Shown here: one piece after another, positions 1-64,000 of the stretch
Position numbering within the stretch: the stretch's first letter is position 1
Layout of the letters: each line of letters begins with the position of its first letter
Origin: Ministeria vibrans ATCC 50519
Lineage: Eukaryota; Protista; Filasterea
DNA length: 64,000 nucleotides
Direction: 5' to 3'
NCBI GenBank assembly: GCA_943704425.1
Contig: CALSCP010000368.1
Location: 3,069-67,068, forward strand
Program-made: the position numbers and the translations under genes
The notes under the pieces: generated by a model
Told to the model about the DNA's origin: nothing
The model's database searches: none
What the model saw: only the letters and a program-made list of their open reading frames with translations

Positions 1-2758
1 CGCAAGTAGTTGTTGTTGAGTGAGAGGTACTTGACGCTTGCGGGGATGATGAGGGGGAAAAAGTCGAGGTGATTGGAAGCAAGAGAGAGCGACTCCAGGT
101 TCGTCAGACCCGCCAGAGCACTGCCGACGTCGGTGAGATTATTGCCGGCTAACGACAACTGCGTGACTTGCGTGAGAGCATTGAGCCAACAGGCGCTCAC
201 ATTGCGCAGACTGTTCACTTCCAAGTTGATGGTGGTGAGTGCGGGAGTGTGGTCAAACAACCCACAAGGGATATACTAAAAAAAAAAGAAGAAAAATCGT
301 GCGTCAGTGCACGCGACAGGTCGAGTGTGACGGACTGACTTCAATGGTGTTGTTGGAGAAGTCAATCTCTTGGGCAAGCGGAGTGTGGTCAAAGAGACCG
401 GGCGGGAGAGTGGTGAAGGGGCCGGCGGTGTCAAAGATGATGAGGGAGAGGCGCGGGTTGTGGTCAAAGAGGCCCGCTGGAATGGCGGCAATGTTGTTGA
501 CCTGGAGCGAAATGCCGATGAGGCTGGGTAGGCCGGCGAAGAGGCGGGGTGGCAGATAAGTGAGCTGACACTGGCCCATCATGATCTGCAGACAGTGCGT
601 CAGATTGCCAAATGTGTCGTCTGTGAGTGTGTATCCCAGTGGGTTCCCGTCCAACTGAAGCTCTTCAACGGCGAGCGGGAAGGCATCGGCGCCAATGCGA
701 CTGATCTGGTTGTACGAAAGAAGAACCTCGTACAGTATTTCGTTGTCTACATTCAAAATGTATCAGTCTCGAACTCGCGTTCGATCTCTTGGGCATGTTG
801 CGCCTTACACTTGAAAAGACCGTCGGGCAGCTCGGTGAGCAGATTACCCTCAAGATTAATGTAGAACATAATCGGAAAGTGGAGCATATCAAAGGGGGTG
901 AGAGAGGTGATACTGTTGCCTTCGAGAGTGAGAAAGCGTAGGTAGTCGTTGGCGTAGAGAGCGGGGGGGAAGGGCCCTGCAAGGTTGTTGCCGGCGAGGT
1001 AGAGAAAGGACGTGGAGCGAGGCAGAAAGGGAAGTGTGGTAAGGCCGTTGTTGGAGAGGTTGATGTGGCTGATTTGAGTGGCGTTGCGGAGAAGATTGTA
1101 AGGGAGGGGAAGGTTGCCATTGCCGTTGATGAGAAGCGTGTTGAGTTGGGTGAAGCAGTCAAAGAAGCCGTCGGGGATAGTGTGAAAGGCGGCATTCTGG
1201 GCCTGGAACGTGCTGAGATTGCATAGACGAGCAATGCTCGAGGGGAAGGTGGACATGAGGCTGTTGCTGCCGACCTCGAGGGCGCGTAGCGAGTGCGCCA
1301 AGGGCAGGAAGATGTTGTCGGGGAGTGACAGGACGTTGGTCAGGCCCGAGAGGGTGAGTGCTCCCACGTTGGGTGTGTGTGCAAAAAAGTTGACGTCGAT
1401 CGAGTCGATGTTGCAGTCGGTGAGCTCGAAGAGGTACAGTTTGGGATTCTTTTCGAATAGGGAAGGGGGCAGAACGGAGAGGTCGGAGCCGCGGATGGTG
1501 ACAATGGAGAGGTTGGCCATGGAGGCAAAAATGTCGGGGGCAAGCGAGGTGAGCGCATTACCGGAGATGTTGAGGACGGTGAGCGAGCTGAGTGCGCTGA
1601 CCGACGACGGCAGCTGGTCGATCTTGTTGAAGCCAAGGTCGAGGAAGAGAAGGGAGGAGAGCGCCGCAAAGGTCTCATCGGCAAATGCCCCGAGGTTGTT
1701 GGTGCCCAGGTTGAGGATTAGCAGATTGGAGAGGGAGGCAAAGAGACGCGGGTCGATCACCGAGATGAGGTTTTGTTCGAGGAAGAGCAGGGCGAGCGAG
1801 GTGAGATTGTAGAAGGCGTTGTAGTCGATGGTGGTGATCTGGTCGTTGTTGAGCGTAAGACTCCGGACGCCCGAGCTGCTTGAGAAGAGTGGTGGTATCT
1901 CCGGCAAGTAGTTGCTACTGAGATCTACATAGGCGATATCGGAGCAATTGAGGAACAAGGCCGAATCAACGCCGCGCAGGCCAATGCCGCATGCTGAGAA
2001 GTTCTGGAGGCGGGGCAGCGCGCCACAGAGGTTGGAAGGGATTGCGCCGAGGTTGGGTAGGTAGGAGACGTCGAGTCCCTCAAGGCCCGCGGGCAAGAGA
2101 CCCGGCGGCGGCCAGGTGGTGATGGCAGCATTCTGTGCGATGTGGAGGACCCGCAGCGATTGCGGCAGCTGGTCAGGCCACGCCGTTAACTTGTTGTTGC
2201 TCACGCCGAGCACTTGGAGTCGCGAGAGACTTGCCACCGTCGCGTTGGGCAACGACGTCAGCTCGTTGTTACTCATGTTGAGAAAGAGGAGCGTGTCTTC
2301 AAGGGGAGCGAGCGCACCCGTTTGCAGTAAGGCGAGCTACAACGCGAAGAAGAGGAAACGACGGAATGGGTGTCAACTCCCAGAGAGGGGATGGGATAGA
2401 TGCGCTTGCAGCCTACCTCGTTGTTGGCAAGGTCGACGTGCGACAGGTTGCGCGGCCCTTTGAAGGCGTTGGCGAGGATGGCGACAATGTTGTTTTCAGC
2501 GAAGGAGATGCTCTCGAGGTCGGTGTAGCGTGCGAGCGCCAGGTCGCGCACGTACACGATTGAGTTCCCCTGCAAGTCAAGCGACGTGATGTTTGCCGGC
2601 AAGTCGGAGGGCACCTCGTCGAGCTTGAGACTCGCACACGACGCATGTGCGTCTTGGCAGATGCACCCGGCGCTGCCGCACGCAATCGACGCCGATTGCG
2701 TGCCTGCGATGACAATGATCAGTGACACCCAAAACAGAAGGGAAACGAGCCGAGGCAT
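1..2758 (-). CDS. Secreted or cell-surface leucine-rich repeat protein, multi-exon, runs off the left edge of the window
   Basis: Signal peptide (MPRLVSLLFWVSLIIVIAG), Cys-rich LRRNT cap (CGSAGCICQDAHASC) and many LxxLxLxxNxL repeats. GT-AG introns (e.g. 2337-2416) join ORFs 2273..2758, 753..2276 and 304..756. Confidence 0.9.
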
Positions 2759-2965
2759 TGAATGAAAGTTATTGAAGAAGAAGACATTTCCAATTTAGTA
2801 TCCATCACAAACGAAAAGTACGTCGTTATATTATTGAATATTGAACTTTGATATTATTATACTAATAATAATTATAATTATAATTTGATTGATTAATTGA
2901 TTTGAAACCATTATCATAATAAGATTATTACTGAATTGAGACACATTTAATTCGTACAGCGTAAT

Positions 2966-4918
2966 TTACGTCTTGGAATGATACTTGGCGGCAACGGGTC
3001 GGAGCAGTGCCATAGAGACAAAGGCTGTGCCACAAATACCGGCCATTATGATCATAAGGTCGTCATAGACAAAAGGAGTCGGGTTGGGCGTGCCGGGCGG
3101 GACAAGTTCCATCAGACGACTCACGGTGACTGTTTTCTGCTCGATAAGCAGCGGAAGTTGGTCCTTGGGCAGACTAAAGGCGGCGTGAAAGGTCGCGTCG
3201 TCGAGTTTGTCCGTGAGCGACACACACGCATTCTTGAGAGACGATTCGCGCACACCGGCCGCCAAGGACGGACCCAAAATGGCGGCGGGGAGGACAGCAA
3301 CAAGGGTACGCGCCGTGATGGTGCCGACGTGACGCAGACCGTACGTGTCGCCAATGAGGGCAGGCCAGAGGGCCGCCGAGCCACCAAAGCAGCCAACAAT
3401 GGCCGTGACCGAGCCAAAGAAGACGGCCAAGGGCAGCATGGGTGGGTAGGCGGTGGCGCCCTCAGCAGCCGCGACACTGGCGTGAATGGATGCGAGTGCG
3501 GTCAGGTAGAGTACAGGCGAGGCACCCCACATGGCCATGTAGGTGAGACGGCGCGCGCGAAACGGATCACCAATGCGCTTGGCAAGTGCATCGCTGGCGT
3601 TGCTCCACAGCAGCCGACCGCCCAGGTTGCCTGCAGACATGGTGGAGACAAAGGCGGCGGCGACGGCAGCATTGACCACGGTGGGCATGGTCGTGCCAAA
3701 GGCGTCCACCAGCATGGTGTGGCCCGTCGACACGATGCCGTACGCACCGGCGTTGAACAGCGCCAGTCCACCCAGCATGCCCCAGAACTGCGGTATTCGC
3801 ATTGCCTGTGCGGCGTCCACGTTGAATGCAGTGAGGGATGCGGACGGGGAGGCGACGCTTCCCTTTGACGAGACCGCTGCGTCGTCGGTCGGCGTCTGAG
3901 CAGGTAAGCTGTTGGGAACAAAGCCGGCAGGCGGGAGACGAAAGGCATAGGCGGATGCAACCATGGCGGAGGCGTAGAGACCCGCAAGCACGGCAAATGA
4001 ACCAACAATGCCGGTGTCACCGGAGCCCACAAGGTAGATGCCCTCGCTGAGTTGGTCCCAAGAACGCAAGTCTGCCGCTGTGGCAACGACCACTTCGCGA
4101 AGCGAACCACCCACTTCGGCAAAGAGACGTCCGTCAACGGCCGACGTAGCCACACTATCAGCGCTGCCAAGCCAGGTGGGCGCGACGCGAAAGTGCTCGA
4201 TAAGACGAGTGAAGAGGGGCGCCGCGATCATGGCACCGCCCCCAAAGCCAACGATGCACGACGACGAGGCGAATCCTTTACGGTCGGGAAACCAGCGGAG
4301 AAGAGCGGCAACTGGCGGTACGTAGGCCCAACCGTTGGCGAGACCCCACACGAGACCGCCGGCATACAGGATGGGCAACGAGCCAGTGGCGGCCGCCACC
4401 GACGCGAGGGTGAAGCCGCTGCCCAAACTGAGGGCGCCAGCAAGAACCGACGCGCGTGGCCCTACACGATCCTGTGTTGACGAAAGTAGTGCACCAAAAG
4501 CAAAGCCGCCCTATATAAAAACAAACGAAGTTACTTTCGTTTCGTTTGAATAAAACGTTACCATCACGAGTGTAAACACGACGGACGTGTCGCTGAGAGC
4601 CCAGTCGCCAGCGGCAGGCGCCACCACACCCGTTAAGCGTGTGAGGGGTTGATTGAACATGGACCAGGCATAGATGCTGCCGAGCGCCAAGTGCGTGATG
4701 ACGGATGGGACAATGAAGCGGAAGCGATTCAAACGGGGCGCCGTCTCCTCGGACACGGTGATGTGATGCGGAAGGAGACGCGCGCGTCGTAGTGAGCGCA
4801 TCATGAACCCTTCGCGGTCGGAGTTCGAGGGAAGCGCAGAGGAGGCCAAGCGCACCGGAGCGCGGCAGTTGAAGTAGCAACGAACTGGCGTGGTGAGTAG
4901 TCTTGAAAGTCGTAACAT
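2966..4918 (-). CDS. MFS transporter, oxalate/formate antiporter (OFA)-like
   Basis: HLALGSIYAWSMFNQPL, RWFPDRKGFA, GFGGG and GRLLWSNASD motifs, multiple TM segments, one short intron near 4512-4559. Confidence 0.85.
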
Positions 4919-5069
4919 CAGATATTACATACAGTGTGTGTGTGTGTGTGTGTGAATTTAAGTATGTATGTATGTGTCTATGTGTGCGAGCAAGACAATC
5001 AGAAGAAAATAAGTATTAAGTCGAAATTTGTGTAGGTGCATAAAAAGTAGTCTAGAGCAGCGACAGTAG

Positions 5070-6443
<1,374 letters not shown>

Positions 6444-6710
6444 TGTGCACTGATTAGTGTGTTGACTGTTGAGCTGTTAGTTGATCAGGATTCAAAGAAT
6501 CAAAAAGAATACTGAAATTTAATAATTTATTACTATTTTAGTACTAAATAGAGCTCATTCATGTTTATTCATCAATCATTCATTGGTTCAATTATAAATA
6601 CTAAATACTTCCGTCTTCCACCGTAGACTTGTAATGGTGATGATGATACAAAATTAATTGCAATAATAGTATTACAATCATTATTAATTTAACATACAAT
6701 TTCCATACAA

Positions 6711-9700
6711 TTAGTACGAGATCACGTCTGACTCAGTTGTGAAGAAGACTTTGGGAGCGTCACGAGCATATTCAATGAGACGCTGCTTCCTCTGCGCAGC
6801 ACTGTCAAAGGCATAGTGAATCGGTTCTTGTCGCTGGCTGGTGTCAATTGGCTCCCGTTTGTCTTGGCTCACGATGCTATTGCCAAGTTTGATAGCAATG
6901 GAGCTAAAGGGCGGTAGCTGCTGACCAGGGGCCGGGAATGGATCTCGCTGGAGTCGAAAAGACTGTTCGGCAGTGATGTTCTGCTTCTTTTCTAAGCTTT
7001 TCTTGGCAGCGGCCAATTTCTGGAGTCGTTCATACTCCCGCGTAATTTGCACCTGCTCGCGGGCCTTGCCTGCAGCTTCTTCCGTTTCACCAGCTTCGAA
7101 AATCAACTTGGCCACGGCGGACTGCAGTAGATCACATGTGGCATCGCTGACGACCGAGTGCACGGTGGTGAGCAATGAGGACTTGAAAGAGCGGAATCGC
7201 AGGCACATGAGCATTATGGACACCAAGATGGACTCGATCAAAGCCCGTTTTGCTGACCCACGGGCCATGGCGTAGAGCTGAGTGGAGGGTGTGAACAAGG
7301 CTTGGCAAAACTGGCGCAGGAGCACAAGGCCTCGTTGTTTCAGCAACTCGACAGTCCACTGACGGACAGTGACTACGTGCGTCTCATCCACGTGGCGGTA
7401 GCATGCCTGCTCATCGGCAAGATCGCTGACCACAGTCGCTGCAATAATGAGAGCCACATTTTGGCGGGCATCACCATACGGCGAGGTCGCTCCAAGGTCA
7501 TCTGGCAGGTGTCGCAACATGAAAAGCTTCTTGGAAAAGTGCCAGCACTTGAAGAAGCTGAACATGTTGCCCCGACTCTCCACAAAGGCAGGATCGTGTA
7601 TCTGTGCGCTGGAAGCCTGACGAAACACAACAGTGGCGTAGTGGTGGCGCGTGGGAGGGAGAACGTTGATTTGGCGTTGCTTGCTGATGAGCTGAATGCA
7701 AAAGCGCAAGCATGGATACTGCTCACGAAGAAAGACAGACAGCTCCCTGGCGGTTTTGCTTTCAAACTCCGTTTGTTGTTTGGCGTACATGTTTTTGTTC
7801 ACAAGTTCAATGTCGCCACATGCAATGGTCTCACCATTACCTGCCCACCCCTGGCAAGCATCGTGAAGACCGTCCAAAGACATGCGTTGCAGCGTCGACG
7901 TAGCGCGAGGGTCGGCAAAGGAATTCAGCTCTTGTACACGTAGTGCGCCTTGCGGTAGCACTGACTCCTTGGGCACGGATTCAATACCGGGCAACGGGGC
8001 ATGATCACATTCGTCACCCCGAGCGCGACGAGGTGGACCACAAACCACAAGCAGCTCGAGTTGCTCACGCCACATGTCGATTGGGTTGTATCCGGGCATC
8101 CTGAGAGGCTCGGGCATGTCGGCCAAGTAGTACGTGCGCGTTGGTGTTTCGATCTGGAGCTCTCCTGGCACGCCTTGTACCAAGCAGAATGTGCGAAGCG
8201 CGATAACACCGTTGGCCTTCAGGCTTTTGTGACTGCTGTAATAGCTCAGGGTCTTGTTGGCGGGACGAAGAACAAACCAACGCTTGCGCCAGCCGCCACC
8301 CAGTTGCCCCACTCCCCGTTTCTGCAGCATGCCGGCAAAGTCGCCTGAGGCGACGAAATCGGCCGGCCACCACAACACGCTGGATGAATCAAACGGAACA
8401 TGACAACCGATCCATTGGTGCATGACAGGAGGCACTTCACCCCTCATGCCGGGTGCGCGCAGACACACGTGCCGCATTATGGAGCCATCCAACGACAGGG
8501 TGTCGGAGCAGGGAGGCGCAGCAGGGTTGCCGCGCCCTGGTCGGCTCACCCGCACATTTATGGCGTGAGTATCATCATTCACAATGCTACCACTGCCGGC
8601 ATCCGCGCCACTTCGAGAAGGCCGAAGGTCGACAGCGCTGCAGTCGTCATCGCTTTCACTTTCACTGATTTCACTGATTTCACTGATCCGATCATCCAAA
8701 TCCAAGCCATGATCACCACAGGCGCCACCAACGCGATCAATAGCAGCAGCCGTAGACGAGGTGGCGATGGAACTTTCAGAATCAAGGCTGATGACGCTGG
8801 GACCACAGCCCACATTCTTGTCCTCCCCCATGTCGCAGCTGCTGGAGAACGAAGAGGCAGCGATGACGTGCTTGATGGCATCCATCCATTGTGTTTGCGA
8901 ATTAAGAAAGAATGGTGCGTTGGGATTGAGCCGAGTGAGAACATTGCTGCGCTCATGGCAAGTAGCGTCGACTCTGAGAAAAAAGACGCGACCGCCCCGT
9001 TGAGCGCCAGTGATCAGTTTGAAATTTTCGCTGTTCTCGCTGTCGAGCTCAATTGCTGCACCATGCAGTGGTATTTCGCCTAAGCACACTTTGCTAACAG
9101 TGTCTTCAAAATACGACAGTGTGCCTGCCACCGCATCCAGGATCCAAAAGCGCCGCTTGAACGCCTTGGTACCATCAAAGCCGCCGCGTTTCTTCATAAA
9201 CCCCTTTTGCAATGGTGGCACTGATCCGAATGCTGTAGCAGCCACGGGCGAGGCATCGCCGGCGTCCGCCATGACGGACACTGCCCGATGTTCGCTGCGC
9301 CTCTCCTGTTTGATCGTGGCTGCTGAACGCGCCACAGAGTCTGCATCGACGCGGTACCGTTGGCGGAACTGAAATTCGCTGGAATAGACACTCTTCTGGA
9401 TCCCGGGGATACCATCGTCAGAAGGAGGCATCCAGTGATCCATCAGTAAGGGGTGCACGCCATCAGGTAAGCCGCATACATACACGTGCATGGCAGACTC
9501 GACAATGCATTGCATTATGTCGGCGCGGTTGAACAGGTCTCCGTCGCCGGGCTGTTGGGTTTTGCCATCAAGTGGCACCTGTCGGCCACTAACAAGTGGT
9601 ACGTGGCCAGTGGTATTGTCAAAGACACGCTCGTTGTTGAGAATCACCACCATTTTCCCAGCGAAGAGCTGTCGCAAGGTACACCCATTCGACAACGGTG

Positions 9701-11651
9701 CGTTGAATCGCACACCATTGTAAAGGTCAATGTTCCACGTACAGCACTTCTGGCCAACGGTAGCGCAAAGCTTGTGCCAGGACCTTACTTCACCAGCTGT
9801 TGTGCGCTGGTTGGTAATAAGCAACACTTGACATGCCTGCGCCTGCTCCAGTGGAAAAGGTTCGGAGACCTGCAACTCCACATCTCGCCGTTGAATTGCC
9901 TCCAAGAGCGCATGGTCCTCCAATTTCCCTAACTGCATCACGACAGCCATGGAGATTTGCGTGTAGTAGGGCACGATCGGGTCGATGGCAAGGCAGGCCA
10001 GCAGGGGTAGCGTGCTGCCAGGCTCTGCCAGAAGAATCTCATACTCTGTAGTCAAGCTCGTCACGCTGTTGGTGTCACCTCCACCACCTCCAACGCAGTG
10101 ACCGTCACCGCCACCGCTGAGTGGAAGACTGTGCGGCTGAATGCGGTCGCTATTCACAGTGTAGAGTGCGAAGGCTGTCTCGGGCACTGGGAGCAGTGTG
10201 GGCGGATCAGACAGGTTGGTGGAGCATGCGGACACGATGGTACCGCTCAGTACTACTGTCAAAGCACGTCGCCCCTGAGACGCGGATCCCAACGAAAACT
10301 TGCTGTGATTGTCGACAAAGCACACAATAGGGGTCTCCGAGCCGCGCATTGGAGCAATGTGGCTCAAAATGGTGCTCAAATACACGGGAAAGTGCACAAC
10401 AATAGTTGACTCCTGATTTTGTTGGATATGTTGAAGTGGTAAGTTGACACGGGGCACCAGAGCGTTGTAGCGCATGGGTACGTGGACCTTAAGCGGATTA
10501 CCAACGAGTGGGAGCGCCGGAAAGTCTAAACTCTCCCCTCGGTTTCCGCTGCCACTGCTGCTGCTCAGCGCCCTCACATGCCATGAAATGGGTTGGGCAA
10601 AGTGGCGCAGCTCACCAGCCTTGAGTTGGGAGTCAATTTCCACGTGATTCTCTGGGAGGCACTCAAACCATGCGCTACATGGATGTGAAAAGAGAATTTT
10701 CTGGCGAAGTGGCGTCGGCATGGTGCCCACATTTTCCACGACAAGCCATGTGTTGCAAAGGCACCCCGGCTCAATCACATCATCACACCAGACCGACGAA
10801 AAGGTGGTCTTCTCCAGATCGACGCGCAAATCGTAAGGCGGCACAGACGTGAAGAGATACTCGCGCGTGCTGCTTCCCACCACCTGTATGACGGGGCTGC
10901 CATCTTTCCCATCATTTCCTTTCTTTCCAGCTCTGCCATTCCCACCTGCAACGCCAGAACGTCCAGCTAGTCCAGCGTAATGCGTAGTCTCAATGCGTGT
11001 GTGCCCTTCCCAAGTGTACGTCGAGCCAGCCGCGCCGGCAGCCCCTCCCTGACCGGCCCTTCCACCACTTCCACCAGGCCCAGGGTCGCCGCCTGCGCCT
11101 CCGCTGGCGGTCGGTACCGTCTTGAAGAGCATGAGCATGTCAGTGTCGGCTTCATCGACTGATACGATCACTCGGCCCCCGTTGCCTCCATCACCTCCAT
11201 TTCCGCCAGGGCCACCTCGGGTGCCATTTGTTCCACTCCTGCCGCTTTCCCCGATTTTGCCATCTCTGCCGTCATTGCCACTTAGGCCGGGCGATCCGAC
11301 CTCGCCTTTGCCACCTTTTCCGCCATCCGCGCGCAGGCGTATGTCCTCTGGCAGACGGTCGAGGGAATAAACGACCGTATTTGGCTTTTTTGGTGATTTC
11401 TTGCCAGGTTTGACTGGAAAAAAGGAGAAAGAGAGTGAGGGAAAAGCTAAGTAGACGTTACGGGTGTGCAATGAACACAACGTCCTACCAAGAGTTGAAG
11501 TCACAATAACAGCATCCTCTTGCGTGCTAAACTCGAGGAGGATCTCGCCACCATCCTTCCCGTGCTGGCCGTTGCGGCCACCGAGGCTGAAGAAGCCTCC
11601 GCCCTTGTCGCCCTGTCGTCCTGACATGTCAAGGGATAAACTTTTGCTCAT
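6711..11651 (-). CDS. Large protein with Gly-rich (GGxGGxG, collagen-like) N-terminal region and two PH domains
   Basis: 1646-codon ORF. PH motifs LQKGFMKKRGG..FKRRFWIL..LSYF and GMLQKRG..WRKRWFVL..LSYY. Probable in-frame intron near 11414-11488 and a 5'-UTR intron acceptor at ~11662. Confidence 0.8.
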   Translation of the reverse strand: MSKSLSLDMSGRQGDKGGGFFSLGGRNGQHGKDGGEILLEFSTQEDAVIVTSTLGRTLCSLHTRNVYLAFPSLSFSFFPVKPGKKSPKKPNTVVYSLDRLPEDIRLRADGGKGGKGEVGSPGLSGNDGRDGKIGESGRSGTNGTRGGPGGNGGDGGNGGRVIVSVDEADTDMLMLFKTVPTASGGAGGDPGPGGSGGRAGQGGAAGAAGSTYTWEGHTRIETTHYAGLAGRSGVAGGNGRAGKKGNDGKDGSPVIQVVGSSTREYLFTSVPPYDLRVDLEKTTFSSVWCDDVIEPGCLCNTWLVVENVGTMPTPLRQKILFSHPCSAWFECLPENHVEIDSQLKAGELRHFAQPISWHVRALSSSSGSGNRGESLDFPALPLVGNPLKVHVPMRYNALVPRVNLPLQHIQQNQESTIVVHFPVYLSTILSHIAPMRGSETPIVCFVDNHSKFSLGSASQGRRALTVVLSGTIVSACSTNLSDPPTLLPVPETAFALYTVNSDRIQPHSLPLSGGGDGHCVGGGGGDTNSVTSLTTEYEILLAEPGSTLPLLACLAIDPIVPYYTQISMAVVMQLGKLEDHALLEAIQRRDVELQVSEPFPLEQAQACQVLLITNQRTTAGEVRSWHKLCATVGQKCCTWNIDLYNGVRFNAPLSNGCTLRQLFAGKMVVILNNERVFDNTTGHVPLVSGRQVPLDGKTQQPGDGDLFNRADIMQCIVESAMHVYVCGLPDGVHPLLMDHWMPPSDDGIPGIQKSVYSSEFQFRQRYRVDADSVARSAATIKQERRSEHRAVSVMADAGDASPVAATAFGSVPPLQKGFMKKRGGFDGTKAFKRRFWILDAVAGTLSYFEDTVSKVCLGEIPLHGAAIELDSENSENFKLITGAQRGGRVFFLRVDATCHERSNVLTRLNPNAPFFLNSQTQWMDAIKHVIAASSFSSSCDMGEDKNVGCGPSVISLDSESSIATSSTAAAIDRVGGACGDHGLDLDDRISEISEISESESDDDCSAVDLRPSRSGADAGSGSIVNDDTHAINVRVSRPGRGNPAAPPCSDTLSLDGSIMRHVCLRAPGMRGEVPPVMHQWIGCHVPFDSSSVLWWPADFVASGDFAGMLQKRGVGQLGGGWRKRWFVLRPANKTLSYYSSHKSLKANGVIALRTFCLVQGVPGELQIETPTRTYYLADMPEPLRMPGYNPIDMWREQLELLVVCGPPRRARGDECDHAPLPGIESVPKESVLPQGALRVQELNSFADPRATSTLQRMSLDGLHDACQGWAGNGETIACGDIELVNKNMYAKQQTEFESKTARELSVFLREQYPCLRFCIQLISKQRQINVLPPTRHHYATVVFRQASSAQIHDPAFVESRGNMFSFFKCWHFSKKLFMLRHLPDDLGATSPYGDARQNVALIIAATVVSDLADEQACYRHVDETHVVTVRQWTVELLKQRGLVLLRQFCQALFTPSTQLYAMARGSAKRALIESILVSIMLMCLRFRSFKSSLLTTVHSVVSDATCDLLQSAVAKLIFEAGETEEAAGKAREQVQITREYERLQKLAAAKKSLEKKQNITAEQSFRLQRDPFPAPGQQLPPFSSIAIKLGNSIVSQDKREPIDTSQRQEPIHYAFDSAAQRKQRLIEYARDAPKVFFTTESDVISY

Positions 11652-11840
11652 TCTTGCAGCCTGTACCAGAGAAGAGAAAAAGCATGTTAGGCAACGAAAG
11701 CAAAAGGTAATGCAGGGTGACGCAGTGGCGTAACTCTCGCGTTGAAGACAGAGTTAGGGGGGTCGACAACAAACAAGCAAGAGACTTTACAAGCGAACGA
11801 TATGAACAAAAAAAAAAGGTCACAAGACCAATCACCTTCA

Positions 11841-12037
11841 CCAATCCCGCACACGCCCGCCACCGCCGACCGCCGCAAAAAACCACCCACACACACCCTT
11901 GGCAAATATGTGACTGACTGCAAGCGCTAAAGAGCCCGCAATATCACAGAAGGACGAATATTGCATTGCGCGGTGAGGCCGAGAAGTAGGCTGGAGTCCG
12001 GCTGGAGAGCCCAATCCCGCACACGCCCGCCACCGCC
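11841..12037. repeat. 27-bp perfect direct repeat CCAATCCCGCACACGCCCGCCACCGCC (11841-11867 and 12011-12037)
   Basis: Two identical copies 170 bp apart, with looser similarity extending about 12 nt further. They lie in the probable 5'-UTR intron of the PH-domain gene. Confidence 0.9.
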
Positions 12038-12184
12038 CACTTCCGCAAGATGACACACGCACACTGGACACACACACAATCCTCTGATACGTATGTGGCT
12101 TACTTTGATAGTTGAGAAGCGTACGAATTTGTGAACTGTAAAAAAAAATTGAAGACAGGTTTGGTTATCTCACGGTTAGAAATC

Positions 12185-13045
12185 AGACTGCGCTCTTGTG
12201 CCCGATTGCGGCAAATCCTTTGCAGTAATGCATAACTGAAACTGCAATTTGACATGACAGAAGTCCGAAACTCGTGCTACGCATTCCCTTCGTTGCGAAG
12301 AAGCACCGTCCTTGAGGTAGCAGTGTGACGGGCCAGTACCGAGTGTGCTGCCGAGGTGGTGTTGGCATCGGCACGTCCATGCTATTTGCTAAGTGAACTA
12401 ACCCTAACCTCGTGCCCGTCGAGAGGGCGGGGGTGCGGTGGATGATTTTGAGCGGAAGAAATCTGTGAATCCGACTTGCACTTGAGTGATTAATGAGTGT
12501 CGTCTTTTCACTATTTACTATTACCCTTTTGGCTTTTAGTATTTTACATTTCTTGTCTATTTTCTTTCTGTGAAGTATGACGGATAGAGGCGAAGCCGCA
12601 ATTGATTCGTTGCAACGTGAAGTCGAAGAGGTGACGACTTTTGTGTTTTCTTTTGTGTGTCCCATCCGAGAACTGTGCGTCTTATGGCGCTCTCTTCTTC
12701 TATCCCCAACGACATGCGTGGTTCGACTTTCTTATCGTGTGCGGCGTTGCCACTTTTTGTGTCGATTGAGTCGTTGTGAAAACGATTTGTGTGTTGACAC
12801 TTTTGTGCTTCCGTTGATCACAGGCTGCAACGCACCTGTCGGAGATTTACGAGAGCGTGGCATCGCAAGCAGTTGTCATGGCAGCGTTGGTGGCTGAGGC
12901 GAACACACAGCTTGAGTTTCTGAGTGCCTGGCGTGAGTTTGTGCGTCCAGTGCCTCCAACGACGAGTGAGCGAGAGCAGTGATGCAATATTAATAGTGTG
13001 GTGTATCTGTACAGTAGTAAGACTCTTGAATAACACGACTCTTGG
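12185..13045 (+). ncRNA. Candidate telomerase RNA (structured long ncRNA), boundaries approximate
   Basis: CTAACCCTAACC at 12398-12409 in template sense, no credible ORF, and nested long-range helices, a helix 5' of the template and a possible pseudoknot 3' of it (see findings). Confidence 0.5.
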
Positions 13046-13177
13046 TGAGTGTCAGTGACTGAAAAGTATGCGACCGATGGATTATACGAAAAGATGGCTT
13101 GTTTTTATACGTTTGTTCTGGTCACCCTTCACCCGAGAACAATAATATCATTAACAGTAATATCATCCTTCGCATTT

Positions 13178-13996
13178 CTACTTCAGTTCAAAGTCACGCT
13201 TGAAGGAAAACACGAGCTGCACACACATACACACAGAGAGAGAGACACACAGACATGAGGAGAACAAAGGGATAAGAGAACGACGACACACAAACGTTAA
13301 TTTGGCTTACAGTGTGGTGCGCCTTAGCGGCAATTTCCTTGGACATGCTCTGGAACGCAAAGGGTGTGTCCATCTCAAAAACCTCGGTGACTCCCTCGCT
13401 CGTGACAGTGTACCTGTGAGAAGAAGGGCAAGGAGAAATGAACGAAATCGCAAAGGAGAGTCGTCACCGTTTCGTACGTTGAGATCGCGTCGTATGAGCC
13501 CCAAGGAACTTCAATTTCGCCATAGTACTTGACGATACATGTGCCATCGTTGCGAACAATGGGTTGGAGACGCTATGGTCGAAGCGGATGTCAATACAAT
13601 GCACAATGCAAATCAATCGGATTTTGTCTCCACTTTGCTTTACCTTGGCCTTCACGCTCAAGATGTGATCGTAGAAGCCAAGGATGTCAATCTTCTCATT
13701 GTGCACATAGGTGACAGTTCCGTCCGAATGGTTCTTGATGCTGTCCTGCGTGACGCCCAGCGGATGGCGTTGGAACACCTCCTTGACGTTGCTGACAGCC
13801 AAACAGACATCGCGAGTGATGCACTTGAACTTGGCTTCTGTCGTCACCTACACGAGCACGCCGTGCAGGTGTCAGGTGTCGCTGTACCGCTGCACGTCGG
13901 TGGATGGCAGAAAGGGTGTACCGACACTTGGACGGAGCGAAAAGCAAATCCGCACGCGATCATGAAAAGGAATCCAAGGATTGCTTTGGCAGCCAT
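13178..13996 (-). CDS. Hypothetical multi-exon protein with hydrophobic N-terminus (possibly START/SRPBCC-like fold)
   Basis: ATG 13996 MAAKAILGFLFMIACGFAF, clean acceptors before VTTEAKFKC and before the last exon LVFSFKRDFELK*. The fold guess is weak. Confidence 0.55.
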
Positions 13997-14168
13997 AGTG
14001 GTATGAAAGATAGAGAAGAGAGACAGAAAAAGGGGGACTAGTAGAGAAAGAGAGATTCGTCAAGCAAAGTAGTGAAAGTTTGAGAGTTGTCAGTTGTGAT
14101 TCTTGATTGAAAATTTGAAACTAAATCACATTTATTTTCATTTCTATTCTGACTTGCAGTCTTTCACA

Positions 14169-15752
14169 ATGCAAACAAACTCTCAACGCCAACAAGCACT
14201 TCTCCAGCGTCGCGCTCTACAGCGCCTTGCCGACATTCGTGGTGATGGTACTAGTCTCATTACCCTTCTTGTTCCTGGAAAGGAGCCTGTTCATCGTGTC
14301 GTCCAGGTAATTAAGACTTACGCTCAACCTCTCTTCAAAGTACTATCTCCCTGCCTACTGACCTTCGACCTCTCAAACATGTGACTGAGCTAAAAGAATT
14401 ACTCGTTCCATGTACTTATGTTGATCCTGTTACCCACTATCTTTCTTGCACAACTACAATCTATTCCATTTATTGCGCAACTTTTTCTTTTCAGCTTCTT
14501 CACGATGAAATGGCCATGTCGTCGCACATTAAGAGCCGCGTCAACCGCCAGTCGGTGCAAGAAGCCATTCAAGGATGTTTGTCAATTGTGCGTCAGTATG
14601 CGGTGCTCCCGCCTAATGGCTTGGCCATTTTCTCGTCGGGTCGAGCACTGAAAATCCGCGAAAGTCTGGAGCCTCTCGTGGCCATTCCGTCTCGCAAGTA
14701 CATCTGCGGCTCGACCTTTCACATCCCCGAGCGCATTCTCGAGGCCGCACACGGAGGCGACACGCGGGTGTTCGCCTTTGTCGTTGTGGACGGCCACGGG
14801 GCGCTCGTGGCGTCGCTGCAAGGACCGACTCGTCGCACGCTGGCACGCGTCACTTGCAACCTGCCTAAGAAGCAGAGCAACGGAGGCCAGTCCGCGCCTC
14901 GTTACGGCCGACAGCGTCTTTAACGCGCGCCACGAGTTTCTCGTGCGCGTCTCCGAGGTGATGTCGCTGCAGCTGCGCCCTTTACTCAGCACCGTCACGG
15001 CCGGCACGTCGACGGCGGGCGCGCCGCTGCACCTGGAGGGCATCATCATTGGGGGTCTCGCAGACCTCAAGAGCGAACTCCAAGAGGTCCTTGAACCGCG
15101 TCTGCGCCAGCGCGTTCTCATGCTCGTCGACGTGTCGCACAGCGGCGAGAATGGTCTGAGCGAGGCCATCTCACGCTCGGCGTCCCACCTCGAAGGCATC
15201 CGCTACCTCGCCGAACGCGATTCGATCCAACGCTTTTTCGACGTCATTGCCCGCGATCCCGACATGGCCGTCTACGGCCGTGCCGCCACACTGGCTGCAT
15301 TGCGCGCCGGAATGCTCACCCAATTGTTTCTCTGCGAAAAGAGCGTGAGTGTGAACACAACGCGTACGACGACTGCAACGACGACGACGACGACCACCAC
15401 CACCACCGCCGTGGTCGTGCCCAGCAGTAGTAGTAGTAGTACCACTTGTGAGGATCGTGATGGTATGCACATTTGTGGTCTTGTTGAAGACTTGCAAGCG
15501 ACAACCCTCGAGGGTGAGACGGGCGACGAAATGCTTGAGTCGCTGTTCCAACTGGCGCGAGAGACTAACGCGGACGTCAGTGTCGTCTCCATGGCAACGC
15601 CCGAGGCACAACAGCTGTACACAGGCTTTGATGGTTTTGGGGGTCTACTGCGCTTCCGGGGAGCAATGGATGCACTAGGTGGCACGGTCGAGAGCGACGA
15701 TGATGACAACGACGATTTGGACATGAGTGCGTACGAAGAGGAGTATTGCTAA
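14169..15752 (+). CDS. Divergent eukaryotic release factor 1 (eRF1) homolog requiring a +1 frameshift at 14918-14923
   Basis: Exon 1 14169-14306, intron 14307-14494. Motifs GDGTSLITL, SHIKSRVNR (NIKS), PPNGLAIF, YICGSTF, GGQS, DVSHSGENGLSEAI and GFDGFGGLLRF. The 0-frame ends at TAA 14921-14923 and the rest is in the +1 frame. Confidence 0.9.
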
Positions 15753-15821
15753 ACAATGAAACAAGAGTGTGTTTTGTGTCTATGTGTGTGTGTGTGTGTG
15801 TGTGTGAGTGTGAGTGAAGGT

Positions 15822-17799
15822 CTACAAGTCTTGGTGTGGCGTGACGTGCTGTGCCACCGCATAGACAGTGACGAGCAGCGCATCGATAATGTCGCGCTCT
15901 TCCAGTCGCACCCGGGTTGCCATTTGAACACGAACCTCGTTGATGTTACTACGACTGTCCATTGTGTGGATTGCGTCAATTGTGCTTGTGAGCTGCTCTT
16001 GAATGCGCTGGAGAAGTCCCATAATCAGCTCAATCGAGGCAATTTCGTGTGCTTTGTCCATCGATTGATTCTACATCGACCGTTGAATTCAGCTTGTCTG
16101 TGTTTTTTTTGTCATACCTGGGAGAGTGTTTGAAGGAGCGAGTCGTAGTCAGAGTCGCGCGAGTGCTCCGACAAAGTGAGAATGCGCGCATAGGCCAACA
16201 TGTGCAGTGGAATCATCTCTGTCTGCGTTCCACTCACTGCAATACGCTCACCACTAAGGGACAAAAATAAAGAGAAAAATTGACCCGGAGATAGAAAAAA
16301 AAAGTTGAGTACGAGGGAGAAAGAAACAAGAAATAATGAACAAATTGATAAGAGTTCAATTATTACTCGTCAGAAGCACAGTTCTTCCACACACACACAC
16401 ACACACAACCACCCCCCCTTTTTCACTTGTTTTCTCTCCTAATGTAGTACAACATACCTCTGCAGCTCCAGTGCCTTGAGCAGTCTGCGTGGGAGTGCAT
16501 CAACAGACTCGGACGGCGCAATGGGCGGCATGGGCACCCACACCGCCCCATTGGGATTGACCAGCGGCACAAACCCATAGTCGCACAGGAGCCGACTCGA
16601 CGGCGTCCGCGAGGCCGAGCTGTATGCCGCAAAATACTATTACGACAAAATACGCGCGTTATCATCACAATCATCATAAATTAATACGAATTGCGGTTCT
16701 GCTTACTTGACTGTTTCGAGAGACATTTCGAATGGAGTGGCATTCAAAGTGCGTCGAGCGCTCGTTTGTGTAGCAGTCCGTGTTGACTGTATCCTCACCA
16801 CGCACGTCCGTATTGAGCATGCCCGCCATAGGAACAAGACCTAAGCAGCGGACAGATCAACACTCGCACACGGCAGAAAGTCACATGCACAATCTCTTTA
16901 CAATTTGCACTCTGCCATTGGCCCGATCCGTCTTTGACGCGAATGCGAAAGTTGCGCGACCATACAATGCTGGCGGCCCAAGCAAACTGTTCATAGGTAA
17001 AGGCAGACTCGTCTGGGAACACAACGGAAAACAAACCGGGCACTTTCTCCACAAGGGTCTCTACAGGTCAACAGGAGCAAATGAGAATGATTTGGATCGC
17101 GCACTCCAATACGTAATAGCCCCGTACCATAAGCCTCTTTGAGATCACGCTCACGTTGAAGAGTCACCTCTTCCGCATTGGTGCCTTTCAGGTGCGCTCG
17201 TTCCGACACACTCCAAAAGAGCGGTGTGTTGATCGCCGTAGGCAGTGCATTCACATAGGGGTGCAATGGCGAGTCGCGCCCGCGCGCTCGCTCGTAGCAC
17301 AGATACAAGGCCATGCCATGCACGTCCTGCGGCAGCCAGTCTTCAATGATTCCGCCCACATCGCTCACAATGGCGTGCTCAATGCTCAGCACCAGTGACA
17401 GCGGTGTCCGCAGCACAATCGTCCCGTTCTACACGACGCACCGCACCCCATGCATCGTTCAAGGCCCACCCGCATCTCCAATTCCCACATTGTACCTTTA
17501 ATGATCGTGTCGCAACCAGACCGCGTCCGTATCCTTCAATCTCGGCAAGTTCAGCATTGCGAAGTTTCCCTTTACGAAAATCAAAAATACAAAAGAATAA
17601 AAAATCAAAAAATTAATAAAAATCGCAATCACACAATATATTCCCTCTTCTTCGCACCGCCCCCTTTGGTGAACCACTGGCGAAACTCTTTGACGGCGCT
17701 GTCAGCGGAAGAATCGCCAGCAACCTCCACCGCACATCCCACACAGACGAAAAGCAGCGCCAGGAGCCACGCGCGCCGCTCGCTTGCTCCTCCCATCAT
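15822..17799 (-). CDS. SET-domain protein, RuBisCO-LSMT/SETD3-like family, with N-terminal signal peptide and C-terminal HQDL
   Basis: LCYERARGRDSPLHPYVNALP..PLFWS, FAWAASIVWSRNF, LVPMAGMLN and DYGFV. LSMT substrate-binding-like C-terminus (MLAYARIL ... ATRVRLEERDII). Multi-exon. Confidence 0.8.
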
Positions 17800-17811
17800 C
17801 CAACACGTGCA

Positions 17812-20466
17812 ATGGAGGCGTCTCTCGAACAGGCAATGGTGGTAGGAATGTCCAACAAGTGTACAAAAGAATAGAAAAAAAAACAAAAATCTCAAAAAAG
17901 GTATCTTTTGTCGTTCATCAGGGCGTGCGCGAGGCACTCGTCGCAGCCGAAGAGTCTCAGCGTGATCTAGAAGAACGCATACTTGCGGCACGATCGGCCG
18001 CGAAGACTGCCGAAGCGGAAGCGACGGAGGCAAGACGACGCGCCGACCAAGTCCAACGACGACACGTCGACGTGGCCGCACGGCTCGCTAGCGGACTCGC
18101 CCAGGTTCCCAGTCCTCAAGTGGTCGATATTATGGATCTGCAAAGCCAGGCACGGTCGCTCGAGCGCTCGTTGCGCTACACAGCCGTTCTCCAATCCGTC
18201 CAAACCACCTCAACCACTGTCCAAGCGGCCCTCAATGCCATTGCCACTCTCGACGCAACGTTCACAAGTAGCCCCGCGGCGAAACAGCCACAACAACCAC
18301 CATTGGACGCCGCCGCCTTTGATGCTTTGGAGCAACTCTGGAACATCCACCGTGCGCTTGACCACTCGGCCTGCACGCACTTGCAAACAGTGACGGCCCA
18401 TCTCGCAACGTCGCTGGCCGCCTCGGTTCAGACACGACTTGAATCATCCATGCGTGTCACCCTTGCCTCCATGGGCTGGCCTCTTTGTCTCACCACCACC
18501 ACTACCACTACGGCGGTGTCCGCCATCTCCACAGTTCCCACCCTGTCCAAAAACGATCCCCCCTCCACCACCGCCACCACCACCACCACCACCACCACCA
18601 CGACTGCAGCTGATAAGCTTCGCGCCGACTTTCATCGCGACCTCAATTCTCTTCAGCGTCTCCAACGCCTCACACGCACACCAACACTTGCAGTCGTCCA
18701 ACTGCTACTCTCACCTGTGCGCAAACGTTTCAACTACCACTTTTCGGGCGATCGCAAGACGAACCGTGCAGACAAGCCCGAGTGGTTCTTCACGCACGCA
18801 CTCTCACTGATCCGTGACAGTCGTCGCTGGCTGCACGACAATGCCACAACGCTCATGTGCAGTGACGAAGAGCTTCACGACGCCCTCAGCGAGGGCATTG
18901 TCTCCCTAGTCAGCGCCAAGGTCAAGACGCTCGTGACGACGCCGACTTTTGTCAATGACCCCGTCCTCTTCTACCATCTTATGAGCGAGTGTCTTGCCTT
19001 TGAGCGCGAGCTGCGTGGACCCCAATATGCATTTCCGTCACTTCTTCCCGGTCCCATTAGCGCCGTTACATGCGACGCAGACGTCTTCTCGGCCTGGCTC
19101 GCCCTCGAGCGCCGACTCGCCTTTGCGCGTCTTGACCAGCTGCTTGCGGCGCCTCTTGCGTGGGAGCGCAAGTACGCAGGTGACGCAGACGCCTTTTTGG
19201 CCCCCTCCGTTGCCTATGCCGTCGTGACTCTGGTGCACAGCATTGCCGATCGGTGTGCGCCCATTGTTCGTCCCTCGACGCGTCTTGCCTTTCTCAACTC
19301 TATTCAAAAGGCACTCCTCAAGGCCTTCATCAACACAGTCTCGCTCAAGATGCGCGTCGAGTTCGCTCAAGTGCCCACTGTCGATGTGGCCGAGCGCTTC
19401 GCCACCGTCGCCAATGCCGTCCACTACGTCTCAACTGTGCTTACTGACATGGCTGACGAGCCCGAGTACCTTGCACTGCTGGCCAGTGACGCCCGTGAGA
19501 ACAGCGGTGGGCCTGGCGAGCAGCAGCCACAGTCTGGGACGAGTGGTGGCAGAGAAGACGATGACACCTTGGCGGGGGCTGCAGGGGAGACGGCTGCCAT
19601 TCTTGTTGAGGCTCTCGACGGCCTTCAAGACAAGCTTGTGTCGAGTGCCTTCTCGTGGATTGCCTCACAGCGACGACGCCCCACACGCGACGTACCCGCG
19701 AGCTCTCATAGTAGTGCATCGCACGGGATCGCTGCAGCCACTCCTCCATCTCCTGTGTCAGTCAATGTTTTTCAAGAGGAGCTGACGGATCTGGCTAAAA
19801 TGCAGCGGGACATGGTTGAAGCCATTGCAGTGGGCACAGTTGCAACGGTACGCACGGCCGCAAAGGAGTACCTACACAGTCGATTCATGCGCGATGGCAC
19901 AGCGAGTGCTGCCGCGCACAGTCTTGTCACGCCCGCACTCTGCGAGCCCTTAGCACTGCTCACCCACTGGCTTGCAACTGTCCGCGAGAGCATGGCCGCA
20001 CCTGTATATGCATCTGTATGGCGTCGTGTTGCGTCCCTTCTCGACGATTTCCTCTTTGCCGATCTCGCCACACAGTCGCGCTTTGACCGCACCGGCGCAC
20101 TCCAGTTCCGCACTGATCTTGCTGCTCTGCTGTTAGTCTTTTGCGACGAAACACGCAAGCCCGAAGCCTACATGCCAAAGTAACAGAAAGGAGAGAGAGA
20201 GGGGGGGGTGTTTGGTGGAGATAATTGTTTGTTGTTTTTTTTTCTTTTTTTTCGAATGTTTGTTTTGTAGGAGCGTTGAGGCGGGTTTGGTGCTAGCCAT
20301 GGCGCCCAATGAGGCCAGTCAGCTGTTGAAAGCCATTCAGTCCGATCGTGGTGGCGATGACGCACTTAATGATGTTGGTGTGTATACACTGAGAGCGTCG
20401 CAGGTCTTGGTCGTCATGAAGCGATGTACTCATTTTGAGTCGTTTGTGTACAGCGAGAAAAAATAA
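17812..20466 (+). CDS. RINT1: RINT1/Tip20 tethering-complex subunit
   Basis: Signature RFNYHFSGDRKTNRADKPEWFF and GALQFRTDL. Probable first exon 17812-17841, intron to 17921, last exon ends SEKK*. Confidence 0.88.
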
Positions 20467-20538
20467 AAATAAATAATAATAATAAATTATTATTATTAAT
20501 AATAATATAATTATAATTGATTGTATTTTTTTTTTGTC

Positions 20539-23500
20539 ATGATCGACTTGGATTTCTTTGAGAACTTTCCTTTGCTACCTGCCTCGGTTGCTGTGGTCGG
20601 CTCAAAACAGAGTGGCTGCAGCACGTTGGCAGCGCGTTTGGCAAAATCGCTAAATAGAGTGTATCTCAGTCGCGCGTCTGTCATTGTCGACGCACTCCGA
20701 CCGACAGTGTGTGGCAATCAGAGTGTATTCTCGACGCTGTCTGTCGAGGTATGTCTCAGCCTTTTTCTATTGTCAACTTGGCAACGGTTGCTAAGGTGCT
20801 TTTTTCCCCCTCCTAGGCAAAATCACTCCTTTACAGTGGCCAGGCTCTGTCCCCTTTGTTTACACTTGAGCTAATCAAAGCACGCATGGATGAACCGGAT
20901 GTGGTCGATCGTGGTAATTTGTGATATTCAAACTTTTTTTTGTTGTCTTTCATGCTTTCATCTTCACAGGATATGTGCTGGCGGCCAGCGGCGACGATTT
21001 CACGCCAGACTGGCTTCGAACATGCCCCGGTTCTCTGGAATATCTGGTGCGTGTGGAGATTGCCGCCGAGGATCTGTATCGACGAGTGCACGGAGCGCGA
21101 ATTGATGCGAGCACGGGCCAGTTGATGTTGCCCCATCACTTTGATGGGAGGGCTCGCGTCGCGTGGCGAGCGCACCTACGACGCGACCATGACGCATGCG
21201 TTGTAGATACGTGTATGGGGGAGATTCTGAAAGAAAGAACGGTTGACAGCGGCAAGGAGGAGGAGGAGGAGGAGGCGCAAGCTCTCGACGACGATTTGTC
21301 TGGTGCGCCGAGTGCTCACAGCTGGGACTCTGTTGAAGACGGCGACGACGATGACGACGACGAAGAAGAAGAAGAAGAAGAAGAAGAAGAAGAAGAAGGN
21401 NNNNNNCGGAGAAACGCTACGAGGCAAGCGCGACCGCGAGGCAACCGTACGGAAAATACGGCGCATCCGTGATCGAGCACTGCGCCGACTGGCACAACAT
21501 CCACCTCCTATCTATGTGGCTGCGCCCCCCCCGGATGCAATCGTGCGTGGCCACCATGCACGCGAGCGTCTCCTGACAAGCAAAGCCATTTCTGTACACG
21601 ATGCGTATGAGCTCAATGCCTATGTCGCTGCTGGCTTCCTTGCTCATCGTATTGTCACTGTCGATGGCACTGCCGCCTGTCAAGCATCATTTCTCACTGC
21701 AATCACCATTCTTGAACAGCAGCACAGCGTGCGCCCCTCTCTTGCGGCCGAGCCACTTTCCTCCACCACCGACGACGATCAACTCGCTAGTGTGTTTGAG
21801 ACGCTTGATTTTCTTGTGCACGAGCCGAGTCGCTTTTCGCAACACGACTTGGTATTTGAAGAGCACTTGCGTCGCGCGCATGGTCCTCCATCGCGTGCCA
21901 CTGACGACGAGCGGCGCGTTGTAAGCCAGCTGCGACAGAGTCGCGTCACAGAGTCTGATGGGGAGAGCACCGACGACGACGACGACGGCGACGACGACAG
22001 CGAATTCATCGACGATGCACAACTCGGCGAAAGTACGTCTGACCGTGCAGCGCGACTAGAGCTGTCGCCAGACGAATTATGGCCCGTGTCGCCACTCAAA
22101 CGGTCACCTTGGTCCGTCTACTGTCCCGTAACGCTAGCTCGCGATCACCGCCTTGTTCCTGGTCATGCCGCGTTGGCGGTCGTCTACCGTGGTTACGTCT
22201 TCTTTACGAGTGGTCCCGACGAGCAACGTATTTTGCTTGTCGCACCTCGATTGTACCTCTCGAAGATGCCTGTTGTTTATCGTCGAGTGTGCTGCATTGC
22301 CACGTCGGATGCGTTCATGGTGGCGACCACGCGTGCAGCCGAGCGACTGGCACAAGTACACAATGCACCGCTGGTGCACATGTCCGAATGGTCACCAAGC
22401 GCAGTGCAACAGAAGCTTGTCTCGGTTGTCGTTGACGAGAGGCGCAGTTGGGTTGTGATGGGAGTGGGTATTGAAGCGGCTCTTGACGCTCTTCTCTCGC
22501 AACAAGAAGACTCTCGCGTACGGCCTGACACGATTGTGTTTGTGGCTGACACACCTCCAGACGCGTCGACTATGCAGCGTCTTGAAGATCCGTCACTCTT
22601 CACGCACTGGTGCCATGTGTCGAGTGAGCAACTTTATGGTGACGATGGTGCGCGGTTGCTTCGCGAGAGAGACCCGTTGCGCGCGGAAGCGGTTGTCGAC
22701 GACAATCTTGACGCACCCCCGCCGCATGTATCGCCTGACTTGCAACGGTCTCTGTTGCGTTTTTGTCCGGTAGAACTTACTCAACGCAATTGTTTTGTAC
22801 CAGGTACCTTTGGGGTACGCTATCTTGGCCAAGCGTACCTGTGCTCCTCCGAAGAAACGCGCGACACGTTTCTTGGCGACCCGGCGCGCTTCACGCAAAG
22901 CAAACCAATACCGCCTCTGCGCATCTTTGTTGCTGGATCAGAGGGCAGCAGCCATGCATCGGTGGTGGCAAATCAGCTTGCTGATCAATGGAATCTTGCC
23001 GTTGTCGACGTAGACCAGGCAGTGCGCGATGAAGAGGCTCGCCAGCGAGCCTTGCTCACGACCGCACGGCTTCTCTTTCTGCAACAACAACAACAACAAC
23101 AACAACAACATACAACAGCAGGCGGTGCAGAGACTGTTGCCGAGCCCAATCCTGACGATTACCTTGCTCAAGTGGACATTACCGCGCTTCTGACACCGTT
23201 CTGGACGCCACCAGCGTCGTCACAGGAACGCGGTGTCGTGGTCGTAGGCTTTCCTCGGCACGCCGAGGATGTCGAGGTGGTGCGTGCTGCCCACCTGTGG
23301 CCCGACGTGTGCGTGCGTGTGAGTGTCGAGTGCGACACGCTTGTACGTCGTCGTATTGCTCAAGATTCTACGCGCGCGTTAGAGGAGCGACGACGGGTGT
23401 GTGTGACACGCGCAGAGCGGCGTGCGCAGACGCACCTCCGACGACGTGCGCTCAAGTGTTGTGGGAAGGCACTCTTTGACGCGGTCTACGAAATGCTGGA

Positions 23501-25916
23501 CAACGAAGAAGAGGTGAAAGGGAAGAAGAAGAAGAATAATAATAATAATAATAATAATAATAAGGAGGAGGAGGAGGAGGAGGAGGAGGAGGAGGATGGG
23601 GCGTATGTGAAGGCGGAAGAACACCGTGAGATTGCAGAAGGGGTTGTTTGCGACGTTCTTGGTACTGCTTGTCTCGCTTTCTTGCTTGAAGATTGTGACG
23701 ACGAAGGTGATGGAGAAGCACGGAGGGCATTTGATGGACTGGTTGCGAGTGCAGCGCGCGAAGCCGGCGATGTTGGCTGGACGGAAGGAGTGGAAGAAGA
23801 CGAACGGGCGTTGTTTGTCGATGAGAAGGAGGCAAGCAAACTAGTACGTGATGAGGTGGAGGCTGGTCTGCGACAGGAGTGGGAGGAGAGCGAGAGTCTT
23901 CTTGACAGTGCTGTCGAGGCACTGCACGAGGCCCTTGTGGCTGTGGTGGACGTTGATGGCAATGCAGTGCCTCGTGTGCTTACACACGCTGTAATGACGC
24001 AACTGAGACCTTTGACGGCCCATCGCCTCTCTATGCTTGAATCAGTGCACTGTCTCGGTGTGCCCAGCGACAGTGCTCGCGAGACGCTTCACGACCGACT
24101 GTTGAGCGCGTACCACGCCGAGGCGCTGCTCCGCAGCGGTCGTGCACTACTGTCCGATTTTGGTCGACGATGTGCAATGACAGGGGTGACCACTGCAACC
24201 CCTTGGGCTGCTCTGCACCGCGGGCGGGTGTACTTTTTTGCCACTCGACAGGCTCGCCGTGACTTTGCTTGTCATCCACTGGTGGTGCGCGCCGCGCCCG
24301 TTCCGTGGCCGGTCGCGCCCGTCACGGTTGCGGTGGTAGGCACTTTAGGAAGTGGGAGTGTGGCAACGCTCGCAGAGCGACTGGCCCATCACTTTGACAT
24401 GCCGTGTCTCTCTGTGGCGGACGCGCTGCGCTGGTACATGGCGCACGTTGGCACGCGCACCGTGACTGGACGCGCTCTTGAGAGTACCTTGCACCGTGGT
24501 GAGTGTGCCGACAGTGCGACCGTGGCAACGGTGCTTCGTTGGCGACTGCAGCAGCCAGACTGTGTTGGTCATGGTTGTGTTTTGGTTGGCCTTGCATCCG
24601 AGGAGGTGCTGGCGGGTGCGGGATGTGTGCCGGCGCGGATCTTTGAAGTGGTAGAGGCGGAGCCTAACGTCATTCGCGGCCACGAGGGAGAACGTTCTGT
24701 TGTGGATGTTGCTGCTATGGCCAAGCGTGGTGACGCTCTTGTGCGCCAGGCACGTTGCGATGAAGGGACGTTCGCAAAAGCATCGGAGTTCGTGGCCCTT
24801 GTTGCCGCGCATGTGGATGATCTACGACACCATCTGAGTGCACACGAGCGACATGCACAGTGGTGTTGCGCACGCAACGCAGTGCGGGACCAGTGGCAGG
24901 AGCGCTACGCCAACTGGGTGTGTGTGGACGCAACGGAGCAGAGTCGCTGGGCACAGTTTGAACAGGCACGGGTGTGTTTGGAGCAATCGCGCGAGGCGGC
25001 GGCGCTCTACCGTGCCTACGAAGTGATGCAGCAAACGCCACGGCGCGCCATTGCCGTTGAACACCTCACAAGTCTCGTGTCGACTGCACGATTTGAGGCG
25101 CATCAGTCACCCTTGGGAGACTTGTGTCCCGTTGCACTGGCTCGGTCGCGTCAGCTTGTTCACTGTCGCACGCTCCGTAGCGCGACGACTTTTCGCGATT
25201 GTTGTGCCCTCTATCGCGGTAAGTTTTACTGGCTTAGCAGCGCAGAGGCACTTTGTACGTTCACGACCACACCAGACCCCGAGCAGTACGCGAGTGTGCC
25301 TGTGCCTGCGGCGCTGCCCAAGCGACGAGGGTCGCTCGACGTCCGCTCGCTCTTTCCCAAGCAACTCGAGTTGCGAGGCTACTGTCCCGTGGCGCTGACG
25401 CTTGGCGACTGCACCTACGAGAGTGTGGTGGCCGGCGATCGTGACTGTATTGTCGAGTACAACGAGCGACTGTGGTGTCTGGCTGACTTGGACGCGTGCG
25501 AGCGGTTCATGCTCGAGCCCCATCGCTATGTGACGGCTACGCTGCCTGCACGCCTCCCGCCTCCCAAGCAGCCGCCCGTTCCCCTCAGCGAGCTCCCCAT
25601 TCTTGATTACGTTGAAAAGACCTGCGCAACGGCGGTCTCTGCGGCACTCAGTGCCCTGGCGCATCTGCGCGCCAAACTTCCCTTCCTCAGTGCGCGCGAC
25701 TCGGCGCTGCGCTTTGTCGCGCTCCATCTGAAGGCGAACAATGGCGCGACGAGTGCCGCTTCACGCGAGCGCTACCAACGACAACTGGACAAGCTGTGTG
25801 AGGCGGCGCAGCTCTCATCGTACCTTGCTGCGAACGCCACCGACGACTACGCTGACCATCGCCGCCCGCTCGACTTTGACGTCAAATTGGCGCAATTTTT
25901 GTCTTTTCAAATGTAA
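20539..25916 (+). CDS. AK9: Adenylate kinase 9-like axonemal protein (repeated AK-like and YHS-like YCPV modules)
   Basis: Repeated YCPV/FCPV..Y..G..Y.F..F..P..Y modules and C-terminal KLPFLSARDSALRFVALHLKANN typical of AK9. The N gap at ~21400 leaves the frame junction unverified. Confidence 0.8.
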
Positions 25917-26091
25917 TTATTCCAGTCCAATATTATGTCGAAAAAGAAAAAGGAATGAACGATGAAGTGGAAAAAAACTGTACAAACTCTGTACTTGTCG
26001 ACAAGTAGGCAGAAACCCCTTCGAATTGCGTGTTGGCGCGAGTCAAAATTATTTTCAAAGATCAAATTTGTATATTATTCTTTTTTCCGAG

Positions 26092-26866
26092 ATGAATTTC
26101 ATTCGACGCGTTGGGTCGCGATTACTGGGACGAGGGCCGTCCGCTGCGGGCGCAGAGAGCGCGTCGAAAAGCAGTGCGGGGAAGGGGCTGAGTTACATTG
26201 GGTGCACGGTGCTTCGCGAGACGGCAGCGGCGGTACACGCACTTGAGAGAGAGAGAGAGAGGGAGCGACGCGCTTGAACGCGACGGTGTGTAGGTGCCGG
26301 TGAACGAGATCAGAACGAAGCCCATCCAGGAGCTGGTCAAGACGATGGTTAGGCTAATGAAAGAGAACGAAGGGTGCGGCATATCGGCGCCTCAGGTTGG
26401 AGTGGGCAAACGCGTCTTTGTGTGCATGTGGAAGTCGGAGTGGAGCAAGTCAATGTCGCCGCGGACACTGGCGGAAACGGGCACGGTGGCCTTTCCGCTC
26501 AAGGTGTGCATCAACCCCGAGCTGGTGGCGATTGGGGGACGCACAACGCGTCTGCAAGAAGGCTGTCTATCGGTGCCCTCTTACACGGCTGTCGTGGAAC
26601 GCTTCCACAAGGTGAAGCTGACGGCGTACGACGAGAATGCTCGCAAGTTTGAGTGGATTGTCAGTGGCTATCCAGCACGCATATTGCAACACGAGTACGA
26701 CCACATGAATGGCGTCGTGTGTGTCGATCGGATGCTACCGCGTTCCATGATTCACATTGAGTCGGACATGGAGATACCAAGCGATTACAAGAGAGTCAGC
26801 CCGCCTCGTCTGTCTGTCATACCCGACGAGCCCGCAATGATTGCGCGAGGGCGCAAATCATCATGA
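26092..26866 (+). CDS. PDF: Mitochondrial peptide deformylase
   Basis: GCGISAPQVG, EGCLS and QHEYDH motifs, Arg-rich presequence MNFIRRVGSRLLGR, one intron. Confidence 0.95.
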
Positions 26867-27068
26867 TGTATGATGCATGTATGTTCTTCTTTCAACGAGC
26901 GACCCCACTTCTTTTATTTTTGTTTATCAATCATGTTCAGTAATGCAAGTGCACAAACAATCACAATAATAATTAGAAGAATACAACCCATTTATTCATA
27001 ATACAGTCACCAGATCTACAACAAAAGCACAAGTGCAATCGCTATCTAATTATTATTTCATCAGCAGA

Positions 27069-28607
27069 TTACAGGGAGAAAAGACGATCGAGAGCGGGGT
27101 CGGCGGAAACATGTGGATAGTCGTGACGAAAGGCATGCCATGAAAGCGAGGCCTGGTCACGGAGCCCCCTAGCGTCAAGAAGGAGAACGTAGGAGCGCGT
27201 AGCGTGAGGGCAGTCGGGGTTGATATGAAGGGCGCTGCGTAGAATGGACAAGGCGTCGGCGGGTCGGTTGAGGTCGCTGGCGAGGAGAGTCGCACGACAC
27301 GTGAGGAGGATTGATGAGGATTCCGAGGCGACCTCGAGGGTTTGCAGAGCTTCGAGGGGACGTGCCAGGTGGCGAAGAGCGTGTGCCTTGTGCCATAGGA
27401 AGAGCGGGTCGTTGAGCGCCGAGGGGATGTTGCGACATGCTTGGGCGACCGTATCGAGAACGCCCTGGTGGTCGTCCAAGTGCGACTGGGCGTCCGCCAG
27501 GGTCAACATGAGGTTGCGGGCGACGTCGAGGCCGCTGGAGAAAAATTGTGCGGACCTGAGACGTGGCTGGACGACATCGGAAACGGTGTGCCACTGTTCG
27601 GCAACACACAGGGTCTGTACATAGCGCAAGAGTGAGTCTGGGGAAGAGTCTGCGATGGGCGCGAGGAGTTCAACGGCGACTGACGCCTCACTAAGCGCCG
27701 CTGCGTTGGCCAGGAGTCTGGGGGCGTCTTCGGGACGCTCGCAGACGGAAATGGCTTCGCGAGTGTACATCAAGGCAGTGCGCGGGTCAAACGGAGCAGT
27801 GGCACATGCAAGAAGATTATAGCGCCAAGAGCGCGGAATAAGGCAGGTGGAATTGACGTCGTTGTGGACGAGAGACAGGAGCATCGAAGAGGATTCGGCG
27901 TGGCAACCCTGTGCGTACGCACGGTAACCTTTGAGGTAGAGGGCAGCGGAAAAGACGGGCCAGGACGGCTCGGCGATGCTGAGTGCCTCGTTGAGGAGGG
28001 TGTCGGCATGCTGAGTCGTGCTGTCGATGCCGATCGCAAGACGGGCAGCATACACGAGCGCAATGGGCAACAGGTGCTGAGGCTCAACGCCAAGTAGACA
28101 AGCAAGTTCGGGCTGGACAATGAGACGGGTGGTGGGCAGAGTGGCAGAGGAGCGCGACGTGTCGATGGCGCGCAAAAGAAAGTCGAGAGCTTGCTGTGGC
28201 GCTGGAGCGCGTGCATTGACTGCGTACACTGTGGCGAGGTCCAGAAGAGAGCCTGTCGACAAGGAGAGAGGCGGCGGTCCCGCGGTGGTGACGACGGAGA
28301 GGCTGGAAGGCCCCTCTAAAAGTTGGTTGAACGCAAACGTTGTGTGTGCAAGGCCCACACGCGAAACAGTTCGGAGAATTCGAGGGACACTTGCATCGCG
28401 AGCGTTGACCAGCGCCGCGATGCGTTGCATGGAGAGACTGTGTGTGGAGACGCAGGCAAGGCAGAGTGCGGGGTCATGATTGGCGGACTGGAGCGCGTCA
28501 AGCCAGCGACGCGTTTCACGACACATTTCAACGTTTACATCCTCGTCAGACTTTCCCAAAGCAACGCGGTACAGTGTCTGCGACCCAGTCGCATCATAAC
28601 GATACAT
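27069..28607 (-). CDS. TPR / alpha-solenoid repeat protein
   Basis: 512-aa Ala/Leu-rich ORF with TPR-like segments (ALYLKGYRAYAQG, KAHALRHLARPLEALQTL, ALSILRSALHINP). Confidence 0.7.
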   Translation of the reverse strand: MYRYDATGSQTLYRVALGKSDEDVNVEMCRETRRWLDALQSANHDPALCLACVSTHSLSMQRIAALVNARDASVPRILRTVSRVGLAHTTFAFNQLLEGPSSLSVVTTAGPPPLSLSTGSLLDLATVYAVNARAPAPQQALDFLLRAIDTSRSSATLPTTRLIVQPELACLLGVEPQHLLPIALVYAARLAIGIDSTTQHADTLLNEALSIAEPSWPVFSAALYLKGYRAYAQGCHAESSSMLLSLVHNDVNSTCLIPRSWRYNLLACATAPFDPRTALMYTREAISVCERPEDAPRLLANAAALSEASVAVELLAPIADSSPDSLLRYVQTLCVAEQWHTVSDVVQPRLRSAQFFSSGLDVARNLMLTLADAQSHLDDHQGVLDTVAQACRNIPSALNDPLFLWHKAHALRHLARPLEALQTLEVASESSSILLTCRATLLASDLNRPADALSILRSALHINPDCPHATRSYVLLLDARGLRDQASLSWHAFRHDYPHVSADPALDRLFSL

Positions 28608-28801
28608 CCATCAAAGCAAAAATGTGTGTGGACTGTGGACTGTGGAGCGTGGATGAAACGAAAAAAGAACTCATGACTGCAGTTTGGATTTTTAAATTTG
28701 GCAATTAAATAGCTTTTAGCAAACCTCTTTGACTTCTCTTTGTCTACGTGTCTTGTGGACACGTCTTTGTGTGTCTCTGTGTGTAACCGTAGAACTGTAG
28801 A

Positions 28802-31378
<2,577 letters not shown>

Positions 31379-31640
31379 TGGCAGAGAGAAAGATTGAGAT
31401 GGAAAGAGACAGAGAGAAGTATGGAGTGGTAATATGATTATCATACACATAACGAAACAAAACAATTATTTGAGAGTCAATTTGAGTTCGTCGGCGGAAG
31501 TATTTAGTATTGTGCTGCTCTTTGTTTTGTATATTGTCTTGTTTTGACATTGAGTTCAGCTCTCGATTCTCTATTTATTTTCCTAGACCTTAGTTCATAG
31601 TTGACTTAGTTCAGAGTTGTTTGTGTTTCCTTACCAATAT

Positions 31641-32493
31641 ATGCCTCGCAAAGGCTCTCGCGACGCCAGGCTGACGCTTCAGCTGGAGAATGCACGCGAA
31701 TCCTTGGAAGAGCTGAGAAGACAGGAGCTCGTGGCAGAGCAAGAACTTGCGGTAAGCCCTCTTTTTGTTTTGTCTCGCTCTCACGCTGCGTCGCGGTGCT
31801 GTAGAGACTCAATTCTACCATTGATACGTACAAAGACGACGGTACTAAGGCGGCACGGACCAATCAGCTCACCACAGTGACGACCGCGGTGGAAGAGAAG
31901 AAGAAGGAAATTCGCGAAATATTAACGGAGCTTCGCAAACTCAAGGCAGAAATCAGCGACCTCCAGATCGCATCGAAACACAAATCCAGTCACGTTCAGG
32001 TACAGTGAATGCTGCGGGGGTTTGTAACTGAGAAGCGTACAAGTTTTTTTGTTTATTGATGTGTTGACTGTTGACTCCCCCTTACGTTCTGTAGCATCTC
32101 CGTAATGAGTTGCAACAAATCCAGACTGAATCATCAACGCCAAGTGCGAGCACGGATAGCCTAGGGGCGTTGCCGTCAAACGAGTTGGATCCGCTGGAGA
32201 TGGAGAAGCGCGCACTGGAGTGTGACCTGGTTGCGGAGCAACGTCGCGTCTCCGAGCTGAAGCAGCACATTGAGCGACTGAGCGGCGAAAGGGAGACGCT
32301 TCTTGGGGGGTCGGGCAAGGTGAGAGGCGGAAGCAGTGGAGGCGGAGGGGGAATGCGCAGGTTGCTGAAGCGAGTGGGAGCCGGGAAGGGAGGCCAAGGG
32401 GCCGAGGTCGCAAAGCTGCGCGAGGAGAATCTCGCTTTGCAAGGCCTTGTGGCCAAGCTGAGTGATATGATTGCTGACGATGCAGAGCAGTAG
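31641..32493 (+). CDS. Hypothetical coiled-coil protein, multi-exon
   Basis: MPRKGSRDARLTLQLENARESLEELRR, heptad-rich exons joined by GT-AG introns, ends DDAEQ*. Confidence 0.6.
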
Positions 32494-32842
32494 GAACTAG
32501 GAGGGGGATTGTACATACGTATTATACTATTTGTTAAGTAATATTAAAATTTGTTCCTTATTAATTTTTATCATTAATAAATGGGTTGTATTCTTCTTCT
32601 AATTTTTATCTTCCCATACTCTTACTCTCCACCCAATCAGCCAGGCGAACCACTCTAATTTATTTGTCTCTAAACTGAGTCTAAAGTCTTTGTCAATTGT
32701 CCCTCTCACTGTTATTGGCAATAATCTTATTGGCAATTTTCTTATAATATGCGTTCTGATTTATCTGAAATCTGAATTTCTGATTCGATTAATAATTATT
32801 TCTGCAATCATTTTGCGTGCATCACCCTTTCAATAGTATAAG

Positions 32843-33656
32843 ATGGAGCCTTCAAAGTCACAACTTATGGACGAGTTTCGCGGCCAGATCGCACTCGCGA
32901 ATGCACAGATGCTTGTGCAAGTAAGACATTGGCACGTTGCGCGTCTCTCGCCGCCTCAGAGATGCATTCAGAACACTTTGCGCGCACCATCCCGCTTTAC
33001 AAACACATTGCTACGCCTCCGTCTGCGAAATTGCTCATTTGCTTGCTGTGGGGAGGAGAAAAAAAAAAGTCGAACATGACAAAATCTCGCGAGAACGACT
33101 CAAGCAGGATTTTGACGCTGCACGCAACTATCCTTGTTGGCGGCACATGTCACACATGTGCCCACGTGTCTGTGGTGGATGCAACGGGCTCGATTCTTGG
33201 CTGTAGGGCGGAAATGAATTGTTCTGGTGATCGTTCCCGTTCGCTCTGGCACGTGAAAGACCCTGCGCCACGCACGCCGCTGTGGAATGTGTGTAGCACA
33301 CTGGTGGGTGTGTGGGGGGACAGGATCTGCGCCCTGGAGTGGCCCGCTCTTGCGCGTCCGTGTCGATTTCTGTGTCTTTGTCAAGACGAGCGATTTGCTG
33401 ACGCGCGCTCCTGTAGAAAATGACAGACAAGTGCTTCAACAAGTGCGTAACAAAGCCGGGTACAGCGCTGGACGCCAACGAGCGAGTACGTGTTTCCCTT
33501 TTGAGAATGCCTTTTGGAGTGCACTAATTTCTTACACTACTCACTCTCGTTTAGGCGTGTGTTGCAAAATGCATGGACCGCTACATGGATTCGTGGAACC
33601 ACGTGATGCGCACCTATGCCGCACGCATTCAACGAGATTCCCAAAACATGAATTGA
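32843..33656 (+). CDS. TIMM13: Mitochondrial small Tim chaperone Tim13
   Basis: QIALANAQMLVQ/KMTDKCFNKCVTKPGTALDANER/ACVAKCMDRYMDSWNHV, a twin CX3C motif. Confidence 0.93.
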
Positions 33657-33915
33657 CAGAGTGAGTACAGTAAATTTTTCAATGTGACATTTTCAGTTTT
33701 CGTCGCAAGTGAGTTTGAACTGAGTAGCCGATAGCAGCGGCCGGTCAGGGAAGCACTTAGCACACGGTTTGTCACAGGGCAGATTTTGGATTGCTTAGTT
33801 TACTGAATAAATGGTCAATTGACAATTCGGTCCGAGTAGGAATAAATAAATTTCAGACTGAGTATTCAAGCGTTAAAATTCCAATGATAATCATTTGAAT
33901 TTCATTTCTTATTCC

Positions 33916-35146
33916 ATGTCGCACAGTTGTGAAGTTTGCTCTCTCGCACGCGTACGACCCATATTGTAGTGTTAGTTCTTGTTCTCGGCATGACAACCTT
34001 TTGGTGCTTCTCTTGCGGCAGTTTCCGGTCCACAGCGCAGCGAGATCTGGACACTTGAACTGCTTGCAGTCTCTCCTCAGCGACGCCTCTCCCGTCGCTG
34101 CCCACGCCGAAATCCCCGATGAGTGTGTTGGATTTACCCCAATCCACTGGGCAGCGTACATGGGGCATTTGGGTATGTTTCAGGAAGGAACATGAGAGTT
34201 CGTGAAACCGCATTGACTATTGTAGAAATCGTCGCTTATCTACACTCGATTGGCGTCAATTGCAATGCGGAGTGCAGGTACGGCGTTGCTATGAATGTGC
34301 CGGAGGTGCTGATGCAGTGTCTTGTCATTCTCTCTATCACTTTGTTTCTATCACTTTGTTTCTATTACTTTGTTTCTATCACTTTGTTTCTAATACTTTG
34401 TTTCTATCACTTTGTTTCCATCACTTTGTTTCTATCGCTTTTTTCTATCACTTTGTTTCTATTACTTTGTTTCTCTCTCTATTACTTTGTTTCTCTCTAT
34501 CACTTTTTTTTCTCTATCACTTCATAACTCTCTGTCTCTCTGTCTCTCTCTCTCTCCAGTGTCAACAAGCAAACTCCTCTTCATGTGTCTGCCTATGGTG
34601 GGCGAGCGGAGGTTCTTTCTTTTCTGGTGCAGCACGCAGGGCTCTATGTCAACGCAGTCGATGCACAAGGAGACACACCCGCACACAAGGCGGCCATCAG
34701 TGGAGAGGTACAAGAACTACGTGTCGCACTTAATAACGTTCTACCCCCCTCTTTAGTATCAATGCCTCCAAGTACTTGTACGACACGGGGCCATGCTGAC
34801 ACTGCGTAATCACTCACGTGAGTCTGCGCGCGACAAGGCGCTGTTTCATCGACGACAGCGATGCGTCGCACTGCTCGACTCAATTCTCACCACACAATCC
34901 ACACAGCACATCAATGGCGAGCCCGACAAGAACACCAACAGTCACACACTTCCACATACCCACGAGGAACTTGCGCTTCTCATCCATGGTGGTTGCGTTT
35001 CGGCCAATCGAACGAACAAGCGCAAGAGAGTACGCGACGACCATGTCCCACCCGATGGTCCGTACGATCAGCCTCTCACCAAACGGCACCACTTTACCTC
35101 CGATCAACCCACAGAGCCATTGCACTCGGATGAAATGGAAATCTAG
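33916..35146 (+). CDS. Ankyrin-repeat protein
   Basis: FPVHSAARSGHLNCL, GFTPIHWAAYMGH, TPLHVSAYGG and GDTPAHKAA. Basic KRKR motif in the C-terminus. Confidence 0.85.
34336..34522. repeat. Tandem 14-bp minisatellite (ATCACTTTGTTTCT), about 12 imperfect copies, intronic
   Basis: Directly visible. The same unit recurs in other introns of the window. Confidence 0.9.
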
Positions 35147-35306
35147 TTGGCGCGAGCCGAACTCAGCCGATTGTGACATGTCAATGTACTTTAATAATTG
35201 TACTTTAGAATTTAATATTAATTTTTAGTCAATTATTCACAATTAAATTTTTATTTTTTAACACTTTTTTTTTTCTTCTTTTTCTTCTTGCAACAATACA
35301 TTTGTA

Positions 35307-36280
35307 ATGGAGCCTGTTCGCGTCGCCATTGTTACTGGTGCCAATCGAGGCATTGGCTACCACATTGTTGCAAAGCTCGCTTCAGCACTGTCGAGCAATT
35401 TCCAAATTTACCTCACAGGTGAGCAACTGCCCTCACCCGCTCTCTCTCTCTCTCTCTCTTGATCTGATCCGTCCGTTCCAATAGCTCGTAATGCCTCCAC
35501 TGGCGCGGCTGCCGTCAAAGAACTTGCCCAATCCAACGTCGCGTTCCATGAATTGGACATTAGCAAGACGGAAAGTGTCGCGAAATTCGCCGCATTCTTG
35601 CGCGCCACGCACGGCGACAAATGCATCGACATCCTGGTGAACAACGCCGCTGCCAAGATGACACCTTCCGCTGGGTACAGTGCGGTGGACGCGGCGCGCG
35701 ATACCTTTCAGCTCAACTACACAGCGACGCGCGATCTGTTTGACGCGTACCGTCCGCTTCTGCGACCGCACGCGCGCGTTGTGAACGTCTCTTCCACCAT
35801 GGGCCTGCGTAGTCATCTCGCCAGCGCTACACTTCGAGAGCGCTTTAGCGACCCTCTCATCACCGTCAGCCAGCTCGACACGCTCGCGAGTGAGTATCTC
35901 GCCGCAGTGGAAGCGAACAAGATTGACTCCGACGGTTGGCGAGTGTCCCCCTATGGCTTCTCAAAGGTGCTGCTGAACGCACTCACAGTGATCCAGGCAC
36001 GTGAAATGAACGACCCAACGATTCTCGTCAATTCGTGCCATCCAGGTTGGGTAAGTAGCTTGAGTGAGAGAATGACCAGTTGCCAGCTGCAATTGTGATG
36101 ATTGACCGACTTTAAACGTTTGTGCTGTGTGTTGTACAGTGCCAAACCAGCATGGGCGGACCCAGTGCGCCGATGACCGCGGCCTCGGGCGCCGAGACAC
36201 CCGTATTTCTTGCGCTTTTGCCAAACGGTGCGCAGACAAGTGGAAAGTACTTTGACAATAAGATCGAGCAGCGAATGTAA
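35307..36280 (+). CDS. Short-chain dehydrogenase, carbonyl reductase (CBR1)-like
   Basis: VAIVTGANRGIG, IDILVNNAA, RVVNVSS, YGFSK and NSCHPGW/CQTSMGG. Confidence 0.92.
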
Positions 36281-36306
36281 AGTTGATTGATTGTTGTACA
36301 ATGTAT

Positions 36307-40175
<3,869 letters not shown>

Positions 40176-40237
40176 GAATAAAATTGTTATTATTTTGATT
40201 GGACTCATTGGTCGATTTGATTGATTCTTATTCTTGT

Positions 40238-42059
40238 TTATTCGCGCTCAATCACAGCCGCCGCGCCCATTCCGGTGCCTAATGAGACGCAAAAGTAACG
40301 TCAACTCGACTAATTTTTTCATGTAAAACTTGCGAGTTCCTCACCAATGCACATGGAGACAACGCCACGACGGAGCGAGCGACGATCAAGTTCGTTCATG
40401 AGCGTTGCAATCTGACGTGCGCCCGTACACCCCAACGGATGGCTGAAAGAAACAAAATAAGTTGAATAGGTCAGACAAAGAACACACCAAATGGACAATG
40501 GTTGTTAATTGTAGTTAATACCCCATCGCAATGGCACCTCCGTTAGGATTCAACTTCTCACGCGGAATGTTCAACTAACACCATAGAGTCAATACAATAT
40601 TGTACGCAAATAAGAACACGGAAGGGGCTCACCTCGCGAACGCAGTAGGTGGCCTGCGAGGCAAAGGCTTCGTTGATTTCAAAGACATCAATGTCGGTGA
40701 CGGCGAGACGAGCGCTGCGGAGGGCAGCGGGGATGGCCACGGCGGGTCCGATGCCCATAACGTCAGGCTTGACACCCACGCACGCGTACGCGCGGATGCA
40801 CCCCAAGATGGGCAGACCCAGCCGCTGGGCCGTTGATCGCCGTGCCAGCAACACTGCAGCCGCTCCGTCGCTCATCTGCGATGAGTTGCCTGAGCACACA
40901 CACACATATATACATAAAATGAATATAATTATTATTGTTGTTTGGCGCTTCGTACCGGCCGTAGTTGAACCACCCTCTTGAAAGGCTGGCTTGAGCTTAG
41001 CCAGCGATGCAATGGTTGTCTTGGCGCGCACCCCATCGTCTCTAACGCGCAACACGAGACGCATTCAACACACACTTACACTCACACACTTCGACTCTTG
41101 TCTTGTCTCACTTGTCGACAACCGTTCCGTCCTCCAGTGTCACCGGTACAATCTCGCGCGCAAGCCATCCTTTCGCCTGCGCCTCGCTCAGCTTCGCGTG
41201 CGACTCGGCCGCCATTCGATCTTGATCTTCGCGTGTCACTCCGTAGCGCTACAAGCACAAACGCGATATTTTGAATATTCGTGGTTCTTGTTTCGCCGCT
41301 GTTCCTTATTGATACCTCTGCAACATTCTCTGAAGTGATTCCCATTGGAGTGAGACAGTCGCGCGCCAGAGGCACGTCAAACACCGCCGAGTTGAGCGGG
41401 TCGGGTGCACCGCCACTCATACTAAAGGACATGCAGTAAGTGCATAGATATATATTATGTATATGTGTCATTGAGACACCTTGCACGTACCTGTTCATCG
41501 ACATGGACTCGACACCGCCACCAATTCCAATGTCGTAGTGACCGGCTTTGATGGACGCAGCCACGTCCATCACCGCCTGAAGGCCACTGCTGCACTGTCG
41601 GTTCACCGTGTGCAACGGAATCGTCTCAGGCAGTCCCGCGAGGAACTGGGCCAATCGTGCCATCACAGCACCCCCGCCCGGCTGCAACACGTTCCCTACC
41701 AACGGTGTACGTACGTGTGTTCAGATCTTCATTACATTTGTTTGATTTTACCGATGACAATGTCTCCAATGTCCTCTGGTCGCACTTTGGTACGCTCAAT
41801 GGTGGCCTTGAGCACCGTGGCAAGCAGCGCGTCCGGCGGCGTGTCCTTGAACCCGCCGCGTTTAGCTTTGCAGACGGGCGTTCTGTCAAGGTGGATGAGC
41901 TCAGCACACTCCTCTCCCTCTCCGCCAGTTCAAAGGCAAGACGTACCGCAAAGCCGACACAATGACCACATCGTTACTGTCTTGCGCAGAGACAGTCGAG
42001 GCAGCAGTTGCCTGAGCACTCAAGTGCGCTTGGATGGTTTGGATTCGAGCGGAAGACAT
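40238..42059 (-). CDS. ACAA1: Peroxisomal 3-ketoacyl-CoA thiolase
   Basis: PTS2 RIQTIQAHL, NRQCSSGLQA, GNSSQMSDGAAA, EINEAFA, GHPLG and C-terminal GTGMGAAAVIERE*. Confidence 0.93.
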
Positions 42060-42199
42060 AAGGCGAAGAAAAGTGGTCACTGGTCACTGTTGAGTGTTCA
42101 GTGTTGACTGATATTTGATTGATTGAGTTGTTTGAGTTGATACGCTGATCAGTCATCAGTGGTCACTCTTGTTGCCCCGTATCGACTCTCTGAACAATC

Positions 42200-44318
42200 A
42201 TGGGGGGAGGAGGAGACCGTCATGACAAAGGCGACTATTCGCTCGAAGAAGTCGCAACGCACAACACAAGCAAAGATGGATGGCTCGTTGTTGACGGAGA
42301 GGTGAGAGCCACACGAACCGCGCGCCGTCTGCTCTCCTTGCTCCCCGCCGAGGGCCATTCTTCTGAATACGCTACCCGTTGCTCGACAACCACTTGTTCC
42401 TTTTCAAATGCGATTTTGTGTCCGATTTTGGAGGAAACGAGGAAAAAAAAAAAAAAAAACTTCGCAAGTGGGGATTTGCACGTGAAACGACCCAATGCAA
42501 CGAACGTGGGCTCAGGTACCAGTCGCAGACCTTTGAACATGGCCGGCACACGCCGACTCGCCTGCTGGAGGGTCCCAAGCGTCCGTTCCCGTTCGCTCTT
42601 GGGGGTTTGGTTGATTTTTTTTTTTTTTTTTTTTTTTTCAATTGTACTGTCTCGAACCGTTTGACAGCTGAACGCTACCGCGTAGCCCTTTTTCTTGGTT
42701 GAATAGCGCGAGCCACCATTGCGGTGAAGCTGATTGGGTGTTCCGGCGCGAAGAGAGAGAGAGAGAACAAGCAGTTTTTTGGGTTGTTGGGGGAAACACA
42801 TCTGCTCACTGTCACACTCGTCGCTCCTATGGGCAGTCGCCACTGCTCATGCCAGCCGCTGCGTTGCTGACACGCGTCTCTTCTCTGCGTGTTTTAGGTG
42901 TACGATGTGACCAAGTGGATCCACAAACATCCCGGCGGCCGAGTCATCTTCTCGTACCTCGGCCAAGACGCCACGGACGCCGTCGTGGCCTTCCATCCGG
43001 ACGCCGACCGTTTCCGGCGTCTTCTTAAGGCCTTTCACATTGGCTCGGTGAGCGTTGCCGATCGTACCGCCTACGTTAAGAGCCACCCGATTCTCACTGA
43101 CTTCCATGCCATTCGCGAGAAGGCCGAAAAGGTATATAGAGCCGGTATATACGCTTTCATGTATCTGACGCCGTCGCCGCCCCGCCGTTTATTCTATGAC
43201 GCAGGACAACATGTTCAAGGCATCGCCGCTTTTCTACGGAGGCATGTTCTTGCACATTATTGTGATGGAACTTGTCGCGCGCTACCTTCTGCTTGACGGA
43301 GGCAGTGAGTCGTGGGTGTGGTGGCTAAGCGCAGTGCTGTTGTGCGCCACGGCGCAAGCCCAAGCTGGCTGGCTTCAGCACGACTTTGGCCATCTGAGCG
43401 TCTTCCAAAAGTCGCAGTGGAACCACCTGTGGCACAACATCACCATTGGTCACCTCAAGGGCGCATCCACCGCTTGGTGGAACAGCCGGTAAGGCAAAAT
43501 TAGTTTGAGAGTTTTATTCCCTGTAAACCTCCTCATCCATATTTTTCAGACACTTCCGTCACCATGCCAAGCCCAATGTGGTCGCTGTCGACCCGGACAT
43601 CAGTATGCCACACGTCTTCATCCTTGGCAAGAAGCCCGCCGCCGAGTGGGGTCGCAAGAAGCGCCGCTCCATGCCCTACCAGTGGCAGCATCACTACTGG
43701 CACCTCCTTGCCCCGCCGCTTATTGTTCCCATCTTTTTTGTCATCGACAATCTCAAGACGGTCATTCGCAAACGTATCCAATGCCATGTGTGATTATGTG
43801 CATTGCAAAGGTGAACTGAACGTGTTACGTTTTTTTTATTTTTTATAGGTAATTGGACCGACCTGTCGTTTATGTTGAGTATGATTGGGCGGTATGCGTT
43901 GTTGTTTGGTCCTACGCTGGGCCTTGCGGGCACTCTGAAGCTGTACTTTGCAATGCGGGTTATTGAGTCGCACTGGTTTGTGTGGGTGACACAGATGAAC
44001 CACATTGCGATGACGATTGACTGGGACGAGAAGCTGGACTGGCCGACTGTTCAAGTGCTGGGCACGTGCAATGTGGAGGGGGGTCTCTTCAACGACTGGT
44101 TCTCGGGACACCTCAACTACCAGGTGGAACACCATCTGTTCCCGACCATGCCGCGTCACAACCTGGCTAAGGTGGCTCCGCAGGTGCGCGAAATGTACCG
44201 CAAGCACGGCCTCGACTACCAGGTCAAGACACTCGGCGGCGCCGTCAAGGACGTCGTCACCTCCCTCGAGGAGTACGGCAAGATCTGGCACGAGGCCTAC
44301 TATGCCAAGGACCACTAA
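42200..44318 (+). CDS. Front-end (delta-5/delta-6) fatty-acid desaturase with cytochrome b5 domain
   Basis: HPGG, HDFGH, HFRHH and QVEHHLFP boxes. Long first intron 42302-42897. Confidence 0.95.
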
Positions 44319-44389
44319 TATACTAAATTTTAGTATTATACACAACCTTTTTTTTCTTCTTCTTTCTTCTCGCCAAAAAAAAAGCACTA

Positions 44390-46359
44390 TTATTGAACAG
44401 AGACAAGGCAAACGGCACCACTGTCAAGGCCACAAACGACCTTGTTGTCGTCGGACACGTCGATGCTGTTCACGGGCAGTGTCTTCTCACTGGGAGCTGA
44501 AAAGAGAGAGAGATGATGAGAGGAATAGATTAAGCGTGAGATACATTACCTGTAAGGAGACTGCGAATGGACGGGTTGTCGTCAGAGGCGACGGTGTAAC
44601 AGCCGCCTGGATGCGATCCCGTTGAGTTAAAGTCCCACACGAGCGCCGAGCCTTGAAAGCACAGAAAGAAAGAAAAAGAAAAAAAACGAGAGCGAGAAGG
44701 AGCAATGTGAGCAAGTCCAACGTACTCTGTTTGATTGCTTTGTTGTATGTGTACCGTCTTCGGATGCGGACACGACAAAACGGGGATTCGCTTGATTAAA
44801 CGAGATATCCCAAATGTCGTTTGTGTGGGCAGCAATCTCGGAGACGGGCCAGCGGGGCGCACGCAGGTCCCACACGGCTAAGACGCCTGATGAGAGGCCG
44901 AGCGCAACCACGTGCGGTTGGGCTGAGCGAGACAACATATTTGTGAGTGACAGGCATGCGGTCGTTTCCACATACACACACACACATGTATACAATGATG
45001 AATAATCTCTCTCTATCACTTTGTTTCTCTCTTTCTATCACTTTGTTTATCACTTTGTTTCTCTATCATTTTGTTTCTCTCTCTATCATTTTGTTTCTCT
45101 CTCACTCTCACTTTGATACTCTCTCTCATCTATCTATTCATCTATCTCTATCGCTTTGTTTCTTTCTCTCTCATTTCCCTCTCTCACACCCTCCCCTCTC
45201 TCTCACACACCCCCCCTCTCTATCTCACCCTCCCCTCTATCTCTCAATCACTTTGTTTCTTTCTCCCTCCGTCCACTCTTCTTTCTCCCTTCGTCCTCTC
45301 TTCTTTCTCCCTCCGTCCTCTCTGAGATGGATCGATTCTATTTCTCTCTGGTTTTTGGTTCGTTTAATAGTGCAGTGTGTACCTGGATGGACTGCAGCGC
45401 AGTTGACAGTTTCGGAGCGTGCGTCGCTGTCGTCGCTGATGCTTAGCGCGGGAGTGGAGCGCACTGACGCGTCCTCTGTGCCCTTGCCGCTGTTCGTTCG
45501 TACGTCCCATACTTTGATGCGCGCACTCGTGCTTGCTGTAAGTACTTGGTCGGATCGCAGAAATGCAACGGCACTCAACGAACTGCGTGTCAAAATGTCA
45601 AAACAACGCGCAACCATCGAACCACGCGACACGCGACTCACCTGCTGTCTGCGTTGGCAACGGAAAAGACAGGCCGTTGCACTGAAGGTCTCAGCACTGT
45701 CAGACGACCATCTTCACCAACGGTGGCCACGTCGTGTCGATTGTAGACGGAGAGGGCCGTACAGGGGCTGGAGAGACCGCCGACGCTGTGCAAGTCTGTC
45801 CACTGCTGCGCAACCGAGACGTGTGCGCTGCCTGGCACGTAAAACGCATCTTGCTCGTCGTTTTCATCCGCATGAGACCATAAGTGAACGCTTCCCGTCG
45901 AGGACGCCGTCACAAATGTTTCACAATCGACGTACTACGTTGGACAGTGTGAAACAGACAGTCGACAAACCGCTGTCGTACCTGTAATGCCATGACATCT
46001 CCATCATAATGCGATTTCCACACACACCTAGGCTCCGTCGTCGAGTGTAGTCCAGCAGAGGACGTTTCTGATACCGCAGCTGCGGCGCTGTTCCACAGGG
46101 ACACGGTAGAAGGCTACAACGCAAAAGGTTCGAAAAAAAAAAAAAAAACTAACTCCGACCTGACATCTCTCAGGTCGGTACAGGAGCACGTACCATTGCT
46201 TCGCAGGTGCCCATAGCAAAGCACACGGGTGATTCGGCAGACCCGTCGGGCGTGGGGCGCCATCTTACGGCGGTAACCTACGAGGGAGCTTGATCAGTGG
46301 GGAGGACGCCTCGCGAGCGAACGTGCCTTCTCTCCGACGAATTTAGTCACGGACGGCAT
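44390..46359 (-). CDS. NUP43: WD40 nucleoporin Nup43
   Basis: Spliced N-terminus MPSVTKFVGEK/VTAVRWRP..FAMGTC matches Nup43 (KFVSQKISKTRWRP). Also VATVGEDGRL, AVHP and LPVNSIDV. The first intron is GC-AG. Confidence 0.82.
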
Positions 46360-46676
46360 GGACGGGCAGCGGGCAGACAGAAGAAATGCCAAAAGAACTG
46401 GTTACAAGTGACTAATGATAAATGAGCAATCGGCAATGAGCCCGAACTCAAAGGAAATCCCCAAGTGAAAATACGATCAGTGATTAAAAACACGATTAAA
46501 AATAATTGAATAGAATGTACGTGCACTGTACGTGATTCTTCAGTCTGGTCACATGACCTTTGACAGTATTGCTGCATTTATTTGCTGGAGCATGTGCCAA
46601 AGTAAAAGTAGAATAGTCCTCCAAGCGCCCACATCAAACTGTCATCTGATCAAAGTTCAAACTTTTTTTCCCAAAC

Positions 46677-49600
46677 ATGCTCTCTTTCTGGCTCGACTTA
46701 CTAGTGACGAGTGCCGTGGGCGTGGCTGTGGTCCTGGCGCTCTTGGCGCTCCAGAACATATTCAGCTTGGGTGCCTGGTGGGCGTCGGCATCGCCTTCGG
46801 CATTTCCGCGGCGTCGTCCGCTGCTGCGCTGGCTCGACTTGACCATCTCATTCCTCTTCTGTGCCCTGTTTGTTGCTCGTACCGTTATGGACCACTTTCC
46901 TGTGTGGATGCGGGCCTTGGTGGGCCTGCTTGTGCTGTCCACGGTCGTACTTGCAGTTGCACGTCGCGCTGCTCTGTCGCTCGTCGAAGTGTTCTACCTC
47001 AGTACCTCCGTGTACTGCATCGCCTCGGGGTTCTGGTGCTCTTTTGCGTTTCTGGCGTCGCTGTCGGTGCGACGAGCTTTGCTCGGATTGACTCGGCACT
47101 ATGTGCATCCACGGCCGGTGCTTCTAAAGCTCATCACTCTGGCGCTCGACTTGATCATCTTGGTGTGGATATCTTCGTGCGTTCTGGTGGTGTGCGAGGT
47201 TGCTGGAGACCCGTGGGCGAATCCACCACTCGACTCAAGTTCCTGGAATCTTTTTGAAGCTGCCTATGTGGTGACCGTGTCGATTACCACAGTTGGCTAT
47301 GGCGACCTCACGCCCACGACGGTGCTGGGGAAGATTGTCATTCTCGTCGTGATCGTGGCGGGTATTCTCGCCATCGCCAATGCGACCAATGCTGTCCTGG
47401 AACTCGTCAAGTTGCAGTCGCAACACCTTGACAGCTACGAGGCTCACGGCGATTTCAAGCATCTCGTGCTGTTGGGCCAGCCCAGCACTGCCGCGGTCCT
47501 GGACATTATTCGCGAGGTGCGCACCGAGCGAATCACAGTGGTGTTGGTGACGGATGACGAGCGCAAGTTGGCATCGACTCGCCTCGCGGCAATCGCTGCC
47601 AATCCGTCGCTGCTCAAAATCCTACGCGGCGGTGCACTGAGTCGCAGTGCGTACGGTCGTGCGCGCGTCAACACGGCGGTGGCGTGTCTGTGTGTGGCGC
47701 GCGAAGGCTGTGACCAAGAGTGTGTCTATGTGGGTCTTACCGTCAAACACCAGTGCCCACGCACGCCGCTCTTTCTCCTGCTGAGTCGTTCGGCGTCGCG
47801 TCGCCTCATCCCGCCGCAGCTTGGTCGCGCCGTTTACCTCGACCGCTTCCGTCTGTCCTTGTTGGGTCTGACCACGGCCATGCCAGGCGCCTCGACGCTG
47901 CTCTGCGGTCTACTGCGCACCGCAACCGACAAACACAGTCGAGGCATACGCGCCGACTTGATAGACGACTACGACGACGAGGAGCTTGTCTCGGACGAGG
48001 ACATTGACGCGGATGCAGACCACTCTAGTAGCGAGAGTAGTAGCGACAACGACAATGACAACACCACCGCCACCATTGCCGAGGATACCATCTCGTCACT
48101 GAACATGTATTCGGCGTCGTCTTCGTCTGCAGCAGTAGCAGCAGCGCACCGCACTCGCGCCGAAGCCCTGTCGCACCGTCGTCGTCTGCTTGTGTTTCGC
48201 CGTCGTCGCCGTTCGCGTCAACATTATCGCATTCAACAAGGCACGACAACAACCGCTTTGCCCTCGTCTGCCTGGCTTGACGAATACCTCACGGGCACGT
48301 CGGTGGAGATCTACGAGGTCGCTGTGCGTGGGCATGAGATGCTGCTTAACGTGTCGTTTGGTGAGGGTGCAGCGCGTCTGTTTGCGTGCCACCGGGCCAT
48401 TTTGGTGGGCATTGTCAAGGCGGACGGGTCGGGCGTGCTCATCAACCCGACGCTGACGCTGCAGCACAACCATCTTGCCGTGGTACTGTGCTCGTGGCAG
48501 ACGGCCAAGCACATCAATGCCATGCCTGACTCGAGCCTGGGGGGGAGGAGGAGCAGCAGCAGCAGTCCAACTGTGACCCTCAAGGAGTGGTTAAAAAATG
48601 ACAATGATCAGGTCGACCACACCAGTGCGCGTGCCAACTCGTCGTCGACTGCACTCAGCGCAACAATTTTCCCGCACTTTTGTGACTACGACGAATCGAG
48701 CGACGCAGCGTGTCAGGTCCCACTGGTGCTTGCAGAGCCACCGCTGGACCTGTGTGGACACATTGTGATTGTGTGCGGTCCACGCTGCACCGGGGTTGCG
48801 TATCTTGTGCACGAGATCCACCAGCAGGAGCAGCGCATGGGCACCAAATCCTCCGTCGTGGTCATTATGTCTCTTGCCAATGGCTTCCCATCCCACCTCG
48901 AGCATCTTGAGAGCGTCGAGGACGTGTACTTTGTGCATGGTTCGCCCTTCTCGCCCGAGGCCCTCGACCGCACACGCGTCGCCCATGCGCGCGTGTGTCT
49001 GCTCTTGGCTGAGCCTCATGCCGCGCGGGTGGACTACCTGACCAAGGGTGACGTCGGTGACAGTGGGAATGGCAGTGGTGGTGGGGGTGCGACTGCATCG
49101 GACCCAGACGGCACACTTGTCTTGGGGTCGCTGCAGTTGCGTGCCTATCTCGCACTCCACCACACCACCGCGACTGCGGCACAGGTGCGTGTGGTGGTGT
49201 CTGTCTCAGATGACTCCAGTTTGAGGTTTCTCATGCAAAAGGTAATCGAAAAAGGAATAACCCAACGCCATAGTACGATTCTTTTTGATTGTCGTGAATA
49301 GGAGGATCGACGACGTCTGCGACGATGTGGCGAGGTGTGGGACACGAGTGAGTTTGCGGCGGGAGGACTGCTGTCGGGGCGCATTGGGCATCTCTTGCTG
49401 ACTCAGTGCGCATTGAAGCCACTCTATCTGGATGTGCTGCACGGCATTCTGGCCGAGGCGTGCCTATCGATGGTGCGTGTGGACGCCGCTCTCAGTGGCT
49501 TGACCTTCCACACTGCGTTTCTGCGTCTGATGCGCGACGGGCAGCGCATTGCCATTGCACTGTACCGACCGACGGGCACCCTGGGCGCGCCTGCTCCCTA

Positions 49601-49679
49601 TGTGTACACGGTGCCACTGGCGGATACGGTTCTGGTGCAGGATGATTTACTGTATTTTATTATGGGGGCTCAGAGATGA
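46677..49679 (+). CDS. Slo/BK-type potassium channel with RCK domains
   Basis: TM segments, pore TTVGYGD, HLVLLG and HIVIVCG RCK starts, YFVHGSP..L.R, FAAG and PYVYTVP tail. Intron 49242-49301. Confidence 0.88.
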
Positions 49680-49694
49680 AAATTTTGAAGAATA

Positions 49695-50047
<353 letters not shown>

Positions 50048-50206
50048 TGAAAAATAATTAAAAATGAAAAGGAGAGGCTCGCCGACTTTTCGTTATTGAA
50101 TGTGACGGATCATCTTCGTAGGCAATGATATATCATATGCTATTCTGTTCAATACACACAGTAATCGAGTATCCTTTGTGATTTTTCTACTTGGTTTGTG
50201 TATTTT

Positions 50207-51189
50207 TCACAAGGGCTTCGCATAGAACAGTCCCAGACGTTCTATTTCTGCCGAATTTCCTCCAAACGTTTCCTCGATAGTCAGACGCACTGCTTCCACC
50301 AAAAGATCCTCCTCGAAGCGATCCAATTTCTTATAGCCAATGGTTGTGCCATGTGTGACACGCATGCGCCACTCACCGGCCACACGTACATCCACTGCGT
50401 AGCGCGACACAAACTGTCCGTCGGGAATGTGCTCCTGCATCATCACTGTGTTCACGGTCAATGCCTGCGCCAATTCCACTTCAACGGTTGCCACAGTCAC
50501 TCCATTCTCTGCTACCCAATACGTTTCTTGGCGGCCGTCAACCACATAGCTTGCCTAAGAACCCACGTATAAAAGAACAATATATAAGAGTTTCGCGACC
50601 CAGCGGTAATTGCAGTACCTGCGAGCCACACAGTGTGCTCGTTGCACTCGCAGTACCATTCTTCGCTGCATCAGCTGCAAACGTCGTCTCGATGTACTCA
50701 CCAAACTCACGCACACGTTCTACGTCACCCTCGCACAACAGCCCTATCATACACAATGAAGAGGTATTGAGAGAGACTGGACAACAATTTTTTATACCTT
50801 TTTTGTTTGGGGGAACGTTGAGTTGCAGGACACAACTTTGGCCGACGGACGAGAAGTAAATGTCGACGAGTTCTTTCAGTGTCTTGAGCTTCGTGTCCTC
50901 TGACGGATGGTAGAACCAGCCGGGACGAATAGAAACGTCGCAAAATGGACCAGCCCAGCTGGTATTGCCCATCTAAGCACAGAGAATAAAAGAGAGCAAT
51001 GAGTGCATCAGAAAGAGTACGATAAAAGTTACCTCGGGAAACTCGACGGAAGGTGCGTGCCACAGCCACTGGGTGGGGTTGCCCTTGCCACCTTCGTTAA
51101 ACACCCATGACGAGTCTGGCCCACAGTCAAACGTCCCACCCGTCCCTCCACATCCTCCTCCGACCGCGTCCGGCTGATACTTTCGCAGA

Positions 51190-51225
<36 letters not shown>

Positions 51226-52072
51226 CACAAATTCACTTGCTGATTTCATCGGTGCGTCTCTTACATCTCCAACCACCTGTGCCAGTCGTAGTGTCCTGTC
51301 ATGTTGGGCTTCGCATTCGCCCCGTCCCACCACAATTGTACCACATTTCCGTACTTTTCCTTCTGTCGCAAAAGGTACACAAACGTCTCCTCGTAAAACT
51401 TATTGTAACTCGGCTTCCAAGTCATGTTGTATTGATTGCGGTCCCTACCCAAAAAATATAAAATAGAACATAGTGAGTCTAATACACACATATAATTATG
51501 ACAACTCGTACCAAGGAGAGACGTAATAAGAGATTTGAATGTCAAGCAGGTTCGCCGAGCGCGCAAAGTCCGCCACAACGTCGCCCGTGTGGTTGTGCCA
51601 CGACGACGACTGCACCGTGTGGTTCGTGTAGTCTGGCTGAGGCATCAGCCTACGCATTGGAGTCAGAAATGATACACGCTATCTCCTTGGGATCAGGTGA
51701 ACTCACCAAAATCCGTCGTGGTGTTTGACAACCAGGATGCCCGTCGCAAAGCCCGCCGCCTTGGCCGTTGCCAGCCACTGCGTCGTGTTCAAGTCGACTG
51801 GCTGAAAGATGTTGGGATCTTCGTCACCCAGTCCCCATTCGCGGTTCGTATACGTGTTGACTCCTGGCGCGCAACGGCGTTATGTTGTGGTGTGTGTTTG
51901 TTTGTTTCATTGTTGTACCGAAGTGAAAAAACATCTGCATCTCGTCCCGATGCCAGTTCAACTGACGAAGAGATGGAATTGGGGTGGGCGTCTGGCCTTC
52001 ACGCGAGCGTGGCGGACAGTTGTGTGCGACGACAAGCGACACAAGAGTCGCAATCAAAAGTACACTTCGCAT
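50207..52072 (-). CDS. Secreted alpha-L-fucosidase, GH29, with C-terminal beta-sandwich
   Basis: Signal peptide, MFFHFG/VNTY, KHHDGF, YVSPW/DRN, LWWDGA, DVSIRPGWFYH, SVG..LNVPP and GTTIGYK. Confidence 0.93.
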
Positions 52073-52402
52073 CCAACAATTCGCAGAGGAGTACTCAGTG
52101 ACCAAATGATTGAAAGCTTCAAAAGCTCGTGCAGTTGCAACGGGACAAAAGTGCTGGAAACAAACAAAGAAAGGTGTGCTGTGTAGTAGTTAAGTGAATG
52201 AGTAACTCAGATTCTGTTGTTGAGTGTAAGGCGTTGCAACTCGGTTCATTTTAGCGATTAAGATCTTTTGTTTGATTGCTCTCCTCTGATCTTCACTTAT
52301 TAACGAAATATTTTCACATCCGCAAAGATCAGCGATCAACAGAGCTTGAATTTTTAATTTTAATTTTTCACTCTTTCAATTTTCAATTTCACCTTTTTTT
52401 TC

Positions 52403-52852
52403 ATGTCCTTCCGCTTGTCAGTGGGCGGCCTGGTCGACCCACCAGAGTACTCGGTGGCGGCGGCACAGCTGCGTAAGGATGCAGCGCGCGACAATGCCGA
52501 TGGAGGCGGTGCGGCATCGGACGATCTCGCTTGGCCCGACACCCCACTCCCTTCTCGCTCCAGCTCTCCTGCGCCCCGTCTGCACCCGTCCGAGCTGCAA
52601 CAGATGAACGAACGCGAGCGACCCGCTCCCACCAACAACAACGTCAACAAAGCTTCTCAGCAGAACAGCTTTGCCACCGACGATGACGGCAACAGGCACG
52701 ATGAATCGACATTGATTGTTTCTCTCTCTATCACTTTGCTTCTTTCTCCCTCCTCTCTCTCTCTCTCTATATCACTTTGTTTCTCTCTCTCTCTCTCTAT
52801 CACTTTGTTTCTCTCTCTCTCTCTCACTTTGTTTCTCTCTCTCTCTCTCACT

Positions 52853-52950
<98 letters not shown>

Positions 52951-55900
52951 TGATTCGTCTTCTCCACTCGCCTTCATTCCTTCTGACTTCGCTTCAAATG
53001 AATCCCTCTCTTTCCTTCAGACTCGGCGGTCTTATGCTGGGCAACGATGGCGTTTCCCTGGCCGAACTCATGAACCAAGATCCTCCCTTTGACTATGAGT
53101 ACTCGGACACGGATACGTTTGAGGTCGAACTCAACGAACTCTTCTCCTACTCCGAGGTACAGCGACACACAACGATTCTTCGTCTTTGCTGACACGCTGC
53201 ATTCTCTCTACAGTGCTCTCACTTTGCAACTGCCCAACGTGCTTTTTTGCGAACGTATGGCTCGTCGAAACCCTGGTCGTCAACCAGCGAGCGAAACCGC
53301 GCCTCCTTTGTGCGCCTCTGTCTCAACAGAGTCGAATTGAGCGACGCAGCGCGTCGAAGCGACGCCATTCTCTCTCTCATGTACATTAGTGTGGGCGTCT
53401 TCCACGAGTGCACCACCACCACCACCACCACCACTCCCACCCCCACTTTACCTTCCTCCTCCTCTCCTTCTTTGCCTTCGTCATCGGCACAACCAAACGA
53501 TGAATCTTCACAATCCCTTGACGAGGAACGTCGCAAGGAGGAGCTTCTTGAAAGAATACGATCCAACTGCCGCCTCCTCTTTGCCCATGGCGTACTCCCC
53601 GTTCTCTTGGGCTTTATCATATCGACTGCACGCGTCTCCTTTACTCGCATGTCACCCTCCTCTTCCTCCGCAAGCCCATCACCCACTCCTGCCAGCCCTG
53701 CCGCACCATCCGCGAGCGCTCGAACCCCCCTCGACAAGATACCCAACGAGGGCTTTGTCGAGACCCTTGCCGCTACCAATGCAGTCTACAGCATTATTGA
53801 AACGCTGCGACGCGACACAGAGCCAGACGCGTCGTCAAGTGGTGCAGGTGTATCAGCTGCAGCGCTGCGGGAAGTACTTAAACAACCGTTGCCCAACGGT
53901 CACGACCTTCTGGCATCGCTCCTCGCGCTCGTCGCTGCCTACACCAACGGTCAATTACCATGCCTGCCCGTCCAAAAAATGCTGTTGCTTGCGTGGAAGA
54001 CGGTCCTGGTGCTTTGCGGTGGCCAGGATGTGCTTCTGGAGAACAAGACGACGGCGTGCGCACGCTTTGGCGCCACGTTGCCTCAGACCACACCGCGCAA
54101 CAAGGCACGCCCCACCGACATTGACTCGTTTGCCATGGAAGCCAAGTCGAAGTACTACGGTGCCTATATGACGGAAGAGAAGAAATCAGTCTATCAGGAG
54201 CAGCGCCGTCAGCAACAACAGCAACAACAACAGCAGCAGGAATCGTCGGAGACGACAAGCGACACTCGGTCGGTGGCGTTGTCAACGATGTCGTCGCTGT
54301 GGAGCAACACAAGCACGCTGACTGTGAGCGGGCAGCGACGGATGCCCGCCGTCACTCTTGATCCCACCGACATTCCGGTGCCCATTGCCGAGAGTCTCAC
54401 CGTGCTCGAACGAAATCGCTTTGTGTCACTCTCTGAGCGACAACTCGTGGCAGAACGGGACTCAATGGAGCAGCACAGCCAGTGCAGTGCGGAGCGCGCG
54501 CAAGAGTACCGACATCAGCACGGCTTGGTCTCTGAGGAGTCTTTTGTGGGCCTTGACGGCGCACCGTACCACCGTGGGGACTGGGTGGCACCGCCCATTG
54601 CCGAGCATGTCTACCAGACACTTCTCCCCAACCTGCCGACCTTTGTCATTGTGCTCTTGAAGCTGCTCCTGGCCGCCGCGCCATCCACGCAGCGCGGTCA
54701 CTATGGCTCCATTGATCTTGTCGACCAGCTTTACTACGAGGCATACAAGGCGCCCGATGCGGCCGTTGTACCAGCCGAGACGACGACGACCGACACGGGC
54801 GACGCAGATGCGCCTCCGCCGCAGCTCATTGACGCCATGGTTCACACCATTGACGGGGCTCGTCGCAAGGAGATTGTCGTAAAGGCAGTCAGTGCCATTG
54901 TGCTGCTTCTTTTTAAGCACTTCCGCACCAATCACGTTCTTCAGAGCGAATACCTCGGTCAGCAGCTTGTCGACGGAAACTGCATCCTGCTCCTCCTCAA
55001 GATCCTCAACAACAACATTGGGGCATATGTCAAGACAGACCACTCACTCTCCCAGCGCGAATTTGTCTCCTTTGTCTTTCATCCCTTTGACAAGGGCCCG
55101 CCCCGCTCGCCACCCGTACGCATTTTAAACTATATGTCTCTCTCTTCTCTCACTCACACATTTTCTTGCGTTAGGCCAACGCGAGTCGCCCCGACTCTCA
55201 TTGCTCGTCACGCAACTTTTTTGCGATCATCAATCTTCTCAAGCTTCTCCAGAAACTCACTAAGCACAAGATTGCACGTCGACAGGTCATGGTTCACTAC
55301 AAAGCACCCGTAAGACACACACACATCCACAAATAACTGAGCATACAAAATCAAATGCATCACACTTGGACTGGGCACTGACATGTAGTCTTTCTGGCTC
55401 GTTTGTGTAGGGCATTTTAAAGCGACTACTGAAGATCAACGAGCGCAATGTGCAACTGTACGCACTGAAGCTGCTCAAGACACAAATGCGACACGTCAAG
55501 AAGAGCTGGCACAAATGTATGTGAATTTGTTCTCCTCACAACAAACTAACACACTGTGTTCTTACTGAAGCGAACATGCGCGTACTGAGCGGCGTGTATT
55601 TGCACGTGCGGCACGATCTGCACGATCCGTGGGCCTTCACCTTTGACGCCAATCCTCCTCCAAACGAACTTGACGTATACCGATCATGCTCAAGTTGGTC
55701 TATACTAAAACATATTTCTATTTTGTGTATAGATGGAAGAGCAGCTGTGGCGCTCCATCATCTACCAGTTCAACTTGCGCCACTATGGATTGGGCGGTCG
55801 TGCCTCCCAAAACGACTCACACACGTATGCAGCACTGCACACAAGTTTTACAGAGTGTGTGTTTTCTTACCCTTTTACGTTACAGCAGTGACCTGTCTGA

Positions 55901-56069
55901 GCACGACCTGCAGCAGCGCCTACATGACTCAATTGGGATTCTGCTCGACTCGGCGATTGCGCTGGAGGACCCGCTTGGCGAGGCGCAGCTCGTTGCTGAG
56001 CGCGACATGGATCCCGCCTACTACTCGTGTGCCGAGCAGTGGCTCCAAGCACACGTGTATCCCAAGTAA
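52403..56069 (+). CDS. STRIP1: STRIPAK subunit STRIP1/Far11 (N1221 domain)
   Basis: FDYEYSDTDTFEVELNELFSYSE, LPVQKMLLLAWKTVL, RRKEIVVKAVSAIVLLLFKHF and LSGVYLHVRHDL. Confidence 0.9.
52715..52950. repeat. (CT)n microsatellite interleaved with CACTTTGTTT units, intronic
   Basis: Directly visible. Confidence 0.93.
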
Positions 56070-56154
56070 CAGTGAAGTATCTTTTCGTATTGTTTTGTTT
56101 TCTATCAATGTTTTCTTCCCCAGCCTGATAGTCAATCAAGAATCGAATAAAATG

Positions 56155-56192
<38 letters not shown>

Positions 56193-56251
56193 ATATTTTA
56201 TTATAATAATATTATTATCAATATTCATTAGTCACTTTTTTTATTCGAACA

Positions 56252-56856
56252 ATGGGAAAGAAGCTCAAGTTGAAGGCGAAGCGTAAAGCGTTGGATCGCG
56301 GTGTCTTGTCGTTCTTTGACGAGGGCGAGACTGCTGATCCGCACAAGGGCGCCACGGAGGAGGGGGAGGACGACGACGCCGACGCGTACGACGCAAACGG
56401 AGAGCAAGTGGTTGCCGGTGAAGGCGCCGATGGAACTTCGCTGCCGTGGCGCATTGTGAGCAATGGCGACGAGCTTGGCGACGAGCCCATGTCGGATGCT
56501 GGCTCGGGCGGCTTCATGCTGCTGGAGGAGCTGTCAGGCTGCACTGTCGAGTGGCAAGGAGGCGGCCGCGTGGCTCGCATTGTCGTAAGGGAAAACGCGC
56601 GTTTTCGCTGCCTCTCTCTCTCTCACTCACTCACTCACTCACACACACACACACTCACAACCACAAACTAACGCATCGTAGAAAGCGCCTGAGGAAGAGG
56701 TGCCAGTGGTGGATGCGATCAAGACGGTGTCGGAGAAGAAGAAGCAGAAGAAGAAGAAGGCAAAGACGGACGAGGAAACGCCGGCAAAAGCCGAGAAGCA
56801 GAAACCGGAGGCAGAGGAGCCAGCGGGCTCCGACTCTGAGCCACAACTTACAACGA

Positions 56857-56896
<40 letters not shown>

Positions 56897-58140
56897 TAAG
56901 AAAGAGAAGAAGAAGTCGCGTGCGGAAATACTTGAGAGACAGCGCGAGACAAAGCGACAGAAGCAACGCGAGCGCAATCTTCGCAAGCGTCTCAAGCGAA
57001 AGGAAGAAGCCATCGCGGCGGCAGCAGGAGAAGGAGGAGGTGACGAGGCGACGAAAAAACCAAAGGTAGTGCGACAGGCAAAAGCAGCGGATGTTGAGGT
57101 GCAGGAGGCGTATGACTTTAAAGCAATGCAAATGGGCGACGCTGAGGATGAGAGTGACCACGACAACGGCGATGATGATGATGATGATGATAAGGAGGAG
57201 GAGGACGACGACGATGACGATGACGAGAACGATGAGGGACTCATGGGTGAAGATGTGGACATGGAGGGCGACTACAGCGCGTGGCAGTCGCTCAAGGTGC
57301 ATCCCGACCTGATTATGGGACTACGTCGACTGCGCTTCACGGAACCCACTGAAATTCAGCGAAAAACGCTACCGGCAACGCTGCAAGGACGCCGCGACAT
57401 GGTAGGGGCGGCGGAGACAGGCTCAGGCAAGACACTGGCGTTTGCCATGCCTATTTTGCAGCACATTGTGTACAAGAAGATTGCGCGTAAGCTCACGGCA
57501 CTGATTGTGACGCCCACGCGCGAGCTCGCGATGCAGGTGCGTGACCACATCCGTGGGGTATCGCAGCATCTGGCGGTGCGCACAGTGGCGATTGTGGGTG
57601 GAATTGCGGTGCCCAAGCAGGAGCGGCTGCTGCGCGCTCAACCTGAGATCATCGTGGCAACGCCCGGTCGGCTGTGGGAGCTCATCCAGCAGGGCAATGC
57701 ACATCTCAAGACCATCTCCAGCGATCTGCGCTTCTTTGTTGCCGACGAAGCGGACCGAATGATTGAGCGGGGTCACTACGAAGAGCTGGACCGCATTGTG
57801 AGTGTGCTCCCGCAGCAGAGCAACGTGCGCAAGTACATCTTCAGTGCCACTCTGCTGCCGCCCGAGAACATTCTGCTTAATCGCAAGTCGCAGCATGCCA
57901 AACCCCAGAGCAAGTCCAAGAAGAAGGCAACAGCCGCACCCGTTTCGTCGCTTGAACAGCTCGTTGCGCGCTTGGCTCTGGCACCCTCGCCCGTCGTCAT
58001 CGACCTTACCCGCCGCAATCTGCTGGCCGGCTCACTCACCGAGGCCCATGTTATGTGCACCGTCGAGGAGAAGGATCTATATCTCTACTACTTTATCAAG
58101 AGGTATTAATATTTGCTTGTCACTTAGACATACTGATTGT

Positions 58141-58186
<46 letters not shown>

Positions 58187-58378
58187 TAGGTATCCGGGAA
58201 AAACATTGGTGTTTGTAAACAGCATTGATTGCATCCGGCGGCTTGTGTCGATCCTCACGCTGCTGGACATTGAGCCCCTGGCTCTCCACGCTAACATGCA
58301 GCAACGCCAGCGCCTCAAAAACCTCGATCGGTACGAAGAGTGCAACGAGTGACAGCTGACCATCTCATCTCTCCCTAT

Positions 58379-58458
<80 letters not shown>

Positions 58459-59339
58459 ANNNNNNNNCTGCAGGGCTCGTTGCGCGGAGGCAATTGCAGC
58501 TGTGACTGTTTGTGCGGTTGCGACTGTGGTTTTTTTGTAGATTCCGTGAGCGCAGCGAGTGTGTGATTGTGGCGACTGATGTGGCAGCGCGTGGACTTGA
58601 CATTCCCGGAGTGCAACATGTGGTGCACTATCAGCTGCCGCGCACAGTGGAGGTGTATGTGCACCGCAGTGGACGCACAGCAAGGGCACACACGCAAGGC
58701 ATCAGCGTCGCCATTGTGTCCCCGCCCGACCTGCCTGCCTTCCGGAACATTCTCAGCGCCCTTCACACGAGCGTAGCATCGGACGATGTGGTGGTGGCGG
58801 AGAAGGACGAGGACGCTGTGACGTCGCGCATTCCCGCATTCCCCGTCGACTCTGCCTACCTGGCGCCACTGCGTCGCCATCTGGTGCTTGCGCGCAAGGT
58901 TGACAAGGCAATGCATTCAGCACGCAAAACCAAGAGTGCCAATGACTGGTTTGTGAACGCGGCGCGCGACCTCGACCTTGAGCTTGACGACGATCTGCTC
59001 GAGGACATTGGTTCCGAGGACGAGGTGCGCGGAGGTGAAGACGACGGACTGTCGCGTGCGCAGCAGAAGAAACAGGCGGCGCGACAGGCGCTTCAGCGAG
59101 CCGAGGCGATGCGTCGCGATCTCCTTCAAATGATTCGTGAGCAACCCATTATTCCGCGTGGCCTGTCGCAGCGGTACGTCGCCGATGGAAGCGCCACCCA
59201 GTGGCTCTCGGTGCGTGACGGCGAGATGGTCTCGGCGGCTGCCGAGTGTAGCAAGACGGCTGCCGTCGACGCGGTCAAGGGCAAGGGCAAGAAGCGCAAG
59301 CGTGCCGTCGACGACGAGGCTGGCGACGACGAAGAGTGA
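56252..59339 (+). CDS. DDX24: DEAD-box RNA helicase DDX24/Mak5
   Basis: [38 protein letters not shown] and [10 protein letters not shown], plus DDX24-like KDLYLYYF and QRLKNLDRF. Confidence 0.9.
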
Positions 59340-59444
59340 AGTGTCGAGCAGTGTACAAAAAACCCGTTTTCGTATTGAGATCAAGATGAATTCAAGTGCT
59401 TTACAAACAGACCATGTACAGGGGAGGGAGGGAGGTGTGGACGT

Positions 59445-59748
59445 CTATGCGCTGCGAGATGCATGCTGGAGGATGGCAAGAATGTCCTTTGGCGAGACAT
59501 TGAGACGCAGCATTTCGGCCAACTGCAAAAGAAAGGGTCAGATTGACTGAATGCGGGCTTGCCAGTGCGGTACACGTACAATACGAACAATCTCTGGGTT
59601 GATGTTGAGTCCGCTGAGGTTGCACAGCTGAACCAGGGCAGCTAGGGGAGAGAGTGGTTGACAAATTTGAAAAAGTGGCGCGAAGACAGAAAATCGTACT
59701 GTCCACTTCCGCAGTCGGTCCCATGCTGCTTTGAAGTGACGACTCCAT
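59445..59748 (-). CDS. MZT2: MOZART2 (MZT2)-like micro-protein, 62 aa, three exons
   Basis: Exons 59748-59700, 59641-59580 and 59522-59445 give ..ALVQLCNLSGLNINPEIVRILAEMLRLNVSPKDILAILQ.., which resembles the MZT2 core (IDPDVFKILVDLLKLNVAP). Confidence 0.7.
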
Positions 59749-60088
59749 ACTGTGTTAGAATATGGCTGTGAGCAGTGAAACAGGAACTACGATTCAATAT
59801 GATTGAAAATTTGAATGTTCTGAATAGTATTGTTGATTGTTCATTGTTGTCTGTCGAATTGTTGCATGAGTGTTGACAGTTGACAGACGGACCAGCCAGA
59901 GTTGTGCATTTGTTGAAGATTGATCATTGACAGCACTACGTAGTACGTAGCTATTAACTAGCCTGATGGCGGGCTAACGCGTGACGGCCGGTGACGGCCT
60001 GACGGGAAGGAGGTGCGTTTTCGGTGCGTTGTATTTTGCGATCGCAGTAGTGAAACTGATCATTGATTGATTTCAAAAAAATTGACCG

Positions 60089-61572
60089 ATGCCCTCCGTC
60101 GACCCTTGGAGTATGCTGGATACTATTGGCGAGGTCAGGACTCAGGACTCAGGAATACAGATGAGCCATCCATTATTCTTTCCACTCACACTCCCTCTCC
60201 TCTCCTCTCCTCTTTGTTTCGTACAGGGCGCCGTTCAATTGGTGTCGTTCCTCCTCTCGGCGACCTATGGTCTCGAGCCTGAGTACTGGATTCTGGTTCC
60301 GATTGCGCTGGCAGCCGTGGTCTTTGCGTGTGTTCTCGTCGTGCAGTATCTCTTCGTCGCAATGGACTACCGCAAAGCAGCGCCCCCAGTGCCCTCCGGA
60401 GGTCCTCCCCGCCACCTTGCCTCGCGCATGCCACCTCCCTACCCCAATGGCTGGTTTTCCTTGTGTCTCTCGAGCGATCTCAAGTGTGGGGCAGTGCGAG
60501 ACGTGAGCTGTCTCGGCCTGGACCTTGTCGCCTTTCGCGGCAAGACCGGCACAGTACGTTCTGGCTGATCGCGCCTCACTCGCTTCGCACACCTTCTCAC
60601 AGACAGACTATTTTTCCATAGATCAATGTAATGGACAAGTACTGTCCTCATCTGGGCGCCGATTTGGCAGTCGGTGGCAAAGTGGTCGGCAAGAATTGCC
60701 TGCGCTGTCCCTTTCACGGATGGGTTTTTGACGGCGTGTCTGGTGCGTGTATTCACGCCGAGTACGCACCGGAGCGCACACCACCGACGACAGCCTCCTT
60801 CAAGACACGTGTTTACACCTGCCGTGAGGCGTACGGCATGGTATTTCTGTGGCACCACTGCGACGCCAGTGTCGCACCACAGTGGGACATTGAGACGCCG
60901 GAAGGCGTGTTCGAGGCACCCTCTGAAGCGACCCGTTGGCAGGGACCCTCGGTGATGCGGGGGTGGCGCTATCATGGCCGCAGTGAGCACCTGGTGGCGT
61001 GTCATGTGCAGGAGATTCCTGAGAATGGGGCGGACGTCGCGCACCTCAACGTGCTCCATCCGCCCTTCATGTACGCGTGGGGCACGGGGGTGTTCACACA
61101 CGACTTTGCCGCACGATGGGCAGTCGACCAGCACCGGCCACACATGAGCGATGTTAAGGTGGCACAGTCGCTCAAGGTACTTGGGATGCGCATTCCCGGG
61201 ACCACCGTAGACGTGCAGGTGCGCCAGACGGCCGGCTTTGTCACCGAGACCTTCCGTCTGCCGCTGCTGGGCCAGATTATGATTGTCGAGTCGATCACGC
61301 CGGTGCGGCCACTGCTGCAGCGTGCCACTCACATTGTTCTGGGCCAGTGGTGGATCCCGCGCGCACTCTGCAAGTTTATTCTTTGGGGACTCGTCGTGCA
61401 GTTTGAGCGTGATGTTGACATTTGGAATGCCAAGCAATTCCGCGCCGCACCCGCACTGCTCTCCGACGAAAAGAACATTACCGACTACCGCCGCTGGTAC
61501 AAAAAGTTTTATTCCGACGAGAGTGTGTCGTTTGCTGATGCGTGGAAGCGCCAGAGCAATCTTGAGTGGTAG
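60089..61572 (+). CDS. nvd: Rieske-type sterol C7-desaturase (Neverland/DAF-36 family)
   Basis: N-terminal TM, PPPYPNGW, Rieske CPHLG..CPFHGW, EIPENGADVAHLNVLH and QFERDVDIWNAK. Confidence 0.92.
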
Positions 61573-61666
61573 TGTATAATTTTTCTTTCTTTGTTTACTT
61601 CGCCGTTGCATTGTTTTTGTTTGTTTGTTTGTTTTCTCTTTGAGGTGTTCGGTGGGCTATTCCCTT

Positions 61667-62342
61667 TCACGTGGTGTTCACAAGTGGGTTAGTGAGGAGG
61701 GTTTTGAGGAGCTCAATGGGTAGGCCGAGCAGGGAGGCATGAGTGCCCGTGCGCTCGCCAAGGAAAGGTTTGAGTTCGTCTGCGTCGACACGAAAGCCAC
61801 CACAGCACTTCATGATGTCTCCCTGTTCAATGAGAGCATCGACAATGGGTGCAGGAATTGGGAGAAACTTTTGGGTGGCAATATCGACGGCCGAGACACG
61901 CGATTTAGTACGTGTGTTGGTGACTACAATCGCAGCGACCGTCAGGGCCGGCTCGTCCTCGTAGCTGCGCAGGTAGCCTCGGCACGCATCGGCATCCACT
62001 GGCTTTTCGCGGATCTTTCCGTTGTGTACGCACACTTGATCGCACGTAATGAGAAGTGACTCGGGCTAAGGGTCAAGAAGATGAAGAAGCAGTGGCTTGT
62101 TGGGTTGAGTGTCTCACCGTGGAATCGGGAAGCGTGGCAAGAATGTGGTCGGCTTTGGCCACTGCAATGGCTTGTGTCAACAGGGTTGCATCAGACTCGT
62201 CGCGGGGACAGTCGCTGCGGACGGTAATGGCGTATTCGTCAATGTCAGCGGACACAAACTGGACGGGAATGATCTCAGGCGCCTCTTGCTTCAGAATCAG
62301 TTTGCGGAACTTGGAGGACGATCCGAATATGACAGGAAGCAT
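61667..62342 (-). CDS. Maf-family nucleoside triphosphate pyrophosphatase
   Basis: IFGSSSKFRKLIL, ADIDE, LITCDQV..IREKP, CCGGF and LLGLP. Confidence 0.88.
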
Positions 62343-62534
62343 TGATGAATGGTGAGTGAAGGGGAGGGAGGAAAAGTCAAGAAACAACAAAAGGGACTCA
62401 CAGTTAGAAAAGTGTATGAAAATATATTCTGATTCTTCTCTGGTTGACTCTTGAGTTAAGTTTCACACACACACACACACAGTTTTTCTCCCTTGATTGG
62501 AATCGTGTGCCACCGCTTTTGAATCGGCACGCTC

Positions 62535-63656
62535 ATGGCGACTGCACACTATTCAGTATGGTAGTTGTGAGCCCCAATCGCACGTCTCAACGCATCCATC
62601 AACTGTAGGCAACGGCAACGCTTGGGCGTCGCGAACCAGGCTTTGCCACCATCATTATGAAGCCAGATTATGCTGCTATTGACTACCCAAGGTGAGCAAA
62701 CTGACAAGGGCTGTGCACGCACAGACTCACACTGTGTGTGTGTCAGTGGACTTCTCGCGGACCATCTCGACGAGGGAACACCCTTGCGTGTGTCTGTCAA
62801 GGTCATCGACGACTCGCAGGCAACGCGGGCGTCGGCGCTACAAAAGAAGATCTTTAGACTGAGCGAGCGAGGTAAGGGAGGGAGGAGACCGGGAGGGAGG
62901 GAAAAGCGCACGCAATTGGCTCACTCCAAGAATCGCCCTTGCAGACTTCATTGCGGCCATTCCCCCGTCACGCGACCCTGTGCCGGGACTTCACGAGATG
63001 CTGCCTCGCACGTTGTACATGGCGTCGCGCGAAGTCATCTACGACATGCCGCTGTTGCTGTCGCAGCAAGTGTCGCACGCCATTTTGTGCGTCCGTGAAC
63101 TTGACGACAATCTCAAGACCATGTACGAGCGCGAGAACGTCTCATTCATCGTGGTCAAGGCCACCGATGCGTCGCCGTCTGACATTCTCATGGATCAGTG
63201 CCAGGAAGCCTTTAAATTTATCAGTATCGAGCAACGAAAGTGGAATGTTTTGTTTGGGCTTTTCTCATTTTTTCTCTTATTTGTTTTATTATCTTTTTGT
63301 ACATAGATCGAGCGCGAGCAAGTAACGGCCGCGTGATGGTGTGTGGCAGCGAAGGATCGCAGCTGATAGCACAGACGCTGGTACTTGCGTACCTGATCCA
63401 GTCGACACGCTCGCCCCTGCATGTTGTCTTTGACTTCATGCTCAGACGCTCACCCGACTTTCTCCCGTCGTTTGCCCTCGCGTCCGTACTGCAGCAAATC
63501 GAGTGTGCCACGCTGAAGACACGACCTGAGTTTCTTGCGCAGTACGTGATGAAGCTGATGGCAGGATGGGAGGTGGAACAGGAGACACTGGTGACTGCGC
63601 TGGAGGAGGCGCAACTCAACTGCGCATTGGCCATTGACGCGCTCTGTCGCGAATAG
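62535..63656 (+). CDS. Dual-specificity phosphatase-like protein (catalytic motif degenerate) with C-terminal UBA-like segment
   Basis: EMLPRTLYM, VSHAILC, AFKFI and GRVMVCGSEGSQLIAQTLVLAYLI (DSP HCxxGxxR not conserved). The tail resembles UBA. Confidence 0.7.
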
Positions 63657-63899
63657 CTATTGAACGTCATTGAACCAACTGTACAATATGATAGGATGTC
63701 TATTTTTGTTTTCTCTCTCTCCATCACTTTCGTTTCTTTATCTTTCTCCTTGTGCAATTAATGTAGTTTGTTTTTTATTGGTCGTGGGGGAAATCAAGGA
63801 CAACGCGAGTGCGGCGCAGTTGAGTGCGACTGCGCTTTAGATACACTTTCAAACCCGTTTTCACCGACAGAAAGACAACCATTCCCTAAAAGAGATAGA

Positions 63900-64000
63900 T
63901 AGAAAGAGAGAGAGGAGAAGGAAACACAGTGATAGAGAGAGAGGAGAAAGAAACAAGGTGATCGAAAGAAACACAGTGATCGAAAGAAACACAGTGATCG
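63900..64000. repeat. GAAACA(C/A)AGTGAT tandem units (reverse complement of the intronic minisatellite family)
   Basis: AAAGAAACACAGTGATCG repeated at the right edge. Confidence 0.85.

Follow-up and report, generated by a model that had tools for sequence, protein, structure and literature searches.

The eRF1-like gene at positions 14169–15752 (+ strand) of the stretch of Ministeria vibrans DNA analysed here (the window, 64,000 nucleotides in full) raises the question of how a complete protein can be obtained from a coding sequence that meets a stop codon shortly after its GGQ motif and then stays open only in the +1 frame. A sequence-only reading had put forward a programmed +1 shift at CUU_UAA_C, as opposed to an error, an intron or a dead gene, and conservation together with purifying selection now back that proposal. 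Our answer, to which we assign a probability of about 85%, is that the gene encodes a divergent eRF1 paralogue whose full-length form of 464 aa would be made only via programmed +1 ribosomal frameshifting. Because the break is kept at one codon across lineages and both frames are under purifying selection, comparative sequence analysis strongly supports a programmed shift of this kind throughout a conserved eRF1 paralogue family.

All features of the gene lie on the + strand. Exon 1 (14169–14306), delimited from the ORF listing and from the splice junction in a contig of sequencing run X18, comprises 46 codons with the ATG at 14169 and a GTS-type motif, DGTS. It is followed by a GT..AG spliceosomal intron of 188 nt (14307–14494); since the X18 contig skips exactly these nucleotides, the gene is transcribed and spliced, and contigs of run X13 leave the intron almost uncovered and are in that sense RNA-like. 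The zero-frame part of exon 2 (14495–14920) adds 142 codons, covering the remaining N domain and the first half of the M domain up to a final Leu (CTT), as judged from Pfam (eRF1_2, positions 2–50, E 1e-09) and from alignment with family members. Its translation contains HIKS (14525–14536), a variant of the NIKS stop-codon recognition motif; YICGSTF (14699–14719), which fits the stop-recognition motif YxCxxxF and whose Y, C and F do not vary across the family alignment; and, in the translation as in the family alignment, the GGQ motif of peptidyl-tRNA hydrolysis (GGA GGC CAG, 14882–14890). Frame 0 reads GGQSAPRYGRQRL, and GGQ is followed by SAPRYGRQR, the Leu codon CTT (14918–14920), TAA (14921–14923) and C (14924). 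This shift cassette, CTT TAA C (14918–14924), with its P-site Leu codon, A-site stop and weak-context C, is of a type found at the same codon in at least 20 relatives. Read from 14922, the +1 frame gives NARHEFLVRVSE... and remains open for 276 codons until the TAA at 15750–15752; this part (14922–15752) completes the M domain with its second half and encodes the C domain, which contains a poly-Thr/Ser insert, as well as an acidic tail.

The predicted products are 188 aa for ribosomes that end at the internal stop and 464 aa for those that shift, the same values as in the sequence-only reading, which had also described an eRF1 ORF that stops at CTT TAA and resumes after a one-base skip, in agreement with the sequence and its translation. 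Searches and trees used exon 1, exon 2 and the +1 part as separate pieces. Pfam eRF1_2 was divided by the break, with profile positions 2–50 in frame 0 and 76–131 in frame +1 (39.3 and 33 bits respectively, cut-off 27.1), and was followed in the +1 frame by eRF1_3 (65.8 bits, cut-off 25.8; E 5.5e-18). The break therefore cuts a single protein fold, and both Pfam and the alignment agree with the earlier statement that the two halves align without gaps to canonical eRF1. Neither exon 1 nor exon 2 matched Pfam eRF1_1 at E ≤ 0.01, and this region still aligns with family members that bear eRF1_1. From the ATG up to the shift site, exons 1 and 2 form an open frame with no upstream stop, and no lesion besides the shift site was found across the 464 codons.

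The gene is a divergent eRF1 paralogue and not the canonical eRF1 of the organism. The latter lies on another contig of the same genome (C2037) as an intact gene with many introns, TASNIKS, YLCDNKF and no break, and a Pelota gene is found on contig C1747. The window copy carries MSSHIKS instead of TASNIKS, YICGSTF, a shortened N domain and the poly-Thr/Ser insert. The earlier description of an 'eRF1 gene' thus holds as regards an eRF1-type gene with a +1 break, but not as regards the organism's own eRF1. Family proteins that end ten residues after GGQ (GGQ+10) carry CIKS, SIKS, HIKS or QIKD; TASNIKS is found instead in the canonical eRF1 fragments that this search picked up by chance. When the +1-frame part was run in a full HMMER scan against 1.84 billion representatives, nothing above 31% identity was returned besides itself, and in trees the window copy is the fastest-evolving member of the family (end branches of 1.9–2.4). 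This fast evolution and the short N domain lacking an eRF1_1 match make the release-factor activity of the window copy uncertain. Several EF1-family loci, looked for as a source of a GTPase partner, are present in the same genome.

Among relatives, the break recurs at the identical codon, 10 codons past GGQ, in Capsaspora owczarzaki, a Capsaspora-like species (L062), Balamuthia mandrillaris and about 20 environmental eukaryotic sequences. The Capsaspora protein XP_004364120.1 was among the HMMER matches to the +1 part, and its gene model lacks GGQ. In the genomic DNA, however, ORF1 (the zero-frame part) ends with ...KGGQSSNRFARLRL at CGT CTT TGA C and the +1 frame continues as DARLHYVRRIAAL... 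until the gene ends. The annotation seems to bypass the region of the break with an intron that has no other justification. This copy lies on a 2.1-Mb scaffold, flanked by PH-domain and LRR genes. The Capsaspora-like species likewise has CTT TGA C, with 22 nt around the site identical to Capsaspora, at protein identities to Capsaspora of only 54% and 47% and with synonymous sites saturated. In Balamuthia, the gene model (KAL6045447.1) also lacks the GGQ region, and the DNA, on two contigs, reads ...GGQSAPRFQRLRF, TTT TAA C and then NARHTY.... Conservation of a CTT-stop with a broken frame, which had been proposed as a check, was thus borne out for Capsaspora and the Capsaspora-like species, with NTT at this position in the others. 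Word-indexed protein searches yielded few further named taxa, and the candidate nearest relative P0012/L061 was discarded since its gene is intact.

Further cases came from proteins that consist of ORF2 (the +1-frame part) only, whose N-termini are the +1 reading of the upstream codons (..GCVF, ..GSGF); the corresponding contigs have, at the same codon, GTT TAG C (L014 and L015) or GTT TAA C (L016). Such +1-frame leaders are also present in transcriptome-derived ORF2 proteins (Lapot gusevi and TSA GILJ01006795), which means that mRNA retains the break. A DNA pattern equivalent to K-[HQ]-x-x-GGQ-S-x-x-R-[FY]-x-R-x-x-NTT-TRR matched 20 metagenome contigs, all eRF1-like, and 17 of the 20 continue the eRF1 M and C domains in the +1 frame. 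The +1 ORFs span 188–706 aa at 14 of those loci; at L030, L033 and L034 about 21–23 aa of recognisable eRF1 follow in +1, apparently before an intron or the contig end. Three contigs (L026, L036 and L038) were rejected as frameshifts, being AT-rich with an in-frame TAA after which frame 0 continues, which fits a ciliate-type genetic code.

The make-up of the site was compared over 20 loci, which are not phylogenetically independent: all 20 have NTT in the P site with T next (CTT, TTT, GTT and ATT all seen), 16 have C directly after the stop, and 15 have CGT as the E-site codon. TAA is the commonest stop codon at the site, and TAG and TGA also occur. The constant feature is hence NUU_U plus a stop, which is what slippage of the P-site tRNA onto UUU predicts. 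No conserved stimulatory element was found across the family loci. A GC-rich hairpin 3′ of the stop (14925–14950, –16.2 kcal/mol) was rejected as a stimulator, because it is not significant relative to shuffled sequences (z –1.1) and has no counterpart in Capsaspora or elsewhere in the family. Upstream of the site there is no Shine-Dalgarno-like purine-rich element, the alignment columns showing codon-level (Arg) conservation only.

For family pairs retaining the break, dN/dS was 0.06–0.19 in ORF1 and 0.06–0.24 in ORF2, indicating that both halves are under purifying selection. The metagenome contig L010 (ENA ERZ23497376), which has the same CTTTAAC, differs from the window elsewhere by three SNPs and one ACC insertion; all three SNPs are at synonymous third positions in the +1 frame, and the indel corresponds to one in-frame codon. 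The dN/dS of ORF2 and these synonymous SNPs indicate that ORF2 is translated in the +1 frame. Trees of ORF1 and ORF2 were both poorly resolved. In the ORF1 tree the window copy is sister to Capsaspora (SH-aLRT 94), a placement in keeping with a filasterean, and the frameshift groups fall outside a large clade of canonical and viral sequences. An AU test under LG+F+G4 marginally disfavoured a single frameshift clade (p 0.037), in an analysis where archaeal rows nest among the long branches of the frameshift family, and the trees together with this test neither demonstrate nor firmly exclude that the frameshift arose once. A number of intact genes carrying RLRLE at the junction lie close to frameshifted members; this would be consistent with certain lineages having lost the shift, as happens in RF2.

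Could the break be an artefact or the mark of a dead gene? The genome assembly (29.7 Mb, 2860 contigs) derives from small runs dated 2011, possibly from a homopolymer-prone platform, and a true sequence CTT AAC misread by one T would restore the frame. TTT is, however, carried by three further data sets, namely L010, whose own SNPs and extra ACC mark it as independent, and contigs from runs of 2024 and 2025: an X13 contig spanning 14658–15116 and an X7 contig spanning 14291–15763, each with zero differences from the window. As relatives from unrelated projects have the same break, a homopolymer indel was rejected and retains a practically negligible probability; the three Ts, whose confirmation had been called for, are present in L010, X13 and X7 in assembled contigs as distinct from raw reads. 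A real insertion of T into CTT AAC, killing a redundant and still transcribed eRF1 duplicate in recent times, would yield exactly the window sequence, and this pseudogene reading gains some appeal from the canonical eRF1 that could make the copy dispensable and from the strong divergence and low-complexity inserts of the window copy. Against it, Capsaspora, L062, Balamuthia and about 20 others keep the break at this codon with differing stops and P-site codons, ORF2 is under purifying selection, and a second lesion is absent from the 464 codons. We regard a recent pseudogene as very improbable and close to refuted.

Two other explanations accept a functional gene and dispense with the ribosomal shift. 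In one, the frame would be corrected in the RNA, by transcriptional slippage, editing or an unusual small intron. Contigs from public runs, four other runs of which were aligned to the gene, show neither gap nor joint at the shift site; these are assembled contigs and not reads, and assembly drops rare variants, so a minor corrected mRNA, such as one a single U short, could escape. Yet the RNA-like contigs are colinear over the site, the break is retained in transcriptome assemblies of other species, and T runs of 3–5 are short for polymerase slippage. The 21-nt GT..AG near the site leaves the frame wrong, as had been stated; longer GT/GC..AG pairs that restore it exist on paper, the shortest at a cost of 14 conserved codons, and since every such pair deletes conserved codons and none appears as an intron in the RNA-like contigs, a frame-restoring intron was rejected. 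Correction in the RNA, moreover, does not predict the constant NUU_U-stop form, whereas ribosomal P-site slippage does, and we consider it improbable. In the other explanation, the 188-aa ORF1 product would be functional and ORF2 expressed independently or not at all, in line with gene callers that split the gene and with an ATG 13 codons past the break in the window ORF2. However, ORF2 has no conserved start codon of its own, its first Met lying about 70 residues in for Capsaspora; the break falls inside a single fold, the eRF1 M domain, with halves that align gap-free to intact eRF1; and internal initiation 750 nt into a eukaryotic mRNA would be unexpected. Two separate proteins are, in our estimation, quite improbable.

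For the programmed +1 shift, we infer a slip mechanism, a feedback and a function of the paralogue along the following lines. When peptidyl-tRNA-Leu occupies CUU in the P site and UAA-C stands in the A site, the ribosome would either terminate or slip one base forward onto UUU. Translation after the slip would decode AAC (Asn) and go on through the remaining M domain and the C domain, while terminating ribosomes would free the 188-aa N-terminal fragment. As termination would be the competing reaction, the yield of full-length protein would inversely follow release-factor activity, going up when this is low and down when it is high, in a prfB-like manner. By analogy, an RF2-like feedback on termination activity can reasonably be inferred. 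Strict RF2-style self-regulation cannot be assumed, given the three stops in the family and the presence of canonical eRF1; because the latter coexists and all three stops are used, the site would gauge total termination capacity and not its own product alone.

In bacteria, autoregulation of a release factor through frameshifting is textbook knowledge. In bacterial prfB (RF2) the site is CUU UGA C, with UUU in a minority, and is present in many but not all members (PMC5009743). The window gene resembles prfB in being a class-I release factor gene with an in-frame stop, the remainder in +1, a CUU that would slip onto UUU and a C after the stop, and the Capsaspora heptamer CUU UGA C is identical to that of prfB. 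The two differ in that the protein families are unrelated apart from GGQ, and in that prfB has a Shine-Dalgarno-type stimulator, unlike the window gene. Such a stimulator is, to our knowledge, not possible on 80S ribosomes. The window site is, besides, at codon 189, just past GGQ, compared to codon 26 in prfB, and termination would therefore give a 188-aa fragment instead of a short peptide; and the family of the window gene uses any of the three stops alongside a second, unshifted release factor.

Closer in protein family are the recoded eRF1-type genes of giant viruses, correctly named in the sequence-only reading: Mimivirus R726 with CUU UAG C and Megavirus mg280 with CUU UAA C, the latter identical to the window cassette, both with a +1 shift (PMC3521657), which has been demonstrated experimentally for R726 in E. 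coli (PMC3521657, PMC6582330). Recoded viral eRF1 has since been extended to other Mimiviridae (klosneuviruses and tupanviruses), where TASNIKS substitutions are common (PMC3521657, PMC6582330), and a C after the stop has been cited as a weak termination context for the bacterial and viral cases alike (PMC5009743, PMC3521657). In Mimivirus and Megavirus eRF1, read-through of an upstream UGA-C is needed too, a combination said to be confined to these viruses, for which no clear relative in cells was reported (PMC3521657). The window gene shares with these the CUU UAR C cassette, the eRF1-type factor, the +1 shift and an altered TASNIKS. It differs in having no upstream stop, a full acidic C-terminal tail in place of the truncated viral C-terminus, a spliceosomal intron and, in place of a viral genome, a position on a contig of at least 64 kb in a 29.7-Mb genome. 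The original annotation of 640 nt of R726 as '5′ UTR' would be compatible with a viral site near GGQ. In our own searches for the break in giant-virus eRF1, all of 24 locus retrievals (19 + 5, some of them the same contigs) were intact at the junction, and scans of viral contigs with the shift-site DNA pattern gave no match; a giant-virus origin or context for the window gene was rejected on these grounds.

Known eukaryotic shifty-stop or +1 sites include UCC UGA in antizyme, CUU AGG C in Ty1 and AAA UAA in Euplotes; antizyme forms a sensor-effector loop, and Euplotes shifts frame genome-wide in a non-regulatory way. These share with the window gene a +1 shift on 80S ribosomes at a slow A-site codon, and the Ty1 slip codon is also CUU (PMC5009743). 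They concern other genes and other sensed molecules, and the window gene, in contrast to Euplotes, belongs to one gene family keeping one site. Plant eRF1-1 is also a cellular eukaryotic eRF1 whose output is tied to stop recognition on its own mRNA; its autoregulation is by stop-codon read-through and NMD, that is, same-frame read-through and mRNA decay with no change of frame in the coding region (PMC5397192).

Among eRF1-type factors, such frameshifting has been called unique to giant viruses (PMC3521657), and we found no description of it for cellular eukaryotic eRF1 in the literature searched, including the review PMC5009743, an absence that is no proof. What is new here is a conserved and probably programmed eRF1 frameshift in cellular eukaryotes, the cases known before being bacterial prfB and Mimiviridae eRF1. 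If our reading is true, a version from cellular eukaryotes, among them unicellular species closely related to animals, would join the bacterial and viral cases and would provide a natural cellular +1 'shifty stop' signal for study on 80S ribosomes. Current annotation hides the break, the NCBI models XP_004364120.1 (Capsaspora) and KAL6045447.1 (Balamuthia) having lost the GGQ region; Capsaspora, which is culturable and transfectable, has the paralogue. The family points to an unstudied second release factor with a changed NIKS motif and is a candidate cellular source of the recoded release factor of mimivirus, a factor reported to lack a clear cellular affinity (PMC3521657). Taken jointly, and tentatively, at odds that we place just short of even, eukaryotes across supergroups (Filasterea, Amoebozoa, probably Rhizaria and many uncultured protists) may have a second class-I release factor with an altered stop-recognition motif, gated by a +1 shift at one conserved codon that would act as a gauge of termination capacity, with the frameshifted eRF1 of Mimiviridae as an offshoot or donor and, in some lineages, fusion to an eRF3-like GTPase.

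The 22 nt around the shift site, GCGTCTTTGACGCACGCTTGCA, are the same in Capsaspora owczarzaki (L011, 2874-2920) and in a second Capsaspora-like species (L062, 1012-1105), two species whose synonymous sites are saturated outside this shared stretch. Such identity against a saturated background hints at a constraint that acts at the nucleotide level and reaches beyond the heptamer.

Among environmental family members, two metagenome contigs carry a +1-frame ORF (L031, 111-2228, minus strand, 706 aa; L037, 571-2529, plus strand, 653 aa) in which the eRF1 M and C domains are joined to a GTPase of the EF-Tu/eEF1A/eRF3 type (Pfam GTP_EFTU, D2 and D3). Each ORF is a release factor with its own GTPase in one chain, 3' of the frameshift. 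Three AT-rich metagenome contigs (L026, L036 and L038) encode a canonical-looking eRF1 with TAA in frame at the Met/Glu junction (..ARLRV TAA KRH..), and their source organisms probably use a code of the ciliate type, in which TAA specifies an amino acid.

The window gene itself was found at 100% identity in public runs under five organism codes (A-E). A contig from one run, X18, whose label appears to be DNA, covers window positions 14142-14860 with the intron exactly excised, and X18 therefore includes cDNA or RNA-derived sequence. The poly-Thr/Ser low-complexity insert in the C domain (15362-15440) varies in length among strains, with one additional ACC codon in an independent metagenome contig of the gene (L010). 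A short way 3' of the gene's stop codon lies a (GT)n microsatellite (15775-15812), at which reads and contigs apparently end.

The GGQ region is absent from the NCBI models of both the Capsaspora locus (XP_004364120.1; L011, 2001-3714, from KE346363.1) and the Balamuthia mandrillaris locus (KAL6045447.1; L012, 1501-3067, from JAVKOQ020000163.1). In XP_004364120.1 this region is spanned by an intron whose sole purpose appears to be bypassing the frame break. Both models need re-annotation.
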